This document shows positions 1 through 64,000 of a stretch of DNA of 64,000 nt, in pieces. Source of the DNA: Methanocaldococcus indicus (GTDB lineage: Archaea; AGJL01; Methanococci; Methanococcales; Methanocaldococcaceae); NCBI RefSeq assembly GCF_049554935.1, contig NZ_CP186926.1, positions 64,001 to 128,000 on the forward strand. The letters are read 5' to 3'. The stretch's first letter is position 1, and each line of letters begins with the position of its first letter. Under the pieces are notes generated by a model. The model was not told the DNA's origin, did not search any database, and worked only from the letters and a program-made list of their open reading frames with translations. The position numbers and the translations under genes are program-made.

Positions 1-40
1 CTAATTCATGCCAAGCTGCATAATCTACTAAATTTTGCAT
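1..40 (-). CDS. 5' end of a gene running off the window (MQNLVDYAAWHEL...), possibly a HExxH metallopeptidase-like protein
   Basis: ATG at 40-38 overlaps the TAA of the upstream gene (TAATG) and follows GGAGGTGGTGA. Only 13 codons are visible; VDY...HEL resembles the YgjP/DUF45 zincin motif. Confidence 0.35.
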   Translation of the reverse strand, partial: MQNLVDYAAWHEL

Positions 41-387
41 TATTCACCACCTCCAAATATTCTAATTAATAAAGTTTTATTATATCTTTTTCCAGAAATA
101 TATGTATGAATTAAACACACAATGCATAATCCTAAATATATAACTATCCAAAATGGTATAAATATAATTCCAATGATTGAGAATATCATTAATACTAATA
201 GTATTATAGTAAATAACCAAATGATTGTATATATTGAACCTGAAAGTATCTTTTCTAAATACCATAATCCAAATCCTGGGACTATAAAACTCAATATTAA
301 TGCTATTCCAATATTTTTTCTGCATTTTTGATAATAAAATAACTTGTCTCTATCATTTAATTTTTTAATTATACTATCTACATCCAT
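40..387 (-). CDS. TM2-domain-like small membrane protein
   Basis: KNIGIALILSFIVPGFGLWYL resembles the TM2 signature, followed by further hydrophobic helices; overlaps the upstream gene. Confidence 0.7.
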   Translation of the reverse strand: MDVDSIIKKLNDRDKLFYYQKCRKNIGIALILSFIVPGFGLWYLEKILSGSIYTIIWLFTIILLVLMIFSIIGIIFIPFWIVIYLGLCIVCLIHTYISGKRYNKTLLIRIFGGGE

Positions 388-1421
388 CTAAATCCCTCCA
401 ATTCCCTGTCTATTTCATCTCTTTTATTTTTTCTTGTATAGAATGTTGCTTTTACGTTGTCCCAATTAACAGTGTCTCTACTATCTTGCTTAATGTATCC
501 TTTGTCTAACAAGCTTTTAATCCCAATTTTTACATCATCCCTAATAATTATTTTATGTGATAAACCTCTAATTTTGTTAGTAATATCCCCTAAACTGACT
601 CTATGAGGACTTTCTCTTAAAATTTTTAGAATTTTTAGTTCTAAGTCACTTAATCTTTTATTTGAGTAAATCATCTCACCATTTTTGAATACTATTAACT
701 CTCCATCTTTGAATGATTTCCAGTCTTCGTCTGTTAGAGGATTTGTAGCTATAATAAATCCCCTTTCATTAGGATTCTTTACAGTTCCTAAATTTACCTC
801 ATAATCTAAATCTCTTAATCTAATTTTGTCATAAGGAAACACTCTTTTTAGGAAATGTAGTTCTCTCCTACCTTCTATATCTTTATAAGCAAATAAATAC
901 TCTCCATCAGACATTAAAAAGTTGAATGGACCAAATTCATTAATTTTATAAATGATATCTAAAAGTTTTTTAAAACCTTCATAGTTCCATTCTAAACCAT
1001 TCTTTTCAATTTCTTGTATTAGATAGCAAAATACATACTCTGAATCAGTATCTCCAACTGGATAGTATTTTTTAAGTTTTAACTTTTTATATCCTCTTAA
1101 AGTTCCATTATGTGCAAAAACTATTTCCTTATCTCCTAAAAGTCTTACAAATGGATGAGTATTTACATAGCTACAAGTTCCTAATGATGCTCTTCTTATA
1201 TGTAGAATAAATATATTTGATTTTATGTTGTTCCAATCAATTCTATGGGCTAACAATGCACTTCCCATTTTTACTGGTTCTTTTATTAATCTAACAAATC
1301 CATTATGATAGAAAGCTATTCCCCAACCATTTGGATGAAAATCACTTCTATATTTAAAAATATTAAAAGATAGAGAGATATTTACTTTCATATTGAAACT
1401 AATTCCTAATAATTCACACAT
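378..1421 (-). CDS. Class II (Ntn) glutamine amidotransferase, YafJ/EgtC/DUG3-like, with a C-terminal winged-helix-like extension
   Basis: N-terminal Met-Cys nucleophile; HPNGWG, HIRRAS, NTHPF, HNGTL and TDSE motifs; about 85 extra C-terminal residues (LSDLELKILKIL...IKSLLDKGYIKQ). Confidence 0.88.
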   Translation of the reverse strand: MCELLGISFNMKVNISLSFNIFKYRSDFHPNGWGIAFYHNGFVRLIKEPVKMGSALLAHRIDWNNIKSNIFILHIRRASLGTCSYVNTHPFVRLLGDKEIVFAHNGTLRGYKKLKLKKYYPVGDTDSEYVFCYLIQEIEKNGLEWNYEGFKKLLDIIYKINEFGPFNFLMSDGEYLFAYKDIEGRRELHFLKRVFPYDKIRLRDLDYEVNLGTVKNPNERGFIIATNPLTDEDWKSFKDGELIVFKNGEMIYSNKRLSDLELKILKILRESPHRVSLGDITNKIRGLSHKIIIRDDVKIGIKSLLDKGYIKQDSRDTVNWDNVKATFYTRKNKRDEIDRELEGFRWM

Positions 1422-1788
1422 TTCTATCCCTCAAATATTCTATATAATCTCCAGATTTTACTAAGACACCATAAGGCTCTGGATAGAAATATAACCATGC
1501 CTCTACCTCTTCTCCATTATCTAATACTATCTTAACTTTTTTTCTTTTATAGAAAGTTGGATGTCCTTCTAACATATCAATTCTTCTAAGAGTTTCCTCA
1601 TCTACATCATAAACCTCCCCAACTATGTGAGAAATTTTCTCATCTTCAACAACATAAGGAATTAAATCTGCATACATTGCATATTTCTCCTTAGTTTTTC
1701 CCTTTCCAACAAATTTAGAATTTTTTAAATATTTTTTATTGTTCCAGCACTCACTCCTTAATGTTCCATATACAAATATTAGAGTCAT
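1414..1788 (-). CDS. Gamma-glutamylcyclotransferase (AIG2/YtfP-like)
   Basis: IFVYGTLR, IVGEVY, IDMLEG and YKR...EAWLYFY motifs. Confidence 0.92.
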   Translation of the reverse strand: MTLIFVYGTLRSECWNNKKYLKNSKFVGKGKTKEKYAMYADLIPYVVEDEKISHIVGEVYDVDEETLRRIDMLEGHPTFYKRKKVKIVLDNGEEVEAWLYFYPEPYGVLVKSGDYIEYLRDRNV

Positions 1789-1929
1789 TTTATCAACTCA
1801 TAAGGGAGTTTTATTATCTCACCAATTAAGTTTTCTAAATAATCATATGATATAAGATTTAAATAAAACTTTTTAACTTACTAAGCTTAATGTCCTTAAT
1901 ATTTTTAATATTCAATTTAGAGTGATAAT

Positions 1930-2859
1930 ATGGAGAAAATTAGAGGAGGTATCCACATAGCTGTTCAAGGTTATGAAGTGGATAGAATAACAGAAGTTCC
2001 AATAAAATGCAAAGCAGAAAAGGTTTATTTAATTTGTATGCCAGAAGATAAAGATTCAGAGAGAGGAAAATCATTTAAAAATATAATAACAAAAAGGTTT
2101 GAAGAAAACAATATTGAATATGAAATAGAAAATGCATATCTATTTGATTTAGAAGAAATTGCTAAAAAAATTAAAGAAATAATTAAAAAAGAAAGAGAAA
2201 ATTATCCTGATGCAAAGTTCTATATTAATTTATCTTCTGGCTCCTCAATTGGCTGTGTTGCTGGAACTATTTGCTCTATGATATTAAATAAAAAAGATTC
2301 TAAAATTATTCCTTATTATGTATCTCCTAAAAAAATTCTTGAAAATCTTACAGATGAAGAAATTAAATTATTAAAAAAAGAATATGGAGAATATTTACCA
2401 AGAACTTTTGGAGTTAAAGATGTTAAGCTTATATATCCTTTTGAAATTAAACTTCCAAGAGAGGAACTTCTAATAATTTTAAAGTATCTAAAAAGAGCTA
2501 AAAGAGGATTAACAATAAAAGAATTAAGTTTTTTAACAAGAGATGAAATTTTAGAGGAGTTAAGTGATGAAACAATTAAAAAACTCTTAAGAAAAGATAA
2601 AATTTCTCAACATACCATAAAAAAATATTATAATAAAATTAAGGAACTTAAAGAGATTATAGATGATGATGTAAAGAAAATTATTGAATGGAGGAGACAT
2701 AGTAGAGAGAGTTTTTCAGAACATAGTGATTTAGTTTGGATTAACAAAAATGTTGTTGAGAAACTTTTAGAGTGGGAGTTAATAGAGGTAGAAAAAATTG
2801 GTAGAAATAAATATGTAAAAATATCTGATAAAGGTAAGATGCTCCTAAACTATATATAA
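1930..2859 (+). CDS. DUF6293-like protein: CARF-like Rossmann N-domain plus C-terminal winged HTH (putative regulator)
   Basis: IHIAVQGYEVDRI...AEKVYLI and FYINLSSGS (CARF-like motif, lacking the usual K/R); C-terminal EKLLEWELIEVEKIGRNKYVKISDKG wHTH wing. Confidence 0.7.
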   Translation: MEKIRGGIHIAVQGYEVDRITEVPIKCKAEKVYLICMPEDKDSERGKSFKNIITKRFEENNIEYEIENAYLFDLEEIAKKIKEIIKKERENYPDAKFYINLSSGSSIGCVAGTICSMILNKKDSKIIPYYVSPKKILENLTDEEIKLLKKEYGEYLPRTFGVKDVKLIYPFEIKLPREELLIILKYLKRAKRGLTIKELSFLTRDEILEELSDETIKKLLRKDKISQHTIKKYYNKIKELKEIIDDDVKKIIEWRRHSRESFSEHSDLVWINKNVVEKLLEWELIEVEKIGRNKYVKISDKGKMLLNYI

Positions 2860-2892
2860 TCCATTAGCTCCAAATAATTTAATTGTGGGAAT

Positions 2893-4056
2893 ATGAGGAT
2901 TGCTATTGTAACCTGGGAATATCCTCCTAAAGTTGTTGGAGGGTTAGCTATACATTGTAAGGGTTTAGCTGAAGGTTTAGTTAAGTTAGGTCATGAAGTA
3001 GATATTATTACTACTGACTACAACCTTCCAGAATATGAAAATATTAATGGTGTTAATGTATATAGAGTTAGACCAATTACTCACTCACACTTTTTAACTT
3101 GGGCTATTTTAATGGCTGAAGAAATGGAAAAGAAATTAGGTATTTTAGGTTTAGATTATGATGTTATTCACTGTCATGATTGGATGACACATTTTGTGGG
3201 AGCTAATATAAAACATCTCTGCAAAATGCCTTATGTGCAATCAATACATAGCACAGAAATAGGTAGATGTGGAGGTTTATATTCAGAGGACTCAAAGACA
3301 ATCCATACAATTGAATATTTATCTACATATGAATCTTGTCAAGTTATAACAGTAAGTAAAGCTCTAAAAGATGAAGTTTGCTCTATTTTTAATACACCTG
3401 AAGATAAAGTAAAAGTTATTTATAATGGGATAAATCCAGAGAAGTATGATATTTTTTTACCTGATGAGGAGAAATGGAGAATAAAAGAAAGCTTAGGAAT
3501 AATCTATGAAAAAGTTATACTTTATGTTGGTAGATTAACTTATCAAAAGGGAGTAGAGTATTTAATAAGAGCTTTACCAAAAATTTTAGAGAAACATAAT
3601 GTTAAATTAGTTATAGCTGGACATGGGGATATGAGAGGTTACTTAGAAGATTTAGCTAATAAATTAGGAGTTAGAGATAAAGTAATATTTTTAGGTTTTG
3701 TAAATGAAGATTTTTTAATAAAGTTATATAAAATTGCTGATGTTGTAGTTATTCCATCTGTCTATGAGCCATTTGGTATAGTTGCATTGGAAGCTATGGC
3801 TGCTTCTGTCCCTGTTGTAGTGAGTTCAGTTGGTGGTTTAAGGGAGATAGTTAAGCATGAATACAATGGAATTTGGGTATATCCAAAAAATCCTGATTCT
3901 ATTGCATGGGGAGTGGATAGAGTTCTATCTGATGAAGCACTTAGAAAGTATATTGTTGAAAATGCCAAGAAAGATGTATATACTAAATACAGCTGGGAAT
4001 GTATAGCAAGAGAGACCGTTAATGTTTATAAAATAGCTATTGATATGATGAAATAG
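2893..4056 (+). CDS. Glycosyltransferase family 4 (GT-B)
   Basis: WEYPPKVVGGL, HCHDW, YVGRLTYQKG, PSVYEPFGIVALEAMA. Confidence 0.93.
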   Translation: MRIAIVTWEYPPKVVGGLAIHCKGLAEGLVKLGHEVDIITTDYNLPEYENINGVNVYRVRPITHSHFLTWAILMAEEMEKKLGILGLDYDVIHCHDWMTHFVGANIKHLCKMPYVQSIHSTEIGRCGGLYSEDSKTIHTIEYLSTYESCQVITVSKALKDEVCSIFNTPEDKVKVIYNGINPEKYDIFLPDEEKWRIKESLGIIYEKVILYVGRLTYQKGVEYLIRALPKILEKHNVKLVIAGHGDMRGYLEDLANKLGVRDKVIFLGFVNEDFLIKLYKIADVVVIPSVYEPFGIVALEAMAASVPVVVSSVGGLREIVKHEYNGIWVYPKNPDSIAWGVDRVLSDEALRKYIVENAKKDVYTKYSWECIARETVNVYKIAIDMMK

Positions 4057-4158
4057 TTTATAAAGAATTTTTATAATTTTTATTAAAAATATTATTAAGT
4101 AAATTATTATAGAAGATATAAAATAATTTAACATTTAATAGAATCTATTTATGGGGGA

Positions 4159-4749
4159 TTGATTATGGTTTTAACAAATAAAGACATGAGTGTAGATTTT
4201 ATAAATGAAATTATAGAAACTGGAAAAGAGATTTTAGATGAGCATCATGTTGCCTCTTTTAAAGCATGTTATCAGTGTGGAACTTGCACAGGAGCATGTC
4301 CAAGTGGTAGAGTAACAAGTTATAGAACAAGAAGATTGATGAGATTTGCTCAATGTGGAATGAGAAAATTTGTTATTGATTCTGATGATTTATGGTTATG
4401 CACTACTTGTTATGAATGTTATGAAAAATGTCCAAGAGAAGTAAAGATAACAGATATCATAAAAGTTATGAGAAACATTGCTGCAAGAGAAGGAAAAATG
4501 GCATTAGCCCATAGAAAAACAGCTCTTTATGTATTTAAAACTGGACATGCAGTTCCAATAAATGACCAAATAAGAGAAGTAAGAAAAAAATTAGGTTTAA
4601 GTGAGATTCCTCCAACAACACATAAGTATCCAGATGTTTTAAAGATTATGCAAGAAATTATGAGAGATTTAGGATTTTGTGATATGGTTGGTATATGTTA
4701 TGAAACAGGTAAGTTAGAAGAACCAAAATGGAAAGATATGTCAGAATAA
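4159..4749 (+). CDS. hdrC: CoB-CoM heterodisulfide reductase subunit C
   Basis: [12 protein letters not shown] and [12 protein letters not shown] clusters; directly upstream of hdrB. Confidence 0.95.
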
Positions 4750-4772
4750 AAAATTTTTAAGGTGAGATAGTT

Positions 4773-5660
4773 ATGGAATTCTTATTTTTCTTAGGATGTA
4801 TTGCACCAAATAGATATCCAGGAATTGAGAAAGCTACTTATGTTGCTATGGAAAAGTTAGGCATAAAACTTCATCCATTTGAAAAGGCTTCATGTTGTCC
4901 AGCTCCTGGAGTTTTTGGTAGTTTTGATTTAAAGACATGGTTGGTTTTAGCTGCAAGAAATCTCTGTGTAGCTGAAGAAAAAGAGATGGATATTTTAACA
5001 ATATGTAATGGATGTTATGGTTCTTTATTTGAAGCGGACCACATATTAAAAGAAAATGAAAGAGCAAGAGAGTTTGTTAATAGTGTATTATCAAAATATG
5101 GTATGGAATATAAAGGAACTATAAGAGTTAGACATCTTCCAGAAGTTCTATACTTTGATTTAGGTCCTGACTATATTAGAGAAAAAGTTGTTAGACCTCT
5201 AAATTTGAGAGTTGCTGTTCATTATGGATGTCACTATCTAAAACCAACTGATGTAAAACACTTAGAAAGCTCTGAAAGACCTAAATCCTTTGATGCTTTA
5301 GTAGAGGCATTAGGAGCAGAGTCAATAAACTACAAAGATAAAAATATGTGCTGTGGAGCTGGAGGGGGTGTTAGAGCAAGATTTTTAGATGTTGCTTTAA
5401 AAATGACTGAGAAAAAATTAATAGCTATGAAAGAAGCAAAAGCAGACTGTGTAACTGAGGTATGTCCATTCTGCCACTTGCAATTTGATAGAGGACAAAT
5501 AGAAATAAAAGAGAAGTTTGGTAGAGAGTACAATCTTCCAGTTATACACTACTCTCAATTGTTAGGTTTAGCTATGGGAATGAAACCAAAAGATGTAGCT
5601 ATGGACTTACACTTTATATCTTGTGACCCTGTTTTAGAAAAATTAGGTTTATTAGAATAA
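4773..5660 (+). CDS. hdrB: CoB-CoM heterodisulfide reductase subunit B
   Basis: Two CCG domains ([15 protein letters not shown]), [14 protein letters not shown]. Confidence 0.96.
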
Positions 5661-5667
5661 AATTTTT

Positions 5668-6666
5668 TTAATTATTTAGATATTTTTTTAATTTTTCTAA
5701 TTGTTCTCTACTACCAAAGGCATATATAACATCCCCATAGTTAATAACTACCTCAGGAGGAGGACTTGTTATCATCTGATTTCCTTTTTTAATGGCTAAA
5801 ATTGTAGCACCTGTAAGTTCTCTAATTTTAGAATCTTTTAATTTTATACCATCTAACTTGTGATTTTTTACTACAAACCTTCTAATTTCCATATCTTCCT
5901 CTTCATTTGCTATTAGAGAATGAACAAATTCAACAATATCTGGATTTATTGCAATCTTAGCAATTTCCATACCTCCAACTACATAAGGACATATTGCTCT
6001 ATCTGCCCCTGCTTTTATTAGCTTATCTAATGTAGATGGTTTATCTGCTTTGGCAACTACATAGATATTAGGATTTAGTTTTTTAGCTGAGAGAGTAATA
6101 AACACATTTTCAGCATCTGTTGAGACAACAGATATTAATCCTTTGGCTCTCTCAATTCCAGCTTTTAGTAGTATGTCATCAGAAGTGGCATCTCCAACAA
6201 TACAAACTAAATCAGGATTTTTTTCAATAGCTTCATTAATTATATTTTCATTATTATCTACAATTATAAAAGGAATATTATTCTTTTTTAGTTTATCTGC
6301 AACTATTCTCCCTAATCTTCCATAACCACATAGTATATAGTGGTCTTTCATTTTTTTTATTTTATCTTCCATTTTTTTCATCCTATAATACTTTTTAAAA
6401 TGTCCTTCTATAAAAAAAGAGGCAATATTACCCATTGTATATGCAACAGTCCCAACTCCTAAGAATATATAAACAATTATAGACAGCTTTCCAAGAAATG
6501 TTTTAGGAGTATAATCTCCATATCCAACAGTAGATATAGTAACAACTGCTGTATAAAAAGATGTAAAAATATCCCATCCCTCAGTTATTGAAAGTACAAA
6601 AGTTTCAATTATTATTAATCCTATTAAGACCAATATTCCTAATTTTATCCTTTCAAGTGTTTCCAT
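5668..6666 (-). CDS. Potassium channel with RCK/TrkA domains
   Basis: TVGYGD selectivity filter, GYGRLG Rossmann motif, TrkA-C tail. Confidence 0.95.
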   Translation of the reverse strand: METLERIKLGILVLIGLIIIETFVLSITEGWDIFTSFYTAVVTISTVGYGDYTPKTFLGKLSIIVYIFLGVGTVAYTMGNIASFFIEGHFKKYYRMKKMEDKIKKMKDHYILCGYGRLGRIVADKLKKNNIPFIIVDNNENIINEAIEKNPDLVCIVGDATSDDILLKAGIERAKGLISVVSTDAENVFITLSAKKLNPNIYVVAKADKPSTLDKLIKAGADRAICPYVVGGMEIAKIAINPDIVEFVHSLIANEEEDMEIRRFVVKNHKLDGIKLKDSKIRELTGATILAIKKGNQMITSPPPEVVINYGDVIYAFGSREQLEKLKKYLNN

Positions 6667-7269
6667 CTATTCACTACTACAACATTTTTTGCAAGGTTTA
6701 TATCCAAGCTCCTTAGCATCTTCCTCTGAATAAAAGTAAATCTTATTTTTTATTCTTTTCCCATAAGGACAATTTATATCAACATGATAAGTTTTTCCAT
6801 ATTTTGATGCATATATATTAGTTGGATAAGGAGATAAATAAATATCTCTTTTAAAGTTATTTTTTTGAATTAACATAAAATTATTGATGTCATCTAAAAT
6901 AATCTCATATTTACCATTATACTCAGATACTTTTCCAACAACTTTAATTTTATCTCCTTCTTTTATAGATGGTGTATAATTTAAAATGTAATTTAATAAA
7001 TCTTTCCTAACATTACCAAAAACTATAATATCTAAATTTCCTGAACCATCATTAATAGTAATTTTGTATATATCAATGATATGTCTATAATCATCTCTTT
7101 TTACATACATTTTTTGAATATAGCCCTCTAAAACTACATAATCCCCTTTCTCTACTTCAGAAATTTTTTTGTATTCTGGTTTTATAGGATTCAAAAATAG
7201 GTAAGTAATAGAAACAATAGAAAGAATAGTTAGAGATAAAAGAATTATATTCTTATTGTTCAGATTCAT
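6667..7269 (-). CDS. Membrane-anchored OB-fold protein with C-terminal Ada-like Zn-binding domain
   Basis: N-terminal TM helix; OB fold (ITINDGSG...IKVVGKVSEYNGKYEI); YH...CP...EEDAKELGYKPCKKC. Confidence 0.75.
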   Translation of the reverse strand: MNLNNKNIILLSLTILSIVSITYLFLNPIKPEYKKISEVEKGDYVVLEGYIQKMYVKRDDYRHIIDIYKITINDGSGNLDIIVFGNVRKDLLNYILNYTPSIKEGDKIKVVGKVSEYNGKYEIILDDINNFMLIQKNNFKRDIYLSPYPTNIYASKYGKTYHVDINCPYGKRIKNKIYFYSEEDAKELGYKPCKKCCSSE

Positions 7270-7816
7270 TAAACAACTCCTTTTTTAGTGGTTTTAAATG
7301 TTCTTCTAAGGTTTTTATAATTTTGTCTATTTCATTATAGATAGCTTCTTTATCAACATTTTCTCCTGAGACATATTTATTTAAATCTTTTATATATTTT
7401 GTCCTTGCAATAATATAGTTCAAATCATGGTCAATAACAACATTACCAAATAATGGAATTTTAAACATATTTTTAAAATCTGTTTGATACATTCTTATTA
7501 TATCTTCTGGCTCAACAATCTCATTTCTTAAAATAGCCTCAAACTCTAAAACTGTTTGAGAACCAAGGAGCTTAGAAGCTAATCCTTCCACTTTTCTTGA
7601 TACTGTTATTTTTAATTTGTAAAATACAGGATTATCCTTAAATTTAAATGTTAAAGAATGGTTATTTTGAGAATCTGACAAAATTTCAATTAAATAAGCA
7701 TTATTCTTATACATATAATTAATTAGAACTCCAATAAATATTTCATCAACTGCTTCATTAAGCTCTCTTTTGTGAGATAACTCTGATAAAAACTTAAACA
7801 TTTGATAATCACCCAA
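7253..7816 (-). CDS. Hypothetical protein, paralog of the adjacent 7809-8330 gene
   Basis: 187-aa ORF overlapping both neighbours; shares DEIFxG, SD-x-N-x-H and D(L/I)NKY motifs with the next gene. Confidence 0.75.
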   Translation of the reverse strand: MGDYQMFKFLSELSHKRELNEAVDEIFIGVLINYMYKNNAYLIEILSDSQNNHSLTFKFKDNPVFYKLKITVSRKVEGLASKLLGSQTVLEFEAILRNEIVEPEDIIRMYQTDFKNMFKIPLFGNVVIDHDLNYIIARTKYIKDLNKYVSGENVDKEAIYNEIDKIIKTLEEHLKPLKKELFNESEQ

Positions 7817-8330
7817 TAGTTAAGTAGGTTTTTAAAGCTGAGATTATTGAAGAAATATCTTTCTCTAACTGTTCATAGTTTATATCTAATGTCTCAAAGT
7901 CAATATATTTATTTATATCTAAATATAAAATTGTTGAGACATATAGATAATAATTTTCATATTCATAAGAAATAGTTCCAATATCTTCCAAACCTTTTGA
8001 AAGAGAGAGTTTTTTCATTCTACTAAAAATATCAGATAGTCCTTTAACTGGGATTCCATAAAAGAATTTTATTAAAGCTCTACATCCAACTGTCTTAGCT
8101 TCAACAACAGAGTGATTTTTTGTATAGATTGAGACTCCAAATTTTTCTCTGTCCTTTTCTAAGATAAATAAATGACTATTGGTATCTGAATAGATATTTA
8201 AAAGGATATATCCTTTATCTACTAATGTAGTAACTATTGCTCCAAAAAATATCTCATCCAAATAATTTGCTTTTTCTTCTTCTTCAACTAATTTATGGCT
8301 TTCTCTAACTAATTCTAAAAAATCTTTCAT
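7809..8330 (-). CDS. Hypothetical protein, paralog of 7253-7816
   Basis: 173-aa ORF with GGTGA RBS; motifs shared with the downstream gene. Confidence 0.75.
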   Translation of the reverse strand: MKDFLELVRESHKLVEEEEKANYLDEIFFGAIVTTLVDKGYILLNIYSDTNSHLFILEKDREKFGVSIYTKNHSVVEAKTVGCRALIKFFYGIPVKGLSDIFSRMKKLSLSKGLEDIGTISYEYENYYLYVSTILYLDINKYIDFETLDINYEQLEKDISSIISALKTYLTIG

Positions 8331-8336
8331 AAATTT

Positions 8337-8807
8337 TCACCTAACTTCATGAAACTCCACTTTATAAATCCCATTAATCTCTAATTTAATATATGGATAA
8401 GTTATAACAGTTATTGCAAAATCTTTTGGAGGAACAACCCTATAATAAACATTAGCAGTATTATTGATTAAAGTTATATTTAGAACTTTGATTTTATAAC
8501 CCCCAGATGGTTTTTCCCCAAGATTTATAACAATAATAGTTTTATTATCTTTATAATAGTAGTAGTTTCTCTTTTCTTTTTCTCCCCAATATCCAAAAGA
8601 TAGAATTTTATAAGATAGATTCTTTACTATATTCTTCTTGCTTATTATGTCATTTTTTATTGTATTATTTATGGTTATGGTTGTATTTTTATTTATATCT
8701 TTGTTATTGTAGTTATAGATAATACTATTGTTATTTTTCTCAATAGTAGTGTTATTTACACATCCTGTCAATAATAAAAAAATTAATAATACAATTAAAT
8801 ACTTCAT
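8337..8807 (-). CDS. Lipoprotein with PrcB C-terminal domain
   Basis: Lipobox LTGC, Asn/Thr-rich linker, LGEKPSGGYKI and VITYPY motifs. Confidence 0.82.
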   Translation of the reverse strand: MKYLIVLLIFLLLTGCVNNTTIEKNNNSIIYNYNNKDINKNTTITINNTIKNDIISKKNIVKNLSYKILSFGYWGEKEKRNYYYYKDNKTIIVINLGEKPSGGYKIKVLNITLINNTANVYYRVVPPKDFAITVITYPYIKLEINGIYKVEFHEVR

Positions 8808-9604
8808 TTACCAAACCTTCTCTGTCTTCTTTGATAGTCTCTAATAGCTCTCAAAAAATCAATTTTTCTAAAAAATGGCCAATATACATCACAAAAATAT
8901 AGTTCTGAGTAGGAGCTCTGCCAAATTAAAAAATTGCTAATTCTTTCTTCTCCTGATGTTCTAATTATTAAATCTGGCTCAGGATGAGGTAAGTGAGAAG
9001 TATAAAGATGGTCATCAATTGTCTCCTTATCAATATCCTCTGGATTTAGTTCTCCTTTTTTAACTTTTTCAGCTATTTTCCTTACAGCATCTACAATTTC
9101 CTGTTGGCCTCCATAAGCAATTGCAATATTTACATAAAAATTGTTATAATTTTTAGTTCTCTCCTCTGCATATTTTATAGCTTCTTGCACATCCTTTGGC
9201 AGGAGATGAATTCTACCTATTGCCTTAACTCTAACTTTGTATTTGTGGATATCTTTATCATCAGCTATCTCATAAAATTTTTCTTTAAATAGTTTCATCA
9301 ATACATCAATCTCTTCCTTAGGTCTATTAAAATTTTCTAAGGAGAAGGAGTAAAGAGTTACTACTTTGATACCCAAATCTCTTGTCCATCTTAAAACTTC
9401 TTTGGCTTTTTCTGCTCCTAAATAATGTCCTTCATAGCTTTTTTTACCCAACATCTTAGCTGTTCTTCTATTTCCATCCATAATAATGGCTATATGTTTT
9501 GGTAAATTATTTTTGTCTATTTCTAACTCCAATTTTTTTTCATAAATTTTTAAAATTCCTAATTTTTTAATCTTATTGTATAAATTCAACATTATATTTT
9601 TCAT
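8804..9604 (-). CDS. uppS: cis-Prenyltransferase (polyprenyl diphosphate synthase)
   Basis: HIAIIMDGNRR, FSLENFNRP, IRTSGEERISNFLIWQ, RRFGK. Confidence 0.96.
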   Translation of the reverse strand: MKNIMLNLYNKIKKLGILKIYEKKLELEIDKNNLPKHIAIIMDGNRRTAKMLGKKSYEGHYLGAEKAKEVLRWTRDLGIKVVTLYSFSLENFNRPKEEIDVLMKLFKEKFYEIADDKDIHKYKVRVKAIGRIHLLPKDVQEAIKYAEERTKNYNNFYVNIAIAYGGQQEIVDAVRKIAEKVKKGELNPEDIDKETIDDHLYTSHLPHPEPDLIIRTSGEERISNFLIWQSSYSELYFCDVYWPFFRKIDFLRAIRDYQRRQRRFGK

Positions 9605-10317
9605 TTTAAACCCTTACAAAGAAATTTTACTGCATTGTAGTATCTCTTCCAGTTACCATTTCTACTTGTATCTATAAAATTAACTTTTTTATTTAATATT
9701 ATAGCTCCATATCCTTCTAAATTAAAAATTAAAGCTAAACATCTAAAAATTAAATTTCCAGTTATTCCATCAATAGCTATAATAACATTACATTTCTCTC
9801 TTAAATATTCTTCTATTAGTATTCCTTTATGTACTATATTTAAATCTTTTATTTCATTTTTTATTCTTTCAGCCTCTAAAATCGTTTTATCTATTACCTT
9901 TCCCCTACCTAAATCATCTAATCTTCCACCTGAAAGTAGTCCTATTTTTGGAGTAATATTTAAACTATTTAAAAAATTGGATGAATATTTAACAATATTT
10001 ATTTTATCTTTTATTCTCTCCTCTTTATTTTCTGATATCTCATCTATTCCAACAGGTGAAAGTAAAAAAATCTCATCTTTATAGAAGGGATTTTTTAATA
10101 TAGAAGCTCTATAAAATTTTCCTATTTTTTCTCTTAAATATAAAACTGTCTTAGATGGTAAAGAACCTCTAACAGCTCCAGAAATCTCTTTATTTAATAG
10201 ACTGTCAATAAGTTCCTTATAGTTATCAAACAGTTGAACTTCAATCCCTTCAGATTTTAACTTTTCATAAGCTTTTAAAACCTCTTTTTTTTTCTCTCCT
10301 AATCCTAATCCAATCAT
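9601..10317 (-). CDS. mtxX: Methanogenesis marker protein Mmp4/MtxX
   Basis: AVRGSLPS, SPVGIDE, LSGGRLDDLGR, DGITGNLIFR, FIDTSR. Confidence 0.88.
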   Translation of the reverse strand: MIGLGLGEKKKEVLKAYEKLKSEGIEVQLFDNYKELIDSLLNKEISGAVRGSLPSKTVLYLREKIGKFYRASILKNPFYKDEIFLLSPVGIDEISENKEERIKDKINIVKYSSNFLNSLNITPKIGLLSGGRLDDLGRGKVIDKTILEAERIKNEIKDLNIVHKGILIEEYLREKCNVIIAIDGITGNLIFRCLALIFNLEGYGAIILNKKVNFIDTSRNGNWKRYYNAVKFLCKGLK

Positions 10318-11291
10318 ACTTCCACTGGGATTCCTAAGATGTTTCTTTCTCCTTTTAATATATCTTCTGCTATTAATGATAAACCTATTGCAGCACTCTC
10401 ACCATCTAAAATATATATTTCTCCATTTACAAATTTTTTTATTTCATTAGGAATATTAATATTGTCTCTATACACACCCACAGAGCCAGCTAATACTACA
10501 ATTTTTTTATCTAAAAGAGGTAATAAAGAATTTATTTCCATAGCTACACTTAAAATTAAGCTGTCTATTGCTAATTTACAATTTTCATCTTTATGATAAT
10601 TTTTTAGGATTTCTTCTTTTGTATTTTCAACTCCTAAATATCTTTTAGCTATTTTAACAGCTCCAGCTGTTGAGAATGCTTCATTTGCAGTTATTTCTTT
10701 ATTATCTATCTTTCTAATTAATTCTAAATCTATTGGTCCATGCAAAATACCTATTGCACCAATACAGGCATCAAAGCCTCCAAAGAATTTTTTATCTTTT
10801 ATTAATAGAGTTACTGTATTTGAAGAGATATCAGAAAGAACAAAATCATTTAAGTTAAATTTTTTGTGTGCATAGTATGCAATTCCAATTTTTTCAGGAG
10901 AGGATATGTGTGAATATAAAGCTCTAAATCTTCTGTCTAAACATTCTATTCCCCTATGTAATCCTGGAATGACAATAGTTGGAATATTTGAGTTTTTAAT
11001 TTCATCATAAACTTTTGTTCCACCACCAATCTTTTTTCCAGCTCCTTCAATAGACAAAACTCCTCTATTTTTTACTCTTTCAATAGGCAAGATTTTATTT
11101 ATTCCATCTCCCATAGAGTATGTTAAAGCTATTAAATCAATATCTCCCAAAGAAACATAATTTTTTAATTCCTCTAAAAAAGATTTTTTTAAAAGTTCTG
11201 TTCTCTTTAGCTTAAAAATTGTATAATTTTTATTTTCTTTAATACAGACAACAATTCCAGATGTTCCATGGTCTATTCCAACAGTTATCAT
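10314..11291 (-). CDS. Methanogenesis marker 12 protein (UPF0285, ASKHA fold)
   Basis: VGIDHGTSG, YSMGDG, GGGTKV, SDISSNTV, HGPIDLE. Confidence 0.88.
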   Translation of the reverse strand: MITVGIDHGTSGIVVCIKENKNYTIFKLKRTELLKKSFLEELKNYVSLGDIDLIALTYSMGDGINKILPIERVKNRGVLSIEGAGKKIGGGTKVYDEIKNSNIPTIVIPGLHRGIECLDRRFRALYSHISSPEKIGIAYYAHKKFNLNDFVLSDISSNTVTLLIKDKKFFGGFDACIGAIGILHGPIDLELIRKIDNKEITANEAFSTAGAVKIAKRYLGVENTKEEILKNYHKDENCKLAIDSLILSVAMEINSLLPLLDKKIVVLAGSVGVYRDNINIPNEIKKFVNGEIYILDGESAAIGLSLIAEDILKGERNILGIPVEV

Positions 11292-11410
11292 TAACTCACC
11301 ACAAAAAATTTTTAATAAATAAATCCAATAGAGTTAAAAAAAGAGTTTAGTATATGTTTCCTAACAAATGCATTAGTTTAACATAAATTATTTTTAGAAG
11401 CATATTATCA

Positions 11411-11524
11411 CTAAACTATATTTTGGGATTTATCATATTTTTCCAATAATTCCAAAATATTAATGTTACCACTAAAATGATTAATTATTACATTTGAATC
11501 AATAAACGCTTTTATAATCCCCAT
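11411..11524 (-). pseudogene. Truncated VapC/PIN-domain toxin (MGIIKAFIDSNVIINHFSGNINILELLEKYDKSQNIV*)
   Basis: ATG at 11524 overlaps the antitoxin 3' end; PIN N-terminal motif xFxDSNVII; stops after 37 codons, with no room for a ~130-aa PIN before the next gene. Confidence 0.72.
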
Positions 11525-11697
11525 TCCTCTTCAGCCTCTCTCATAGCTTTCTTAACATCTTCCTTCTTAAACTTTCCATAGAGTTTCATAACACTAATTT
11601 TTCTTTCAATTTCTTTCTTTATTTTTTTGGTAATTTCTTCAATGTCAATATATTTCAAATCCTTATCAGGAATCTCAATTTTTATAGTAATTTCCAT
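11512..11697 (-). CDS. Putative antitoxin (small VapB-like protein, 61 aa)
   Basis: GGTGA RBS before ATG 11697 (MEITIKIEIPD...EAEEEWGL); overlaps a PIN remnant. The longer ORF-track start lies inside gatD. Confidence 0.65.
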   Translation of the reverse strand: MEITIKIEIPDKDLKYIDIEEITKKIKKEIERKISVMKLYGKFKKEDVKKAMREAEEEWGL

Positions 11698-11740
11698 TTT
11701 TTCACCTAAAAATTTAAATGAAAGTAAAAAACAAAAATAG

Positions 11741-12976
<1,236 letters not shown>

Positions 12977-12985
12977 TATTTCTCC

Positions 12986-14062
12986 TCACTTTATTATTTT
13001 TTTATAAAGGATATTATTTCTTTGGAATAGATTTTCTATCTCAAATATTAACTCATCAAAATAATATTCTTTTTCATTAAATATTTTTAATAGCTCTCCT
13101 GCTTCATCATCCCTACAATTTATAATTTTAAAGATAACAGAACCTATTGTAATATTACTCTTACTTAGTAAGTTGTCCTTATCTCCATCAACTACACCAA
13201 CAACCCTAACATTAAACCTTGCTAAGATATCCCCAACTATTTCAGTTGTATCATCTCCAATTGTTATAACTGCTAAATAATCTTTATATTTTAGAGCATC
13301 TTCACCAAAATGGTTTATATACCCAACTCTTCCAAAGTCTTTTTTTGGATAAGAAATTAAATCTTTATTATCTCTCCTCAATAAACCAGTTTTTATAACA
13401 GCTTTCTCTAAATCTATCTTTCCTAATCTTTCTAAACCTTCCTCTTTTAGAGTACCTCCAATTATTGAAATATTTCCATCTTCTTCTATTAAAATAACTT
13501 CATCATTATCAGCTCTTCCTATAACAACTCCATTTACAACTATTGGCTCTCCTTTCTCAACTCCATGTATTCTCCTAAATTTCTTATTTTTTTCTTTCCA
13601 AAATGTTAGACCATCAGAAATACATCTTTCTATTTTTAAATTTAACTCTTCTGATAGATACTTTACTATTTCATTTAATTTAGTATTTGAGTTATCAAAG
13701 TTCCATAATAAAATAGAGCCATCATTCTCTCCAGGTCTTTCTATCTGTATAATTGGCTTATTTATATTTGCTCTCTCAACAACAATTTTTCCAAAAGTAT
13801 GTCCAGTTATTTTAGATTTTCCATAGTTCAATAAAAAAAGAACATCACAATCATTAGATAGTTTTTTTAAAGCTTCTGAAGGGTAAAGTTTTTCAGATAT
13901 ATCTATTATATTATCTAATTTATTATCAATAACTGCAACTCTTCCCATAGTGCCTCCTAACTTTGCCCTAACATCACCAAATTTTTTTAAAAGATTAATA
14001 ATTTTTAGGGCATAACCACTATCTACAATCTTTGGTCCATGGACAACTACTCCAATCTTCAT
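12986..14062 (-). CDS. DUF2117 family methanogen protein
   Basis: IGVVVHGP...DSG, LGGTMGRVAV, NYGKS, IGDDTT, DGDKD. Confidence 0.85.
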   Translation of the reverse strand: MKIGVVVHGPKIVDSGYALKIINLLKKFGDVRAKLGGTMGRVAVIDNKLDNIIDISEKLYPSEALKKLSNDCDVLFLLNYGKSKITGHTFGKIVVERANINKPIIQIERPGENDGSILLWNFDNSNTKLNEIVKYLSEELNLKIERCISDGLTFWKEKNKKFRRIHGVEKGEPIVVNGVVIGRADNDEVILIEEDGNISIIGGTLKEEGLERLGKIDLEKAVIKTGLLRRDNKDLISYPKKDFGRVGYINHFGEDALKYKDYLAVITIGDDTTEIVGDILARFNVRVVGVVDGDKDNLLSKSNITIGSVIFKIINCRDDEAGELLKIFNEKEYYFDELIFEIENLFQRNNILYKKIIK

Positions 14063-14064
14063 AA

Positions 14065-14916
14065 TTATTCAGCAAAATATCTTATAACATCTTTTTCGGT
14101 TATTATTCCAATTAGTTTATTGTCATCATCAACAACAGGAATTGCCCCTACATTTTTCTCAATCATAATTTTAGCAACATCTTTTAACTTAGCTTCTTCA
14201 TTAGTTGTTATAACATTTTTAGCCATAATCTCTTCCATTCTTACATTGGTAATTTCTCTGACATTTCCAGTTTTTAATTTCTCAAAAGCCCAATCACTAC
14301 CTAAAAGCTTTATAAAGTCAGTTGTTGTAATTATTCCTACTAATTTCTCTTCTCTAACTACTGGTAATCTTCTAAATTTATTTCTCACCATAGTTCTTGC
14401 AACATCTTTTAATCTCTCTCCAGGAGTAGCACATATAACTTTTTTTGTTGTATATTTATCTATTGTTGTATCTTCATCAATCTTATCAATTAATGTCTTA
14501 ATAACATCTCTCTCAGTTATAACTCCTAAAATTTTATTATCTTTATTTACTATTGGAACTCCTCCAACATTTTTCTCTAAAAATGTTTCAATAGCTTCAT
14601 CAATATCTGCATTCTCACTTAATGTAACAACATCCTTAGTCATAATTTCTTTAACTTTGTCATTTATTGCATGGTAAAAGTTTCTATTATGTTTCTCTCT
14701 AATTAAATTGTATTTGTCTCCTCCACCAATAAAATTAACTATATCCATAGCTGTTATAATTCCTTCTAACTTTTTACTTCCAGGATTTGCTACTGGTAAT
14801 CTTCTAAATTGGTTGTTGTTCATTATGATTAAAGCTTTTCTTATAGTTGTGGTTGGAGGAATTAAAACTAATTTTTTTCCTTTTACTACATCAAGAGCTC
14901 TCACACATTTCACCAA
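14065..14916 (-). CDS. Four-CBS-domain protein
   Basis: Repeated RRLPV...GIIT..D CBS units; the true start may be a few codons downstream. Confidence 0.93.
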   Translation of the reverse strand: MVKCVRALDVVKGKKLVLIPPTTTIRKALIIMNNNQFRRLPVANPGSKKLEGIITAMDIVNFIGGGDKYNLIREKHNRNFYHAINDKVKEIMTKDVVTLSENADIDEAIETFLEKNVGGVPIVNKDNKILGVITERDVIKTLIDKIDEDTTIDKYTTKKVICATPGERLKDVARTMVRNKFRRLPVVREEKLVGIITTTDFIKLLGSDWAFEKLKTGNVREITNVRMEEIMAKNVITTNEEAKLKDVAKIMIEKNVGAIPVVDDDNKLIGIITEKDVIRYFAE

Positions 14917-15036
14917 TGAAAATTAGATTCTATATAATACTTAATTTCAGTAAAATAAATAGTTTATGATTTATAAAAAATTTTGAATTTTCTAAAAAAA
15001 GAATAAAAATATTAAAAATAAATATTAAAAATTATG

Positions 15037-16113
15037 TTATAAGTTTTCTTTTACTACTTTTGCTATTGCCCTACTTACACATGGTGGAACACTTTCTCCA
15101 ATCTGATTTAAAGAACTTCTTAATCCTCCTGCAAAGAGATGATAATCTGGATAACTCATCAATCTTGCCTGTTCTCTTGGAGTTAGTAATCTATCTTCAT
15201 AAGGATGAATAAAAAACCTCTTACCCATAACTGTCTCAGCTAATTTAAATGGATGTAATCTTATATAATTTCCTAATCTTCTATTAGCTCCTTTAAAGTA
15301 TAAGAAGGCATCTCCCCATCCAAGTTTATGAACTTTATTTCTATATCTCTTAGGAAGAGCCATATACTCATGGTTAGGAATATCTCTCCCTTTATACATT
15401 AAATCTCCAATAGCTTCAATAACTGTTGTTTTTTTAGTTTTTTCTGGATTTATTTCTATATTAGAGATAAATACTCTCCTTCTTACAGAAGGATTACCAT
15501 AATCTTCTGCATTTAACTCATTGAAGTATATGCTTTCATAACCTATATCCCTAAATTCTTTTATTAACTCTCCTTTAACATCTTTAATTCCTGGAACATT
15601 TTCCATAACAAAGATTTTTGGTTGTAAGTCTCCAACAATTCTTATATACTCTAAAACCAACCTTCCTGTCTCATCTTTATATAATCTATTAAAAGGATTT
15701 TTTTCTCTTTTAGGATTAGCTCCTGTATAACCTTCACAAGGAGGCCCTCCAATAACAACATCAACTTTTTTCTTAATTAGTTTCTCTATATCAATAGAAT
15801 GAATTTCTCTAATATCTCCATTAATAACTATTGGATTTAAATCTTCTCTATATGTTTTTAAAAATTTTAACCATTTAATAGATTCTTCATCAAAAGGATG
15901 TTTAAAAGGATAAATAGAGACATATCCTTTTAATTCCCTAATTTTAAATTCATTGTTTATTTTTTCTAAAATAGTTCCATTAAAATTTAAAGCATAGGAA
16001 AAAGCAGCATCTTCCTCTAATTCAATAGCCAATAAAGGATTAAATCCTTCTTCAACAAAACCTCTCGAAAATCCACCAGCTCCTGAAAATAAATCTATGA
16101 ACTTCATAACCAA
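15037..16113 (-). CDS. Orphan C5-cytosine methyltransferase
   Basis: FSGAGG (motif I), GGPPC (IV), ENV (VI), RRRVF (VIII), QIGESVPP (X); no adjacent endonuclease. Confidence 0.92.
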   Translation of the reverse strand: MVMKFIDLFSGAGGFSRGFVEEGFNPLLAIELEEDAAFSYALNFNGTILEKINNEFKIRELKGYVSIYPFKHPFDEESIKWLKFLKTYREDLNPIVINGDIREIHSIDIEKLIKKKVDVVIGGPPCEGYTGANPKREKNPFNRLYKDETGRLVLEYIRIVGDLQPKIFVMENVPGIKDVKGELIKEFRDIGYESIYFNELNAEDYGNPSVRRRVFISNIEINPEKTKKTTVIEAIGDLMYKGRDIPNHEYMALPKRYRNKVHKLGWGDAFLYFKGANRRLGNYIRLHPFKLAETVMGKRFFIHPYEDRLLTPREQARLMSYPDYHLFAGGLRSSLNQIGESVPPCVSRAIAKVVKENL

Positions 16114-16114
16114 C

Positions 16115-16318
16115 TCATTGTTTTGCTTTTAATTCTTTTTTCATATCTTGGTATATTTTTGTCCATTTTAGTTTTCTTGGATTTCTTCCCATAAAGTAAC
16201 TTTTTTCACATTTTCTTGAACAGAAGTATAAAACTTTTCCATCTTTTTCAACATAAACTTTTCCTGTTCCAGGCTCTATTTCATAACCACAAAAACTACA
16301 TTTTTTCCATTCTGGCAT
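16115..16318 (-). CDS. rpl24e: 50S ribosomal protein L24e
   Basis: [26 protein letters not shown]. Confidence 0.97.
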
Positions 16319-16334
16319 AAATATCCCTCTAAAT

Positions 16335-16562
16335 TTATCTTCTTCTGTCTAATGGTCTTGCTTCTCTTTCTGTTTCTCTTAACATAATAATGTCTCCAAC
16401 TTTAACAGGACCTTTAACATTTCTTACTAAAACTCTACCAGTATCTTTTCCTCCCAATATTTTACATCTAACTTGGATAATTCCCCCAGTAACTCCTGTT
16501 CTTCCAATAATTTCAATAACTTCAGCAGCAACAGCCTCTTTATATACAAATTCATCCTCCAT
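16335..16562 (-). CDS. rps28e: 30S ribosomal protein S28e
   Basis: GRTGVTG, RNVKGPV, ETEREA. Confidence 0.97.
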
Positions 16563-16627
16563 ATTTTCACCAAAAAATATAATTTAAAATTGTGTTTTAG
16601 GAAAAATATTAATTAGTTAAAATAATT

Positions 16628-16981
16628 TTATTCTTTTAATGCATTAATTTTTTCTATTAATTTGTTTAATTCTTCTTCATTGTCAGGCTCAATAATAGCA
16701 ACTGATGATGATGCTACTTCTATTCCTGCTGCCTTACCTAAATCTTGTTTTGATAAGACATAAGCATATGGAATATTTTTCTCTTCACATAATGGTGGGA
16801 GATGAGCAACTATCTCCTCTGGTTTAACATCTTCAGCAATAACAACTAACTTAGCAATTCCTCTCTCAACTGCTTTTGTAACTTCATTGGCTCCTTTTCT
16901 AATTTTTTTTGCTTTTGCAACCATATCTAAAATTTCTTTTTGTACATCTTCTGGAACATTGAACTTTACATAAATAGCCAT
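16628..16981 (-). CDS. rpl7ae: 50S ribosomal protein L7Ae (K-turn binding protein)
   Basis: [22 protein letters not shown]; likely start MAIYVKF at 16981 after GGAGGG. Confidence 0.97.
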
Positions 16982-16992
16982 TTTTATCCCTC

Positions 16993-17042
16993 CTTCATTT
17001 TTATTGGGCAATCCGGAGGGATTGCCCTTTAATATAATGAAG
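16993..17042 (-). promoter_or_regulatory. Long hairpin spanning the rpl7ae 5' leader
   Basis: Perfect 9-bp stem (17006-17014 with 17019-17027) extended by CTTCATT/AATGAAG; TATA-like TTTAAATA about 25 nt upstream. Confidence 0.6.
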
Positions 17043-17086
17043 TTAATAAAAAAATAGTAAAATACTATTTAAAAGTTTTGCTAAAA

Positions 17087-17359
<273 letters not shown>

Positions 17360-17446
17360 TTACAGTATATAAAGTTTATTGTTAAGAAAATTATATAAAT
17401 TAGACTAAAATGAAATTGAATATACTATAACTGAAATTGTGATATC

Positions 17447-17995
17447 TTGATAATTAAGAATGAGATTGAAGTTATTGGTTTTGATGATGCTCCTTTTAAA
17501 AAGAATGATAAAGATTGTATCTTGACAGCTGTATATATGAGAGGAAACAAAATAGTTGATGGTGTCTATTTTAAAAAGTTTCAAAAGGATGGATTAGATG
17601 TTACTAACAAAATTATAGATGTTGTTAAAGGAAAACACTATAACAAAATAAAAGTTATTTTTTTGTCAGGAATAACCTTTGGAGGATTTAATATAGCTGA
17701 TATAAATGAGATATACAAAAGAACCAATATTCCTGTGGTTGTTGTTATTGACAAATATCCAAATTATGAGAAAATATTTAATGCAATTAAAAAACATTTT
17801 TTAGATTATAATATAAGAATTGAGATAATAAAATCTCAACCAAAACCAGTAAAGTTAGATAATATCTATGTTCAATATGTAGGAATTGATTTAAAATCAA
17901 TAAAAAAGATTCTTGAAAAAACAAGATTAAAAAGTAAATTTCCAGAATGTTTAAGATTAGCCCATTTAATTGGAAGAGGATTTTTGTATTTATAA
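17447..17995 (+). CDS. DUF99/UPF0215 protein (endonuclease V superfamily)
   Basis: IGFDDAPF, DGLDVT, GITFGGFN, PECLRLAHLI. Confidence 0.88.
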   Translation: MIIKNEIEVIGFDDAPFKKNDKDCILTAVYMRGNKIVDGVYFKKFQKDGLDVTNKIIDVVKGKHYNKIKVIFLSGITFGGFNIADINEIYKRTNIPVVVVIDKYPNYEKIFNAIKKHFLDYNIRIEIIKSQPKPVKLDNIYVQYVGIDLKSIKKILEKTRLKSKFPECLRLAHLIGRGFLYL

Positions 17996-18064
17996 GTTTT
18001 CAAGAGGTATATATAAAAGCCAGAAAACTTAATTAGAAAAATTAACATATTAAATAATGTAATA

Positions 18065-18583
18065 TCATAATATTTTTTTAACAACTTCACCTTTTTCTAT
18101 CAACTTTATAATTAAATCAATATTCACAGGTTTGTAGTTTATAACCTCAACAGAAACATTAATTCTCTTTGTTTTGGGATTTATAAATGGATAATTATCT
18201 AAGTCATTTGCATGATGATGTCCATGTATTATCCATCCATCAAAATTTAAAGTGTAAGAACTATCTGGATTATGTATTAACATGAATTTATAACCTTTAT
18301 ATTCAATAATTTTAAATTTTTCTCCAAATTTGTCATGATTTCCTCTTATAAATATAATTTCTCCATTCAAATTACTCATTATTTCTCTTGCTACTTTATT
18401 TTTATTTCTGCTTAAATTAAAATCTCCTAAGAAATAAACAATATCATTATCTTTAACTGTGTTGTTCCAATTTTCTATAAGTATTCTATTCATCTCTTCT
18501 ACATCTTTAAATGGTCTATTACAATACTTTATTATATTTACATGATTAAAATGTGTATCAGATATAAGGAATATTTTCCTCAT
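18065..18583 (-). CDS. Calcineurin-like metallophosphoesterase
   Basis: SDTHFNH, LGDF, GNHD, HGHHH. Confidence 0.92.
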   Translation of the reverse strand: MRKIFLISDTHFNHVNIIKYCNRPFKDVEEMNRILIENWNNTVKDNDIVYFLGDFNLSRNKNKVAREIMSNLNGEIIFIRGNHDKFGEKFKIIEYKGYKFMLIHNPDSSYTLNFDGWIIHGHHHANDLDNYPFINPKTKRINVSVEVINYKPVNIDLIIKLIEKGEVVKKIL

Positions 18584-18585
18584 AC

Positions 18586-19488
18586 TTAATCATCATAAAT
18601 AAATTTTAATAATCCTTTTTGTGCATGTAATCTATTTTCAGCTTGTTGATAGACAACAGAATTCTCACTATCAATAACATCATCAGTTATCTCTTTTCCT
18701 CTAATAGCTGGTAAGCAGTGCATAACTATACAGTCATCCTTAGCTAATTCCAAAGCTTCTTTATTTAATTGATAAGGTTTAAAGAGGTTTTCATCTTTTT
18801 CTTTTTCTCCCATACTAACCCATACATCAGTATATAATATATCTGCCTCTTCCAAAGCTTCTTTTGGATTGTTAGTTAGTGTTAAAGAGCCATCTCCATA
18901 TTTCTCAATAATATTTAAAGCTTTCAAAATATGTTTAGAGTTTGGTTCATAACCTCTTGGAGTAGCTATATAACAATCAATCCCTACCAAAGCACAACCT
19001 AAGATTAAAGAGTTGCACACATTGTTTCCATCTCCTAAATAAGCTAATTTTAAACCTTTAAATTTACCTTTCTTCTCTTTTATAGTTAGTAAATCTGCCA
19101 AAATTTGGCATGGATGAGCTAAATCAGAGAGTGCATTTATAACTGGAACATCTGAATATTTTGCTAATCTTTCTAATGATGTATGTGAAAAAACTCTGGC
19201 AATTATTCCATCTACATATCTACTTAAAACTTTGGCAGTATCTTTATAATCCTCCTTTCCTAAATGGAACTCTCCCTTATTTAAGGTTATTAAGTGCCCT
19301 CCTGATTCATATACTGCTAAATCAAAACTTATTCTTGTTCTTGTTGAAGGTTTCTCAAATATTATTACAAAACTTTTATCTTTAAGAAATTTTTCATGAG
19401 AATATCTATTTTTTTTAAATTTCCCACTATATTCCAAGATTTTATATATATCATCTCTACTAAATATATCTAAATCTAACACATGCAT
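18586..19488 (-). CDS. argF: Ornithine carbamoyltransferase
   Basis: [27 protein letters not shown]. Confidence 0.97.
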
Positions 19489-19580
19489 ATAAATCCCCTT
19501 AGAAATTTTTATTTATAAGTTAGAATAATAAATTTGGCAATAATTAAATAAATAATTTATATATTGTGAGGAGGTTGTTT

Positions 19581-20081
19581 ATGAGACATGTTATATCTGC
19601 CTTAGTTTTAAACAAACCAGGTGTTTTACAAAGAATAGCAGGGTTATTTACAAGAAGAGGATTTAATATATCAAGTATAACTGTTGGAATAACTGAAAAT
19701 CCTAATTTGTCAAGAATGACTATTGTTGTTAATGGAGATGACAAAATAGTAGAGCAGGTAATTAAACAACTAAATAAGTTAATTGATGTTATAAAAGTTT
19801 CTGAGTTGGATGATAAATCTGTCCAAAGAGAACTCTGTCTAATTAAAATTTATGCTCCAAATGAATCTACAAAATCTCAAGTTATTCAATATACAGATGT
19901 ATTTAGAGGAAGAATAGTAGATTTATCTCCTGAATCTTTAACTGTTGAAATAACAGGAAGTTCTGATAAAATTGATGCATTTGTAGAGTTAGTTAAGCCC
20001 TTTGGTATAAAAGAAATGGCAAGGACTGGAATAACTGCTATGGCAAGAGGTCCAAAAGTTTTAAAACCAAAATCAAGGTGA
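19581..20081 (+). CDS. ilvN: Acetolactate synthase small subunit
   Basis: [23 protein letters not shown] domain; ATG 19581 follows GAGGAGGT. Confidence 0.95.
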
Positions 20082-20085
20082 TTAA

Positions 20086-21483
20086 ATGGAAGATGTTAAA
20101 ATGATTTGCGGGTTAGAGATTCATGTCCAAATAGATACTAAATCTAAGTTATTTTGTAGATGTCCAACAAACTATAAGGATGTTGAACCAAACACAAATA
20201 TATGTCCAATATGTACAGGAATGCCTGGAGCTAAACCAATGCCTGTAAATAAAAAAGCTGTTGATGTTGCTTTAATGGTAGCTAAGATGTTAAACTGTGA
20301 GATAGTTCTTAACAAAGATATATATTTCCAAAGAAAACACTATGACTATCCTGACTTACCTAATGGTTATCAGAGAACATCTACACCAATAGGAGTTAAT
20401 GGAAATTTTTTAGGAATTGGGATAGAGGAGATACACTTAGAAGAAGACCCTGGACAGTATAATCCAAGTTTAGGATTAGTAGATTTTAATAGATGTGGAA
20501 CTCCTCTAATTGAGATAGTTACAAAACCAGATATTAGAAGTCCAGAAGAAGCAAGAAAATTCTTAAAGAATTTATTAACTCTATTTAGATATCTTGGGTA
20601 TCTTAGAGGAGAAGGAACAATGAGGGTGGATGTAAATATATCTATTGAATATAATGGAAAAAAAGGAAATAGAGTTGAAATAAAGAATGTCAATTCCATA
20701 AAAGGAGTTTATAAAGTTCTTAAATATGAATTAATAAGACAAAAAAATATAATGAAGAGAGGAGGAGAAGTAAAAAGAGAAACAAGAGCTTTCTTAGAAA
20801 GTCAAATGATTACAAAGGCAATGAGAAGTAAAGAGACTGCTGAAGATTATAGATACATCCCTGACCCAGATGTTCAGCCAATTGTTATAGATGAAGATTG
20901 GGTTAAAAAAATTGAACAAGAGATGCCAGAGACACCTTTAGAGAAGAAAAGAAGATTTATAGAGGAGTATAAAGTAGATGAGAAAGATGCAGAAGTCTTA
21001 ACAGCTGATTTAGACTTGGCAGAATTCTTTGAAAAAGTAGTTAAATTAACAAATGATTCTAAATTAGCAGTTGTATGGGTTAAAAATGAATTAGTAAGAA
21101 GTTTAAACTATCATAAATTAGATTTATATGAATGTGGTGTTAAACCAGAACATATAGCTGAATTAATAGAGTTAATCAAGAAAAAGGTTATATCTGAAAA
21201 AATTGCTAAGGAGTTAGTAGATGAGATAGTTAAAAATAGAGGAGAAAAAACACCAAAAGAGATAGTTAAAGAGAAAAACTTAACTGTTATAGAGGATGAA
21301 TCCTATTTAATAAAAGCAGTTGAAGAGGCAATAAAAAACAATCCATCAGCAGTTGAAGATTATCTATCTGGAAAGAAAGAAGCTCTTAATTTCTTAATGG
21401 GGCAAGTAATGAGAATAACAAAAGGTAGAGCTGAACCAAGAAAAGTTATTCAACTACTAAAAGAAAAATTAGATAAAAAATAA
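20086..21483 (+). CDS. gatB: Asp/Glu-tRNA amidotransferase subunit B
   Basis: GLEIHVQ, YPDLP, HLEEDPG, NRCGTPLIEIVT, YRYIPDPD. Confidence 0.97.
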   Translation: MEDVKMICGLEIHVQIDTKSKLFCRCPTNYKDVEPNTNICPICTGMPGAKPMPVNKKAVDVALMVAKMLNCEIVLNKDIYFQRKHYDYPDLPNGYQRTSTPIGVNGNFLGIGIEEIHLEEDPGQYNPSLGLVDFNRCGTPLIEIVTKPDIRSPEEARKFLKNLLTLFRYLGYLRGEGTMRVDVNISIEYNGKKGNRVEIKNVNSIKGVYKVLKYELIRQKNIMKRGGEVKRETRAFLESQMITKAMRSKETAEDYRYIPDPDVQPIVIDEDWVKKIEQEMPETPLEKKRRFIEEYKVDEKDAEVLTADLDLAEFFEKVVKLTNDSKLAVVWVKNELVRSLNYHKLDLYECGVKPEHIAELIELIKKKVISEKIAKELVDEIVKNRGEKTPKEIVKEKNLTVIEDESYLIKAVEEAIKNNPSAVEDYLSGKKEALNFLMGQVMRITKGRAEPRKVIQLLKEKLDKK

Positions 21484-21519
21484 ATAAAACCTAAAAATCT
21501 TTATTTTTTGGTGAGATTT

Positions 21520-23199
<1,680 letters not shown>

Positions 23200-23202
23200 T
23201 AT

Positions 23203-24798
23203 TTATTTATTAGCAAACATTTCTTCTTTTTCTTCTTCTGTTAATATTTTAACAATTTCTTCTGGTTTTCCTACTTTAACTAACTTACCTTTTCTCATTA
23301 ATCCTGCTCTATCACAAACTTTTAAAACAAAGTCCATATCATGAGAAACTATAATGTATGTTTGTTCTAACTCAACTCTTGATTTTAATATTGATTCTGC
23401 TACTGTATTTCTTGTTATTGGATCCATTGTTCCAGTTGGCTCATCCAATATAACAACTCTTGGTTCTTTTATTAGTACTTGTGCTAATGCAACTCTATGT
23501 CTTTCTCCAACACTTAACTCATGTGGATATTTATCTAAAATTTTCTCAGCTTCTTCTTCACTAAATCCAACTGATGTTAAAGTATAGATAGCTTTCATCC
23601 TTGCAAACTCATCTGGAAGCTCTAAACCAATAGCAACAGTTAGATTTTCTAAGACAGTTCTGTATGGATAGAGTGCATATTCTTGGAATAGTATTCCAAT
23701 ATATCTCTTAACTCTACCTCTATGTAATCCCTTTTTAGTCATATCTATCCATTCATCACCTAATCTAAATAGATATCTTCCTTTTGATGGTTCTAAAACT
23801 CCTGCTATTATTTTAGCTAATGTTGTTTTTCCTGCTCCACTTGGTCCAACTAAACCAAATATTTCATTCTCTCTAATGTTTAGATTTACATTATCAACTG
23901 CTTTTATAACTCCTCTATCAACTGAACAGTAGTGTTTTGAGATATTTTCTAATCTTATAATGTCCTCTTTTATTTCAACTTCAACATCTGGCTTTTTAAA
24001 TTCTTTAACTTGTTCCATAAACTTCTTAACAATTTCCTTAGAATTACCTTCTGCTAAAATTTCTCCTTTTTCTAACCAGATAGCTCTATCTGTTAATTCA
24101 GCTATAACCTCTGGCCAGTGTGAAGTTAAAACTAATGATATTCCTTTATCAATAACTAAATTTCTTAAAGCATTATGAACAATTTCAGCTGTTTTAGGGT
24201 CTAATGTCCCAGTTGGCTCATCTGCTAAGAATATAAATGGTTCTTTAGCTACTTGTCTTGCTAAAACAACTCTCTGCTTCTCTCCCCCAGATAAATCTCT
24301 TGCAATATGTGTAATTCTATGCTCCAACTTAACCATTTTTATTAGTTCTAATGCCCTTTTATAGGCTTCTTCACCTTCATATCCAGCTTGATGTAAAGCC
24401 TCTAATACATTCTCTAAAACTGTTCTATCTCCATATAAAGCAAAAGTCCTTTGGAACATTATAGCAATTCTTTTTCTTAGTTGATAGGAATATTTTTTAT
24501 CTTCATATAAATTAACTTCCAACTTTTCCATCTCACTATTACATTTTTTACATATTTCTTTAGATGGAACATCTATAAATCCACACTTTTTACAGTATGA
24601 GATATGATAAATAACTTCTCCTTCAGTAGGTTCATATCCATCCATTCCTCTTAACATATGTAAAAGAACAGATTTTCCTGCTCCACTTCTACCTAATATT
24701 CCCAAAGCTTCTTTTTCATTTAAAGTAAATGAGATATTTTTTAAAACAACATTATCTCCAAATTTTTTAGTAACATTTTTAACCTCTAATAGTATCAT
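23203..24798 (-). CDS. atwA: Methyl-coenzyme M reductase system component A2
   Basis: Two ABC ATPase domains, CxxC...CxxC insert, no TM segments. Confidence 0.94.
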
Positions 24799-25154
24799 TC
24801 TATCCCCTCTCTACAGTGTTTTCCATGTCTAAATCTATATCTAAAACATTCTCCACATTCCCTAATTTTATAGTGTCCTCCTTCAATATAGATAACTTTT
24901 CCATGTAGTAAAGCATCAACAATCTTTTTTCTTGCAGCTGTTAATAAATTCCACAAAGTTCTTCTTGAAATACCCATTAATTTAGCTGCCTCTTCCTGAG
25001 TTAAATCTAAATAATCAACTAATTTTAAAGCTTCTAACTCTTCAACAGTTAAATTAACTTTATCTAATTCAGATATTGGAATTCCTTGAGGTTTAAAAAC
25101 TTTAAATTTTGGTTCTTCACTTACTAGTCTTACAATTTTTGGTCTTCCTCTCAT
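24795..25154 (-). CDS. DUF134/UPF0251 HTH protein
   Basis: [35 protein letters not shown]; Cys/His tail. Confidence 0.9.
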
Positions 25155-25155
25155 T

Positions 25156-25482
25156 TTAAACCACATTTACTTTTATATCTACTACTGGCACAGCAATAAT
25201 TGTATATTTCTCATTTGAGAGTTTTTCATTAATATACTTTTTAATCTTTAAAAACTTTTCTTCACTAACAACAGTCCCTATAACTACTGCATTTTTTGCT
25301 AAGTTTTTTATTGCATTAACAGCAGCTTCAGGAGCTTCATCAATTAAAAAACCTTTCCAATCTTGTGGAGACATACCTTTATATTCATATAAAAAGAATC
25401 CTGTTATTTCAGCCTCTGATAATGCATTTATTGCTTTTCCTACATTTTCAATTTCAACAAAAACATATACTAAAACTTTCAT
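25156..25482 (-). CDS. Conserved methanogen protein (MJ1244-like)
   Basis: [24 protein letters not shown] recognised from memory. Confidence 0.75.
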
Positions 25483-25565
25483 AGTTTCCCCTCTCTATTG
25501 AGATAATTTTTATAATTTAATTAAGAATATTTATAATTAATGTTAAAAAAAATCGGGGATTAACT

Positions 25566-26543
25566 ATGTTAATAAGACCAAGAAGATTAAGAAAAAATAA
25601 AAAAATTAGGAATTTAGTAGCTGAAAGTTGTTTAAGTGTAAATGATTTAATAATGCCTATTTTTGTAGATGAAAATATAAAAGATAAAAAAGAGATTCCT
25701 TCAATGCCAAATCAATATAGATTTAGTGTAGAGAAAGCTATTGAAGAGGCAAAAGAAATAGCTGATTTAGGTATTCCAGCAGTTATATTATTTGGCATAC
25801 CAAAAGAAAAGGATGATTTTGCCACATCAGCATATAAGAGAGGTAATGTTATTGAAAGGACTATAAAAGGTATTAAAGAAGAGATTGGAGATGAGTTAAT
25901 AGTTATTGCTGACTGTTGCTTATGTGAATATACAACACATGGACATTGTGGAATAGTAAAAGATGGAAAAATTTTAAATGATGAAACTTTAGAAATTCTC
26001 CAGAAGATAGCTTTAAATTATGCTGAGGCAGGAGCTGATATTATAGCCCCTTCTGATATGATGGATGGAAGAGTTAGAGCAATAAGAGAAATCTTAGAGA
26101 AAGAAGGATTTACTGAAACTTTAATTATGAGTTATGCTGCAAAGTATGCATCCTCTTTTTATGGACCATTTAGAGTAGCTGCTGATTCAGCTCCAAAATT
26201 TGGAGACAGAAAAAGTTATCAAATGGATTATAGAAATTGGAGAGAAGCATTAAAAGAGATAGAGTTAGATATAAAAGAAGGAGCAGATTTGATTTTAATA
26301 AAACCTGCATTATCTTATTTAGATATTGTTAAATTGGCAAAAGATAGATTTTTATTGCCTATTGGGGCTTATTCAGTTAGTGGAGAATATTCTTTAGTTG
26401 AAAGTGGAGCTAAACTTGGATATATAAATAGGGATGAGGTTATTAAAGAGATACTTTATTCAATAAAAAGGGCAGGAGCAGACTTCATTATAACATATTG
26501 GGCAAAAGAAGTAGCAAAAAAAATAATTATGGGATTATTTTAA
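25566..26543 (+). CDS. hemB: Porphobilinogen synthase
   Basis: [36 protein letters not shown]. Confidence 0.97.
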
Positions 26544-27707
26544 TTCTAAAACTTTCTTTTTTTCTTTTTCAGCAACACTTAAACATAATAGACACATAAC
26601 ACAGAATCCTTTTAATGGCAATTTTTCTGACCTTGTTAATCTTAGTGTTTTCATAGGACAAACTTTGACACATTCACCACATTTTTGACATAGATATGGA
26701 GAGTATTCAATTCTATTATACTCTTTTCCATTATGCTCTATCTTACCTAATTTTAGAGCTCCATTTGGACATGCAACTGTACAAGCTCCACAAACTATAC
26801 ACATTCTAACTTCTTTTTTATCTTCATCTACTACTATTGCATCAGTTGGACAAACAGATGCACATTTTTTTAATATCTCAAAGTCTTCCTCTACAATAAC
26901 CAATCCTTCATCAGTTATTGGATGTGGTGAGCTATATTTAACATCTAACTCTAATGCATCAACTGGACATGTTTTTACACACAACTTACATGCTGGACAT
27001 GCCTTTGGAACTTTAACAATCATGTTTTCATAATCTACTTTAATCATGTTTCCAGGACAAACTTCAACACATTCTAAACAGAATATACATTTTTCTTCAT
27101 CAACAACAAATTTTTTGATTTCCTTTCTTCTTTTCTTAGGTATTTTTCCAGCTACATATATAGCATTCCAAGGACAGGTTTGAGCACAAATTGAACAGTA
27201 AATACACTTACTTTTATCAATAACTGCCTTATTATTCTCTATTGTTATAGCATTAACTGGACATTCTGGGACACAAATCTCACAACCAACACAGCTCTCA
27301 GTTACAACTATTGGCTCTTTTGGTATTTCAATTTTTTTGAGTGGTTTATCTATAACTCCTGGGAGTGAGATTATTTCAATTGGACATACATCTATACACT
27401 TTAAACATAAAACACAATGTCCTTTTGAGTAAGGGAATGTATCATCAACTTTCTTTATTCCTGTTGGACATACTTCTTGACAAGTACCACATTTTTCACA
27501 TTTATGGGGTAAGTATCCAACTCTTTTTAATTTCTTCCCATCTAACTCAATCTCTTCCTCTACTAATGCTCCTGTAGGACATGACTCAACACACTGGAAA
27601 CACAATGCACATACCTTAAAACTGTCTATGTCTATAGCTCCATTTGGACATTCTGCTTGGCATGCATAACATACCAAACATGCATCTTTCTGGATTGTTA
27701 TTGGCAT
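26535..27707 (-). CDS. vhuB: Polyferredoxin of the F420-non-reducing hydrogenase operon
   Basis: Many CxxCxxCxxxCP repeats; last gene of vhuDGAUB. Confidence 0.92.
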
Positions 27708-27745
27708 CTATTCACCTTTTTAAAGTTTATAAAAAATAGAAAGGT

Positions 27746-27781
27746 GCTCACAACCTCCCACAAAGGGGTTCGGTTGTGAGC
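27746..27781 (-). promoter_or_regulatory. Archaeal SECIS element (vhuU 3' UTR)
   Basis: Minus strand GCUCACAACC-GAA-CCCC-UUUG-UGGG-A-GGUUGUGAGC: 10-bp stem with GAA/A internal loop, starting at the vhuU stop codon. Confidence 0.92.
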
Positions 27782-27933
27782 TATTCACTTTTTATAACTT
27801 TGATTATTTCTCCTTTTTCATTCTTTATTATTATATGGGCAGCACATGAATATCAAGGGTCATAAGCTCTTAAAACCATCTCTATTAAGTTTAACTTATA
27901 CTCTTCAATTTTTATCTCTTTTTCATTACTCAT
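27781..27933 (-). CDS. vhuU: F420-non-reducing [NiFeSe] hydrogenase subunit U (selenoprotein, 50 aa)
   Basis: [33 protein letters not shown]...; in-frame TGA at 27855-27853 in the DPUxxCxxH Ni-binding motif; missed by the ORF track. Confidence 0.95.
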
Positions 27934-27968
27934 ACTTACTCACCTCTAAATTATCATTTATAATTTTC

Positions 27969-29225
27969 TTATTCATTTAGTATTTTTTCAACAGCTTGAA
28001 TTATTGCTTGTTCCATTGGTGGAACATTGTGTGTTGATGCAACTATCATATTAGCTTTAACAACAATACCATTCTCATCAGTTTCATAGTTGTGGATTAA
28101 AACTCCTCTTGGAGCTTCTACAACACCTACACCGACTCCTGCCTTAGGTTCAACATCTACCTTAATGTTATCTGAAGTAATGTCATTATCCTCTAATAAT
28201 ATTTTAGCTTTCTCACAAGCTTCAACTAATTCAATCATTCTCGCATAGTGATATGCTAATGATTCTTTAACTGGAAATTCAAAAGTTTCAAAGAACTCTT
28301 TTCTATATTCTTCTGCCAACTCTGTCTCCATTTCGTCACAAACATTTAACATAGCTAATGGCCCAACTCTATAAATTCCATCTGGATAGCCAACTTTTTT
28401 ATAGTATGGATATTTAACATAAGAATGTTTAACAACATGCTCTCCTATATAATCTAAATATTCTTCTGGTTTAAATTCTACCTTTTCTTTACCATCAGGA
28501 GATAAAAATCTTAAAGTTCCATCATAGAATGTGTGCTTTCCTTCATTTAATATTCCTAAATACCAAGTGTCTATAACTCCAAGCTCTTTAACTTTGTCCA
28601 TAAATTTATTAGTTATATCTTTTACAACTTCCACACTTTCCTTAGCATATTCAATCATTGTATCTATTTCTTTTAAGAGTTTATCTCTTTCTTCTTCTTT
28701 CATTCTTTTTGATACTCCTCCAGGAACTCCTGTTATTGGATGTATTGCTTTACCTCCTGTTACATCTACTAATCTTTGTCCAAATCTTCTTAATGCTATT
28801 GCCTTTTTAGCTAATTCAGGATTCTCATTTATTAATCCAACAATATTTCTAATCTCTGGAGATGCATCTACTCCTAATATAAAGTCAGGAGCACATAAGA
28901 AGAAAAAATGTAGTGCATGACTGTGAATCATATTACCTAATAACATTAATTCTCTCAATTTTTTTGCAGTATCTGGTATCTCAACTCCCCAAGCATTATC
29001 AACTGCTTTAACACTTGCTAAGTGGTGAGGAGCTTGACAAATTCCACAGATTCTTGGGACAATTCTTGGAACTTCCTCAGCTGGCCTACCAACAACAAAC
29101 TGCTCAAATCCTCTAAGTGCAGTTATGTGTAATCTAACATTTTTAGGTTTTCCATTTTCATCTAATATAATCTCAACTTTACCATGCCCTTCTACTCTGG
29201 ATATGGGCTCAATATGTAAATGCAT
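27969..29225 (-). CDS. vhuA: F420-non-reducing hydrogenase large subunit A
   Basis: RVEGH, RICGIC, EAPRG; lacks the C-terminal DPCxxC, which VhuU supplies. Confidence 0.95.
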   Translation of the reverse strand: MHLHIEPISRVEGHGKVEIILDENGKPKNVRLHITALRGFEQFVVGRPAEEVPRIVPRICGICQAPHHLASVKAVDNAWGVEIPDTAKKLRELMLLGNMIHSHALHFFFLCAPDFILGVDASPEIRNIVGLINENPELAKKAIALRRFGQRLVDVTGGKAIHPITGVPGGVSKRMKEEERDKLLKEIDTMIEYAKESVEVVKDITNKFMDKVKELGVIDTWYLGILNEGKHTFYDGTLRFLSPDGKEKVEFKPEEYLDYIGEHVVKHSYVKYPYYKKVGYPDGIYRVGPLAMLNVCDEMETELAEEYRKEFFETFEFPVKESLAYHYARMIELVEACEKAKILLEDNDITSDNIKVDVEPKAGVGVGVVEAPRGVLIHNYETDENGIVVKANMIVASTHNVPPMEQAIIQAVEKILNE

Positions 29226-29240
29226 ATAATCACCTTAAAT

Positions 29241-30101
29241 TTATTTGATTTTTCTGTTTATTAATGCAGCAGGTAATGAAAATCTTTCTATTAATGCTAT
29301 TTTATCTGGAATCTTTAAAGCTTCTTCAATGTTTGCATTTGCAAATGTATTTGCTATCTTTATTATATCAAGAGTTGCATCAGTTTTTCCATAACATCCT
29401 CTACATGGCATTCCAGCTCTTGGACACTTAGCACCACATCCTGCTCTTGTTCCAGCACCTAAACAAGTATAACCTTGTTCAAATAGACATTTCTCTGGGT
29501 CTGGCTTTCCATCAAAACTTCTCTTAAACTTCTCTGGAAATACATTTTCTTTCTTTCTTGGACACTCATCACAAACAGTTTTTTTAGGTAATTCTGGTTT
29601 TTCTCCATTTAATAGAGCTGTTAAAACTTTTGCAATTAATTCAGGGGATGGAGGACATCCTGGAACTTCATAATCTACAACAATAACATCTGATATAGGT
29701 TTTACAACATCTGTTAATTTTGGTATTCCTTCTTCTGGGATTTCCCCTTTATTTTCTGTTGAATCTGTTGAATATACAGTTTTTAATAGTTCTTCTGTAT
29801 CATATAAATTTCCTAATCCTGGAATTCCCCCATAAACTGCACAAGTTCCAAATGCTATAACATATTTAGATTTTTCTCTAATTTCATGGAGTAAATGTTC
29901 GTCATGCTCGTTTCTAACTCCTCCTTCAACTAAAAATACATCTATTCCTTCTGGAATCTCTTTATTATCCATTAATATAGGTGAATATACAATCTCAATG
30001 TTTGGTAGTAAATCTAATAAGTTATCATGTAAATCTAACAATGATATATGACATCCTGAACATCCACATAACTGGATTGTTCCTATTTTTGCTTTACTCA
30101 A
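29241..30101 (-). CDS. vhuG: F420-non-reducing hydrogenase small subunit G
   Basis: CGCSGCH, GTCAVYGG, PGCPP, CRGCYG; TTG start after GGGTGA. Confidence 0.94.
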   Translation of the reverse strand: MSKAKIGTIQLCGCSGCHISLLDLHDNLLDLLPNIEIVYSPILMDNKEIPEGIDVFLVEGGVRNEHDEHLLHEIREKSKYVIAFGTCAVYGGIPGLGNLYDTEELLKTVYSTDSTENKGEIPEEGIPKLTDVVKPISDVIVVDYEVPGCPPSPELIAKVLTALLNGEKPELPKKTVCDECPRKKENVFPEKFKRSFDGKPDPEKCLFEQGYTCLGAGTRAGCGAKCPRAGMPCRGCYGKTDATLDIIKIANTFANANIEEALKIPDKIALIERFSLPAALINRKIK

Positions 30102-30172
30102 AATATCACCCTACAAATAGATTTAATAAATTTAAAAAAGTTTATTTTCCCCCTCACCTCAGGGGGTGGTTA

Positions 30173-30207
30173 CCCTTCTGGTCCCTTTATCAGGGTTCCC
30201 AGAAGGG
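30173..30207 (-). promoter_or_regulatory. Archaeal SECIS element (vhuD 3' UTR)
   Basis: Minus strand CCCUUCUGG-GAA-CCCU-GAUAA-AGGG-A-CCAGAAGGG, 18 nt after the vhuD stop. Confidence 0.92.
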
Positions 30208-30224
30208 CTCATCCCTTATCTTAT

Positions 30225-30623
30225 TTATTTGAGAGGGTTAGGTCCCAATTTTTTAATTCTTTCAGTCATTTCTATAGATGCTTTAACGAATTTATCAGCT
30301 TCAGCAGCTGACATAAAGAACATTTCTACTCTTTCTCCACCTAATCCATATTCATCTAATAATGATTTTAGGAACCTAACCCTCTCTTCAGCCTTTAAGT
30401 TACCTGTTTCATAAACACATTCTCCTTTTTTTCAACCAACAACCATTACTCCATCTGCCCCTTTCTGGAAGGCTCTTAATGCATAAGTAATGTCGAACCT
30501 TCCAGTACAGGGGATTCTTATAACTCTAATTGATGGAGGATATTGCATTCTACTTGTCCCAGCTAAATCAGCTGCTCCATATCCTCATTGATAACAACAG
30601 AACGCTATTATTAATGGTTCCAT
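30225..30623 (-). CDS. vhuD: F420-non-reducing hydrogenase iron-sulfur subunit D (selenoprotein with two Sec, 132 aa)
   Basis: [22 protein letters not shown]...PCTGR...VVG-U-KKGEC...GPNPLK*; in-frame TGA at 30587-30585 and 30434-30432, both at conserved Cys positions; missed by the ORF track. Confidence 0.95.
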
Positions 30624-30723
30624 ACTCTCACTCTAAGATATTTTTTTATTTAGTTTTATTCTAATGATAAATTATTAGTCATTTAGGTCATCAGGGCATA
30701 ATGCCCCTCATCTAAGATTTATT

Positions 30724-32751
30724 TTAAGATTTAATTTTTAATTTTTCTTTAATTTTTTCAATATCCCCAATTTGATTTACTAATTTGTGGATTTCCACAA
30801 CTGCATCAATTTCTGGGATGATTTGTTCATCTCTATAGTATCTTAACTGCATAGCTCCTGCTGGACAAACTCCTGCACAAGCTCCACAACCTTTACAAGC
30901 AACATCATCTACAACTGCTATTAAATGGCCTTCTTTTTCTCTATATGTTATAGCCTTATATGGACAAACTTTAGCACAAACTTGACATCCACCACAAATC
31001 TCTTCATTAACTGTAGCTCTAATCATCTCAATTTTAAACTTACCTTGAGACATTGGTATTGCAACTGCACTTGCAGCCCCTTTAGCTTGAGCAACTGTAT
31101 CTGGAATATCTTTTGGTCCTTGTGCTACTCCTGCAATTGCAATACCATCTACTTTTGTATTAACTGGAGCTAATTTTGGATGTAGTTCTTTAAAGAATCC
31201 ATCAGGACTTAACTCTAAACCTAACATTTTTGCTAATTTTGGATTATCTGGTCTTGGTGATAATCCAGCTGATAATACAACTAAATCTACTTCTAATTCA
31301 AATACCTCTCCTAATAAAGTATCTTCAACCCTAACAATTAAGTTCTTTGTTTCAGGGTCTTCCATTATACAGGCTGGTCTTCCTCTAATAAATTTGACTC
31401 CAAACTGTTCTTGGGCTCTTTTGTAATACTCTTCATAACCTTTACCAAATGCTCTAATATCCATATAGCAGATATAAACCTCAGCGGATGGGTCATGCTG
31501 TTTAATTAATTGAGCATTTTTTAAAGCAAACATACAGCAGATTCTTGAACAGTATGGTTTTCCAACTTTTAAATCTCTTGAACCAACACATTGGATAAAC
31601 AATACTCTTTTTGGATGTTTTCCATCACTTGGTCTAATTTCATGCCCTCCTGTTGGTCCAGCTGGGTTAATCATTCTTTCTAATTCTAAGGTGGTTATAA
31701 CATTATCATAAACTCCATAACCATATTCTTCTTTCAATGTACAATCAAATTCATTATATCCAACTGCATTAATTATAGTTCCAACTTTTAATTTGATTTC
31801 TTCTGGTTTTTGGTCATATCTTATAGCTCCAGGACCACAAACTTTCTCACACAATCCACATCTTATACAGTGTTCCATATCAATTGTATAAACCAAAGGA
31901 ACAGCTTGTGGGAATGGAACATATATAGCTTTTCTTGTACCTAATCCACAGTCAAATTCATTTGGAACTTCAATTGGACAAACAGCTGCACAAGCTCCAC
32001 AACCAGTACAGACATTTTCATCTACATATCTTGGCTTTTTCTCAATAGTTACCTCAAAGTTTCCAATGTATCCACTAACTTCTTTTAATTCAGCATAGGT
32101 TATTAATTCAACATTGGGGTGGTTCGCAACGCTAACCATCTTTGGGGCGAGAATTCACAGCGCACAGTCATCAGTTGGGAATGTCTTAGCAAGTTGAGCC
32201 ATCCTTCCTCCAATAGATGGCTCTTTTTCTAATAAATAAACTTTAAATCCTTGGTCTCCCAAATCAAGAGCTGCTTGAATTCCTGCTATACCTCCTCCAA
32301 TAATTAAACAGGATTTATCAACATCAACAATCTTTTGAGGAACATCTTCTAATCTTTTAGCTCTTTCAACTGCTGCAGCTACTAATTCCATTGCCTTTTT
32401 TGTAGCTGCTTCTTTATCTTGCATATGAACAAAAGAATCATGCTCTCTAATATTCACAAACTCTAAATAGTATGGAGATAGTCCTGCTTCTTGGATACAG
32501 TTTCTAAAAGTAGGTTCATGTATCTTTGGAGTACATGCTGCAACTACAATTCTATTTAAATTATATTTCTTTATATCTTCTTTAATCAAGTTTTGTCCTG
32601 GGTCTGCACACATAAAAGGATATTCTCTTGCTACTACTACACCATCTAACTTCTCAGCAAAATCTCTAACTTTTGAACAATCTACAACTGCTTTAATGTT
32701 CAATCCACAATGACATACATATACTCCAATTCTTGGAGTTTCATTTTCCAT
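30724..32751 (-). CDS. hdrA: Heterodisulfide reductase subunit A (selenoprotein, 675 aa)
   Basis: The two track ORFs are in one frame, joined through TGA 32157-32155 in KTFPTDDCAL-U-ILAP (conserved Cys position); FAD motif GGGIAG and ferredoxin motifs. Confidence 0.96.
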
Positions 32752-32870
32752 AGTTACACCTCAAAAATAATAGCAACTCTATTTTAATGTATAATTAAAG
32801 GTTATATATAAAAAAGTATATTCTCAAACTATTTAATAAGAGCTATTAAAAAATAAAATAAAAGAGGTAG

Positions 32871-33908
32871 TTATTTTCTAAAATATTTTAGCATAGGTTT
32901 TGTTATAATAGGTTTTTCTGGAATTAAACCAGATGGTTTGTAATAAAGAATTAGAAGCATTATTACTCCAAATAACATATATGATAACCATGTGGGCTCA
33001 AAAGGTATTCCTAAGGTGTATTTTATTTGATATTTATAGATATCCAACAATACCTTAACTACTACATAAGCTAAAACTCCAACTAACACTCCATTGTTAT
33101 TTCCTTTTCCTCCCAATAGAACCATTAAAAATGGAAAGAATGTCCATTCAGCCCTTGTAAATGCATTAGCCACTATATTTCCTGTGTAGAGGGAATATAA
33201 TACTCCTGCTATTGCTCCAATGGCAGTACCAATAGCTACTGTTTTTATTCTTAGAAGCATTATATTTCTACCAAAAGCCTTAACAGTATTTTCATTTTCT
33301 CTCATAGCTCTTAAAACTCTACCATAAGGTGTATTTAATAATCTTTGCATAAATAAATATACTAAAAATGCTATTACTAATACAATTCCTGTAAATATAA
33401 TTCCTCTATACTCTCCTGAGGCAAATGCTAATATATCAGGAACAGATATTCCATAATATCCACCAATAATATTTAAGTTATATAAACAAACTAAAAACAC
33501 TGTTTCAGAGATAGCCAATAATGTTACCCCTAAATAGTCCTCTTTTAATTTGGCACTTGGTAGAATAAATATAGCTCCAACAATTAAACCTAATATAACA
33601 GCTAATACAATTGAACTAATTAAAATTAAAAATCCCATAAGTGGATTAATTGCTATCAATTGAGTCATCTTAGAAGCTGCAACAGTTGAAGCATTAATAA
33701 AATCTCCACTAATTCCAAAATACCATATTAATAACCTATCTAATATGGCTCCAACAGCTATGGCCCCTACTAAAACAGATAAAGCTTTTCCAAAGTTTGG
33801 AATTCCTGCATATCCAAATTCTATATTTAAAGAGAGAGAAACAATAGCATATATTCCAAACCATAATAAAATTAGAGAGATAACATCCAATATTAGCATT
33901 ATTTTCAC
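32871..33908 (-). CDS. livM: Branched-chain amino acid ABC transporter permease
   Basis: SLNIEFGYAG, DYLGVTLLA, PYGRVLRAMRENE, VLLGG. Confidence 0.9.
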   Translation of the reverse strand: MKIMLILDVISLILLWFGIYAIVSLSLNIEFGYAGIPNFGKALSVLVGAIAVGAILDRLLIWYFGISGDFINASTVAASKMTQLIAINPLMGFLILISSIVLAVILGLIVGAIFILPSAKLKEDYLGVTLLAISETVFLVCLYNLNIIGGYYGISVPDILAFASGEYRGIIFTGIVLVIAFLVYLFMQRLLNTPYGRVLRAMRENENTVKAFGRNIMLLRIKTVAIGTAIGAIAGVLYSLYTGNIVANAFTRAEWTFFPFLMVLLGGKGNNNGVLVGVLAYVVVKVLLDIYKYQIKYTLGIPFEPTWLSYMLFGVIMLLILYYKPSGLIPEKPIITKPMLKYFRK

Positions 33909-33916
33909 CTCTTATC

Positions 33917-34834
33917 CTAAATATTTAATCTTTTTTTAATCTTTTTCCAATCTAATCCAGTTAATCCTTCTGGAGCTACTAATAAAGTTACAATCATAAT
34001 TATTAAAGAGATAACTTTACCATAAACTAAGAATCCAGCTCCAAATATGGTAGAGAGTTCATAAGTTAATAAACTCTCAGACATCCCTATTATATATCCT
34101 CCAATTAATGCCCCAGAAATGTGTCTTAAACCTCCTACTATACTTGCAGCAAATATAGATATAATTAAGAAATCACCTGTTAATGGAACTACTTCCTGAA
34201 TGAATGGTAATAATCCTCCTGCTATTCCAGCTAATCCTCCTGATAATATCCATGAGAACATTCTTGTTTGCTCAACATCAATTCCCATAGTTTGAGCTAA
34301 ATCAGGATTCTCCATAGATGCTCTCAAAGCAATTCCAAACTTAGTTTTATATAACAGAATATATAAACAAATTAATAACAATATAATAACTCCAGTAGAT
34401 ACAAACAAGATTCCTTTAAATCCAAATAAATAAAAATCAATATTTGAAAAAACAAATTTTGCCATTGTTGAGCCAACAACTCCACTCAATACTTCTGAAT
34501 AAGCCCCAATAAATCCAACTAAGAATAAATCAATTGCCAAGGTAGCTATCATTAAGATTTCTACTGATGCCTTTCTTTTAATGAGAGGTTTTAGGGATAT
34601 ATAGGTAATTAATCCTACAATTGCTCCTACAACAAAAACTACTGGAAGAGTTAGATATGGAGATAAGCCATATAATTTTAATAAAGTTAAAGCAACATAA
34701 CTACCAACAATAGCAAAACTACCCTGTGCAAAGTTAGGAACATTGGTTGTTATATATGTTAAAGTTAAACCTAATGCTAAAAGAACCAATATATTTGAGT
34801 ATATTATAGCCCCTTCTAAAATCATAATTTTCAC
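33917..34834 (-). CDS. livH: Branched-chain amino acid ABC transporter permease
   Basis: LALGLTL...NFAQG, TKFGIALRA, SIVGGL. Confidence 0.9.
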   Translation of the reverse strand: MKIMILEGAIIYSNILVLLALGLTLTYITTNVPNFAQGSFAIVGSYVALTLLKLYGLSPYLTLPVVFVVGAIVGLITYISLKPLIKRKASVEILMIATLAIDLFLVGFIGAYSEVLSGVVGSTMAKFVFSNIDFYLFGFKGILFVSTGVIILLLICLYILLYKTKFGIALRASMENPDLAQTMGIDVEQTRMFSWILSGGLAGIAGGLLPFIQEVVPLTGDFLIISIFAASIVGGLRHISGALIGGYIIGMSESLLTYELSTIFGAGFLVYGKVISLIIMIVTLLVAPEGLTGLDWKKIKKRLNI

Positions 34835-34835
34835 C

Positions 34836-35553
34836 TTAAACAGATGTTATTCCCAATGAGTACTCTTTAAATTTCTCATGGTTTAAGAGTTCTTCTGCTG
34901 TCCCTTCAAAAGCTACTCTTCCACTAACAAACATATATCCAAAATCACTAATCTCCAAAGCTCTTTTTGCATTTTGCTCAACCAATAAAATAGTTAGTCC
35001 ATAATCATCTCTCAACTCAACAATCTTACTGAAAATAACTTCTGCCAATTTTGGAGAGAGTTGAGCTGTTGGTTCATCCAACATCAACACTTCAGCATCT
35101 CTCACTAATGCCATAGCCATAGCTAAAAATTGTCTTTGTCCTCCACTTAAAGTTCCTGCTTTTCTTTTTAAGATATTATTCAACTCTGGGAAAACTTCCA
35201 AAGCTAAGTTAATCCTCTCTTTAAGTTTTTCTATTATCTAATATGTATCCAGCTATCTTTAAATTTTCTTCAACAGTTAAATTTACAAATACATTGTTTG
35301 TTTGTGGTAAATAGGCTATTCTCATTCTTGCCTTTTTATATGGAGGTATATAAGTTATATCATTACCTTTAAAATTTATTTCTCCTGAGTAGATTGTAGT
35401 TAATCCAAACAATGTCTTTAAAAATGTTGATTTTCCAGAACCATTGGGTCCAACAACTGTGGTTATTTTATTTTCTTCTACTTTTGCATTTACATCAAAC
35501 AATATTTGTAATTTACCATATCCAGCATTTAAATTACTTACTTTAATTATCAT
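34836..35553 (-). pseudogene. livF: Branched-chain amino acid ABC ATPase, frameshifted
   Basis: Walker A half (35553-35221) and signature/Walker B half (to 34836) are in different frames; switch at about 35230 (...GAT AAT A GAA AAA CTT AAA GAG AGG...). Could be a sequencing error. Confidence 0.8.
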
Positions 35554-36314
35554 TCTCCCCCTCCAATATAAATCTCTACAACTTTTGGGTCTTTTAGGAC
35601 ATTCTCAATCTCTTTGCCTTTACCTTCTGCTATTATTTTTCCATTGAACATTACATAAAGATGGTCAATATATTTAAGAACAATATCTAACCTATGCTCA
35701 ACAATAAGAAAAGTAATTCCTTTTTCTTTTAGTTCTAAAACATGATTAAAGATGTCATGAGCTAATCCTGGAGCTACTCCTGCAATTGGCTCATCCATAA
35801 CAATCATTTTAGGATTTGACATCAAAGCTCTTCCTATTTCAACTAACTTCATCTGTCCTCCACTTAATTCCCCTGCTTTTCTATCATATAGATGAGAAAG
35901 TTTTAAAAACTCTAAAATTTTAAAAGCTTTTTCTACCATCTCTTCCTCAAATGGCATCCATTTATTATAAAATAGAGCATTTATTGGCTCCTCTCCTGGA
36001 TGTATCTGCCCAATTAATAGATTTTCTAAAACTGTCATCTCTTTCAATGGTTGAGGAGTTTGAAAAGTTCTAACTATCCCATGATGATAAATCTCTTCTG
36101 GCTCTTTGTTTGTTATATCTTTATTTTCAAAAATAACCTTCCCATCATCTGCTTTTAAAAATCCTGTAATTACATTTATTAAAGTTGATTTTCCAGAACC
36201 ATTTGGCCCAATAACTAAACATACTGTTTGCTTCTCCACAGAAATAGATACATTATCCAAAGCTTTGAAATCACCAAAGTATTTCACTATATTTTCAGTC
36301 CTTAGTATATCCAT
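35550..36314 (-). CDS. livG: Branched-chain amino acid ABC ATPase
   Basis: [28 protein letters not shown]. Confidence 0.92.
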
Positions 36315-36431
36315 ATTATCTCACCAATAGGAAAATAGTTTCCTTAATATATAAATATTACTTCTAGGATTTAAAAATAAAAAATACAACAAACAACTAA
36401 ATAATAAATTACCTTAAAAATATTTATAAAT

Positions 36432-37604
36432 TTACCTTAAAAATAGCAAAATTGTTGGAAAAACCAAAACATTCATCATATTTGAAAGGTTAGAATTACT
36501 TTTATTGGCTAAGATTCCAATAAATATAGCTGTTAAATAAACAATAAAGTTGTAAATTGGATATTTACTTACAACAAGAACAAGTAATGTGCAAAAAATT
36601 ATTAAAAATATTGATAGTAATCTAAAATTTATTTTTGGTAGTATTTTAAGCAAAAATTTGGATATATAAGATAACAAAATAAATGATATTGCAGAAGAAA
36701 CTATAATGTAAAAAATCATATCATTTAATGAAAACTTTAAATTAAGTAATCTTATTGTCTCTGCTACACCACTTCTACCCTTTCCTATAAAAATTAAAGC
36801 TAATAAGGAGAGTACTTCATTTGATAATATAATTGCTCCCTGAGAAACTAAAAAGCTTCTTAAATTACTTTCTTTTATTATCTTACTTAGTAAAAAATTA
36901 AGTTGAGCACCACTTACAGCAGGTAGAAAAATCCTAAAAAAACCTGTTACTGTTGCAAATAATGATGTGTAAATATATATCAACTCAAATTTTGGGAATG
37001 TTATATTTTGTTTTGGAAATTTTGAATTTAAGCTATTTAATAAAATTGGAACTCCAAACATCCCTGTAAATATTGCTGTTAATGTTGATAATTCAGAGTA
37101 GTTTAAATATAAAACAACAATTCCAAAAATTCCTGATAAGAATATAATAGCTATCTCCCAAATATGCTTAGCAGTTATAATTTGATAGATAACAAACAAA
37201 ATTAGAATAAAAGGAATAGCTGGTTTTATAAAAAGATATAAAGTGTTAATATCTATTTTCATCAATAAGACAATTAAAACAAACACTAATGAAATAGCTA
37301 CTCCTAAAAAAGCGCCTAATCCTGATAAAATTACACCTTCATATCCATATCCTTTTAATGTTAATTTATGTAATGGGAGAACTGAAACTGATGTCTCATC
37401 ATCAGGAACTCCTAAAAAGGCAGCTGGAATAAAGTTTATAAAGTAGTGGGAAATAACCAATCCTATTAAAAAAGGAACAAAGTTTTCTCCAAAGTATGGA
37501 AGTAGAAAGATAGATAAAACAGCTATATTATTTGGATGTATTCCAGGAAATAGACATGTAAAAATTCCAGTCAAAACTCCAAAAAATAAATAAAGTATAT
37601 TCAT
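36432..37604 (-). CDS. TctA-like (DUF112) membrane protein
   Basis: PGIHPN, IPAAFLGVPD, LPLHKL..G.G; polytopic. Confidence 0.85.
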   Translation of the reverse strand: MNILYLFFGVLTGIFTCLFPGIHPNNIAVLSIFLLPYFGENFVPFLIGLVISHYFINFIPAAFLGVPDDETSVSVLPLHKLTLKGYGYEGVILSGLGAFLGVAISLVFVLIVLLMKIDINTLYLFIKPAIPFILILFVIYQIITAKHIWEIAIIFLSGIFGIVVLYLNYSELSTLTAIFTGMFGVPILLNSLNSKFPKQNITFPKFELIYIYTSLFATVTGFFRIFLPAVSGAQLNFLLSKIIKESNLRSFLVSQGAIILSNEVLSLLALIFIGKGRSGVAETIRLLNLKFSLNDMIFYIIVSSAISFILLSYISKFLLKILPKINFRLLSIFLIIFCTLLVLVVSKYPIYNFIVYLTAIFIGILANKSNSNLSNMMNVLVFPTILLFLR

Positions 37605-37607
37605 AAT

Positions 37608-38600
37608 TTAGTCCTTTTCTAAACCACACATTTTTCTTAACTCTTTACCTACTTTTTCAATTAAATGCTCTTTTTCTAATCTTCTTAAAGCATTTAAATG
37701 TGGTTTTCCTGCTATATTTTCTAATCTCCATTCTTTTGCAAATCTTCCATCTTGAATCTCTTTTAATATTTCTTTCATTGCTTTTCTTGATTCTTCATTT
37801 ATAACTCTACTTCTTCTTGTTAATCCTCCATATTCAGCAGTATTTGAAACATTCTCCCACATACCTTGGAGACCTTTTTGATAGATTAAATCAACTATCA
37901 ACTTTAATTCATGACATGTCTCAAAATAAGCCATCTCAGGAGAGTATCCTGCTTCAACCAATGTCTCAAAAGCAGCTTTTATTAGTTCTGTTACTCCACC
38001 ACATAGAACAACTTGCTCTCCAAATAAATCTGTTTCTGTCTCTTCTTTAAAAGTAGTTTCTATTACTCCAACTCTTGTTAATCCAATACCTTTAGCCATT
38101 CCTAAGGCAATTTGCAAAGCATCTCCTGTATAATCTTGTTCAACAGCAACTAATCCAGGAACTCCAAAACCCTCCTCATAAGTTTTTCTGACCATAGCTC
38201 CTGGAGATTTTGGAGCAACCATTGTAACATTTACATTCTTTGGAGGAACAATTAAACCATAATGAATATTGTAACCATGAGAAAAGCTTAAAGTTTTTCC
38301 TTCTGTTAAATATGGCTCAATTTGTTTTTTATAAACAGTTGGCTGAACTTCATCAGGAATTAAAATATGGATTATATCTGCTTCTTTTGCAGCTTCTTCA
38401 ATTGTTAATACTTTATGCCCATCTTTAACAGCCTTTTCCCAAGATTGTCCATTAGGTCTTAAACCTACTACAACATTTAATCCACTATCTTTCATATTCA
38501 AAGATTGAGCTCTTCCCTGACTTCCATATCCTATAACAGCTATAACTTTATCTTTGACAGCATCATAAGATACATCCTTATCATAGTATATCTTAACCAT
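37608..38600 (-). CDS. ilvC: Ketol-acid reductoisomerase
   Basis: [29 protein letters not shown]. Confidence 0.97.
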
Positions 38601-38772
38601 AACTACACCTCAACAGCTTTTTAGATTTTAATGATTCTATTCTTTATACTTAAATTTTATGAAATTACTTTGTAATATATCTGAATTCATGGTATTAGAA
38701 AATCTTATCATTATCTTTAAATTCTTATATTATCTTAATATTTATTTATGAGACTATTTTATTGGTGATTTT

Positions 38773-39786
38773 ATGAGAAAATATGTTATATTTATGAGTT
38801 TAATTATACTCACAGGAATTGTTATTAGTGGATGTGTAAATAATGAAAAAAAAGAAGAGAATGTATTGACTGTTTATGCAGCATATGGAGGAATGGATAA
38901 AATAGCAAAAGCATTTGAAAAAGATACTGGTATAAAAATAAAATATATATCTATGTCTTCTGGAGAAGTATTGGCCCGTTTAGAGGCTGAAAGAAACAAT
39001 CCATCATGTGATGTCTGGTTTGGTGGAGGGATTGATGCTTTTATTAAAGCTAAGGAAGAAGGACTACTAATGCAGTATAATTCCCCTAATACAAAGTATA
39101 TTGATAAAAGATTTGTAGATAAAGATCATTATTGGACAGGAGTATCAATAGTTACTGTAGGTTTATTAGTAAATGAAAAAAGATTAAAAGAAAAAGGACT
39201 TCCTGAACCAAAAACTTGGGATGATTTAATTAAACCTATCTATAAAGGAGAAATTATTGCTTCAAATCCTACCACATCAGGGACAGCATATTTTACAGTT
39301 TGTGGAATCTTGCAGATGAAAGGAGAAAAAGATGGATGGGCATATTTGGACAAATTATATGAAAATACACCATTTCTAACAAAAAGAGGCTCAACTCCTG
39401 GAAGATTAGTAATGTCTGGAGAATTTGCTATAGGAATTTGTCCAGACCCTCATATAGCAGTAATGAAAAATAAAGACCTGCCTATTAAGGCCATATATTT
39501 GGATAAAGTTATATGGTGGCCATCTCCAGTAGCAATTGTAAAAAACTGTAAACATCCAGAAGCGGCAAAAAAATTTGTTGATTGGGTTTTATCAAAAAGA
39601 GGTCAAGAAGTTTTAATGGAAGCTGATCCGAGAGTTCCTGTAAGAAGTGATATAAAACCAGTTGAAGGCGTGCCAAATCCAAAAGAATTAGATTTTATTA
39701 ATATGGATTTTATATATTGGAGTAAAAAAAGAGATGAAATATTAAAAGAATGGGAGGAAAGATATCAAAATATCATAACAAAATAA
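38773..39786 (+). CDS. ABC transporter substrate-binding lipoprotein (AfuA/FbpA-like class)
   Basis: Lipobox ISGC, SSGEVLARL..E..NP..DVWFGG, PKTWDDL, NPTTSGTAY. Confidence 0.88.
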   Translation: MRKYVIFMSLIILTGIVISGCVNNEKKEENVLTVYAAYGGMDKIAKAFEKDTGIKIKYISMSSGEVLARLEAERNNPSCDVWFGGGIDAFIKAKEEGLLMQYNSPNTKYIDKRFVDKDHYWTGVSIVTVGLLVNEKRLKEKGLPEPKTWDDLIKPIYKGEIIASNPTTSGTAYFTVCGILQMKGEKDGWAYLDKLYENTPFLTKRGSTPGRLVMSGEFAIGICPDPHIAVMKNKDLPIKAIYLDKVIWWPSPVAIVKNCKHPEAAKKFVDWVLSKRGQEVLMEADPRVPVRSDIKPVEGVPNPKELDFINMDFIYWSKKRDEILKEWEERYQNIITK

Positions 39787-39802
39787 ATAAGTTCTTGTTC
39801 TT

Positions 39803-41407
39803 ATGGTGAAGTTTTTGAAGGTTAAAATGTTGTTATATGTTGTACTATTTCTCTTTTTACTTATTTTTTTAGTATATCCTATTTCTATGGTTTTTATTAA
39901 ATCATTTTATAGTAATGGAATTTTTACATTAAAATATTATTATGTATTTTGTAAAGACCATTATTACATTGACCTTCTAAAAAATAGTCTAATGGTTGCT
40001 ATTTTATCAACAACAATTTCTTTATTTTTTGGTTTATTATTTTCAATACTTATATTTAAAACAGATATTAAAGGAAAATTATTTTTTAAAATTGCTGTTC
40101 TTTTACCAATAATTACTCCAGGATATATAACTTCCTTAGCATATATTTATCTATTTGGGAGAAATGGGATTATTACTAATAGCTTGTTGGGATTGGATAT
40201 TAACATATACTCTTGGAAGAGTGTCGTAATTTTACAATCTATTGATTATACTACATTAGCATTTTTTGTTATATCAGCTGTTTTATTAAGTATAGATAGT
40301 AACTTAGAAGATGCTGCAAGAACATTAGGAGCTAAGGAATTTAGAATATTTACTGATATAACACTTCCATTGCTCTTACCTGGACTTTTAAGTGCTGGGA
40401 TTTTAATATTTATGGAGTCATTAGCAGACTTTGGGACTCCTATTATAGTAGGAGGTAATTTTAATACACTTGCAACTGCTGCTTATTTTGAAGTAATTGG
40501 TAATTATAATTTAGAAATGGCCTCAGTATTGTGTATTATCCTTCTAATTCCATCTATAATTATATTTGCAATATATAGCAAGATTAATAAAGGATATTCC
40601 CAAAGATATCCAAAAATAAAAACCTATAATTTAAAAGAGTTAGATAAATTTTTAATATCAATCCCAGCAATAATATTCTCTCTTTTTGTTTATTTATTAT
40701 TTTTTTCTGTTTTTTTGGCAGGATTTACAAAAGGTTTTGGTTATAACTATACCTTTACATTAGAATACTTTATAGAAGCTTTAAATCATGGAAAATATGC
40801 AATATTTAATACTATTTTATATTCAATATCAACCAGTATATTGGCTGGATTATTAGGATCAATTTATGCTTATTTAGTTGTCAGAGATAAGTTTGTTGGT
40901 AGAAAAGCCTTAGATTTTTTAGCAGTTATGCCTTTTGCAATACCTGGGACATTTATGGGAATTGGATATTTAATTGCATTTAGCAATCCTCCATTATTAT
41001 TAGTAGGGACTTCTTTAATTATTATATTAAATTGTGTAATAAGGAAATTACCATTTTCCTTTAAAACATGCTGTGCTACCTTATTACAAATAGATAAGTC
41101 TTTTGAAGATGTTTCTTTAACATTAGGAGCTGATAGAATAAGGACATTTCTAAAAGTTGTTTTTCCTTTATTAAAGCCAGCTGTAATTTTTAGTATGATA
41201 TATGTATTCATCTCAACAGTTAAAACTCTCGGTTCAATTATATTTCTTATAACACCTGATACTATGGTGTTATCGGCATTAGTTTTTGAAAGTACTATAA
41301 ACTATAATTTTGGAGTTGCTGCATGCTATGCAATAATAATGATTATACTATCAGTGTTAGGGACTATTCTTCTATTGAAATTTAAAGGTGATAAATCTTG
41401 GTTTTAG
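39803..41407 (+). CDS. ABC transporter permease (AfuB/FbpB-like, two EAA loops)
   Basis: LEDAARTLGA, FEDVSLTLGA, ADFGTP. Confidence 0.9.
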   Translation: MVKFLKVKMLLYVVLFLFLLIFLVYPISMVFIKSFYSNGIFTLKYYYVFCKDHYYIDLLKNSLMVAILSTTISLFFGLLFSILIFKTDIKGKLFFKIAVLLPIITPGYITSLAYIYLFGRNGIITNSLLGLDINIYSWKSVVILQSIDYTTLAFFVISAVLLSIDSNLEDAARTLGAKEFRIFTDITLPLLLPGLLSAGILIFMESLADFGTPIIVGGNFNTLATAAYFEVIGNYNLEMASVLCIILLIPSIIIFAIYSKINKGYSQRYPKIKTYNLKELDKFLISIPAIIFSLFVYLLFFSVFLAGFTKGFGYNYTFTLEYFIEALNHGKYAIFNTILYSISTSILAGLLGSIYAYLVVRDKFVGRKALDFLAVMPFAIPGTFMGIGYLIAFSNPPLLLVGTSLIIILNCVIRKLPFSFKTCCATLLQIDKSFEDVSLTLGADRIRTFLKVVFPLLKPAVIFSMIYVFISTVKTLGSIIFLITPDTMVLSALVFESTINYNFGVAACYAIIMIILSVLGTILLLKFKGDKSWF

Positions 41408-42378
41408 AACTTGTTAATATTTCAAAATCATATAATAACAAAGAGGTATTGAAAAATATTAATTTAAAATGTGATAATGAACTAATATCTATTTTAGGCC
41501 CATCTGGCTGTGGAAAAACTACATGTTTAAAAATTATTGCAGGATTAGAGCAACCAAGTAGTGGAAAAATTGTACTTAATGGAAAAGATATAACTAAGTT
41601 ACCACCATATAAGAGAAACATTGGATATGTTCCTCAAAATTATGCTCTTTTTCCACATTTAACAGTTTTTGAGAATGTTGCCTATGGTTTAAAAATTAGA
41701 AAATTAAAAAAAGATAAAATAGATGAAAAAGTAAAAAATGTTTTAGATTTAGTGAATTTAAGTGGATATGAAAATTATAAAGTTACTGAACTCAGCGGAG
41801 GAGAACAGCAAAGAGTAGCTTTAGCTAGAGCCTTAGTTATAGAGCCAAAAATCTTATTATTAGATGAACCTTTAAGTAACTTAGATGCCAAATTAAGAGT
41901 AAAAATGAGAAGAAATATAAAAAAGATACAAAAGAATATAGGGATAACAACAATATATGTTACTCATGACCAAGAAGAAGCTTTATCTATATCTGATAGA
42001 ATAGCTGTTATGAATAATGGTATATTTGAGCAGGTAGATACACCAGATAAAATATATAAAAATCCTAAAACATTATTTGTATCCAAATTTATTGGAAATA
42101 TTAATATTTTACCAAGGTTTATAGTTGAAACATTAGGAATTGATTACAATGAAAATTACTATTATTTGGTCAGACCAGAGCATATTATGTTAGGAAAAGG
42201 CAAATTTTGTGGAAAAATTGATGATATTGAATACCTTGGAAATCTTGTGAGATATACAATAAAAGTTATGGATTCAGAACTTATTTGTGAAGTTCATAGT
42301 TGTAATTATCTATACCAAGAGGGAGATAGCATAGTTTTTGATATATTAAAGGATAAGGTTATATATATAAAAACATAA
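41398..42378 (+). CDS. ABC transporter ATPase (FbpC/PotA-like)
   Basis: GPSGCGKTT, LSGGEQQR, LLDEPLSNLD, TOBE-like tail. Confidence 0.93.
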   Translation: MVLELVNISKSYNNKEVLKNINLKCDNELISILGPSGCGKTTCLKIIAGLEQPSSGKIVLNGKDITKLPPYKRNIGYVPQNYALFPHLTVFENVAYGLKIRKLKKDKIDEKVKNVLDLVNLSGYENYKVTELSGGEQQRVALARALVIEPKILLLDEPLSNLDAKLRVKMRRNIKKIQKNIGITTIYVTHDQEEALSISDRIAVMNNGIFEQVDTPDKIYKNPKTLFVSKFIGNINILPRFIVETLGIDYNENYYYLVRPEHIMLGKGKFCGKIDDIEYLGNLVRYTIKVMDSELICEVHSCNYLYQEGDSIVFDILKDKVIYIKT

Positions 42379-42384
42379 CTCTAT

Positions 42385-43086
42385 GACACTGTCAAGTTAA
42401 CGACTTCAACCAATTGTAGAACATCATGAAACTTTTAATCCAGCTAACAACTGTATCGAATTTGCTGTTATTAGGAAACCTATTATAAAATGCTTTAGTT
42501 CTTCGTTTGAGTAGTGAGAAAAAGCTTTCTACACAATTTCTCAGTCCGAATCGGACTCTTTCAAATTCTAAACCCAATCTTTGCAATGCCCACGGATACC
42601 ATCTTCCACCATCGACCAAAATCTTCGGCTTATTAGAGCAAAATTTTAATATGCTCTTAACGAATAATATAGTATCGAGGTAGTTTCTTGTTTCAGAAAT
42701 ATAAACTCCCAAGCACTCTTTCGATTCAACATCAATAGCAGACCATACGTAAATAACTTCATTTCCAATCTTTAGTTTGGTCTCATCGATTGCAATTGCG
42801 TATCTTTCCTTTCTTTCAGGTTCGTTTAAAACATCTTTAATCTTGTGATAATAAGTCCTAACCGACTCATGGCTTATACTTTCGAATTGGGAACGAAACA
42901 AACTTACCTTCCTCAACGATAGTCCAAGATAATACAAAATCCCAGCTAAGATTTTAACTTCTATCGACTTCTTATTCCTTTTAAAAATCTTCTCCTCTTC
43001 GATTCTCTCCTTTAAGACTTCTATCGTGAGCTTCATATTTTATTATTTTTTATCAATTATTAATAAAAGCTTAACTTGACACTCTC
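42385..43086 (-). mobile_element. IS6-family insertion sequence, 702 bp
   Basis: Inverted repeats GACACTGTCAAGTTAA (42385-42400) and reverse complement GAGAGTGTCAAGTTAA (43071-43086); flanking direct repeat ACTCTAT at 42378-42384 and 43087-43093. Confidence 0.92.
42392..43036 (-). CDS. IS6-family DDE transposase
   Basis: [43 protein letters not shown]. Confidence 0.93.
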
Positions 43087-43276
43087 ACTCTATCAAGATA
43101 AAATTTTTATTATCAAATTTTTAATTAAATTATTTTTGCTTTTGAATTTTTTAAGGAGTTATTATGATACTATGTATGTAATAAAGTAAAAAGAAAAAGC
43201 TAAGCTATATATAAATTTAATAAACTAAAACTAATAATTTTAAATAACCAACAATAAATAATAAAAAATAATAAAA

Positions 43277-44107
43277 GTGGTGGTAATGATAGATATTGTT
43301 AGCTTAATGTGGTGGCTGTTTTTCTTCTATTTAATTATGGCTCCCCATATTCAATATAGACAATTACAATTAGCAAGATTAAAACTATTAAAAGAAATTT
43401 CAGAGAAAAGAAATTCAACAGTAATTACACTAATCCATAGACAGGAAAGTATTGGATTGTTTGGAGTACCTATTTACAAATTTATAACAATTGAAGATAG
43501 TGAAGAAATTTTAAGAGCAATTAGAGAAGCTCCAAAAGATAAGCCAATTGATTTAATTATCCATACTCCTGGAGGTTTAGTTTTAGCTGCTACTCAAATA
43601 GCAAGGGCATTAAAGAATCATCCTGCTGAGACAAGGGTTATAGTTCCACATTATGCAATGAGTGGGGGAACTTTAATATCTCTTGCAGCAGATAAAATTA
43701 TATTGGATGAAAATGCAGTTCTTGGGCCAGTTGACCCTCAACTTGGACAGTATCCAGCTCCTTCAATAGTTAAGGCAGTTGAAGAAAAAGGGAAAGATAA
43801 GGTAGATGACCAAACTTTAATTTTAGCTGATGTTGGTAAAAAAGCTATAAGACAAGTTCAAAATTTTGTTTATTATCTATTAAAAGATAAATTAGGAGAA
43901 GAAAAAGCAAAAGAGTTAGCAAGAATTTTAACAGAAGGAAGATGGACTCATGACTATCCTATAACTTATGATGAAGCAAAAAGCTTAGGTCTTCCTGTAT
44001 CTACTGATGTTCCAGAAGAGGTTTATAGATTAATGGAGTTATATAAACAACCTATTGTAAAAAGAGGAACAGTTGAATATATGCCTTATACAAATGCAAA
44101 AGAGTAA
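43277..44107 (+). CDS. SDH-family ClpP-fold serine protease
   Basis: IHTPGG, PHYAMSGGT, LGPVDPQ, WTHDYP. Confidence 0.92.
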   Translation: MVVMIDIVSLMWWLFFFYLIMAPHIQYRQLQLARLKLLKEISEKRNSTVITLIHRQESIGLFGVPIYKFITIEDSEEILRAIREAPKDKPIDLIIHTPGGLVLAATQIARALKNHPAETRVIVPHYAMSGGTLISLAADKIILDENAVLGPVDPQLGQYPAPSIVKAVEEKGKDKVDDQTLILADVGKKAIRQVQNFVYYLLKDKLGEEKAKELARILTEGRWTHDYPITYDEAKSLGLPVSTDVPEEVYRLMELYKQPIVKRGTVEYMPYTNAKE

Positions 44108-44510
44108 AATAATGATTTTTATGGATATAGCTTCATTTATTTATAATTTTTGTAAAGAGAACAAAATAAAAAATATATGTGAGTTAGGAATTGGTTACTA
44201 TTTTGATGTGGCTTTATTCCTTAATAAAGAATTTAATCTTTTAGTAGTAGATAGAAATGAAGATTGTATAAAAAAAGCTTTATCTCATGGATTGAATGGG
44301 AAGATAGATGATATATTTTCTCCAAATTTAAATATATATGAAGATGTTGAATTATTTTATTCTATTAGAATGCCTTATGACTTGCAAATATATGCATTGG
44401 AATTGGCAAAAAAGTTAAGTGTCCCATTTATTTTAAAGCCATTATCCAATGAAGCACCACATAAAAGTTTTAAATTAATAAAAAATAATATTTACTTATT
44501 TATGCCTTAA
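44073..44510 (+). CDS. UPF0146 family protein
   Basis: [27 protein letters not shown]; the real start is probably 44112 or 44121. Confidence 0.85.
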
Positions 44511-44655
44511 TTCTTTGTCTTCTCCAATGTCTCATTTTTGGATTTGCTCTTACTCTACCTCTTGTTTTAACCATAACAAATAAAGGGACTCTTCTATTTT
44601 GTCTTTTAGCTTTTGCTAATCTTATTTTTTTACCAAATGGTTTTATACTTCCCAT
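44500..44655 (-). CDS. rpl39e: 50S ribosomal protein L39e (51 aa)
   Basis: [51 protein letters not shown]; below the ORF-track length cutoff. Confidence 0.96.
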
Positions 44656-45239
44656 TTTTTCACCCCTATTATCCTTGTTTGTTTATGCTCTGGGAAATAT
44701 TTTTCTGGTTTTTCTCCTCTTTCTTTTAATATAGCTCTAATCTCAGCTTCATAATCAGAAGTAATTTTAGTTCCACTTTTAATCTCTTCAATTATAAAAA
44801 GCTTATTTGTTAAATCTCTTAAAGTTTTATATCCAAAGCCCAATAAAGGAGATATATATTGAACATTTTTCCTCATTTCTAAACTTTGAATTTCTGAATA
44901 AGAAAGTTTAGGAACTTTATCATCTCTTCTAATACCATCAGCTAAAATCTTATATTTATTTGATAATATCTCTAAAACTTGTTTATGAATATAATTAATC
45001 CCATCTCTTGGAAATCCTTTTTCAACAATTAAATCAACGGCTTTCTCCAAGATTTCTTTATCTAATTTTTCAACTTTAAAATCAAACCCTAATATTTTAG
45101 CTGTTTCTTCAGCTAATTTATAACTATCTAAAACACCAAAATTAACATTTATTAAAATTGGAGTATAACCAAGATTTTTTAATATTAAGGAAGAGAGGGA
45201 ACTATCTTTTCCCCCACTAAATAATACATATACTTTCAT
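44643..45239 (-). CDS. PP-loop ATPase-like conserved archaeal protein
   Basis: [25 protein letters not shown]; sits in the rps19e-PDCD5-X-rpl39e context. Confidence 0.85.
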
Positions 45240-45243
45240 AAAC

Positions 45244-45585
45244 TCACTTTCTTATTATTCTTGGCTCTCTCTTTTTTTTCATTGTAGATATTTGCTCCAA
45301 TAAAGCTTTAAACTTTTTGTCATCTAATGGAATAGGTATTCTTCCTAACTGAGCTAATTGAATAAGTTGAACTTCAATAGCTTCAGCAAAATCTGGACGA
45401 GCCAATCTAATTCTTTCTAATCTTTCTCTTGCATCTGCTGTTAATATCTTTTTTAATAATGCTCTTTTTTGTAGTTCAGCCTGTAATAATGCTTGTTCAT
45501 CTACTTGTTGCTGTTCTTGTTCTAATTTTTGTTGTAGAGCTAACAACTTTCTTCTTTTAATTTCTTCTGGGTCCATATTAACCAC
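45244..45585 (-). CDS. PDCD5/TFAR19-like DNA-binding protein
   Basis: ILTADARERLERIRLARP, IEVQLIQLAQ. Confidence 0.92.
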   Translation of the reverse strand: MVNMDPEEIKRRKLLALQQKLEQEQQQVDEQALLQAELQKRALLKKILTADARERLERIRLARPDFAEAIEVQLIQLAQLGRIPIPLDDKKFKALLEQISTMKKKREPRIIRK

Positions 45586-46032
45586 TTAATATTTAGCAAG
45601 CTCAGGAATCTCATTTATTATTTCATCTCTAACTTCTTTTGCTATATTGTCTAAAAAGCTTTGACCTTTTGGAGTAATAACTCTACCTTTTGGTGTTCTT
45701 TTAACAAATCCTAATTTTTCTAATTCTTGTAGAGCAGTTCTTATTATATTTCCACTACCTTTAAAGAACTTCTCTGGTTCATGACCTCTGTTTTTTCTTC
45801 CACCATAGGCAGTTCTTAATCTCTCTACACCAACAGGACCATTAATGTAGATTTTTCTTAATATAGAGGCACATCTTATATACCACCAATCATCTTGTTC
45901 TGGTCTTCTTTCTCTACTTCTTCCTGTCTTAACAAATTTTGTCCATTCTGGCTCATAAATCCCTAATTCCTTTAACTTCTCAGCTGTTTTTTGAATTAAC
46001 TTTTCTGGTGGAACATCATAAACTGTAACCAT
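45586..46032 (-). CDS. rps19e: 30S ribosomal protein S19e
   Basis: [29 protein letters not shown]; start MVTVYDV after GGTGA. Confidence 0.97.
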
Positions 46033-46223
46033 ACTATTATCACCCATGTTAAACAGTTTTGTTTTAATTCTATTTGTTAATTTTGTTAATTTAAAAATAG
46101 TTAAAGAGAGACTATAAATATCTAAGTTATTCTTAGCTTAATAATTGGACATCTCATATATATAACTTATGTTAATTTAAATTTTGACGTACTCTAAAGT
46201 TAGATAATTTTGGTGAAAATTAT

Positions 46224-46886
46224 ATGAAAAAAGAAATAAAAAGAAAAAGAAAAGGAATTATAGAAATCACCTATGAAGAAGAAAGGGAGATTTTAAAATT
46301 GCCTCAAAAACCCGAATTACCAAAGTATTCTTCTCAGCTTATAAATCTTGCAAATTTATTTGCACAGGGAACTCGTCCAAAAGTTGTTGGTCAGATGAGT
46401 GAGTTGATTAAAGAATTTAGAAAAAGTGGTGGTAGAAGTTATGAAGATTGGAAAAAGTGGTATTTACAAAAATACCCTAATGCGATTGATGAAGCTACAC
46501 AGAAGATATGGGATATGCTTAATAATTTTAAAGAAACCCTAGAACAGTTGGAAAGAGATGATGTAAGAAAGTGGGTTGAGGATTTGGTTCTTACAAAAAC
46601 CTATGAAGGTCTTATGTTGCAGGATGCTATTTTGAAAAAAATTGCAGAAGAGTTTGGTGGAAATTATCGCCCCGCCACTGTAGAAGAAGAATCTAAGGGT
46701 ATTGACGGGATAATTATTATTGATGATAAAGAAATTCCCGTTTCAATTAAATCTAAAACTTACGTCAATCAGGAAAAACATCTTCCTGAAGAACTTAAAG
46801 GGAATTTAATTATTTATGAAAAGAAGAAAAATAAAATTATTGTTGATTACTCTGATTTATTGGATTTGATTGAAAATACAAAATAA
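46224..46886 (+). CDS. MjaI-family type II restriction endonuclease (probable CTAG)
   Basis: QGTRPKVVGQMSELI, ESKGIDG...PVSIKS (PD-(D/E)xK-like); recalled as very similar to M. jannaschii R.MjaI; convergent with an N4-C methyltransferase. Confidence 0.88.
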   Translation: MKKEIKRKRKGIIEITYEEEREILKLPQKPELPKYSSQLINLANLFAQGTRPKVVGQMSELIKEFRKSGGRSYEDWKKWYLQKYPNAIDEATQKIWDMLNNFKETLEQLERDDVRKWVEDLVLTKTYEGLMLQDAILKKIAEEFGGNYRPATVEEESKGIDGIIIIDDKEIPVSIKSKTYVNQEKHLPEELKGNLIIYEKKKNKIIVDYSDLLDLIENTK

Positions 46887-46944
46887 TTATTATTATAGAA
46901 CTTTCGCAGTTTATATATTTGCCTATAAAAATTTTATTCTGCTA

Positions 46945-47853
46945 TCAATCACGATTGATAAATTCTACATTGAAGTCCATTCCAATTCTTTTTTGATTAA
47001 TTCCAATTTTTTCTTCAATTATTGGCTTTAGGGATTTATCAATCTCATATCCAATAGAGTTTCTTTTTAATTCAATTGCCGCTTTTACTGTTGTTCCAGT
47101 CCCTAAAAATGGGTCTAAAACAGTATCTCCAATAATAGAAAACATTCTAATTAATCTCCTAGAGATTTCTTCTGGAAATGATGCAGTTCTTCTATTAAGC
47201 TTATTATGTGTTTGCCTATCTCCAACAATCTCCCAAATTTGAGAAAACCACTTATCTCTTTCTTCTTTAGTATATTTGCTTGCATATCTTAATGGATCTC
47301 TTGGTTTAAACTTTCTTGGTTTTCCTTTCCTAAATATTAATATATACTCGACATCTAATGTAACATAAGCATTTGGTGGAAGAAATCCAGAGCCTAAAAA
47401 AGCATTAGGTTTGTTAGACGGCTTTTTCCATAATATGTATGGGAGAGTAACGAATCCAATCTTTTCAAATTTTTCAATAATCTTAGAATGATTGGGAAAT
47501 AATCTAAAAACTCCATTAATTTTTCTTGTAGCATCTCCTATGTTGATACATGCAATTCCTCCAGGAACTAAAACTCTATAAATCTCCTCCCAAACTGGAT
47601 ATAATGTTTGATGCATTAAATTATATATTTCCATGATTAATTTTTCTTTTTTCTCTTCATTTTCTTCATTTTCCATTTTTGTCCAAAGCTCGTTTATTTT
47701 TGGATTTAAAATTTTAAACAAATTATCCCACATTCCTATCATCGGGTATGGTGGAGAGGTAACAACCAAATGAACACTTTCGTCATCAATTTCAGCCATT
47801 TTTCTTGAATCTCCAAAAATTATTTTGTGATTAGTTTTTATATCAATATTCAT
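46945..47853 (-). CDS. N4-cytosine DNA methyltransferase, beta class (M.MjaI-like)
   Basis: TSPPY catalytic motif before the DPFLGTGTT SAM motif. Confidence 0.92.
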   Translation of the reverse strand: MNIDIKTNHKIIFGDSRKMAEIDDESVHLVVTSPPYPMIGMWDNLFKILNPKINELWTKMENEENEEKKEKLIMEIYNLMHQTLYPVWEEIYRVLVPGGIACINIGDATRKINGVFRLFPNHSKIIEKFEKIGFVTLPYILWKKPSNKPNAFLGSGFLPPNAYVTLDVEYILIFRKGKPRKFKPRDPLRYASKYTKEERDKWFSQIWEIVGDRQTHNKLNRRTASFPEEISRRLIRMFSIIGDTVLDPFLGTGTTVKAAIELKRNSIGYEIDKSLKPIIEEKIGINQKRIGMDFNVEFINRD

Positions 47854-48047
47854 TATTTATCCCCCATTTCTTTCTTTATGGTAGTTGATATAATTGATTT
47901 TTCACATAGCCAAGATAAAACAATAGTCCTTACAATTTCAGCATCTGTTTGTCCTAAAATTCCTCTAAAATTTTCAATTAACTCCCATTGGTTCTTAGTA
48001 AATGTAACTTGAACTCTTTTTATATTATCTTTTTCTTTTTGTGTCAT
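47853..48047 (-). CDS. Small ribbon-helix-helix-like protein, putative R-M regulator
   Basis: KRVQVTFT beta ribbon then two helices (G.TDAEIVRTIV); TAATG coupling to the methyltransferase; GGTGA RBS. Confidence 0.7.
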   Translation of the reverse strand: MTQKEKDNIKRVQVTFTKNQWELIENFRGILGQTDAEIVRTIVLSWLCEKSIISTTIKKEMGDK

Positions 48048-48205
48048 AACTTACTCACCTAAAATACATATATGATACAAATTATATATACTATAAGTTA
48101 TTATAAGGTTTATTGCGTGATAAAATTTTAAACAAAAATTTACATCCAAGTTTTAATCATATTCTTATATTATTTCAATAAAATTGTACTATCTTGGGAT
48201 GCAAT

Positions 48206-49186
48206 ATGGAACTTTTAGAATTCTTAAAGAGGGATGAGATTTTATTTTTATGCCATCATAATGCAGACCCTGATGCAGTAGGTAGTTGTATAGCCTTAAA
48301 GTATTTAGCTAAATATCTAAATCCAAAATCTAATGTTAGAGTAGTTGCTGACTCAATAAATAAAGTATCAAAAAACATACTTAGAGAGATTAGTGATAAT
48401 ATTGATATTGAGGTATATCCAAAACTACCAAGTACTGTTTTTGTTGTTGATACAGCATCAACTTCTCAATTAAAGGTTAATGTGGATGAGCTAAAAAAAA
48501 GAGATGTTGTTTTAATTGACCACCATAAACCATCTGATTTGTATGATATAGCTAAGTTAAAGATTGTTGATGAAAACTCACCATCCACTTCTGAAATAGT
48601 TGCTAAAATCTTCAAAGATTTGAATATATATCCTCCTAAGAATGTAAGGTTAGCATTATTATGTGGGATAGTTTATGATACAAAACATCTAAAATTAGCT
48701 AAACCAGAGACATTCAGTATAATAAGTTATTTAGTAAAAGATATCAGTTTTAATAAAGTTATTTATCTCTTAACGAATGAAGGAGATGAAGGTAAAAAAA
48801 TAGCTAATTTAAAAGCTTGTAAAAGAATGATTTTAAAAGAGTATAAAGATATAGTTATAGCTCTCTCACATGTGTCAAGTTATGAAGCATCAGCAGCAAA
48901 AACTTTGGTTAGTATTGGAGCTGATGTTGCTTTTGTTGTTGCTGTAAGAAAAAAAGAAAAAGAGATAAGGGTTAGTGCAAGATGTCGAAAATCAATATCC
49001 AAAAAGGTGCATTTAGGAAGATTAATGGAAAAGATAGCCAAAGAACTAAATGGTTCAGGTAGTGGGCATAGTGAAGCTGCTGGTTTAAATGCACCTCTAC
49101 CAGAAGGAAAAGATAAAAATAAGATTATTAAGGAAGTATTAAACCTATGTTATAAAAAATTCATTGAGGAGTTAGAGAATGGATAA
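48206..49186 (+). CDS. DHH-family phosphoesterase
   Basis: [16 protein letters not shown]1 tail GSGHSEAAG. Confidence 0.92.
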
Positions 49187-49994
49187 TTTTGAAAAATTAG
49201 TTAAGAAAAGTATTGATAAATTCAAAATGCTAAATAAGGATGAAAAAATTTTAGTTTCAGTATCTGGGGGAAAAGATAGCCATGCAGCTGCTTATGTATT
49301 GAATAAGTTAGGATACAATATTGAGCTTTTTCACATAAATTTAGGAATAAAAAACTTCTCAGATATTTCCTTAGAAAAGGTTAAAGAACTCTCAAATATT
49401 TTAGAGGTTCCTCTTCATATAGTTAATTTAAAAGATATAACTGGTAAGACAATAGAAGATTTAAAAAGAAAGCACTGCTCTATTTGTGGAATAACTAAAA
49501 GATATCTAATGAACAAATTTGGATATGAGAATAATTTTGATGTTATAGTTACTGGGCATAACTTAGATGATGAAGTCTCTTTCTTATTGAATAATCTACT
49601 AAATTGGAGTGTAAGATATTTAGCTAAACATTTTCCAGTCCTTCCAGCACATGATAAATTCTTAAAAAAAGTTAAGATATTCTATGAGATTGAAGAGGAT
49701 TTAATTTTAAAATATGCAGTTAAGAATAACATTCCTTTTACAACTGCTAAATGTAAATTTGCTAAGGATGCCATAACTTTAAAGCATAGAGCTTATTTAA
49801 ATGAGCTTGAAAAGGAGAGAAAGAATATAAAGAAACAGTTTCTATATGGCTATTTAAAATATAGACATTTATTTGATATTGAGGAAGATTTTCAGTTTAG
49901 AGAGTGTGAAATATGTGGAATGACATCAGCAGGAAAAATCTGTTCTTTTTGTAGAGTTTGGAAATTATATAAAAAATCAAAATATAAGAATTAA
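49179..49994 (+). CDS. TtuA/Ncs6-like tRNA thiolation protein
   Basis: SGGKDS, CSICG, TGHNLDD, C-terminal CxxC...CxxC. Confidence 0.88.
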
Positions 49995-50045
49995 TAAACA
50001 ATAAATTATATAAACTATATCTTTATATTCTTAGGTTGTGCTATT

Positions 50046-50147
50046 GTCCTGAGCTTAAAAGCTTGGGACTGGTTGATGAGCTAAATGGAGCTAATCTATC
50101 CCTTGCCCCTTTGGGGATGGATTAGCTATGAAGTTTAGTGAAACTGA
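50046..50147 (+). promoter_or_regulatory. Structured RNA upstream of rps6e: hairpin plus double kink-turn
   Basis: 10-bp hairpin 50046-50069, then a long stem-loop 50070-50146 with two 3-nt-bulge/tandem-GA motifs; TATA-like TTATATAA near 50004-50011. Confidence 0.72.
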
Positions 50148-50190
50148 AAAGGGAGACAAAAAATAAAAAAATCTATTTTTGGTGATTTAA

Positions 50191-50586
50191 ATGCCAACAG
50201 CAAAATTTGTAGTAGCAGACCCAAAAACTGGAAGATGTTATCAAATAGAAGCAGATAATACTCCATTAGTAGGAAAAAGAATTGGAGAAGAATTTGATGG
50301 GAAAATATTAGGATTAGAAGGTTATAAGTTAGTTATAACTGGAGGAACTGATGACAGTGGATTTCCAATGAGACCAGATATCCATGGAAGTAGAAAAGTT
50401 AGAGTTTTATTAAGTGCTCCACCAGGATTCCATCCAAGAAGAAAAGGAGAAAGAAGAAGAAAAACAGTAAGAGGAAATACAATTGCTCCAGATATTGTTC
50501 AAATAAACTGTAAAGTTGTAGAATATGGAGAAAAATCAATTCCAGAATTGTTAGGTTTAGAAGAAAAAACTGAAAATAGTGAATAA
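50191..50586 (+). CDS. rps6e: 30S ribosomal protein S6e
   Basis: [23 protein letters not shown]. Confidence 0.97.
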
Positions 50587-50588
50587 AC

Positions 50589-52100
50589 TTAAAATCTTGA
50601 TATTCTTTTTAATAACATCCCTTCAACCTTTATAGGATAAATAACCCTTGCTAACTTTGCTGCTGCTCTTAATCTTTCTTCTGAACTTGAATATATTGTA
50701 AAAAGTAAATCTCCTTTTTCTACTTTATTACCAACTTTTACATTTAGATAGATTCCTGCTTTTTTATCATTAGGACATCCTGCCTCTTTGGCTATCTTAG
50801 TAATTTTGTGGTTCGATATTCTTGTCACATATCCATCTATTGGAGAATGTATATCCACTTTATATTTACCTAATTCAATATCATCTGATTCTATCTCTTT
50901 TCCTCCCTGAGCAACAACTATCTCCAAAAACTTCTCATGAGCTTTACCACTTGCCAATATATCTTCTGCTAAATCTTTTCCTTCTCCATAGGGAGCTACT
51001 CCTCCCATCTCCAACAATATTCCTGCTAAACTTAAAGATTTCTCTATTAAACTTGAAGGAGCTTCTTTATAATTTTCTAAAGCTTTTAATGCTTCTCTTG
51101 CTTCCAATGCAGGACCTATAGCTCTTCCAATTGGTTGGTTTCCATAAGTTATAGCACATTCTAACTGTATATTTAACCTATCTCCTAAACTTATGAAATC
51201 TCTTGCTAATGCAGATGCTTCCTTAATATTCTTAACCTTTGCCTCATAACCAGTAGGAATGTCAATAACTAATTTATTTACACTCATAGCCAATTTTTTA
51301 GCTAAAACACTTGATAACAAAAGTGGTTTTGGGTCTATATTTAGAGGTCTTTCAACTTGAATAGTTATGTCATCTGCTGGAGCTAAATCAATAGCTCCTC
51401 CCCAAACTAAGCATCCATTTGTTTCACTAACAACTTTTTTTATTTCATCTGATGTTAAATCTACTCTTGTTAAAACTTCCATTACATCTGCTGTTCCTGC
51501 AGCTGAGGTTATAGCTCTTGATGATGTCTTAGGAATCTTTAAACCAGCTGATGCAACAATTGGAACAGTTAAAAGAGCATATTTATTTCCAGGAATGCCA
51601 CCAATAGAATGAACATCAAAAATAGTAGATTCCCAGTTAATTGTCTCTCCGGTTTCTGCCATTCTTATTGCTAAACTCTCTATCTCATCCATATCCATTC
51701 CATTGATATAGATAGATGTAACAAAAGCAGAAATTTCAATATATCCTAAATTTCCATTGACCATTTCATCAACAATTAAGTAAATTTCTTCTTTCTTTAA
51801 TTTATCTCCATTCATCTTTTTTCTAATGAATGGTAAGGACTTTGGTCTTTCAGCATGCTCTATATAAACTATATCTCCATTATTCACTTTTAATTCCTTA
51901 GCTAAGTTTTTTGGCAGTCCAACTTCTCCTTTATTGACTAATGTTCTTGTTGAGTATATAACTCCAAAAATCTCCCTATCTTGATGTTTTATAACAACTC
52001 TATCCTCCTGAAAATATTGAGAAGCTTTTAAATCATCTTCATGTAACAATATAAATCTTTCTAAATCAAAATCAAAAATTTTAACTCTTAGAGTTAGCAT
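50589..52100 (-). CDS. deoA: AMP phosphorylase (thymidine phosphorylase family)
   Basis: Archaeal N-terminal extension, HSIGGIPGNK, KTSSRAITSAAGTAD, GPALEA. Confidence 0.93.
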   Translation of the reverse strand: MLTLRVKIFDFDLERFILLHEDDLKASQYFQEDRVVIKHQDREIFGVIYSTRTLVNKGEVGLPKNLAKELKVNNGDIVYIEHAERPKSLPFIRKKMNGDKLKKEEIYLIVDEMVNGNLGYIEISAFVTSIYINGMDMDEIESLAIRMAETGETINWESTIFDVHSIGGIPGNKYALLTVPIVASAGLKIPKTSSRAITSAAGTADVMEVLTRVDLTSDEIKKVVSETNGCLVWGGAIDLAPADDITIQVERPLNIDPKPLLLSSVLAKKLAMSVNKLVIDIPTGYEAKVKNIKEASALARDFISLGDRLNIQLECAITYGNQPIGRAIGPALEAREALKALENYKEAPSSLIEKSLSLAGILLEMGGVAPYGEGKDLAEDILASGKAHEKFLEIVVAQGGKEIESDDIELGKYKVDIHSPIDGYVTRISNHKITKIAKEAGCPNDKKAGIYLNVKVGNKVEKGDLLFTIYSSSEERLRAAAKLARVIYPIKVEGMLLKRISRF

Positions 52101-53109
52101 TATTTTCCCTCTTCAATCTATTTTTTAATTTGTAGCATAAGTAATCCAAAGGATGATAACATTTCTTACATAATTCATCTGGCTTACAGTATATGTTTAA
52201 ATCTTTATTTTTCCAATTTTTACAGTACTCACAGTGAGTAAATCTTTGATGTCCTACTTTATAGCCAATATTATGCATTATATAGTATCTTGTCTTTTTT
52301 TCATCAAAATCCTCAACATTTTTAAATAGTTCAACAACTTCATCAATAAACTTCTCTATCTCTTCCTCATTATTTACAATATCTAAAGCAGACAATTCAA
52401 CTAATTTTCCTCCCTCTTTTGGTCTTAATGTAGGTTTAAACTTAGCAGCAAATAGATAAACTACTAAACTTCTTCTTGCAGAATGAGGAGGAGAACCACC
52501 TGAAAGAATATCATTTAATATCCCTCTAATACATGGAGGATGCCAATCAAAGGGAATCTCTCCTTTATAGGAAATATCTCCAAAATTTATACTTCTGTAT
52601 TTAAACTTAATTTTGTTTTTTAAATATTCTAAAATGTCATTGTAGAATTTTTTTATAGTATCATCATCAGGTAGTTCTTTTTTCTTAGCTTTTTCACATA
52701 GCTCTAAAACTTTAACTCTAACTAACTCTTTTTTGTATATTTCTTTAATCTCTCTAATATCTACATATCCATTAACTAAATCTAACCTCTCTAAATGCAA
52801 GTCATTGTTTTTTGACTTACTTCCAATTTTTATAAATTCAAAGATATTAATTTTATTATTTACATCTATCTCCTCTGATTTTATTTCAGCATATCTTTTA
52901 ACAAACTCATTGTAGTATGGTGTATGAGAAATAAATACAATTAAAAGTTTATCAACAATATCATCAAGATTCTTTTTATCAACTCCTAAAATTAGAGAGT
53001 AGTTTATCAAATCAGATTTATAATCATTATATTCCCCAAAAATATACTTTAATTTAGATAATGCTAAGTTACCAATATTTTTTACTAATTTATTTAATTC
53101 CAACTCCAT
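52081..53109 (-). CDS. priL: DNA primase large subunit
   Basis: HPPCIRGIL...[15 protein letters not shown]...C...C.HPLDY Fe-S C-domain. Confidence 0.85.
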
Positions 53110-54074
53110 TTTTTATCCTCAACAATTTTTAAATGAGGATAAGCTAACTCAACATCACTCTCTTTTTTAACTTTTTCTAATACTTTCCTTTGTATCTCAC
53201 TTCTAACTCTTGCTCTATCATTAATATGAGTTAGATAAAAAACTTTAATATAAAAGGATGTTCTTGTTATTCCTACTCTTGTATATGGCTTATCTACAAG
53301 CTTTCTTCTTGTTAGATACTTCCTTTTGCTCCATATTGAATAGAGTTCTTTCATTAATTTACCAACAACTTCATTAGCAGATGAAAAGACAATATTCTCA
53401 GCTTTTTTAATATTACTGTTAAATGTGAAATTTATAACTAAGTTATCCCAAATATATGGAGTTCCTTTTGTTAGGTTTTCTATTGTATTAGTAAAAATAA
53501 GTGAATTTGGAACTATTAAAACTCTTCCTGTAGGTTCAAAGTTTTCAGTGAGCTCACTTAAATATATGTGTTGTGTATCAATATCAAAAACATCTCCTAT
53601 TCCTGCATTTTTTACAATTATTCTATCTCCTATCTTTATAGTTCTTGTATATAACATAACTAACCATCCAGCAACATTCAAAATAGGTCTTTGCAGAGCA
53701 TAAGTAACAGCTGCCCCTATTAATCCAATTGAAACTACTAAGGATGATAAATTTTGATAAAACACACCAAAAATTGATAAAATAATAATTAAGTATATTG
53801 TATATTTAGAAATATAGCTCATAGAAATATATTTTTCAGCATTTTTCTCATCTTTTTCAGCTTGCTTCTTAAGAATATCAGTTATTACATCTACAACAAT
53901 TAAACCTGATAAAACAATAGCCACAATTGTTAAGATTTGTGTTTTATATTTTAATAGGTATGATATTATAAATATATGGATATTGAATAATGTTTTAGAC
54001 ATTAAAGATAAAATAACTAATAATAATGCTATCTTTACAGCTAATTTTAATTTTTCTTTTTCCATATTAATCAA
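53094..54074 (-). CDS. mscS: Small-conductance mechanosensitive channel
   Basis: [30 protein letters not shown]. Confidence 0.9.
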
Positions 54075-54122
54075 TATAAGATTAGTATATATAAATATTA
54101 TAAAACAATACTAAAATATATT

Positions 54123-54416
54123 TTAATGTCTATCTTGAGGTGTTTTTACTTCCTCTATTATTCTTTTTCCAGCAACTACTTCATCAATACTATGAATAGT
54201 TCCTCCTAACTCTTCAACAATTTCCTGAATTTTATCAAAATCTAAGTTGTTTCCTTCTATTGTAACTTTAACATTTTCTGTCTCTTTGTCTATCTCATAT
54301 ACAGTTATATTTACTCCATCAACATTTTTTAGAGCTGTAAATCTTAAAGCCATTTCTGTTATTTTTGGTTCATGTGGTTTTAGAATATCTAAAACCATTC
54401 TTCTAATCCCTGTCAT
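54123..54416 (-). CDS. DUF211 family protein
   Basis: IRRMVLDILKPHEP, GGTIHSIDEV. Confidence 0.9.
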   Translation of the reverse strand: MTGIRRMVLDILKPHEPKITEMALRFTALKNVDGVNITVYEIDKETENVKVTIEGNNLDFDKIQEIVEELGGTIHSIDEVVAGKRIIEEVKTPQDRH

Positions 54417-55513
54417 GGTTTCACTTCCTTTAAAACTTCTATAAATTTATCTATATGCTCTTTCTCAATATGAGGCATTATAACTAATCTTAGAGCATTT
54501 GCATTCTTACATACTGATACAAAATAATTTTTTTCTTTTAATTTTTCACATGTTTCTAAATAGTTTTCATCTTCTATATTAACAATATTTAAAGTAGGTT
54601 TCATTAATGGTTTATATCCATTTTCTTTCAACTTCTTATATAGATAGATACTATTTTTTAAGCATTTTTTAACATTTTTTTCAATTTCATCAAAAAAGTA
54701 TTTTAATATTGTATATAAACATGCAGCTCCATAACCTGGTCTTGTGCCTAATATTGTTGTTTGTTTTTTCTCTATTAAATAAAAAGCATCAGTTTCTAAA
54801 AATTTGCTATATTCTTCTGATTTAAATAAGATTCCCCCACATGGAATAGGAGTTAAAGCCATCTTATGCCCATCTATTGTAATAGAATCTATATTTAAAG
54901 AAAAATCAAATTCTATCTTTTTATCCAAGAATGGAATTACAAAACCTCCAAAAGCAGCATCTACATGAATATATATGTTATTATCTTTTGCTATTTTTGT
55001 TAGTTCTTTAATATTATCAATAGTTCCAAACTCAGTTGTTCCAGCAATTCCAATTATTGCATCTACTTTATTATCTTCTACATACTCCTTAACATATTTA
55101 GTATCAACAGTATAATCTCTATTTAATGAAGCATAAATCAAATTTAAGTCCATCATCTCTTTACCTTTTTCAAAAGAAAAATGTGCAGTTTTAGGGAGTA
55201 TTATGTTCCTACCTTTCATCTTCTTTATAACTCTTAAAGCTGTTAAATTTGCTTCTGTTCCACCACTTACTATATTCCCAAAAGCTTCTCTATTATTTAA
55301 AAATTCCCCTAAAAGTTTTATTGTCTCTTTTTCCAATTGTGCAGTCCCTTTAAATAAACCTGAGTCTCCCAAGTTTGTTTCTAAAAAAAGATTTACAATT
55401 TTTTTAGTTATTGGAAGTGGTTTTGAACACATAGAACAAAATATATTCCCATCTTCATATTTTGCATCTAACTCTCTAAATCTATTTAAATCTTTAAAGA
55501 TTTCCTCATACAT
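54413..55513 (-). CDS. mfnA: L-tyrosine/L-aspartate decarboxylase
   Basis: SMCSKP, TNLGD.GLF.G, SGGTEAN, HVDAAFGG, DGHK (PLP lysine). Confidence 0.92.
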   Translation of the reverse strand: MYEEIFKDLNRFRELDAKYEDGNIFCSMCSKPLPITKKIVNLFLETNLGDSGLFKGTAQLEKETIKLLGEFLNNREAFGNIVSGGTEANLTALRVIKKMKGRNIILPKTAHFSFEKGKEMMDLNLIYASLNRDYTVDTKYVKEYVEDNKVDAIIGIAGTTEFGTIDNIKELTKIAKDNNIYIHVDAAFGGFVIPFLDKKIEFDFSLNIDSITIDGHKMALTPIPCGGILFKSEEYSKFLETDAFYLIEKKQTTILGTRPGYGAACLYTILKYFFDEIEKNVKKCLKNSIYLYKKLKENGYKPLMKPTLNIVNIEDENYLETCEKLKEKNYFVSVCKNANALRLVIMPHIEKEHIDKFIEVLKEVKP

Positions 55514-56691
55514 TATTTCTTACCTTTTTTCTTCTTATCTTTCTTTTTTTTCTTAAATTTCTTTTTAATCTTTTTACTTTCTTTTTTCTTTTTCTTTTTT
55601 GGTGGTTTAGGATACTTTCTTTTAATCTCCTCTACTCTTTTCATTAGTTTTTCATACAACTCATCAGCAATATAGTCCTTATCAAAATCTGCTCTTGCTG
55701 CAATAGCCAACTTACATGCTAATGCTCTTGCAATCTTTCCTCTTTGCCATTTTGGAGAGTTGTAAATTAAAGGATGATTGTAGATAACTCCATGCTTTGG
55801 TGAAGGTGTTCCTTTCCTAAGATGTGCAAATAATGCCTTCTCTGCCCCTAAAACTTGTATTGTTGATGCTGGCATCTTTGAAAGCTTTTCTAATCCTCCA
55901 GCTAAACAAATTAGTTTTGCCCCTAATGTTGTTCCAGCCAATTTTTTTAAGTTAGGTGCTTCTTCACTCATTAATTTATCTAAATAGTTGTATAGTTCTT
56001 TTCTTATTTGATAGAGATGTGCTATATCTTTTGAAAAGTTGGAGACAACGTCTAAATCATAACTTTCAAATTCAGCTCCCATTGATTCCTTAGCAGATTT
56101 TTCTACTTTCTTAGCCAACTTTTCTGGAATATAGTTCTTTAATATTTCTTTATCAAAGTTCTTCCTTTCTTTAAGTTCTGAAACAAGTTTAACATATACA
56201 TCATGGTTCTCTACTAAATCATCCAACTCAGGGAAATATAAGGAATACCACTCTCTCAATCTTTCAGATAAGAGATTTAAAACTTTATCTAAATCAGATA
56301 TTGCCTCAGAAACTTGAATAATTATTTTGTCTCTTCTTTCAGAATATATTTTTATTAACTTCTTAGTTAGTTCTAAGTTCCAATTGTGCATTTTACTTTT
56401 AAAGTCATCATAATCTTTGAAATATCCTAACTCCTTTCCAATATTAAAGAGATTATCTCTTAAAAATATCCCTATATTAAATGGCTCACTACTCAAAATT
56501 TCTAATTTAACATCTCCCCACTCATTTCTTAATTCTTCTAAAATTTTTAATGGATTTGTTCTTATTTTTAGTAAATAATCAACTATCTCATCTTTTTTAA
56601 TTAACTTTTTAAATTTTATATCTTCAAAATTTTTTATTTTGTCATCTTCAACTCCAAATATTCCAAAAGGTGCAAAAGCTACATAAATCAT
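55513..56691 (-). CDS. nop5: Box C/D sRNP protein Nop5 (Nop56/58)
   Basis: ERLREWY, PASTIQVLGAEKALF, PKHG, Lys-rich tail. Confidence 0.95.
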   Translation of the reverse strand: MIYVAFAPFGIFGVEDDKIKNFEDIKFKKLIKKDEIVDYLLKIRTNPLKILEELRNEWGDVKLEILSSEPFNIGIFLRDNLFNIGKELGYFKDYDDFKSKMHNWNLELTKKLIKIYSERRDKIIIQVSEAISDLDKVLNLLSERLREWYSLYFPELDDLVENHDVYVKLVSELKERKNFDKEILKNYIPEKLAKKVEKSAKESMGAEFESYDLDVVSNFSKDIAHLYQIRKELYNYLDKLMSEEAPNLKKLAGTTLGAKLICLAGGLEKLSKMPASTIQVLGAEKALFAHLRKGTPSPKHGVIYNHPLIYNSPKWQRGKIARALACKLAIAARADFDKDYIADELYEKLMKRVEEIKRKYPKPPKKKKKKESKKIKKKFKKKKKDKKKKGKK

Positions 56692-56724
56692 AATTAAACA
56701 CCAAAAAAAGTTTTTATAAAAAAA

Positions 56725-58059
56725 TTATCCCCTTAATTTCTTCATTGTTTCAATTCTTTTCTTAATTAACTCTAACTTACCTATATCTCTCCTATGATAA
56801 ACCTCTCCATTAATAAACTTAGTAGCTTCTTCAGCTATTCTTTCAGCTTCTTCTATACTATCTGCTACACCTACAACTGCAACTGCTCTTGAACCTGTCA
56901 TTATTAATTTTCCATTCTCTTCATTGACAGCAGCATAATGAAGAATAGCTCCAACTTCTTTTATTTTCTCTTCATCTACATAAATCTCTCTTCCTCTCAC
57001 TGGATTTGTAGGATATCCTCTTGGGACTACATACTTACATACAGTAGCTTTATGTTCAAATTCAACATCTACATTATTAAGGTTTTTATTTACTATTCCC
57101 TTACAAACATCTAAAAAGTTTGTTTTTAGAATAGCTAAGATGTTCATTGCTTCAGGGTCTCCAAATCTTGCATTGTACTCTATAATTTTTGGTCCTTCTT
57201 TTGTTAGCATAAACTGTCCATATAAAATTCCTTTATATCCACCAACTTCTTTTTTAAGAGCTTTTACTGTTTCTTCCATAATTTCCATGGCTTCTTTAAC
57301 ATCATTCTCATTTAGGAATGGTAATGAATGATTTGGACAAGAGTATGAGCCCATTCCCCCAGTAATCTCTCCTTTATCTCCTTCATAAGCATGTGGATGG
57401 TCTTGCACAAATGGAGTAAATTTTATATGTTCCTTATCTACAAATCCATGTAAAGTAAATTCTACTCCCACTAACTTTTCTTCAATTAAAACTTTTCCTC
57501 CACCTAAACCTGTCTCAAAAATTTCCTTTGCATATTTTTTAGCTTCTTCATTATCTTTTAGTTGTTCTCCAACAACTTTAACTCCTTTTCCCCCAGTTAA
57601 TCCAACAGGTTTAACAACAACATCAATACCTTTCTCAGTTAGCTCATCTATAAAACTCTCTAACTCTTCTGAATATTCATCAAAGAACTTATATCTTAAA
57701 GAACCTTTTATATTATACTTTTCAAATAAATTCCTCATAAAGAATTTATCTGTCTCAATTTTAGCAGCTTCTTTGCTTGGTCCAACAGTTGGAATTCCTA
57801 AACTTTCTAATAAATCTACAACTCCTTTCTCTAATGGAGCCTCTGGTCCTACAACAGCCAAGTCAGGATTTACTTTTTTAGCAAACTCTTCCACTTTTTC
57901 TAAATCTGTCTCATTAGCTAAACATATATCCTCTGATAATTTAGCAATTCCAGGATTTTTGTTTTTCATTAAGGTATATAACTTTACATCTTCACTCTTT
58001 TTTAAAGCATGAGCTATTGCACTTTCTCTTCCTCCTCCACCAATTAACAATATTTTCAT
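56725..58059 (-). CDS. purD: Phosphoribosylamine-glycine ligase
   Basis: [32 protein letters not shown]. Confidence 0.97.
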
Positions 58060-58565
58060 TCTTCTTCACCTAATCTATATTCTTTATACTCTTTACTTTT
58101 TGTATCTAAAATACCTATAGTAGCTTCTCCAGTAAGATAACCACAACATTCTCCTGGATTTATAACTAATGTATTATTTATACTTTCAAAAACCTTTTTA
58201 TGTGTGTGCCCATAAACAACAATATCATATAAACCAGAGTTTATAGCTGTATCTAAAACAGTGTTATAATGTCCATGTGTTATAAAAAACTTTAAATCAT
58301 CTATCTCAACAGCTAAAAATTCATCTATTTCATTATCTTTATTTATGTCCTTTAACCACTCTCTAAGTTTTGCTTTTTCTCCATCATTATTTCCATAAAC
58401 AGCTAATATAGGACATCCTAATTCTTTAAATTCTTTAACAACAAAGAGAGAAACAAAATCCCCACAATGAATAACTAACTCAACATCCTCAGAGTTAAAA
58501 ATATTTATTGCTTCTCTAATCAATGGAAGATTATCATGTGTATCTGAAAATATTCCTATTTTCAT
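58056..58565 (-). CDS. YfcE/MJ0936-type phosphodiesterase
   Basis: SDTHDN, HCGD, GNNDG, THG, GHTH, INPGE. Confidence 0.92.
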
Positions 58566-58619
58566 AGCTCTCACCTCCTAAAATATAATATTAATAATTT
58601 TTATTTATAGACTTTCTTC

Positions 58620-59038
58620 ATAATTAAGTTTTTAAAATAATTATTTATAGTTCTATATATTTGGATGATAATTACACGCTAAAAATCTTTATTTTTTAAT
58701 TTTATTAAGTTTTATTTGTTTATTTTTAATTTAGAGGATTTTTAGGAAAATTCAAAGGGGTCTATATTTTTGAATATTTTATATATTTTGATTATATAAT
58801 TTATTGAGATTTTTTAGTGTTTTATGTTATTTCTTTTAATATTTGAAAAATCCTTGATAAATTGGTCTAATTTTTAGATATAAAAAATTTTTAATTGAAA
58901 AATATGGAATAGAAAGATTTTTACAAAAGTTCAAAGGTATATAAATAAATAGGGAAACCTACCCTTCGAAAATTTTTATGTAGAAAAGCTTATATATGAG
59001 AAGGTCGTTAATGTTATTATGTCTAAAATGTGCCTCCT
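58620..59038 (+). promoter_or_regulatory. CRISPR leader (long AT-rich non-coding region with BRE/TATA)
   Basis: About 420 bp with no ORF, directly before repeat 1; GAAAAGCTTATATAT at 58983-58997. The left boundary is approximate. Confidence 0.72.
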
Positions 59039-59135
59039 GTTAAAATCGAGCCTCTTGGAGGATGGAAGTAGGAAAGTTGATTGTGAGCAAGTATTGAAAA
59101 AGTTGTTAAAATCGAGCCTCTTGGAGGATGGAAAT
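59039..59135 (+). CRISPR. Minimal CRISPR array: two 31-bp repeats and one 35-bp spacer
   Basis: GTTAAAATCGAGCCTCTTGGAGGATGGAA(G/A)T at 59039-59069 and 59105-59135; spacer AGGAAAGTTGATTGTGAGCAAGTATTGAAAAAGTT; Methanocaldococcus-type GTTAAAATC...ATGGAAA ends. Confidence 0.9.
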
Positions 59136-59204
59136 AAATAAAAATATTTTTAACGTAATATTACTATATGCAAATAAATAAATATAAAAAACTAAAAAAA
59201 TTAA

Positions 59205-60377
59205 TTATTTGACTCTTCTAAATAAAACATCTTGTAATCCAAAGTACTTAACTATCCCAGCTAATTCTTGTTGATTTATTTCCTTATCATCAAAAGAAAC
59301 CATTTCCTGCCTATACAATGAATATGGACTATCTCTTGCAATTACTCTTAAACTACCACCAAATAATTTTAACATAACTGTTCCAGTAACTCTTTCTTGT
59401 GTCTTATCTATAAAAGCATCTAAATCCTCTTTTAAAGCTCCAAACCACAAACCTTTATATATCAAATCTGCATAAACCTCCTCTACTATTTGCTTAAACA
59501 TTAGTTCATCCTTTGTTAGGACTAACTGTTCCAAAGCTTTATGTGCCTCTATCAATAAAATAGCTCCTGGACATTCATAGTTTTCTCTTGATTTTAGCCC
59601 AATAATTCTATCTTCTATAATATCTATTCTACCTATTCCATGTTTTCCAGCTATCTCATTTGCTCTCTTTATTAATTCAACATAATCTAACTCTTCTCCA
59701 TTTATTTTTATAGGAATCCCTTCTTTAAATTCTATCTCTACTATTTCCTCCTCTTTATCCTCAGTTGGATTTTTTGTCCATGCATATATCTCTTCTGGAG
59801 GAATATAGTTAGGATTCTCTAACTCTCCTCCTTCTATACTTCTACCCCATAAGTTCTCATCAATACTATACTTCTTACTCTCTGTTGGAATTGGAATTCC
59901 TTTCTTTTTTGCATACTCTATTTCTTCCTGTCTTGTTAAGTTTAATTCTCTAATTGGTGCAATAATTTTTACATTTGGATGAAGCATTCTTATGGTTGTT
60001 TCAAATCTAAACTGGTCATTTCCTTTTCCAGTACATCCATGAGCAATTGCCTCAGCTCCTTCTTTTTTAGCTATTTCAACAACCTTCTTAGCTATTAATG
60101 GCCTTGCCAATGCTGTTGAGAGTGGATAACCTTCATATAGGGCATTTGCTTTTATAGCCCTAAATATATAATCCTTAACAAACTCTTCCTTTGCATCTAT
60201 TGTATAGTGTTTAAGAACTCCTAAATTCTTAGCTTTCTCTTCAACCTCTTTTAACTCTTCCTCAGGTAATCCTACATCTACACAGACAGATATAACTTTA
60301 TAGCCCATGTCCTCTAACAATTTTAAACAGCAACTTGTATCTAACCCTCCTGAATATGCCAATACTGCTTTTTTCAT
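59205..60377 (-). CDS. argG: Argininosuccinate synthase
   Basis: [31 protein letters not shown]. Confidence 0.97.
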
Positions 60378-61945
60378 TTAATATCCCTCCAAAAATCATT
60401 GTAAAATAAATCAAAGTCCTGTTTATACATCTTACCTATCTTTAATGCAATCTCAGCCTTTCCTAACTCCCTCCCTAAATATGCTGAATGTTCTAAACTC
60501 TCAACTAATTTTAATCTTATTATTGTGTCATATATTTCTTTGGCTTTCTTTCCTCTAATAATTAATTTTGGCTTTCTTCTTTCAAAATATATAGCCACAA
60601 TTTCTTTATTTTCTCTATCTATCTCAATCTTAAAACTACCTCTATCTAACTTTAAAGATTTGTTTTCCTCTGCTCTTATAGTAGGAAGATGATAACTTTT
60701 AAATGAACATTCTTCTATAAACCTTTTGTCCTTATATAAAATTAAGTTGTATCCAATATCTTTTGGTAGTGATTTCCTTTTCTTTGCTAAAAACATCATC
60801 TTAGAGGCCGTCTTTAACTCTCTTATTGAATATTTACACTTTGATGATGCCTCAGGAGTAAATAATATATTTGCATTAATCTCCATTGCTATTGCAGTTA
60901 ATAAACCATTAACTCCATGGCTATCTGCATCAAACAACTCACTTACATTCCCAACTCCAAAAAATGTAGGTATGTTGTTTCTCTCTTTGAATAACTTGTA
61001 TGCTATCACACTATCAATAAATTTAAATTCATTGTTTATAGGTTCTAAAATTAAATCAGCTATAACTTTATCAACATCATTGTATAGAAGATAATTTATA
61101 AATTCTTCCATTTTTGAAACTCTTTCCTCTACTGTATTTGGAACATAATTAATATTATAATTTGTTGGCAAAGCCACAACAGCTGTATCAGAATCTTTCA
61201 AATCATTTAATAAATAATCAATATTTCCCATATCAACACTTAATATTAAATCTGCTTCACCAATAGCTTCTTTTAGTTCATATTTATTTAATGTATCTAT
61301 ACTTATTGGTAAGTCAGTTATATCTCTTGCAAATTTTATAAGTTCTTTAACTTTATCTTTATTGTTTTCTCCACTAACCATTCCTAAATCAATCATATCA
61401 GCTCCTGACTCTTCATAATATATAATCTTTTTCTCTAAATCTTTTTTTGGTAAATATATAGAGTGTGCTATCTCACCTAAAACTCTCATAGGAAACTTAT
61501 CTCCAATCTTAATCTTACCTATTTTAAATTGTTCTTTTTCTTTCTCCACCTCCAACAACTCTTTTTCTAATTTCTCTAAAATTAGTCTATTTAGTTTTAT
61601 ATCAGCTGGCTCTATTGGTGAAAGTTCAATATTCTTTATATTTTCTAATAAAAGAGGTAAATCAGCTACATCTCTTGTAGATTTATAACATCTTATACCA
61701 GTCTCATTATAAACTTTATCTAAATTTCCCCTAACTAACCCAGTAACTAAAATAAAATCATAAATTTCATTTAATTTTTTATTTTTCTTTCTTTCTAACT
61801 CTTTTATTTCTTTAATAATTAAATTTGGTGTTAAAAAAGCAGCTACTGATATATCTGCTATATGAACATCTACAAAATTAAACTTTTTAGCAACTTCACT
61901 AACTCTTTTCCCTGCTAATTTACCAGTTATTATCAATATTTTCAT
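60374..61945 (-). CDS. Dihydropteroate-synthase-related protein with C-terminal DUF4346-like domain
   Basis: [48 protein letters not shown]. Confidence 0.85.
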
Positions 61946-61976
61946 ATCAAACCTCAAAAAATTTATAAATAAAAAT

Positions 61977-63263
61977 TTATAATAAATGAGGAGGAATTAA
62001 ATCCTTAGATATTAAATCTGCATAAGTTTCTCTCTCTCTGATAATATAAACTCCTTTTTTAGATGTTAATATCATTCTTGGTCTTCCTCTTGCATTGTAG
62101 TTGTTTGCCATACTTATTCCATAAGCTCCAACATCAAAAATAATTATTGTATCTCCTACTTCCACTTTATCTAACTCTCTATCTTTTCCAAATATATCAC
62201 TACTCTCACATAACCCTCCTGCTACACTTACAACCTCTTTCTCTCCTTTAACTTTTGCATTTATTATATGATGATATGCTTCATACATTGCTGGCCTTAA
62301 CATATCATTCATTCCTGCATCAACCATAACCCACTTACATGATGTCTCTTTAATATGATGAACCTTAGTTATTAAATAGCCAGCAGTTGCTACTATACTT
62401 CTACCTGGCTCTAAAATTAGGTTAGGAATCTCAACTTTATCTTCAAACTCATATATTGTATTAATAATGGCTTTTGCATAATCTTCAACAGTAGGAATTT
62501 CCTTATCTTTGTAGTATGGAACTCCTAAACCTCCTCCTAAATTTAAATCTCTAACTTCAATTCCTTCATTTTTTAACTCAACAATAAACTCCATCATCTT
62601 TCTTGTTTCTTCAATAAATGGTGATACATCAGTTATTTGGGAGCCAATATGACAGTGTATGCCAACAAAATTAACATTCTCCATTTCCAAAGCCATTTTT
62701 ATAGCTTTCTTAGCTAAATCTAATGGGAGTCCAAATTTACTCTTTTTTAAACCAGTTGAAATCTTAGGATGTGTTTTAGGATTTATATCAGGATTTACTC
62801 TAAAAGCTACATTAGCAACTTTTCCTAACTCCTTAGCAGTTTCATTAATCATAATCAATTCTGAAATAGAATCTACATTAAAAGCCCTTATCTCACTCTC
62901 TACTCCCATAACTATTTCTTCTTTTGTCTTACAATTTCCATTAAAAACTATCTTATCATTATCTACTTTTGATAACTTAGCAATATACAACTCTCCACCA
63001 CTAACAACATCTGCTCCACAACCTAACTTAGTTAATAACCTTGTTATTGCTAAATTAGAATTTGCTTTATATGCATAAGCTAAAATGAAATCCTTTTTAT
63101 AATCTTTAAAAGCTTTGAAATATCTTTCAGCATTTATTTTTATTTGTTCCTCTGACATAACATAAAGAGGAGTTCCAAACTTTTCAGCCAATTCTATAAC
63201 ATTGTAACCATCTATATGAACTACTTTATCTTTAATCTCTAATGTATCATTTCCTAAAAACAT
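61977..63263 (-). CDS. lysA: Diaminopimelate decarboxylase
   Basis: YAYKAN, HCHIGSQ, LGGG, EPGR, CESSD. Confidence 0.96.
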   Translation of the reverse strand: MFLGNDTLEIKDKVVHIDGYNVIELAEKFGTPLYVMSEEQIKINAERYFKAFKDYKKDFILAYAYKANSNLAITRLLTKLGCGADVVSGGELYIAKLSKVDNDKIVFNGNCKTKEEIVMGVESEIRAFNVDSISELIMINETAKELGKVANVAFRVNPDINPKTHPKISTGLKKSKFGLPLDLAKKAIKMALEMENVNFVGIHCHIGSQITDVSPFIEETRKMMEFIVELKNEGIEVRDLNLGGGLGVPYYKDKEIPTVEDYAKAIINTIYEFEDKVEIPNLILEPGRSIVATAGYLITKVHHIKETSCKWVMVDAGMNDMLRPAMYEAYHHIINAKVKGEKEVVSVAGGLCESSDIFGKDRELDKVEVGDTIIIFDVGAYGISMANNYNARGRPRMILTSKKGVYIIRERETYADLISKDLIPPHLL

Positions 63264-63278
63264 AATTTCACCTCATAC

Positions 63279-64000
63279 TCAGTTTAAAAATATATTTTTT
63301 AATTTTTCATAAAAATTCTTACCTTTAACAAAGTATGTATATTCATCAGATTTTTTAAACATTACTATATCATCCTTTTTTATTTCCTCTTCAACTATAC
63401 CATCAACTGCTATTAAAGCTGGTTTATTGCTTTTTAGCCTAACTTTTATAATATTTCTACATGATAAAACAAGAGGTCTGAAATTTAATTTAAATGGACA
63501 TATTGGTGTTATTATAAAGTTGTTATTTGTTGGTTCAACTATTGGACCTCCTGCACTTAAAGAATAAGCAGTTGAACCAGTTGGAGTAGAAATAATTAAT
63601 CCATCAGCTCTTAAATCATCTACCAAAGTGTCATTTACATATATCTCAAAATGCAAAATCTTAGCAGGATTCTTTGTTATTATAACTACTTCATTTAAAG
63701 CAGAAGGTAATTTCTTACTATTAATTATTGTATCTAACTTTATTCTTCTTTCTATTTCATAATCTCCTTTTATCACTTTATTAATTGCTTCCTTTGCATT
63801 CTCTTTATCAAATTCAGCTAAAAATCCAAGTTTTCCCATATTTATTGAAATTATTGGGATAGGTTCTCCATTTGCTATTCTTGCAGCTCTTAAAATAGTC
63901 CCATCTCCTCCAATTGCAACAATATGAGATATTTTTTTAATATTTATCTTTTCCTCATTAATTAGATTTTTTATATTCTCTTTAACATAACAAGGGATAT
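63279..64000 (-). CDS. nadK: NAD kinase domain (5' part outside the window; possibly the bifunctional NADP phosphatase/NAD kinase)
   Basis: Frame is open to the window edge and contains AIGGDGTILRA, LNE and ADGLIISTPTGSTAYSLSAGG. Confidence 0.93.
   Translation of the reverse strand, partial: IPCYVKENIKNLINEEKINIKKISHIVAIGGDGTILRAARIANGEPIPIISINMGKLGFLAEFDKENAKEAINKVIKGDYEIERRIKLDTIINSKKLPSALNEVVIITKNPAKILHFEIYVNDTLVDDLRADGLIISTPTGSTAYSLSAGGPIVEPTNNNFIITPICPFKLNFRPLVLSCRNIIKVRLKSNKPALIAVDGIVEEEIKKDDIVMFKKSDEYTYFVKGKNFYEKLKNIFLN

Follow-up and report, generated by a model that had tools for sequence, protein, structure and literature searches.

Modules built from K-turns and L7Ae are the basis of archaeal rRNA, of C/D and H/ACA sRNPs, of RNase P and of a few mRNA operators. 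Archaeal box C/D sRNAs contain a C box (RUGAUGA), in which the first GA forms sheared pairs, a D box (CUGA) and guides of about 10-12 nt, and they combine a C/D K-turn with a C'/D' K-turn or K-loop in a particle with L7Ae, Nop5 and fibrillarin. Eukaryotic snoRNAs sit in ribosomal-protein genes. K-turns also serve as architecture in some riboswitches, and engineered K-turn/L7Ae triangles have a closed geometry whose corners are occupied by L7Ae. K-turns in which a U is bulged are recognised by L7Ae (PMC3553981; papers with a PMC number are cited throughout for the accessible part of their text). The L7Ae operators, known from l7ae, nop5 and other translation-related genes of archaea including Methanococcales, are GAU-bulge K-turns in 5' leaders, which take the form of single weak stem-loops that adjoin or overlap the Shine-Dalgarno sequence and occlude it when bound (PMC5539422, PMC6298567); all six l7ae leaders analysed have a GAU bulge followed by G:A and A:G (PMC6298567). 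In the P12 module of euryarchaeal RNase P RNA, which also occurs in Methanococcales, two K-turns are adjacent, KT3 using the NC helix of KT2 as its C helix, with 3 bp common to both, and this double K-turn is associated with two copies of L7Ae and a proposed fold-back of the long helix (Lai 2017, PMC5499556). Two K-turns within one dyad rod have further been described in synthetic twofold-symmetric duplexes made for crystallography (PMC6298567).

The closest precedent for the RNA described here is from M. jannaschii, in which Zhang, Li and Olsen mapped 134 5'-UTRs in 2009 (PMC2699501). The 5'-UTR of its S6e gene (MJ1260) was reported to be stably folded, to match an experimentally detected ncRNA (the source being E. 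Li's unpublished 2007 thesis) and to contain a "2-amino-acid uORF with RBS" (PMC2699501). The tail of our RNA in L077 and L072 reads GGAGG-N6-GUG-AAA-UAA, which matches the reported uORF. Like the RNA in our window, i.e., the whole 64,000-nt stretch of DNA that was analysed, the M. jannaschii RNA is located upstream of rps6e on the same strand, is GC-rich, stably folded and transcribed, and the two are almost certainly orthologs. The accessible text of PMC2699501 gives no structure, K-turns, family, phylogenetic range or function for it; in the literature searched, which covered few subscription journals, MJ1260 is named only in that paper, and no account of the structure, K-turns, family or function of the RNA was found. 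According to the literature, then, the RNA is transcribed in at least one relative, and it is not catalogued in Rfam. The first-pass annotation of the window had not recognised it as a described family, which holds for Rfam but overlooks the M. jannaschii counterpart already reported as an ncRNA and MJ1260 5'-UTR (PMC2699501). Our results offer a structural identity for a transcript that came to light about two decades ago and has lacked an explanation since.

In the window, the RNA corresponds to an island of 38-47% G+C, compared with 10-30% in the intergenic DNA around it. All of its elements are on the + strand, between a TATA-like box TTATATAA at 50006-50013, predicted from sequence to be the RNA's own promoter, and the rps6e gene at 50191-50586 (an ORF with a Pfam Ribosomal_S6e match, E 1.9e-46), whose Shine-Dalgarno sequence GGTGAT is at 50181-50186; this position and orientation agree with those first assigned to it. 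The unconstrained MFE fold of 50040-50165 is the hairpin followed by a rod that had been described, with an energy of -45.3 kcal/mol. Among 200 dinucleotide shuffles (mean -26.99, sd 3.13) none was as good (z -5.85), and the opposite strand gave a z of -2.39. Every element of the hairpin and rod was recovered where the first-pass annotation had drawn it, and the fold at 50038-50160 is genuine rather than a product of chance.

The RNA begins with a 5' lead GUGCUAUU (50038-50045), at the first position of which the covariance-model match described below also starts, and with hairpin H1 (50046-50069), which has 10 bp, a UAAA loop, an invariant lower stem and a covarying upper stem. The rod is opened by P1 (50070-50074 paired with 50142-50146), the C helix of K-turn 1. 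The bulged strand of this K-turn (50075-50079) consists of the bulge GAU (L1-L3, 50075-77) and G(1b) A(2b) (50078-79), and its non-bulged strand is G(2n) A(1n) at 50140-50141. Helix P2 (50080-50087 paired with 50132-50139) is the NC helix common to both K-turns; it lies where an eight-pair central helix had been proposed, but contains seven standard pairs plus G87.A132. K-turn 2 has its non-bulged strand G(2n) A(1n) at 50088-50089 and its bulged strand at 50127-50131, with bulge UAU (50127-29) and G(1b) A(2b) (50130-31). Its C helix is the hairpin P3 (50090-50126), which comprises 14 bp in the MFE fold (50090-103/50113-126) and is capped by a C-rich apical loop of 9 nt (50104-50112). After P1 come a G-rich 3' tail, AAAGGG (50148-50153), which is a candidate pseudoknot partner of CCCUUU (50107-50112) in the apical loop, and a terminator-like A-rich spacer (50154-50180) ending in CTATTTTT with a T run at 50176-50180. 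From the TATA spacing the transcript is predicted to start near 50038-50040, and the length of the RNA is about 115-125 nt. A sequence-independent descriptor of the two-K-turn rod (a 4-bp C stem, an N-A-U bulge, GA, a strand of 6-9 nt, GA/AA, a closed hairpin, a second N-A-U-GA, the complementary strand, GA/AA and the closing stem) matched the 1.44-Mb genome once, at the rps6e-upstream RNA, and the reversed genome not at all.

Plain BLASTN with the element detected one true match among 40 relatives (G003, 78% identity) and was insufficient, so that the family could be detected only through synteny and a covariance model. The rps6e gene was found in 39 of 41 genomes, up to 320 nt upstream of it were inspected, and the rod architecture was recognised at 18 of the 30 upstream loci inspected; 17 of the rps6e-upstream sequences were used to make the covariance model. 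The model has exactly one strong match per genome in all 17 genomes of g1 (window genome included) and in both genomes of g3, with E values between 1e-13 and 4e-44, and all 19 strong matches are upstream of rps6e in the same orientation. Agreement with the literature suggests that g1 is Methanocaldococcus. Elsewhere in the order (the other 21 genomes) and in other families (20 genomes) no true match was present, and a scan with filters off of the rps6e loci of 11 genomes from other genera reached at best 10.8 bits. Marginal matches of 19-21 bits were rejected as false, two being located in coding sequence (inside an 856-aa ORF in G035, and at the end of a coding region in G004, with a fold z of +0.59) and two, in G008 and G034, lacking the rod in their alignments. 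A loose pattern search of metagenomes yielded at least 120 loci, and none of the 80 loci scored with the model exceeded 21.1 bits. The RNA family is real, conserved and distinctive in its structure, and its range so far consists of two hyperthermophilic methanogen genera.

The comparison of rps6e upstream regions, which the first-pass annotation had put forward as a check on its fold, revealed strong covariation. In the 19-sequence alignment used for the counts, which was fitted to the covariance model, 92.3% of the cells are in standard pairs (78.6 +/- 0.8 in shuffles), both-sided changes occur in 27 of the 36 pairs, none of 500 shuffles reaches any of five covariation measures, and pairing falls to 37-56% when the 3' partners are slid by 1-3 columns. 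Independent MAFFT alignments contain the same compensations between the window and G003, and RNAalifold on the MAFFT alignments recovers H1 and parts of P2 and P3. The covariation comes from divergent lineages (the window with G003, G002, G013, G004 with G014, g3 and the core group), with little contributed by the 13 core sequences, which are closely related to one another. With respect to individual helices, H1 (helix 1) has 11 pairs with 99.0% of the cells paired, five of them with both-sided changes and four that never vary; P1 (helix 2) has five pairs, three of them with both-sided changes and the outermost one weak, and is 88.3% paired; P2 (helix 3) has six pairs, five with both-sided changes, and is 96.5% paired; and P3 (helices 4 and 5) has both-sided changes in all 14 pairs. 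The strands of P2 are 7 nt long in 16 sequences and 8 nt in three, and the two are always equal. The lower stem of H1 (GUCCUGA/UUGGGAC) is almost invariant, including its tandem U.G/G.U, and YUAUU of the 5' lead is conserved in 18 of 19 sequences. Conserved G.U pairs (among them columns 13:35, 14:34 and 46:119), which the other strand would turn into C.A, fix the RNA on the + strand and dispose of an opposite-strand origin, one of the outcomes that had been named as fatal to the original proposal.

Both turns have the sequence features of standard K-turns, namely a 3-nt bulge, C/NC polarity and tandem G.A/A.G, as had been proposed from the window alone, and their joining through a common non-canonical helix is conserved with covariation. 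In both K-turns, L2 is A, L3 is U, 1b is G, 2b is A and 1n is A in 19 of 19 sequences, and 2n is G in 17 of 19 for each (the exceptions being A or U, and in K-turn 2 A in two), so the GA pairs first noticed in the window are kept in its relatives. The flanking helices covary while these positions stay fixed. L1 of K-turn 2 is G in 18 of 19, and the window has U. At position 3 of K-turn 1, the 3b:3n pair is of the Watson-Crick type in 12 of 19 sequences (C:G in 11 and A:U in one), with C:G at -1b:-1n in 13 of 19. The A.G pair that had been pointed out at position 3 of K-turn 2 in the window is found in 12 of 19 sequences overall, and in the window it is combined with a C:G -1b:-1n pair.

These positions bear on the question of whether the RNA needs a protein. 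A Watson-Crick 3b:3n pair was reported to prevent ion-induced folding of K-turns, whereas the combination of C:G at -1b:-1n with A:G at 3b:3n was reported to fold in metal ions alone (PMC6298567). By these rules, the 3b:3n pair of K-turn 1 would disfavour protein-free folding and its -1b:-1n pair would favour it, and the 3b:3n pair of K-turn 2 would favour it as well. The RNA might therefore be viewed as a thermostable, protein-independent 5' fold that protects or positions the transcript, with the GA motifs as internal-loop architecture; it has a very stable fold and, within an AT-rich genome, a high G+C content, and the K-turn 2 of the window carries just the combination said to fold without protein (PMC6298567). 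However, the invariant A and U at L2 and L3 are linked to bulged-U recognition (PMC3553981) and to the GAU bulges of operators (PMC6298567), the Watson-Crick 3b:3n pair of K-turn 1 in 12 of 19 sequences speaks against such a fold, and part of the rod melts in silico at 80 C, where the MFE fold is without P1 in the window and without P2 in G003. We consider this explanation very unlikely. The loss of P1 or P2 at 80 C together with the rules for K-turn 1 makes protein-dependent closure plausible, and L7Ae is the obvious candidate ligand for a double K-turn of this kind.

The window RNA resembles archaeal box C/D sRNAs in having two L7Ae-type K-turns whose NC sides face each other and whose bulged strands are at the 5' (C-like) and internal 3' (C'-like) positions. 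UGAUGA-like and xxGA strings follow one another in the order C, D', C', D, and the strand of K-turn 2 is AUGAUGA in most relatives, all of which might point to a canonical box C/D (or H/ACA) modification guide. The likeness of these strings is superficial: what would be the guides are spacers of 7-8 nt that pair with each other and covary instead of being single-stranded, the D-like non-bulged strands are GGA, UGA, GUGA or GGGA and not CUGA, and covariation of P1 leaves GAU for the bulge and places the sheared pairs at the second GA, so the register of a C box is not adopted. The RNA thus differs from box C/D sRNAs in lacking guides, in having a covarying helix between the boxes and in carrying a 14-bp hairpin in place of the short C'/D' loop. 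An H/ACA RNA fits no better, as the only internal loops are the 5+2 nt loops of the K-turns, which leaves no pseudouridylation pocket, and no conserved ACA/ANA follows P1.

Searches for known guides and for targets are in line with this. Rfam 15 at gathering threshold gave no match in the whole window, at E up to 10 it gave only noise in 49950-50250, and at E up to 1 it gave nothing on the element at four other loci; the same scan detected the C/D sRNA sR2 (55.1 bits) elsewhere in L086, which indicates that the method works. A known C/D or H/ACA guide, which would have removed the novelty claimed by the first-pass annotation, was accordingly not matched on the element, even though sR2 was found nearby. 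As for antisense complementarity to the pre-rRNA operon, the lead, H1 and the tail do not surpass shuffled sequences, of which 76-100 in 100 are equally good, and the only notable match, of 10 nt (10-20 nt) to 23S 1403-1422, is in the apical loop of P3, which is specific to the window. A canonical modification guide is therefore hardly to be considered for this RNA.

Like the L7Ae operators, the window RNA has a GAU-bulge K-turn, which would likewise lie in the 5' leader of a translation-related gene; it differs from them in being stable and double, in keeping a distance of at least 28 nt from a Shine-Dalgarno sequence predicted to be mostly unpaired, and in preceding a gene other than l7ae. 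The difference from RNase P P12 lies in the joining of the K-turns: here the NC helix is the common one and has 7-8 bp, the C helices point outward and the arrangement is pseudo-twofold, which is not the P12 arrangement. The synthetic two-K-turn duplexes were designed and are bimolecular, whereas the window RNA is natural, unimolecular, closed by a hairpin and possibly by a pseudoknot. Two K-turns that share their NC helix in a single guide-less molecule would represent a new, well-defined architecture, for which 19 sequences from at least six divergent lineages and a covariance model now form a comparative set, and which is a natural counterpart of engineered K-turn/L7Ae nano-objects and switches.

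The possible pseudoknot concerns the loop of P3 and the 3' tail. A C-run in the loop and a G-run 1-4 nt after P1 are present in 19 of 19 sequences, and so is a cognate loop/tail complement of 3-6 bp. In the window, the complement named above is compatible with an intact P3; it takes the form CUCCU/AGGAG in G003, CUCCC/GGGAG in g3, CCAC/GUGG in G013, CCCA/UGGG in G002 and ACCC/GGGU or CCCC/GGGG in the rest. Permuting the tails among the 17 distinct loop/tail combinations gave p values of 0.049 for helix length and 0.0073 for duplex energy, and shuffling of each sequence's own tail was mostly non-significant for loop-tail pairing. A loop-tail pseudoknot is suggested by these patterns, and no more than suggested. 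On geometrical grounds, a helix of about one turn with a K-turn at either end would be expected to draw P1 and P3 together, and the loop close to the tail. The strings UCCCUU (50099-104) and AAGGGA (50149-54), proposed earlier as an alternative pairing, do exist, but their pairing would invade the P3 stem, and the loop-tail pseudoknot is the better version of it, with modest support. Inspection by eye for a helix between the 3' tail and either the 5' lead or GUCCU gave mixed results; such a helix clashes with the well-supported base of H1 and was discarded.

With regard to transcription, the TTATATAA box in the window is 24 nt before the first position of the model, and a conserved BRE/TATA-like box AACCAAAAATTATTTAAAA is present in most g1 genomes, with the same 24-nt spacing in most g1 loci, and a box of this kind stands 24 nt ahead of the model in every locus inspected, from which we infer that the RNA has its own strong archaeal promoter. 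The loci fall into two kinds. In four compact ones (the window, G003, G013 and G002) only 10-28 nt separate the end of the model from the ATG; in the window the A-rich spacer with CTATTTTT leads directly into the Shine-Dalgarno sequence GGTGAT, and in G002 the RNA runs straight into it with no T-tract. Judging from this arrangement, the S6e mRNA of the four compact genomes must carry the RNA as its 5' leader, barring a promoter hidden in the A-rich spacer. The other 15 of the 19 genomes have long loci with a gap of 82-150 nt (379 nt in G019), in which a CT[AG]TTTT-type tract comes first and then a second box, TTAATTTAAAAA or TTAAATTTAA, similar to the promoter ahead of the RNA. A T-tract of at least four follows the RNA in 18 of the 19 loci, G002 being the exception, and may act as a terminator; a scan for bacterial-type terminators found none.

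The RNA is also linked to rps6e. The pair is kept across six different upstream and five different downstream neighbour genes, and an intact pair within rearranged flanks indicates that the two move as a unit. In the compact loci, this linkage could reflect mere dependence of rps6e on the promoter of the RNA. In the four short leaders, the unpaired probability of the ribosome-binding site is 0.73-0.79 at 80 C and 0.43-0.61 at 37 C, and the RNA is therefore predicted not to sequester it.

The first-pass annotation had proposed a two-site sensor that couples S6e synthesis to free L7Ae. This idea is weakened by our results, because the K-turns of the window are at least 28 nt from the Shine-Dalgarno sequence, the ribosome-binding site is predicted to be mostly unpaired and in most genomes transcripts from the second promoter-like box would leave the element out, and the operator mechanism described for l7ae and nop5 does not fit. 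We tentatively prefer a modified version, which we regard as falling somewhat short of probable: an L7Ae-bound double K-turn leader or sRNA, co-transcribed with rps6e as its 5' module, that would act on the fate of the transcript and not on access to the ribosome-binding site. Under this preferred reading, transcription would start from the RNA's own promoter near 50038, and the RNA would head the rps6e transcription unit. The 5' hairpin would be followed by the rod P1-Kt1-P2-Kt2-P3, with a box C/D-like topology but without guides, and each K-turn is predicted to bind one L7Ae. The two kinks would fold P3 toward P1, allowing the C-rich loop to pair with the G-rich 3' tail. In the four compact genomes the product would be the leader of the S6e mRNA, and in the other 15, given the T-tract and the second promoter-like box, for the most part a small RNA of its own, accompanied by some read-through. 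The resulting L7Ae-dependent 5' RNP may make S6e transcript output or fate depend on the availability of L7Ae without occlusion of the ribosome-binding site. We infer a regulatory effect on rps6e from this arrangement; the RNA could be used as a tractable test of L7Ae regulation beyond its own gene and the genes of sRNP proteins.

Several observations bear against an L7Ae-responsive leader. A second TATA-like box precedes rps6e in 15 of 19 genomes, where most S6e mRNA may omit the element. The S6e mRNA is not among the L7Ae targets in the accessible part of PMC5539422, and no ribosomal contact between L7Ae and S6e was found in the literature searched; in the accessible accounts, the L7Ae site on the 30S subunit is Kt-33 in the beak and the reported partner of eS6 is eL24. 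The presence of the L7Ae gene in the window (16631-16981, - strand), by contrast, speaks for the preferred reading; in its 5'-UTR, inspected as a K-turn comparator from the same genome, no convincing K-turn could be drawn.

The same gene arrangement may be read differently, with the RNA acting in trans as a stand-alone, guide-less, snoRNA-like L7Ae sRNP, for example in ribosome biogenesis or as an L7Ae buffer, and with rps6e as merely a co-expressed neighbour or "host", comparable to the ribosomal-protein genes that harbour eukaryotic snoRNAs. Its transcription would agree with this: experiments in M. jannaschii had revealed a discrete ncRNA (thesis work cited in PMC2699501), and the strong promoter resembles the tRNA/ncRNA class (PMC2602779), Li et al. 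(2008) having found strong TBP/TFB binding at the promoters of 10 presumptive ncRNA genes (PMC2602779). The T-tract in 18 of 19 loci, the second promoter-like box before rps6e in 15 of 19 and the sR2 C/D sRNA beside rps6e in G013 fit as well, and the invariant 5' lead and lower stem of H1 suggest a second, sequence-specific partner. A trans-acting particle does not account for the adjacency to rps6e in 19 of 19 genomes despite rearranged flanks or for the RNA of G002 that runs into the Shine-Dalgarno sequence without a T-tract, and the RNA shows no conserved pre-rRNA complementarity beyond shuffles. We rate this alternative as possible but rather unlikely, below the co-transcribed L7Ae-bound module.

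That a structured RNA directly precedes the same ribosomal-protein gene in all 19 genomes also brings to mind an autogenous operator, in which S6e would bind its own leader by rRNA mimicry and the K-turns would be architecture. Autoregulation of ribosomal proteins is common (PMC5539422), and the invariant lower stem of H1 could be a protein site, but at the sequence level sense similarity to 16S or 23S does not exceed what chance would give, and the motif pair of H1 is absent from rRNA. No K-turn or comparable site for S6e is reported in the accessible part of the literature searched; moreover, the ribosome-binding site is not sequestered and the second promoter-like box offers a bypass in 15 of 19 genomes. 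We thus find autogenous control by S6e improbable. The invariant lower stem of H1 and the 5' lead are explained neither by L7Ae binding nor by any of the rivals.

A more specific form of the preferred co-transcribed L7Ae module may also be envisaged, in which two L7Ae-bound K-turns and the pseudoknot build a compact, roughly triangular, guide-less particle that serves as an L7Ae-sensing 5' module of S6e. We regard this form as doubtful. If true, control of the gene of one ribosomal protein (S6e) by another (L7Ae) through a double K-turn would be without precedent, and the L7Ae-sensing module would have to work by a mechanism other than occlusion of the ribosome-binding site, for example through transcript fate or read-through at the T-tract.

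The compact and long loci appear to show how archaeal sRNA genes and ribosomal-protein genes come to be joined in one transcription unit. The gene context is unique at each of the four compact loci, and the flanking genes in the window encode a PP-loop ATPase, a DHH phosphoesterase and an AMP/thymidine-phosphorylase-like protein. In G013, a canonical C/D sRNA, sR2, also flanks rps6e.

Within the double K-turn RNA upstream of rps6e, hairpin H1 (window 50046-50069) is conserved unevenly: its lower stem, GUCCUGA/UUGGGAC with tandem U.G/G.U pairs, is nearly invariant in all 19 homologs, the window's copy included, whereas the upper stem covaries. The 5' lead, YUAUU, also shows hardly any variation across homologs. 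From these sequence patterns, the lower stem together with the 5' lead looks like a candidate second recognition site that would be read in a sequence-specific manner.

The apex of the P3 hairpin (window 50103-50122) is antisense to positions 1403-1422 of 23S rRNA (G000:C1:710460-710479 in the same genome) over 20 nt (90%, E 0.025). Because just 8 nt of this match are retained in locus L068, which carries the typical form of the element, the antisense match is probably a side effect of hairpins rich in CCCC/GGGG.

For L7Ae, the proposed K-turn ligand, the gene starts at window 16981 (-) in the l7ae-rps28e-rpl24e operon (window 16115-17027, minus strand), and no convincing K-turn operator could be drawn in its 5' leader in the window. 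This leader contains a 9-bp GC-rich hairpin (17006-17027) with an anti-SD-like CUCC loop, followed by AAUGA directly 5' of the SD GGAGGG.

Comparison of loci L068-L080, L082, and L085 reveals a second promoter-like box, AAAGTTAATTTAAAAA, in the spacer 5' of rps6e; since this box is similar to AAAAATTATTTAAAA, the promoter from which the RNA itself would be transcribed, one of the two could possibly be a duplicate of the other. At L085 (genome G019, genus g3), 379 nt separate the element from rps6e, and this spacer carries additional GC-rich hairpins (e.g., CCACTGCAACCTTCGGTTGCAGGG), which are missing in the second g3 genome; the hairpin-bearing spacer may be an insertion.

In neither the window nor three further loci did the Rfam scan detect an sR2 next to rps6e. 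At L086 (genome G013), the same scan detected this canonical box C/D sRNA (RF01139) at 1010-1064 on the minus strand (55.1 bits; gathering score, 42), approximately 40 nt 3' of rps6e and on the same strand, so that K-turn RNAs lie on either side of rps6e there.
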